This document shows positions 1 through 12,149 of a stretch of 12,149 nucleotides of DNA, one piece after another. Origin of the DNA: an uncultured Chloroflexia bacterium. GTDB lineage: Bacteria > Chloroflexota > Dehalococcoidia > DSTF01 > JALHUB01. The stretch covers positions 1 through 12,149 of the forward strand of contig CAVSBT010000022.1 of the NCBI GenBank assembly GCA_963726245.1. Direction: 5' to 3'. Within the stretch, counting starts at the first letter, position 1. Each line of letters starts with the position of its first letter. The notes below the pieces were generated by a model that made no database searches, was not told the origin of the DNA, and saw nothing but the letters and a program-made list of their open reading frames with translations. A program made the translations under genes and the position numbers.

Positions 1-1
1 A

Positions 2-21
2 CCTGCCTGCCGGCAGGCAGG
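2..21. repeat. Perfect 20-bp palindrome CCTGCCTGCCGGCAGGCAGG (REP-like)
   Basis: Self-complementary sequence read directly at the window start; intergenic position. Confidence 0.7.
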
Positions 22-34
22 CCCGCGACCCTCC

Positions 35-177
35 GCTTGGGAAGAACTGGGTGGGTGCGAGCATCCTCCCGTTCGGCTCTGCTTTGTTAGCCCTTCACAT
101 TCTAAGCCCGCAGGATCACTTCAGGCAAATCACGGGTCCTTCGGAGACAAGTCGCTTCTGCTTGGGAAGAATTGGGT
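35..177 (+). repeat. 18-bp direct repeat pair GCTTGGGAAGAA(C/T)TGGGT at 35-52 and 160-177
   Basis: 17/18 identity, copies start 125 bp apart. Confidence 0.7.
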
Positions 178-212
178 AAGGGGTCCCGGCGCCGTGCCCG
201 GGTGTCGGCTGA

Positions 213-758
213 TTACTTGATTCCAATGAGCTTCATCATTTCCCTATTAAACGCAGCTAAATCCATTGGCCAGCGAGAGGTTACTAGATTACCGTCAACT
301 ACAACTTCCTTGTCCTCGTATATACCACCTGCTCCTTCGATACCTTCAGGAACGTTATCATGCCAATAGGAAGTCAGATGCCTCCCTCTGACAACATCTG
401 CTGCAACAAGCGTGTATGGACCATGGCAAATCGAAGCAACTGGTTTGTTCTCTGCAAAGAAGTCCTTTGTTATCTCTACTGCTTTTGGGTGTTTACTTAC
501 AGTAAGTGGAGCACCATCTGGAAATCCACCTGGAATAATGAGTAAATCGTAATCATCAGGATTCACTTCATCAATAGTAAGGTCTGGCATCAGCGAATAA
601 CCATTTTCACCATGTATTTCTTCCTTTCTTGGTGCAGCCACATCTACTTTGACTCCTGCTTCCATAAGCCGAAAGATTGGAACATACACTTCCATGTCCT
701 CAAATTTATCTGCTGTTAAGACAACTGCCCGTTTACCTTTACTTTCACCCTTTGTCAT
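213..758 (-). CDS. pfpI: PfpI/DJ-1 family (class I glutamine amidotransferase-like) intracellular protease/deglycase
   Basis: 181 aa with FEDME, YDLLIIPGG, ASICHGP nucleophile elbow and VVVDGNLVTSR; AAGGAGGT RBS upstream of the ATG. Confidence 0.93.
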   Translation of the reverse strand: MTKGESKGKRAVVLTADKFEDMEVYVPIFRLMEAGVKVDVAAPRKEEIHGENGYSLMPDLTIDEVNPDDYDLLIIPGGFPDGAPLTVSKHPKAVEITKDFFAENKPVASICHGPYTLVAADVVRGRHLTSYWHDNVPEGIEGAGGIYEDKEVVVDGNLVTSRWPMDLAAFNREMMKLIGIK

Positions 759-779
759 ATTTTTACCTCCTTTACCATC

Positions 780-788
780 AGTATACCA
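780..788 (-). promoter_or_regulatory. Candidate extended -10 promoter (TGgTATACT) for pfpI
   Basis: Minus strand reads TGGTATACT just upstream of the RBS; no good -35 at 17 bp spacing. Confidence 0.45.
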
Positions 789-810
789 GGAGTTCTGCCA
801 TCCCTGACCC

Positions 811-1014
811 TCTGTGGGGTGCTAGTACTCCATGCCGTATGGTGAGAGCGGCGAGTCGCAAACCAGGACCGCCGAATGCCGGCAAAGGAGCGCAAACCCT
901 CTGCCTGGCAAGCAGAGGGTCGGCTGGCTGGGGTTCGGTGGTCCGCGCTGCTCGGCACCGACAGGGGCGATTCAGAGTGTGATCCCGTCAGATACGAGTT
1001 TTGCCACCGCACAA
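811..1014. repeat. Inverted-repeat-bounded element, copy A (MITE/REPIN-like)
   Basis: Left arm CTGTGGGGTGCTAGTACTCCATGCCGTAT; degenerate right arm CAGATACG-----AGTTTTGCCACCGCACA (989-1013, about 5 bp deleted); interior shares 844-906 with copy C and 901-996 with copy D. Confidence 0.8.
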
Positions 1015-1172
1015 CCTGTGGGGTGCCAATATTGCATCCGTCTCTGCGCACGTGAAGCAGCCACCCACTCGTAATTGTGGAACCGGCTTGCCGCATCGTG
1101 TAGAGGACATATCTCCGAGGCAGAGGGTTGGGGAGCCTTCCAGATACGTATGGAGTGTTGCCTCCCCACAGG
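1015..1172. repeat. Inverted-repeat-bounded element, copy B
   Basis: Arms 1015-1046 and 1141-1172 match 25/32 as inverted repeats; abuts copy A directly. Confidence 0.88.
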
Positions 1173-1204
1173 TCGCATCTTGGGTCCACACAACCTGGAT
1201 TGCC

Positions 1205-1233
1205 TTGGCAGCCGGAAACTCGAGTGCTATGAT
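1205..1233 (+). promoter_or_regulatory. Sigma70-type promoter for the GYD gene
   Basis: TTGGCA (1205-1210), 17-bp spacer, TATGAT (1228-1233) with extended TG at 1225-1226. Confidence 0.6.
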
Positions 1234-1277
1234 CGGGGCAGGAGACAGGCACGATTCTGGCTACAAGGAGGTGGGCC

Positions 1278-1568
1278 GTGGCTACCTACATAGCGCTATA
1301 CCGCTTCACCGAGCAAGGACGCAAGAACGTTTGGCGCACTGTCGAACGGGCCGAAGAAGTGCGCAAGTACAACGAGGGGCGCGGGTTCAAAGTCATTGGC
1401 ATGTACTGGACCCAGGGTCGTTACGATCTGATAGCCATCGTAGATGCACCCACCGAAGAGGCCATGGTGACAGGCCTGTTCAACATCGCCCAGGCGGGCA
1501 ACGTCACGAGCGAGACGCTGCGTGCCTTCACGGCGGAAGAGATGCAGAATATGATGGCCAAAGCCTAG
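1278..1568 (+). CDS. GYD domain-containing protein
   Basis: 96 aa; MATYIALYRFTEQG start, YWTQGRYD motif, GNVTSETLRAF end; GTG start after AAGGAGGT (1265-1272). Confidence 0.92.
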   Translation: MATYIALYRFTEQGRKNVWRTVERAEEVRKYNEGRGFKVIGMYWTQGRYDLIAIVDAPTEEAMVTGLFNIAQAGNVTSETLRAFTAEEMQNMMAKA

Positions 1569-1624
1569 TAGAAGTCGCTGCCGCGTCCCCAGGTGATGCG
1601 CCTTCATGTGGAGCTGAGCGCTCG

Positions 1625-1813
1625 CCTGTGGGGTGTCAATACTCCATCCGTGACTGGGAGAGCGGCGAGTGGCAAACCAGGACCGCCGAGTGCCGGCAGA
1701 GGAGCGCAAACCCTCTGCCTATCACGCAGACGGTTGACGGCGCTATCGTCGCCTCAGGGCTGGCCCAGATAGGGTCAAGCCCAGATACGGATGGGGTTCT
1801 GGCACCCCACAGC
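1625..1813. repeat. Inverted-repeat-bounded element, copy C
   Basis: Arms 1625-1656 and 1782-1813 match 25/32 as inverted repeats; 1658-1720 is nearly identical to 844-906 of copy A. Confidence 0.88.
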
Positions 1814-1884
1814 CTTCCCATGACTTCCGAGGAGCCAGGCACTTCTACGCGAACGACCACGACGGGCAGGCGCGAGGAGTTCTG

Positions 1885-3882
1885 ATGCCCCTAGCGCGGT
1901 ACAATCGGGGCGAGATGAGAGGGGTATCGACGGAGGCCGAGGCCCGCCGGCTGCTGGGGGGTCGCTGCTTTGAGACGCTGCGCCTCCTGGCGGCGGCCAT
2001 CATCCCCTCCGGCGGGGCGTTCCCGCTCGGTGCCGAGGACGCGGAGGTGGCGGTCCGGGTCGCGGCGGTTGCCGAGATGGGGCGCGCAGCGCGGCTGGGG
2101 CTGCGAGCAGCCCTGGCGGTGTGGGAGGCAGGCCCGCTGCTGTCGCCCCACCGCCGTCGGTTCAGCCGGCTCCCGCCTGACGACCGCCTCGCCTACACCG
2201 AGCGGGCCGCGACCTCGCGCCTGCCGTGGCGGAGCGGCGTCGTGTCGATGGTGAAGGCGCTCTGCCTGATGTCGTTCGCCTCTCACCCATCGGTGACGGG
2301 GGCGCTCGGCTTCCCGGGCCGGTGCCTCGACGAGGCAGCGCCGGACGAAGGGCCTCGCCTGAGCCCACTGGCCTACCCCGATATTCGCGGGAACGTCGCC
2401 GTGAAGGCAGACGTCTGCGTCGTTGGCTCCGGGGCGGGTGGTGCTGTGGTGGCGGCCGAGCTGGCGGAGCGAGGGCTGTCGGTGGTGATCGTCGAGGAGG
2501 GCGGGTACTTCACCCGAGACGATTTCGAGGGACCCCTCTACGACCGGGTACGGCTGATGTATCGTGATGGGGGATTGACCGCCGCCCTTGGGCCAGCTCC
2601 TTTGCCCATCCCCCTGGGGATGGCGGTCGGCGGGACGACCGTCGTCAACTCCGGCACCTGCCTCCGCACCCCCGACCGAGTGCTTCGGGACTGGGGGTCA
2701 CGATGGGGGATCGAGGGCATCAATCCGCCGTCGATGGCGCCGGTCTTCGAGCGGATCGAGCGAGCGCTCGGCGTGCGACCGGTGCCGGAGCAGCTGCTGG
2801 GCAACAACGCCCGCGTCTTTCGCCGGGGGGCGGATGCGCTCGGGTATCACGGCGAGCCGATCCGCCGGGCCATCAAGAACTGCCGGGGGTGTGGCGTCTG
2901 CACGTTCGGATGTCCGAGCGATGCGAAGCAGGCCATGCACCTGTCATACCTTCCAAGGGCGGAGGCGGCTGGGGCGGTTATCTACTCGCGCTGCCGGGTC
3001 CGGCGCATCCTTCAGAGCGACGGCAGGGCCTCGGGCGTGGAGGCGGAGATCCTGGGCGGCAGGAACAGCGTGGAGGGCGGGAGCCTGCGGGTTAAGGCGG
3101 AGATCGTCGTGCTTGCCGCGGGGGCGATTCACACGCCATTGCTGCTCATGGCCAGCGGGCTCGCGGAACGTCGGGGGCCGGTCGGGCGGCACCTGCGGAT
3201 ACACCCGGCCATCTCTGTCTCCGCTCTGTTCGATGAGGACGTGTACGCCTGGAAGGGAACGCTCCAGTCGTTTGTGGTAGATCAGTTTCAGGAGAGCCAC
3301 GGCCTGCTGTTCGAGGTGACGTCGCTGCTGCCCGGCCTGACGACGTCGCTCCTGCCCGGGGTGGGCAGATCGGCCAAGGACATGATCGCCAACTATCACC
3401 GGATGGCCTCGACGGGGCTCTTCACGGCTGACTCATCCGAGGGGCGGGTGATGCGTCTGCCCGGAGGCCGGCCGCTCACGACCTACCGGCTGAATCGGGA
3501 GGACACCGCGAAGCTGGCGTTCGGTGCCGCCGTGGCGGGAAAAGTGTTCTTCGCCGCCGGGGCGCGCACAGTGTACACGGGGCTGCCCGGCTTTCGGGAA
3601 GTGACCGTTCCCACCGATCTAGACGAGATCCCTCGCCAGCGGTGGGGAGCCGGCTCCTTCATGGTCGTGGGGTTCCACCCGATGGGCACAGCCAGGATGG
3701 GGCGGTATCCGGAGGCCTGCGCGGTGCGGCCCTCGGGCGAGGCCTACGCGCTGCCCGGCCTCTTCGTGGCAGACGCCTCGATCCTGCCGTCCTGCGTTGG
3801 CGTGAACCCACAGATCACGATCATGGCGATGGCGACCCGCATCGCGGGCGAGATCGCCCGGCAGCTCGGGGGCGAACGATGA
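1885..3882 (+). CDS. GMC family FAD oxidoreductase, long-chain-alcohol oxidase-like
   Basis: DVCVVGSGAGG FAD motif, GGTTVVNSG, CRGCGVCTFGC, FHPMGTARMG, VNPQITIMAMA. GAGGAG precedes ATG 1885; ATG 1915 is an alternative start. Confidence 0.92.
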   Translation: MPLARYNRGEMRGVSTEAEARRLLGGRCFETLRLLAAAIIPSGGAFPLGAEDAEVAVRVAAVAEMGRAARLGLRAALAVWEAGPLLSPHRRRFSRLPPDDRLAYTERAATSRLPWRSGVVSMVKALCLMSFASHPSVTGALGFPGRCLDEAAPDEGPRLSPLAYPDIRGNVAVKADVCVVGSGAGGAVVAAELAERGLSVVIVEEGGYFTRDDFEGPLYDRVRLMYRDGGLTAALGPAPLPIPLGMAVGGTTVVNSGTCLRTPDRVLRDWGSRWGIEGINPPSMAPVFERIERALGVRPVPEQLLGNNARVFRRGADALGYHGEPIRRAIKNCRGCGVCTFGCPSDAKQAMHLSYLPRAEAAGAVIYSRCRVRRILQSDGRASGVEAEILGGRNSVEGGSLRVKAEIVVLAAGAIHTPLLLMASGLAERRGPVGRHLRIHPAISVSALFDEDVYAWKGTLQSFVVDQFQESHGLLFEVTSLLPGLTTSLLPGVGRSAKDMIANYHRMASTGLFTADSSEGRVMRLPGGRPLTTYRLNREDTAKLAFGAAVAGKVFFAAGARTVYTGLPGFREVTVPTDLDEIPRQRWGAGSFMVVGFHPMGTARMGRYPEACAVRPSGEAYALPGLFVADASILPSCVGVNPQITIMAMATRIAGEIARQLGGER

Positions 3883-4451
3883 CAGCGGGGCCTCCTCTGT
3901 CGTTCCGCGAGATGCTTGAGGGCTTCCTGGGCGAGGGCCCGGACCATGAGTCTGCCTGCGCCGACGGTCGACGGCGGGCGCAGGTGTTCCGCTACCGGGC
4001 GCTGGCGACGATCAACGACTTTGCTGCGTTCGAGGCGGATCCGGACCACCCGGTAGCCCTGGAAGGGACCGTGGACTACGCTCCGCTCGGCCTCGGCCTG
4101 CCGCTGCGTGGCGGCTCGATGAACCTGTTCGTAGACCGGCCGGCGGGAAGGCGGATTCTCTACCACCTGCCGTTTGAGGCGCCGGGCGGCCGCTTCGTGC
4201 TCGTCGGCGAGAAGCGACTGGCGGGCAAGCGGCGGTGGCGGGAGATGACGACGCTGTACGCGGAGCTGTACCACCTGATCGGGCAGGGCGATCCGCTAGG
4301 TGAGCCTGTGGCCCGCGGCATTCTGCGGGTGCCCCTCCGAGTTGCCCTCGCGCTTCCCTTGACTATGAGGTCACCGGGGCGCTCGACCCTTGTAGCGCTG
4401 CGCGCGGCTCTGCGATTCCTGCGGTTCTCGGCGCGATCACTGCGGCGCTAG
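3879..4451 (+). CDS. Hypothetical protein resembling the accessory C-terminal domain of cholesterol-oxidase-like GMC enzymes
   Basis: ATGA overlap with the GMC stop gives a 190-aa protein (ORF-track start 3642 is too far upstream); FREMLEG, LVGEK, WREMTTLY and GILR motifs; family call is from recall. Confidence 0.72.
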   Translation: MTAGPPLSFREMLEGFLGEGPDHESACADGRRRAQVFRYRALATINDFAAFEADPDHPVALEGTVDYAPLGLGLPLRGGSMNLFVDRPAGRRILYHLPFEAPGGRFVLVGEKRLAGKRRWREMTTLYAELYHLIGQGDPLGEPVARGILRVPLRVALALPLTMRSPGRSTLVALRAALRFLRFSARSLRR

Positions 4452-4544
4452 CGGGGGTCGCGGGGCAACGCCGCGGGTGCGATCCCTGGGGTAGAGTCAG
4501 CGCGCCGCGCAGCATGCTCTCGCTGTGTCGCACGCCAGGTTTAG

Positions 4545-4760
4545 CCTGTGGGGTGCCAATACTCCATCCGTATCTGGAGAAGGGTGCGGGTGACATTCTG
4601 CCACCGCAAGGGCGGTGGTAGATCTTCAGAGCATCTGCCTGGCAAGCAGGGGTTGAGGGTCACCTCCCTGGGGATCGGTGGTCCGCGCGCCTCGCCACGC
4701 AGAGGGGCGATTCAGAGCGTGAGCCCCGCAGATGCGGGTGGACTTTCGCTACCCCATAGG
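4545..4760. repeat. Inverted-repeat-bounded element, copy D
   Basis: Left arm 4545-4576 equals the consensus; right arm 4729-4760 matches 24/32; 4635-4736 aligns with 901-996 of copy A; own hairpin at 4597-4622. Confidence 0.88.
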
Positions 4761-4867
4761 CCGCCCATCTGAACCACTGTGATAACATGGCCCGTTGCGA
4801 TGAGGTCGCCATCGGCCACATGCCACCGGGTGGCCTAATCGGAGAAACCGGGAATGAGAGGCTAATC

Positions 4868-6337
4868 ATGGTGCCGTCAAACGGTGAAGAGGGTAGGCTG
4901 TTTCGACAGCGGCTGTCGCGGAGGCGGTTGTTGGCGACGAGCGCTGGCGCCGCCATCGGCGCGGTCGGCGTCGGATTGGCCGCATGCTCCGAGGAAGCCA
5001 AGGATCAAGCGAAAGGGGCCAAGCCGCAAGAGGGCCTCCCCGCTCCCTCCGGCGCATCCACTCCCGCCCCTGTTGCAGAAACGCCGGCGGCGACTCCTGG
5101 CGCTGCGACAGACACACTGATGATGGGCGCTGGCTTCGGCGGCAATCCCGAGGGCATCTCTGAGGTCGCTCCGGGCACGCTTTTCTTCCCGTACTTCGGA
5201 AACGTAATCGCCCTCCTCAACGATGAGGGCATCTTGGTCGTCGATACGTCGCTCGCCGCCAACGGGGTTGAGATCGTCCAGGAGCTGCGGAAACGTACCG
5301 ACTTGCCTATCCGCAGCATAGTCTACACTCACGGCCACATCGACCACGTCACCGGCGTCGACGCCTTCCTCAGCGACGCGGCTGCGCGTGGCGACCCCCG
5401 GCCGTCCATTATCGGTCACAAGCGCATCGCCGACCGCTTCCGGCGCTATGAACGAATGGCTGGTTGGATTCGCTTCATCAACTCCATCCAGTTCGGCGCG
5501 CCCATTGGGCCCGCCGCGCCACCGCCTCCTACGCCGGTGTTCGCTTATCCCGACGTCACATATGACGACCGGACCACGGTCGGGCTCGGAGGCGAGTCCT
5601 TCGAGCTGATACACGGGATAGGCGAGACCGACGATCATACCTGGGTGTGGGCTCCCGACCGCAACCTCGTCTGCACCGGCGACTTCTTTATCTGGGCATG
5701 TCCCAATGTCGGCAACCCCTGGAAGGTCCAGCGCTACGCTGAGGGATGGGCCGACGGCCTGGAGGCGATTGCGGCCCTGCATCCGGCGATGCTCCTCCCT
5801 GGCCACGGCCCCGTTATCCAGGGCGAGGAGGCGGTGCAGACCGCCTGTCTCGATACGGCCCGCTACCTTCGCTCCATTGCGGAGCAGGTCGTCGAGCGGA
5901 TGAACCAGGGACAGTGGCTGGAGCAGATCCTGCGTGAGGTCGAGCCTCCGGCCGATCTGACTCAAAAACCGTACCTACAGCCGGTCTACGGCCATCCCAA
6001 GTTCATCGTTCAAGGCGTCTGGAGGCAATACGGGGGCTGGTACGACGGCAATCCCGCCGATTTCTTCCCGGCGCCGACCGCGGACCAGGCCGCCGAGATC
6101 GTGAGGCTGGCGAGCGCGAGCGCTCTTCTGTCTCGCGCCCGCGACCTGCAGGCGGTGGGCGACCTGGTGCTCGCCTGCCATCTCGTCGAATGGGTGTGCG
6201 AGGCGGAGCCCTCCAACGCCGAGGCCTGGCGTCTTCGGCGCGACCTTTTCCAGGCGCGCAGCGAGCGTGAGGTGAACATGATGTCTCGCAACACCTTCAA
6301 GGGGGCGGCCCAAGAGGCAGAAGAGCATCTGAGCTAA
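4868..6337 (+). CDS. Alkyl/aryl-sulfatase-like metallo-beta-lactamase-fold hydrolase, predicted Tat-exported lipoprotein
   Basis: THGHIDH, GETDDH, GDFF, PNVGNP, PGHG and GWYDGNP motifs; N-terminal SRRRLL, hydrophobic stretch and LAAC lipobox. ATG 4868 follows GAGAGG; ORF-track start 4787 is less likely. Confidence 0.88.
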   Translation: MVPSNGEEGRLFRQRLSRRRLLATSAGAAIGAVGVGLAACSEEAKDQAKGAKPQEGLPAPSGASTPAPVAETPAATPGAATDTLMMGAGFGGNPEGISEVAPGTLFFPYFGNVIALLNDEGILVVDTSLAANGVEIVQELRKRTDLPIRSIVYTHGHIDHVTGVDAFLSDAAARGDPRPSIIGHKRIADRFRRYERMAGWIRFINSIQFGAPIGPAAPPPPTPVFAYPDVTYDDRTTVGLGGESFELIHGIGETDDHTWVWAPDRNLVCTGDFFIWACPNVGNPWKVQRYAEGWADGLEAIAALHPAMLLPGHGPVIQGEEAVQTACLDTARYLRSIAEQVVERMNQGQWLEQILREVEPPADLTQKPYLQPVYGHPKFIVQGVWRQYGGWYDGNPADFFPAPTADQAAEIVRLASASALLSRARDLQAVGDLVLACHLVEWVCEAEPSNAEAWRLRRDLFQARSEREVNMMSRNTFKGAAQEAEEHLS

Positions 6338-6367
6338 AGCGGGCCCGTGTCCCTCTGCCTCTCGCCG

Positions 6368-6940
6368 CTAGCTCGTCATGCCACGCAGCCCCACTAGCGC
6401 CCGCCCGTGCTCGATCTCGCCCATGTGACGGAGACCATGTTGGTAGACGAAGCACTCAAGAACTTCCAGCTTCCGGATTGGGTGCTGCGGACCCACCACG
6501 ATGGCGCAGAAGATGTTCTGCATGTTGGGTGGCAGGGCAGGCATTACCACCTCCGCTAGGGTCGCCTCGGTAACCGTGTCGAGTACGCGGCTTGTCCTTC
6601 CTATCACCTCGGACTGATACGCTACCCAAGCCGAGAAGTCCGCGAAGCGCAACCGCTCCATCTCCTCTACGCTTTCTTCGCGCCCCAGGTAGTCCACTGT
6701 CACACCGACGCGCCTTGCCCATCCCCCGGTCTCCCAGACGGGCCGCTCCCCCAGAAAGACGCCGCTAATCGACTGATCCTGGACTCTAATGCAGTGATTG
6801 AGGCTGAAGGCGATCGGCAGGACGCCGGGACGCTCGTGGTGATTGACGTGGTCCAGCGTCATGTCTGAGACAGCGCGCGTCCACAGCGTGTTCATCGCCC
6901 GGATCCGATTCTTGAGCGAAGCAACGAATATGTCGGACAA
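6368..6940 (-). CDS. DinB/YfiT-like superfamily protein
   Basis: PIAFSLNH and C-terminal HGLRHMGEI metal-binding pattern; TTG start at 6940 follows GGAGGAG (190 aa); ORF-track start 7054 adds a non-protein-like leader. Confidence 0.78.
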   Translation of the reverse strand: MSDIFVASLKNRIRAMNTLWTRAVSDMTLDHVNHHERPGVLPIAFSLNHCIRVQDQSISGVFLGERPVWETGGWARRVGVTVDYLGREESVEEMERLRFADFSAWVAYQSEVIGRTSRVLDTVTEATLAEVVMPALPPNMQNIFCAIVVGPQHPIRKLEVLECFVYQHGLRHMGEIEHGRALVGLRGMTS

Positions 6941-7055
6941 CGGATACTCCTCCCACTCTGCTCTCTCGCGGGCCCGCCATCCTGCCGGGCGCCTGCTGGT
7001 CACCCCAAGGCGGCCGCTCCCCACAACTCCGTCCATTTCATCCGAGGACTCCATA

Positions 7056-8069
7056 TCAGGCCACGAGACCCGCCTGTTTCATCCATTCGCGGATGCGCTC
7101 CTTGGCTTCATCGTAGGATACTCTTGTCTTCCACCCGAGCTCGCGCCGGGCCTTTGACGTGTCCAGATCATTGTTGCGGCCGATCATTGCCACGCTGTGG
7201 CGGGTAAGTGGGGTCTTCAAGCCGAAAATGGAAGCCGCTCCCCCGATCAGGCCCGCCAATGGCCATGCCACAGCGAAGGGAATTGGCAGGAACGTCGTCC
7301 TGGTGATCGGTTTCCCCATCATTTCCGCGATATCGGAGAAGTATTGCCGGAATGTGACGTCGTAAGCATCCATGATGTGATAGGTCTGGCCCTTGGCTTC
7401 GTCTTTCGTTCCGGCCAGAAGAAACGCGTCCACAAGGTTGTCCACGTATACCAGGCTCGCGCTCCACTTTCCACCGTCAATGAGCGGGAAGAAGGGTTTC
7501 TTCAGGGTGTCCACCGCATCACGAACCCAGACGCTCCCCGGGCCGATCACATTGGTGGGTCGTATGACCGTACCGCTGATCTTTCCGTCTCGATGGTACT
7601 GCCAGAGCAGTCTCTCTGCCTCCAGTTTCGCGTCCCCGTAGAATATGCCGGTCTCTTGGGTCGGATCCGTCTCGCGGTGACCGTTGAGATGCTTGCGTCC
7701 CAACCCGATGGCCATGACGGAACTGGCAAAAACAAACCGCCGGCCATTGCCGCAAGATTCCTCGAGTAGATGTTTCGTAGCCTTGTAGATGGCATCGTAG
7801 AAGTCTTTCCGGGTGCCCCAATATGTCACCCGACCCGCCAGGTGATACACCGTTTCAACATCTTCGCAGATGCCGCGGATGGAATCCGTCTTTGTCAGGT
7901 CGCCTCTGACAATGCTGCACCCCATTCTCTCCAGGTGATCTGCACTTTCCTCCGGCATGGCCAGGGCTTTCACGGAAAAACCTTCGTCGATAAGTCTCTT
8001 GCACAGGAACCCGCCGATGAATCCGCCCGCGCCGGTGACAAGGACTCTTTTGCTGTGCTCCTTCGTCAT
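7056..8069 (-). CDS. NAD-dependent epimerase/dehydratase family extended SDR (3-beta-HSD-like)
   Basis: VLVTGAGGFIG, VYHLAG, YGDAK (YxxxK), IRPTNVIGPG, VYVDNLV, KARRELGW; ATGA coupling to the upstream gene. Confidence 0.92.
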   Translation of the reverse strand: MTKEHSKRVLVTGAGGFIGGFLCKRLIDEGFSVKALAMPEESADHLERMGCSIVRGDLTKTDSIRGICEDVETVYHLAGRVTYWGTRKDFYDAIYKATKHLLEESCGNGRRFVFASSVMAIGLGRKHLNGHRETDPTQETGIFYGDAKLEAERLLWQYHRDGKISGTVIRPTNVIGPGSVWVRDAVDTLKKPFFPLIDGGKWSASLVYVDNLVDAFLLAGTKDEAKGQTYHIMDAYDVTFRQYFSDIAEMMGKPITRTTFLPIPFAVAWPLAGLIGGAASIFGLKTPLTRHSVAMIGRNNDLDTSKARRELGWKTRVSYDEAKERIREWMKQAGLVA

Positions 8070-8935
8070 GACCGTTCTCCGAGAAGTTCCTTCTGTTTTC
8101 TATGGAATTCCACTTCCTGTTCGTATTGGTAAGGGAGAGCCGGAGATTTCCAATCGGCCACCGGCTTCCCGGGGTTCAACCGCGTTTGCAGGTAGTCGGA
8201 ACTCATTACCACAAAGGGCTTGGCGGTATCCAACCCGAGCGCGCGGATATTCTCCGCCATGCGGTGCCTGCCGGGTCCGACTTTGACTTCGATCGACTTG
8301 CAGGTGCAGTTCTTGAGCTTGCCGTCCACTTCGGTTACGACTCTGAAGATCGTGTCTTCGTAGTTGTTGAACGACACTAGATCAAATGCCTTGACCGAAA
8401 GGCCCGAGCCCATCTCCGCTTTCACGTCGACAATGGATTCACCCGTATCCGGATCCATCACGCCGAACTCGAAATGGTTTCCGGACAGTCGATACGGTAT
8501 CTGGGTGAGGAACTTCGGGAAACCCCAGATTTCCCGTCCCGCGGCCCTTGCTCCGGGGATGGTCACCGGCATCTCGATGACATACATCCCCATGTTCTTC
8601 CACCGTTTCTCTTTCTTGGCAAACAGGAGCTTGGGAAACGGCATTGACGGCGGCCCCAGTGCCTCCGGATACACGATGGCCGCCAGCACCACCTCCTCAT
8701 AGGCGCCCACGGTCACCTGCTGGTAATTGAAGAACGTCAGCGACGCGAGGGCCTTTCCATTGAAAAAGCGGACCGGCAGCAGCCCGGTCCCCTTCAACAC
8801 CGGCAGCACCCGATCATATTCAACGAAGTAGTTGATGGCGCGCAGCGCAACCTTGTAGAAGAACATGGGGACCTGGGTCTTGGTGTATGACGTGGTGTAA
8901 TAGGTTCGTGGAACGTCAAAGAAATCCTTTCTCAT
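8066..8935 (-). CDS. Acetoacetate decarboxylase-like (ADC) family protein
   Basis: VGAYEE, YVIEMPVT and GREIWGFPK (Schiff-base Lys motif); AGGAAGGT RBS. Confidence 0.85.
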   Translation of the reverse strand: MRKDFFDVPRTYYTTSYTKTQVPMFFYKVALRAINYFVEYDRVLPVLKGTGLLPVRFFNGKALASLTFFNYQQVTVGAYEEVVLAAIVYPEALGPPSMPFPKLLFAKKEKRWKNMGMYVIEMPVTIPGARAAGREIWGFPKFLTQIPYRLSGNHFEFGVMDPDTGESIVDVKAEMGSGLSVKAFDLVSFNNYEDTIFRVVTEVDGKLKNCTCKSIEVKVGPGRHRMAENIRALGLDTAKPFVVMSSDYLQTRLNPGKPVADWKSPALPYQYEQEVEFHRKQKELLGERS

Positions 8936-9092
8936 AACGCACCTTCCTGTTGGTTGTCCAACCGTGACATGTCCCTTAGCAGAACAGGCGATCCGCCCTC
9001 GTGAGGCGCGGTCTTCGGGGCGAGCGCGTGAGCACCACGGCTGCTGGCGCAGGGCGAGCAGTGGGGCTCGCGCGGACGCCGTCTTCGCTCAA

Positions 9093-10061
9093 TCAGTCAG
9101 ATTCGGATGAGGGCGCCCCTCCGCCGCATAGAGCTTCGAAGAACGCGGCCTCGCACGCAGCCTGTTCGTCCCGCGATAGCCAGCCCTGATGCCGATAGCC
9201 ACTCGCCCGGCCCACACTTGCGGCCTTCTCAGCCCACAGCGGATTGTAGGGAAGAAGGCGGGCCTCCGAGAAGCCGAGCCGCCGCAGGAAGGCGCCGATG
9301 GCCCGCAGGTTGTCCAGATCGGCGGTGAGGCCGGGAACAAGAGGCACGCGGGGCAGGAAACGCCCCGGCGCACGCTCGGCCAGGGCCGCCAGGTTCTCCA
9401 GGATGACCCGGTTGGGCCGGCCGGTGTAGCGACGGTGCAGCTCCTCGTCGACGAACTTGACGTCATAGTAGACTTGGTCCAGGTGGGGGAGAAGGCGCTC
9501 GCAGAACGTCTCCAGCCGGAACAACCCACAGGTCTCCAGAAGCGTGTGGACCCCCGCAGCCTGCAGCCGCCTCAGAAGCTCCTCGACGTAGCGGGGGAAC
9601 ATCGTCGCTTCGCCGCCGGAGAGGGTCACTCCGCCGCCGGAGTTGCGATAGAACGGCTGGTCGCGGAGAAGGAGCGGCAGCAGCTCATCGATCTCCCAGT
9701 AGCGGCCGACCCGTTTGAGGGCGCCGGTGGGGCAGAGATCGGCGCAGAGGCCGCAGCGGTTGCAGCGCGAGCGGTCGAATGCGACGGCGGGGCCGGCGCC
9801 CAGCGCTCGGGGCACGCATACGGGCATGCACTCACCGCAGGCGATGCAGTCTTTCTCCAGGAAGGCGATCTCCGGCTGGGAGTCGATGGCTTCGGGGTTG
9901 TGGCACCAGACGCAGGCCAGCGGGCACCCCTTGAAGAAGACGGTGGTCCTGATGCCCGGCCCGTCGTCCAGCGAGTTGGGCCGCACGTCCACGATCAGCG
10001 GGCGCCGTCGCTCCAGTGCGGATGAGGATGCTCCAGCCGAGGTTGCGTCGGGCCCGGCCAT
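9093..10061 (-). CDS. Glycyl-radical enzyme activating protein (radical SAM, with ferredoxin-like insert)
   Basis: SLDDGPGIRTTVFFKGCPLACVWCHNPE; CIACGECMPVC and CNRCGLCADLC; GGGVTLSGGEA; starts 5 bp after the GRE stop. Confidence 0.96.
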   Translation of the reverse strand: MAGPDATSAGASSSALERRRPLIVDVRPNSLDDGPGIRTTVFFKGCPLACVWCHNPEAIDSQPEIAFLEKDCIACGECMPVCVPRALGAGPAVAFDRSRCNRCGLCADLCPTGALKRVGRYWEIDELLPLLLRDQPFYRNSGGGVTLSGGEATMFPRYVEELLRRLQAAGVHTLLETCGLFRLETFCERLLPHLDQVYYDVKFVDEELHRRYTGRPNRVILENLAALAERAPGRFLPRVPLVPGLTADLDNLRAIGAFLRRLGFSEARLLPYNPLWAEKAASVGRASGYRHQGWLSRDEQAACEAAFFEALCGGGAPSSESD

Positions 10062-10066
10062 GGCGA

Positions 10067-12149
10067 CTAACGGTACTCCGCCCGCTCGATGAGCTCGACC
10101 TGCATCTCCGGATTGAGCTCGACGAAGTAGGCGTTGTAGCCGGAGATGCGGACCATCAGGTTGCGGTAGTTCTCCGGGTGCTCCATGGCGTCGCGGAGGG
10201 TCTCCGTGGTCACCATGTTGAACTGCATCTGCATGCCACCCAGCTCGAAGTAGGTCTTGGCATAGGTGGTGGCGTGCTCGACGAACTCGGCGTGGGGCTC
10301 GCCGGGCGCCGGCGTCAGCTTGACGTTGAAGGCGATGTTGTTCGGCATCTTCAGCGGGTCGAGGGCGGCGACGGTGCGGATGTTGTCCAGCAGGTTGGGC
10401 GACGCCGACGCCGCCGGCGTGATGCCAGGGGTGAACGCCTTGCCCCGCTTGCGGCCGCTGGGCAGCGCGCCGGAGAGAGAGCCGAAGACCACGTGGTTCG
10501 ACATGCTCCAGAAGCCGCTGGTGTAGCGGCCGCCGCGGTAGTTCTCCCGCGACTGGTACTCGTCATAGATAAAGTTGATGATCTCTTCGGCCATCTCCCG
10601 CGTGCCGGGAGCGTCGGAACCGAACTTGGGCACCCTCTTCATGATGCGGGCGTGAAGCGCCTCGTGGCCGACGAAGTCATCGCGGAGCGCCTGCAGCAGC
10701 GTTGGGAAATCCACCGCTTTCTCTTCGTACACCAGTTGCCTGATCGCCAGGAGGCTGTCGATCACGTCGGCGATGGATACCAGCGCGGAACCGGAGCTGT
10801 TGTATTTCGCGCCGCCGTGGATGACGTCGCGGCCGCTCTCAAGGCACCCCTGGATCATCGACGACAGCAGCGGTGTCGGGTGCAGGTACTGATGGGCGCG
10901 GCCCAACAGGTTGTTGTATTCCACCGATTGCCCGATCAGGTAGCCCAGTTGCTCTTTGTAGGCGGCCAGAAACGTGTCGAAGGTGTCGAAGCGAGGGGCG
11001 TCGGTGACATCGCCGGTGTGAGGGCCGACCTGCTCGCGGAGAAGCGGATGGTAGCCGTCGTTGAGCGCCATCTCCAGCGCCGCAACCGTGTTCAGGAGCA
11101 TGCAGTTGGTGTGACCGATGTGCCGGCCGCAACTGGTCGGCTCGACGCAGCCGGTGGCGCCCCAGTCCCGCGCGTCCTCCAGGGCGAACCCCTGATTGAC
11201 CAGCGTGGCGATGACCGCCTCGTCGTTGTGGATCGAGGGCGTCGAGGTGGTGATGACGTTCACTTCACAGAGGCGGCGCAGGTACTCGATAGAGTTGGCC
11301 TTCGGGTGATAGCGGGCGTTCAGGTTGGGGTCGCGCAGCGTCAGCATCTCGGCGGCCTTGAGCACGATGTAGGTCATGTCGCAGACGGCGCTGTTCCCCT
11401 CGCGGTCGACGCCGCCGACCGTCAGCGCCATGTCGGACGAGCTGCCGGCGAACAGCCGCAGGCCCACGCCCGGCACCAGGGGAAGATGGTCGTTGCACTG
11501 TAGGAGGAACGACCCCATCAGCTCGACGGCGCGGCGGATGACGGCCTCTCGTTCTTCATCGCTCCGCGCCGCAGCGGCATCGCGGAGGAAATAGGGCTGG
11601 AGCCACACGTCCAGCCGGCCGAGGGAGAGCCCCGCGTTCATGTTCTCCATGTGCAGCGCGATCTGGATCAGCAAGATCGCGTTCAGCGCCTCGTGCAGCG
11701 ACTCGGCGGGCCCGGCTGGCACCTTACGGCAGATGCGGGCCATCTCCAGGAGCTCGCCGCGCCGCGCCGCGTGGGCCGGGTCGTCGGGGTCCATCTCAGC
11801 CGCTATGGCCTCCGCCTTCTCCGCCAGCCGCTCGGCATAGCGCAGCGTCCCCTCGATGGCGATCTGGGTGGCCCGGTAGAAGTTGCGGGCCCGCTCGTCG
11901 GCGGCGGTCGCCTCGCGACGGGCCGCGTCCTCGCGAATCGAGAGCAGACCTCTCTGGAGCACCGCCGGGTAATCGGGGATGGTGTGGGAGACGGCGGCGG
12001 TCTTCCACATGAAGTAGAGGACCCAGCGCTCATCCAGTTGCTGGCAGCGCGCGTTGTTCCACTCCCGGCGCGTCCACTCCCGTATGTTGCGGTCGACCCA
12101 GTAGGGAAAGACATCCTGGTTGAGCAGGTCGACATCCTCAGTGGAGATG
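10067..12149 (-). CDS. Glycyl radical enzyme (PFL superfamily, non-PFL single-Cys type), 5' end outside the window
   Basis: SLGRLD, GCVEP Cys loop, GGMQMQFN, LMVRISGYNAYF Gly loop. The frame stays open from 12010 to the window edge (ISTEDVDLLNQDVFPYWVDRNIREW...), so 12010 is not the start. Confidence 0.95.
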   Translation of the reverse strand, partial: ISTEDVDLLNQDVFPYWVDRNIREWTRREWNNARCQQLDERWVLYFMWKTAAVSHTIPDYPAVLQRGLLSIREDAARREATAADERARNFYRATQIAIEGTLRYAERLAEKAEAIAAEMDPDDPAHAARRGELLEMARICRKVPAGPAESLHEALNAILLIQIALHMENMNAGLSLGRLDVWLQPYFLRDAAAARSDEEREAVIRRAVELMGSFLLQCNDHLPLVPGVGLRLFAGSSSDMALTVGGVDREGNSAVCDMTYIVLKAAEMLTLRDPNLNARYHPKANSIEYLRRLCEVNVITTSTPSIHNDEAVIATLVNQGFALEDARDWGATGCVEPTSCGRHIGHTNCMLLNTVAALEMALNDGYHPLLREQVGPHTGDVTDAPRFDTFDTFLAAYKEQLGYLIGQSVEYNNLLGRAHQYLHPTPLLSSMIQGCLESGRDVIHGGAKYNSSGSALVSIADVIDSLLAIRQLVYEEKAVDFPTLLQALRDDFVGHEALHARIMKRVPKFGSDAPGTREMAEEIINFIYDEYQSRENYRGGRYTSGFWSMSNHVVFGSLSGALPSGRKRGKAFTPGITPAASASPNLLDNIRTVAALDPLKMPNNIAFNVKLTPAPGEPHAEFVEHATTYAKTYFELGGMQMQFNMVTTETLRDAMEHPENYRNLMVRISGYNAYFVELNPEMQVELIERAEYR

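Follow-up and report, generated by a model that had tools for sequence, protein, structure and literature searches.

The four repeat elements that lie between the genes at positions 811–4760 of the window (the whole 12,149-nt stretch of DNA analysed) are very likely MITEs, delimited by the ~32-nt terminal inverted repeats that also end a 1174-bp insertion sequence (IS) of the IS481/IS3 kind. MITEs have been described as non-autonomous derivatives of insertion sequences (PMC3852290). The first-pass annotation had seen in the same repeats possible gene-cassette sites, analogous to attC or REPINs and acted on by an enzyme encoded elsewhere, and had offered a genome-wide MITE family as the plainer alternative. 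The plainer alternative gains the support, because the arms of the repeats are the ends of a transposase-bearing IS; the enzyme encoded elsewhere is retained, and would be the transposase. Since the arms are the terminal inverted repeats of an intact IS, the elements are best classified as MITEs, and this relationship marks them as ordinary selfish DNA rather than as a new gene-cassette system.

The order first read from the sequence (pfpI, A and B, GYD, C, GMC and its partner, D, sulfatase) is upheld by Pfam matches, and the sharp difference in base composition between adjacent units is real in the GC profile (41–45% for pfpI, ~59% for GYD and 68–78% for the GMC gene). The features are as follows.

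1–60: contig start, lying inside other repeats
213–758, minus strand: DJ-1/PfpI gene (pfpI; Pfam PF01965, E 4.9e-51), the unit to the left of A and B
811–1011: probable MITE A; left arm 811–843, alpha and beta interior parts, decayed right arm ~983–1011
1015–1172, minus strand: probable MITE B, in reverse orientation to the parent IS; arms 1015–1048 and 1139–1172
1278–1568, plus strand: GYD-domain gene (Pfam PF08734)
1625–1812, minus strand: probable MITE C; arm 1625–1658, alpha interior, hairpin ~1713–1732, piece of the IS left end, arm 1780–1812
1885–3882, plus strand: GMC oxidoreductase gene (Pfam)
3879–4451, plus strand: 190-aa ORF with no Pfam family, overlapping the end of the GMC gene
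4545–4760: probable MITE D; arm 4545–4578, tRNA-Gly(CCC)-like segment ~4628–4660, beta part 4655–4727, diverged right arm 4727–4760
4787–6337, plus strand: gene for an alkyl-sulfatase-like MBL-fold protein (Pfam), the unit to the right of D; homologues are present in all 18 family genomes

All four elements are non-coding, measure 160–217 bp, occupy the spacers from pfpI to the sulfatase gene and have the ~32-nt arm in common. A repeat search of the window yielded two arm families, a left one at 810, 1014, 1624 and 4544 and a right one at 1140, 1781 and 4728, as well as inward-facing pairs at 1014–1046/1141–1173 and 1626–1658/1780–1812. Eight arms in four inward-facing pairs had been claimed originally; an arm profile (nhmmer) detects seven of them, and the eighth, the right arm of A, carries a 4–5 nt deletion and several mismatches and is discernible by eye in the alignment only. 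The interior of B has the length initially given (94 nt), that of C is 121 rather than 125 nt, and that of D is ~148 nt, for which 152 had been noted. A and B abut with a gap of 2–3 nt, and in the alignment the orientation of B is opposite to that of A, C and D. The same repeat search relates A 812–920 to C 1626–1734 at 84% identity (the alpha part) and A 915–999 to D 4655–4739 at 80% (the beta part). A second copy of B is found elsewhere in G000, the genome of the window (a 2.68-Mb assembly, 83% complete), at C8:1481–1617 (89.8% over 137 nt).

The parent IS was found through its ends. The exact arm pattern occurs in 38 stretches of 17 assemblies among the species-representative genomes, 16 of them labelled as Chloroflexota classes and one as Bathyarchaeia. 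One of the 17 is G061, a complete genome of a related Dehalococcoidia bacterium, in which inverted arms spaced 1141 nt apart delimit an element of 1174 bp. This element is present twice at 99.9% identity and encloses a DDE transposase gene, which answers the earlier call for a search for such a copy; the G061 chromosome holds four full-length copies (100, 100, 92 and 86%) plus truncated ones. Its single 346-aa ORF matches rve_3 (E 4.5e-15) and, below the Pfam cut-off of 33.7, HTH_32 (E 5.9e-06, 27.2 bits). The best NCBIfam models are those of IS3 and IS481, both below their curated cut-offs (107.2 vs 160 bits for the IS3 model, 99.5 vs 224 for IS481 NF033577). Residues D172, D231 and E266 are invariant in 20 transposase homologues, with a D231–E266 spacing of 35 residues; homologues of 342–346 aa number at least 5912, many on ~1.2-kb contigs, and a PDB sequence search with the transposase gave no match. 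Judged by its sequence, the parent transposase is of the HTH plus DD35E rve type, of the IS481/IS3 kind.

Elements of the IS481/IS3 kind are ~1.2 kb long, with a single ORF for an HTH plus rve-type DD35E transposase and with inverted repeats beginning TGT. The parent IS resembles them in each of these respects and in its best models, and its single-ORF DDE (rve) transposase and its length agree with the ~1–1.3 kb of IS481. It differs from them in its sub-threshold scores against both curated models, in its inverted repeats, which at ~32 nt are long and unusually conserved across genera, and in the lack of a target-site duplication (TSD).

The window arms match the ends of the 1174-bp IS in L127 and L096. 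Reversed B is identical to the IS right end at 51 of 64 positions, including the C-terminus of the transposase (..HNYEWVAAS vs ..HHEYEWLAA*), of which it retains the last ~10 codons only; its internal order is right-end arm, transposase 3′ codons (1047–1090), tRNA-Gly-like piece and arm. Similarly, C matches the IS left end at 34 of 41 positions, and its arm at 1780–1812 is the IS left inverted repeat. A solo copy of the left end on C19 of G000 is 80% identical to IS positions 1–74 over 77661–77734 (C matches this copy at 78% over 73 nt, 77663–77735), and at C40:2493–2653 a left-end piece is fused to a right-end piece. The alpha, beta and epsilon interiors are absent from the reference IS, so that A and D have only the arms in common with it. 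In G000, C8:37–530 contains what is left of a transposase gene, with a stop in frame and a right arm of its own; the assembly, 83% complete, has no intact transposase, and among 92 contig ends only the left end of C8 matches the IS, as would be a sign of collapsed copies. The element family in G000 is probably fossil, since its copies share 78–90% identity and the assembly has no more of the transposase than a broken piece.

The elements have no transposase ORF, carry terminal inverted repeats that match an IS and exist in multiple dispersed copies, as is expected of MITEs, and flanking TSDs are missing. The absence of TSDs, already noticed at first reading, was confirmed by a comparison of flanks, in which the two sides agree over ≥3 bp at 1 of 18 complete elements; pairing the flanks of different elements gave 7.5%. 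A 2-bp TSD was also considered (6 of 18 elements vs a null of 19.6%) and was not convincing. DDE elements of the IS481/IS3 kind normally make TSDs of several bp. Three full-length IS copies (L127, L096 and L124), including two that are 99.9% identical, have a TSD of 0 bp. Arms that match an IS end with normal TSDs had been named beforehand as evidence against cassettes: the IS ends do match, but the TSDs were not found.

Copies of the arm are widespread in the Dehalococcoidia family of the window. With ≤3 mismatches, the degenerate arm pattern occurs at 16 places on 10 contigs of G000, and at 16 in G009, 19 in G061, 5 in G012 and 0 in G011, with the reversed-pattern control at 0 throughout. 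The arm was found in 16 of the 17 remaining genomes of the same family and in both of the two genomes from a second one; of two further families, with 14 genomes each, one has it in none and the other in one. Clustering of the copies, predicted in opposition to an even scatter, is significant in three genomes. Part of the window is present in 20 of the 24 sequencing runs listed, in all cases in the form of contigs. Four of these, all sediment metagenomes, were examined: coverage peaks over the elements, and as many as nine contigs with different flanks end at 4544–4547. A joint removing exactly one element was seen in none of the four, the joints found being repeat-driven with short sides, although contigs cannot show absence. 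No new insertion was seen among the contigs examined. Comparison of the G009 loci with five congeners revealed no clean empty site, and shared old copies and tRNA-linked repeats instead; G001, of the same genus as G000, is ~70% identical in the GMC gene and thus too distant for an empty-site comparison. The flanks of GYD-bearing metagenome contigs differ without forming a simple pair with and without an element.

Presumably the transposase recognises the arms and mobilises the short elements in trans; indirect evidence is an alpha-type element that follows GYD at one offset in the window and L130 and at another in L131. The elements would pile up, at times end to end as in A and B, in a stretch that is dispensable and was acquired horizontally, and this piling-up would produce the cassette-like look. 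Against the MITE interpretation stand the absence of TSDs, the interiors (alpha, beta and epsilon) not found in the IS, the lack of an intact transposase in G000, the lack of a clean empty site and the several gene units whose homology breaks off right at element ends, which would equally suit recombination there; with these taken into account it is still held with high confidence. Correia/NEMIS of Neisseria are an example of bacterial MITEs. Like bacterial MITEs in general, the present elements are short, ORF-less and dispersed in many intergenic copies with IS-type terminal inverted repeats, and B and C40:2493–2653 are plain internal-deletion derivatives that keep both IS ends. Unlike them, they lack TSDs, the interiors of most copies are unrelated to the reference IS and partly tRNA-Gly(CCC)-like, solo half elements are common, and the copies are strongly clustered.

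It is conceivable, though not favored, that pairs of MITEs also behave as composite transposons, whose inward-facing arms would move the enclosed gene; this would add to the MITE interpretation rather than replace it. Other genomes and metagenome contigs also contain the GYD unit (1171–1626), the homology stopping at the element boundaries, and G005, of a different genus, carries it at 88% identity, including the non-coding leader, with decayed elements on both sides. In G009, a 2.5-kb segment with genes for a luciferase-like monooxygenase, a cold-shock protein and a zinc-finger protein lies between half elements that face inward, and G061 has a pair of identical IS copies at a distance of 13 kb. 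Against this, no unit was found twice with the same arm pair and different outer flanks, and an identity of 86–91% between genera is likewise seen for the PFL/activase genes, which lie on the same contig away from any element, so that high identity does not single out element-flanked genes. Moreover, different elements occur at different offsets next to GYD in the metagenome contigs.

It is also tempting to speculate, as a slightly less probable idea, that the MITE core mimics the anticodon arm of tRNA-Gly(CCC) and serves as a secondary attachment site for the integrative elements of this lineage that target tRNA-Gly, in which case the spreading MITEs would seed landing pads for foreign genes and transposition and integration together would build the arrays. 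In local alignments against shuffles, a segment of D matches positions 20–54 of tRNA-Gly(CCC) at 27 of 34 positions (z 7.7), and the interiors of A and B score z 7.6 and 4.1. ARAGORN finds no tRNA in the window and Rfam no tRNA match at E ≤10 in 780–1850, and the likeness is therefore drawn from the local alignments only. One metagenome contig carries a MITE that is interrupted at this hairpin and joined to tRNA-Gly 3′ halves; in G009, the two parts of a MITE, separated at the hairpin, stand on either side of 2.5 kb of ordinary genes; and in relatives half MITEs adjoin tRNA-Gly genes, and tRNA-Gly 3′ halves are numerous. In the window itself, a perfect 20-nt palindrome at 2–21 is followed by a 23-nt tRNA-Gly(CCC) piece (22–44, minus strand), which adjoins the low-GC pfpI gene.

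The proposal that the elements are attC-like, site-specific recombination sites, with the units as cassettes moved by a tyrosine recombinase encoded elsewhere, now appears very unlikely. As in integron attC/CALIN arrays, imperfect inverted repeats separate single genes of heterogeneous GC; arrays with 1–2 kb spacing recur in relatives (G001:C156 and G019:C219, C217 and C137); TSDs are absent; tyrosine recombinase genes lie a few kb from some arms, for example near 1.0177 Mb in G009; and the GYD unit is found at 93–95% identity in metagenome contigs with ends at the element boundaries. Among the five contigs matching at ≥89% (L129–L133), homology starts at 1171 in four and ends at 1626 in one, but upstream of 1171 these four carry another stretch, similar in all of them, rather than a free junction. 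The integron integrase model TIGR02249 exceeds its cut-off in 0 of 18 family genomes, there are no IntI and no R′/R″ cores, and the elements are longer than attC sites. When 56 arms were aligned together with their flanks and inspected by eye, conservation did not extend beyond (C)TGTGGGG...CCCCACA(G); the flanking sequences bear no relation to one another, and no conserved core lies outside the arms. Both strands are used by the genes between elements (minus for pfpI, plus for the others; minus, plus, minus in the L066 array), the GMC unit of G001 has no arms nearby, and the arms are demonstrably the ends of an IS that encloses a transposase.

Even less probable is that the elements are genes for structured non-coding RNAs or cis-regulatory hairpins with the arms as closing stem. 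The long hairpin of C is stable (−52.7 kcal/mol, z −5.7), the arm plus alpha part is 85–93% conserved between genera, and the elements are always intergenic; nevertheless, no Rfam family is matched at E ≤1 in the window and only chance-level matches (E >6) appear at E ≤10 in 780–1850, the interiors are patchworks of unrelated modules that include a coding remnant, solo arms and half elements occur frequently, and transposon ends explain the stem.

Mobilisation as REPINs by a RAYT (an IS200/IS605-like Y1 HUH enzyme) is close to refuted: inverted, intergenic doublets of one conserved unit of ~32 nt, a short hairpin of 5 bp (GGGGT..ACCCC) within each arm in many copies, the absence of TSDs and persistence across a whole bacterial family recall REPIN–RAYT systems, but G009 (single contig, 95% complete) has 16 arms and no Y1_Tnp (PF01797) match, G003 has two such matches and no arm match, both G000 matches lie on contigs without arms (C31 and C26), and the arms bound a DDE transposase gene instead of a linked Y1 HUH gene. 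The attC- or REPIN-like sites of the first-pass annotation are accordingly not supported.

The missing TSDs, the tRNA-Gly-like core and the homology breaks at element ends would, if true, be of note to transposon specialists; they leave the ordinary nature of the finding unchanged. A candidate new gene-cassette system is thus removed and replaced by an IS/MITE pair, whose 32-nt arm provides annotators of soil and sediment Dehalococcoidia MAGs with a handy marker of the element family, one that also flags rearrangement-prone regions.

Four short hairpin elements (MITEs A to D) separate the gene units from pfpI to the sulfatase gene, in an order that the first-pass annotation had given and that Pfam assignments bear out:

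213-758, minus strand, DJ-1/PfpI (Pfam)
811-1011, MITE A
1015-1172, MITE B, inverted and abutting A
1278-1568, GYD (Pfam)
1625-1812, MITE C
1885-3882, GMC oxidoreductase (Pfam)
3879-4451, 190-aa ORF without a Pfam family, overlapping the last bases of the preceding gene
4545-4760, MITE D
4787-6337, alkyl-sulfatase-like MBL protein (Pfam)

The arm families and their inward-facing pairs were recovered by a repeat search of the window, which, together with an arm profile and an alignment, confirms that the array of inverted-repeat elements described in the first-pass annotation is real. Seven of the eight arms counted there were matched by the profile; the eighth, the right arm of A, is decayed and is visible only in the alignment. 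Among 56 arms aligned with their flanks, from the window's own genome (G000) and its relatives, the conserved part sets in abruptly at (C)TGTGGGG and extends ~32 nt inward, and the outer flanks are unrelated to one another. Half elements and solo arms are common in the family, and behind the arm follow a few alternative modules in free combination (labels coined in this analysis):

alpha: MITEs A and C, many solo copies
beta: MITEs A and D
gamma: MITE C, contigs C19, C44, C40 and C11
delta: MITE B, contigs C29, C30 and C40
epsilon: MITE B, contig C8

An intact parent of these elements is present in the complete chromosome of a relative (G061), where inverted arms lie 1141 nt apart at two loci. 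Measured from outer end to outer end, the two segments are 1174 bp long, 99.9% identical and carry one 346-aa ORF each; the first-pass annotation had counted arms that match the end of a known insertion sequence (IS) with normal target-site duplications against its cassette reading, and had proposed a search for copies enclosing or adjoining a transposase. Full-length copies number four in this chromosome (100, 100, 92 and 86%), beside several that are truncated. The two 99.9% identical copies (G061:C1:1632756-1646883) have the same orientation and are 13 kb apart, possibly forming a composite transposon; further arms lie at 1613.7 and 1630.7 kb. The 346-aa protein matches the integrase-core domain rve_3 (E 4.5e-15) and scores 27.2 bits against HTH_32, below the family cut-off of 33.7; its top NCBIfam models, IS3 and IS481, both score below cut-off (107 and 99.5 bits, for cut-offs of 160 and 224). 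D172, D231 and E266, which form a DD35E triad, are invariant among 20 homologues. Matches to the transposase at E <=1e-10 comprise at least 5912 proteins very close to it in length, many of them encoded on ~1.2-kb contigs, as for collapsed IS copies; no sequence match was found among solved structures.

The left end of the reference IS (L127:756-1929) runs on into the gamma module, and the delta module is its right end, that is, the end of the transposase gene. Reversed MITE B is identical to the IS right end at 51 of 64 bases, and its transposase remnant reads ..HNYEWVAAS, compared with ..HHEYEWLAA* in the IS; B is an internal-deletion derivative of the IS. C retains a short stretch of the IS left end, and A and D have only the arms in common with the reference copy. 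Elsewhere, C19:77661-77734 is 80% identical to IS 1-74, and gamma is fused directly to delta at C40:2493-2653. The sole transposase trace in G000 is a C-terminal piece at the start of contig C8, with an in-frame stop, followed by its own right arm. MITEs are described as ORF-less IS derivatives that use the transposase of the full element in trans (PMC3852290), and A, B, C and D fit this definition, with mobilisation in trans presumed. These MITEs form a family of an ordinary kind, derived from an IS481/IS3-like insertion sequence; the plainer alternative of the first-pass annotation is upheld, since the arms are IS ends and B keeps the transposase 3′ end.

An arm census (<=3 mismatches) gave 16 matches in G000, 16 in a single-contig relative (G009), 19 in G061, 5 in G012 and none in G011, and the reversed pattern, used as control, gave none in any of these five genomes. 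BLAST matches to the arm occur in 16 of the 17 remaining genomes from the same taxonomic family, in both genomes of a second family, and in 0/14, 1/14 and 3/13 genomes of three further families. When species-representative genomes were scanned, the exact arm pattern occurred in 38 stretches from 17 assemblies, all but one of which are labelled as Chloroflexota classes. The exception is a MAG labelled Bathyarchaeia (Archaea), the source of three stretches (L095, L110 and L119); these are likely mis-binned Chloroflexota contigs, or else reflect transfer. The copies are clustered, a point that the first-pass annotation had proposed to check: neighbour gaps of <6 kb number 5 of 15 in G009 (0.54 expected; reached in 0 of 20,000 simulations) and 5 of 15 in G061 (0.49 expected; P 5e-5), and four of the ~13 elements of G000 lie within 4 kb (0 of 20,000 simulations). 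In G001 and G019, too, elements form arrays at 1-2 kb spacing, and the genes between them lie on both strands. Of 24 sequencing runs listed, 20 contain part of the window, all as contigs, and four were compared with it. In these four, depth peaks at the elements and contigs end at arms, with up to 9 contig ends per run at 4544-4547 that have differing flanks. Such peaks and stops are the behaviour of a dispersed repeat. None of the junctions in these contigs excises a single element precisely, an event that contigs would hardly reveal.

The lack of flanking target-site duplications noted earlier was borne out, with duplications of >=3 bp at only 1 of 18 elements and 0 bp at the two near-identical IS copies of G061. 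Gene-unit homology stops where the elements end. G005, of a different genus, has the GYD unit (1168-1626) at 88% identity, with decayed elements on either side. Homology of metagenome contigs matching the GYD unit at >=89% begins at 1171, the outer end of B, in four of five cases; upstream of it, those four share a 77-nt stretch in place of the 35-nt B arm of the window. An alpha-type element follows GYD at the window position in L130 and 41 nt further upstream in L131; downstream of GYD, L132 has a decayed alpha-type element and L133 is unrelated from 1616 onward. These surroundings fit repeated insertion and recombination around GYD and do not fit a clean cassette. High identity is not peculiar to element-flanked genes, because the PFL-like enzyme and activase genes of the window are 86-91% identical to those of other genera. 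A 44-nt fragment on another contig (G000:C19:80848-80891), with no GYD gene nearby, is a 98% repeat of the B/GYD-leader junction (last 14 nt of the B right arm plus the initial 30 nt of the GYD leader); it is the footprint of an old rearrangement.

Among other explanations, a structured RNA would agree with the strong folding of C (z -5.7), which is explained by its inverted repeats; an Rfam search gave no match, and the mosaic interiors speak against a single RNA. The analogy with REPINs, for which the first-pass annotation had proposed looking for a RAYT, does not hold, because G009 carries 16 arms and no Y1_Tnp match. The cassette interpretation, in which the elements are integron-like sites, is unsupported, since none of 18 genomes passed the integron-integrase model, gene orientation is mixed, and no core sites were seen, as the first-pass annotation had itself remarked of attC cores; the elements are MITEs of an IS481/IS3-like IS.

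The sharp GC steps between adjacent units reported earlier are real. The pfpI gene has a GC content of 41-45%, compared with 67% for the genome (2.68 Mb in 46 contigs; completeness 83%, contamination 6%), and its DNA is 88% identical to a contig end (G006:C209) from another genus. The gene was probably acquired recently. Conservation with G001, a genome of the same genus, holds at ~70% for the GMC 3′ end as far as window 3845, and no match covers the 190-aa ORF. The PFL-like glycyl-radical enzyme and activase (9093-12149) are 91% identical to an other-genus genome (G008), 86% to two further genomes and only 64-81% to G001, a pattern of identities that points to horizontal transfer or a mis-binned contig. 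The window, which is the whole of the 12,149-bp contig C22, starts with a perfect 20-nt palindrome (2-21), whose 22-44-nt neighbourhood occurs at 10 other genomic places.

Directly after the palindrome, 22-44 is a 23-nt piece of tRNA-Gly(CCC), 96% identical from anticodon loop to T stem; a similar 21-mer is present at 157-177. The interiors of A (within 843-985), D (within 4578-4727) and B (within 1048-1139) also have a segment like tRNA-Gly(CCC), running from D stem to variable loop/T stem (z 7.6, 7.7 and 4.1 versus shuffles); C and one G009 copy are below significance against shuffles. Half elements (arm and alpha) lie ~165-230 nt downstream of tRNA-Gly genes, past the terminator, in one genus:

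L049, 9583-9847
L009, 1502-1730
L088, 9722-9983
L086, 5480-5711
L087, 8614-8830

In two genomes, only the tRNA 3′ half is left beside the half element, and each genome has many copies of the 46-nt tRNA-Gly 3′ half, a pattern to be expected from tRNA-targeting islands. On one contig, a MITE is split at the tRNA-Gly-like hairpin and joined to 3′ halves of tRNA-Gly. In G009 (L041 10285-13045), a MITE is apparently split at its central hairpin, with ~27 nt of hairpin on each side and differing loops, its halves facing inward around 2.5 kb that encode a luciferase-like monooxygenase, a cold-shock protein and a treble-clef zinc-finger protein. That the tRNA-Gly-like core serves as a “landing pad” for integration is an improbable reading. 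The MITEs would be mobilised in trans by the IS transposase, and the family is new as a member and already known as a kind.
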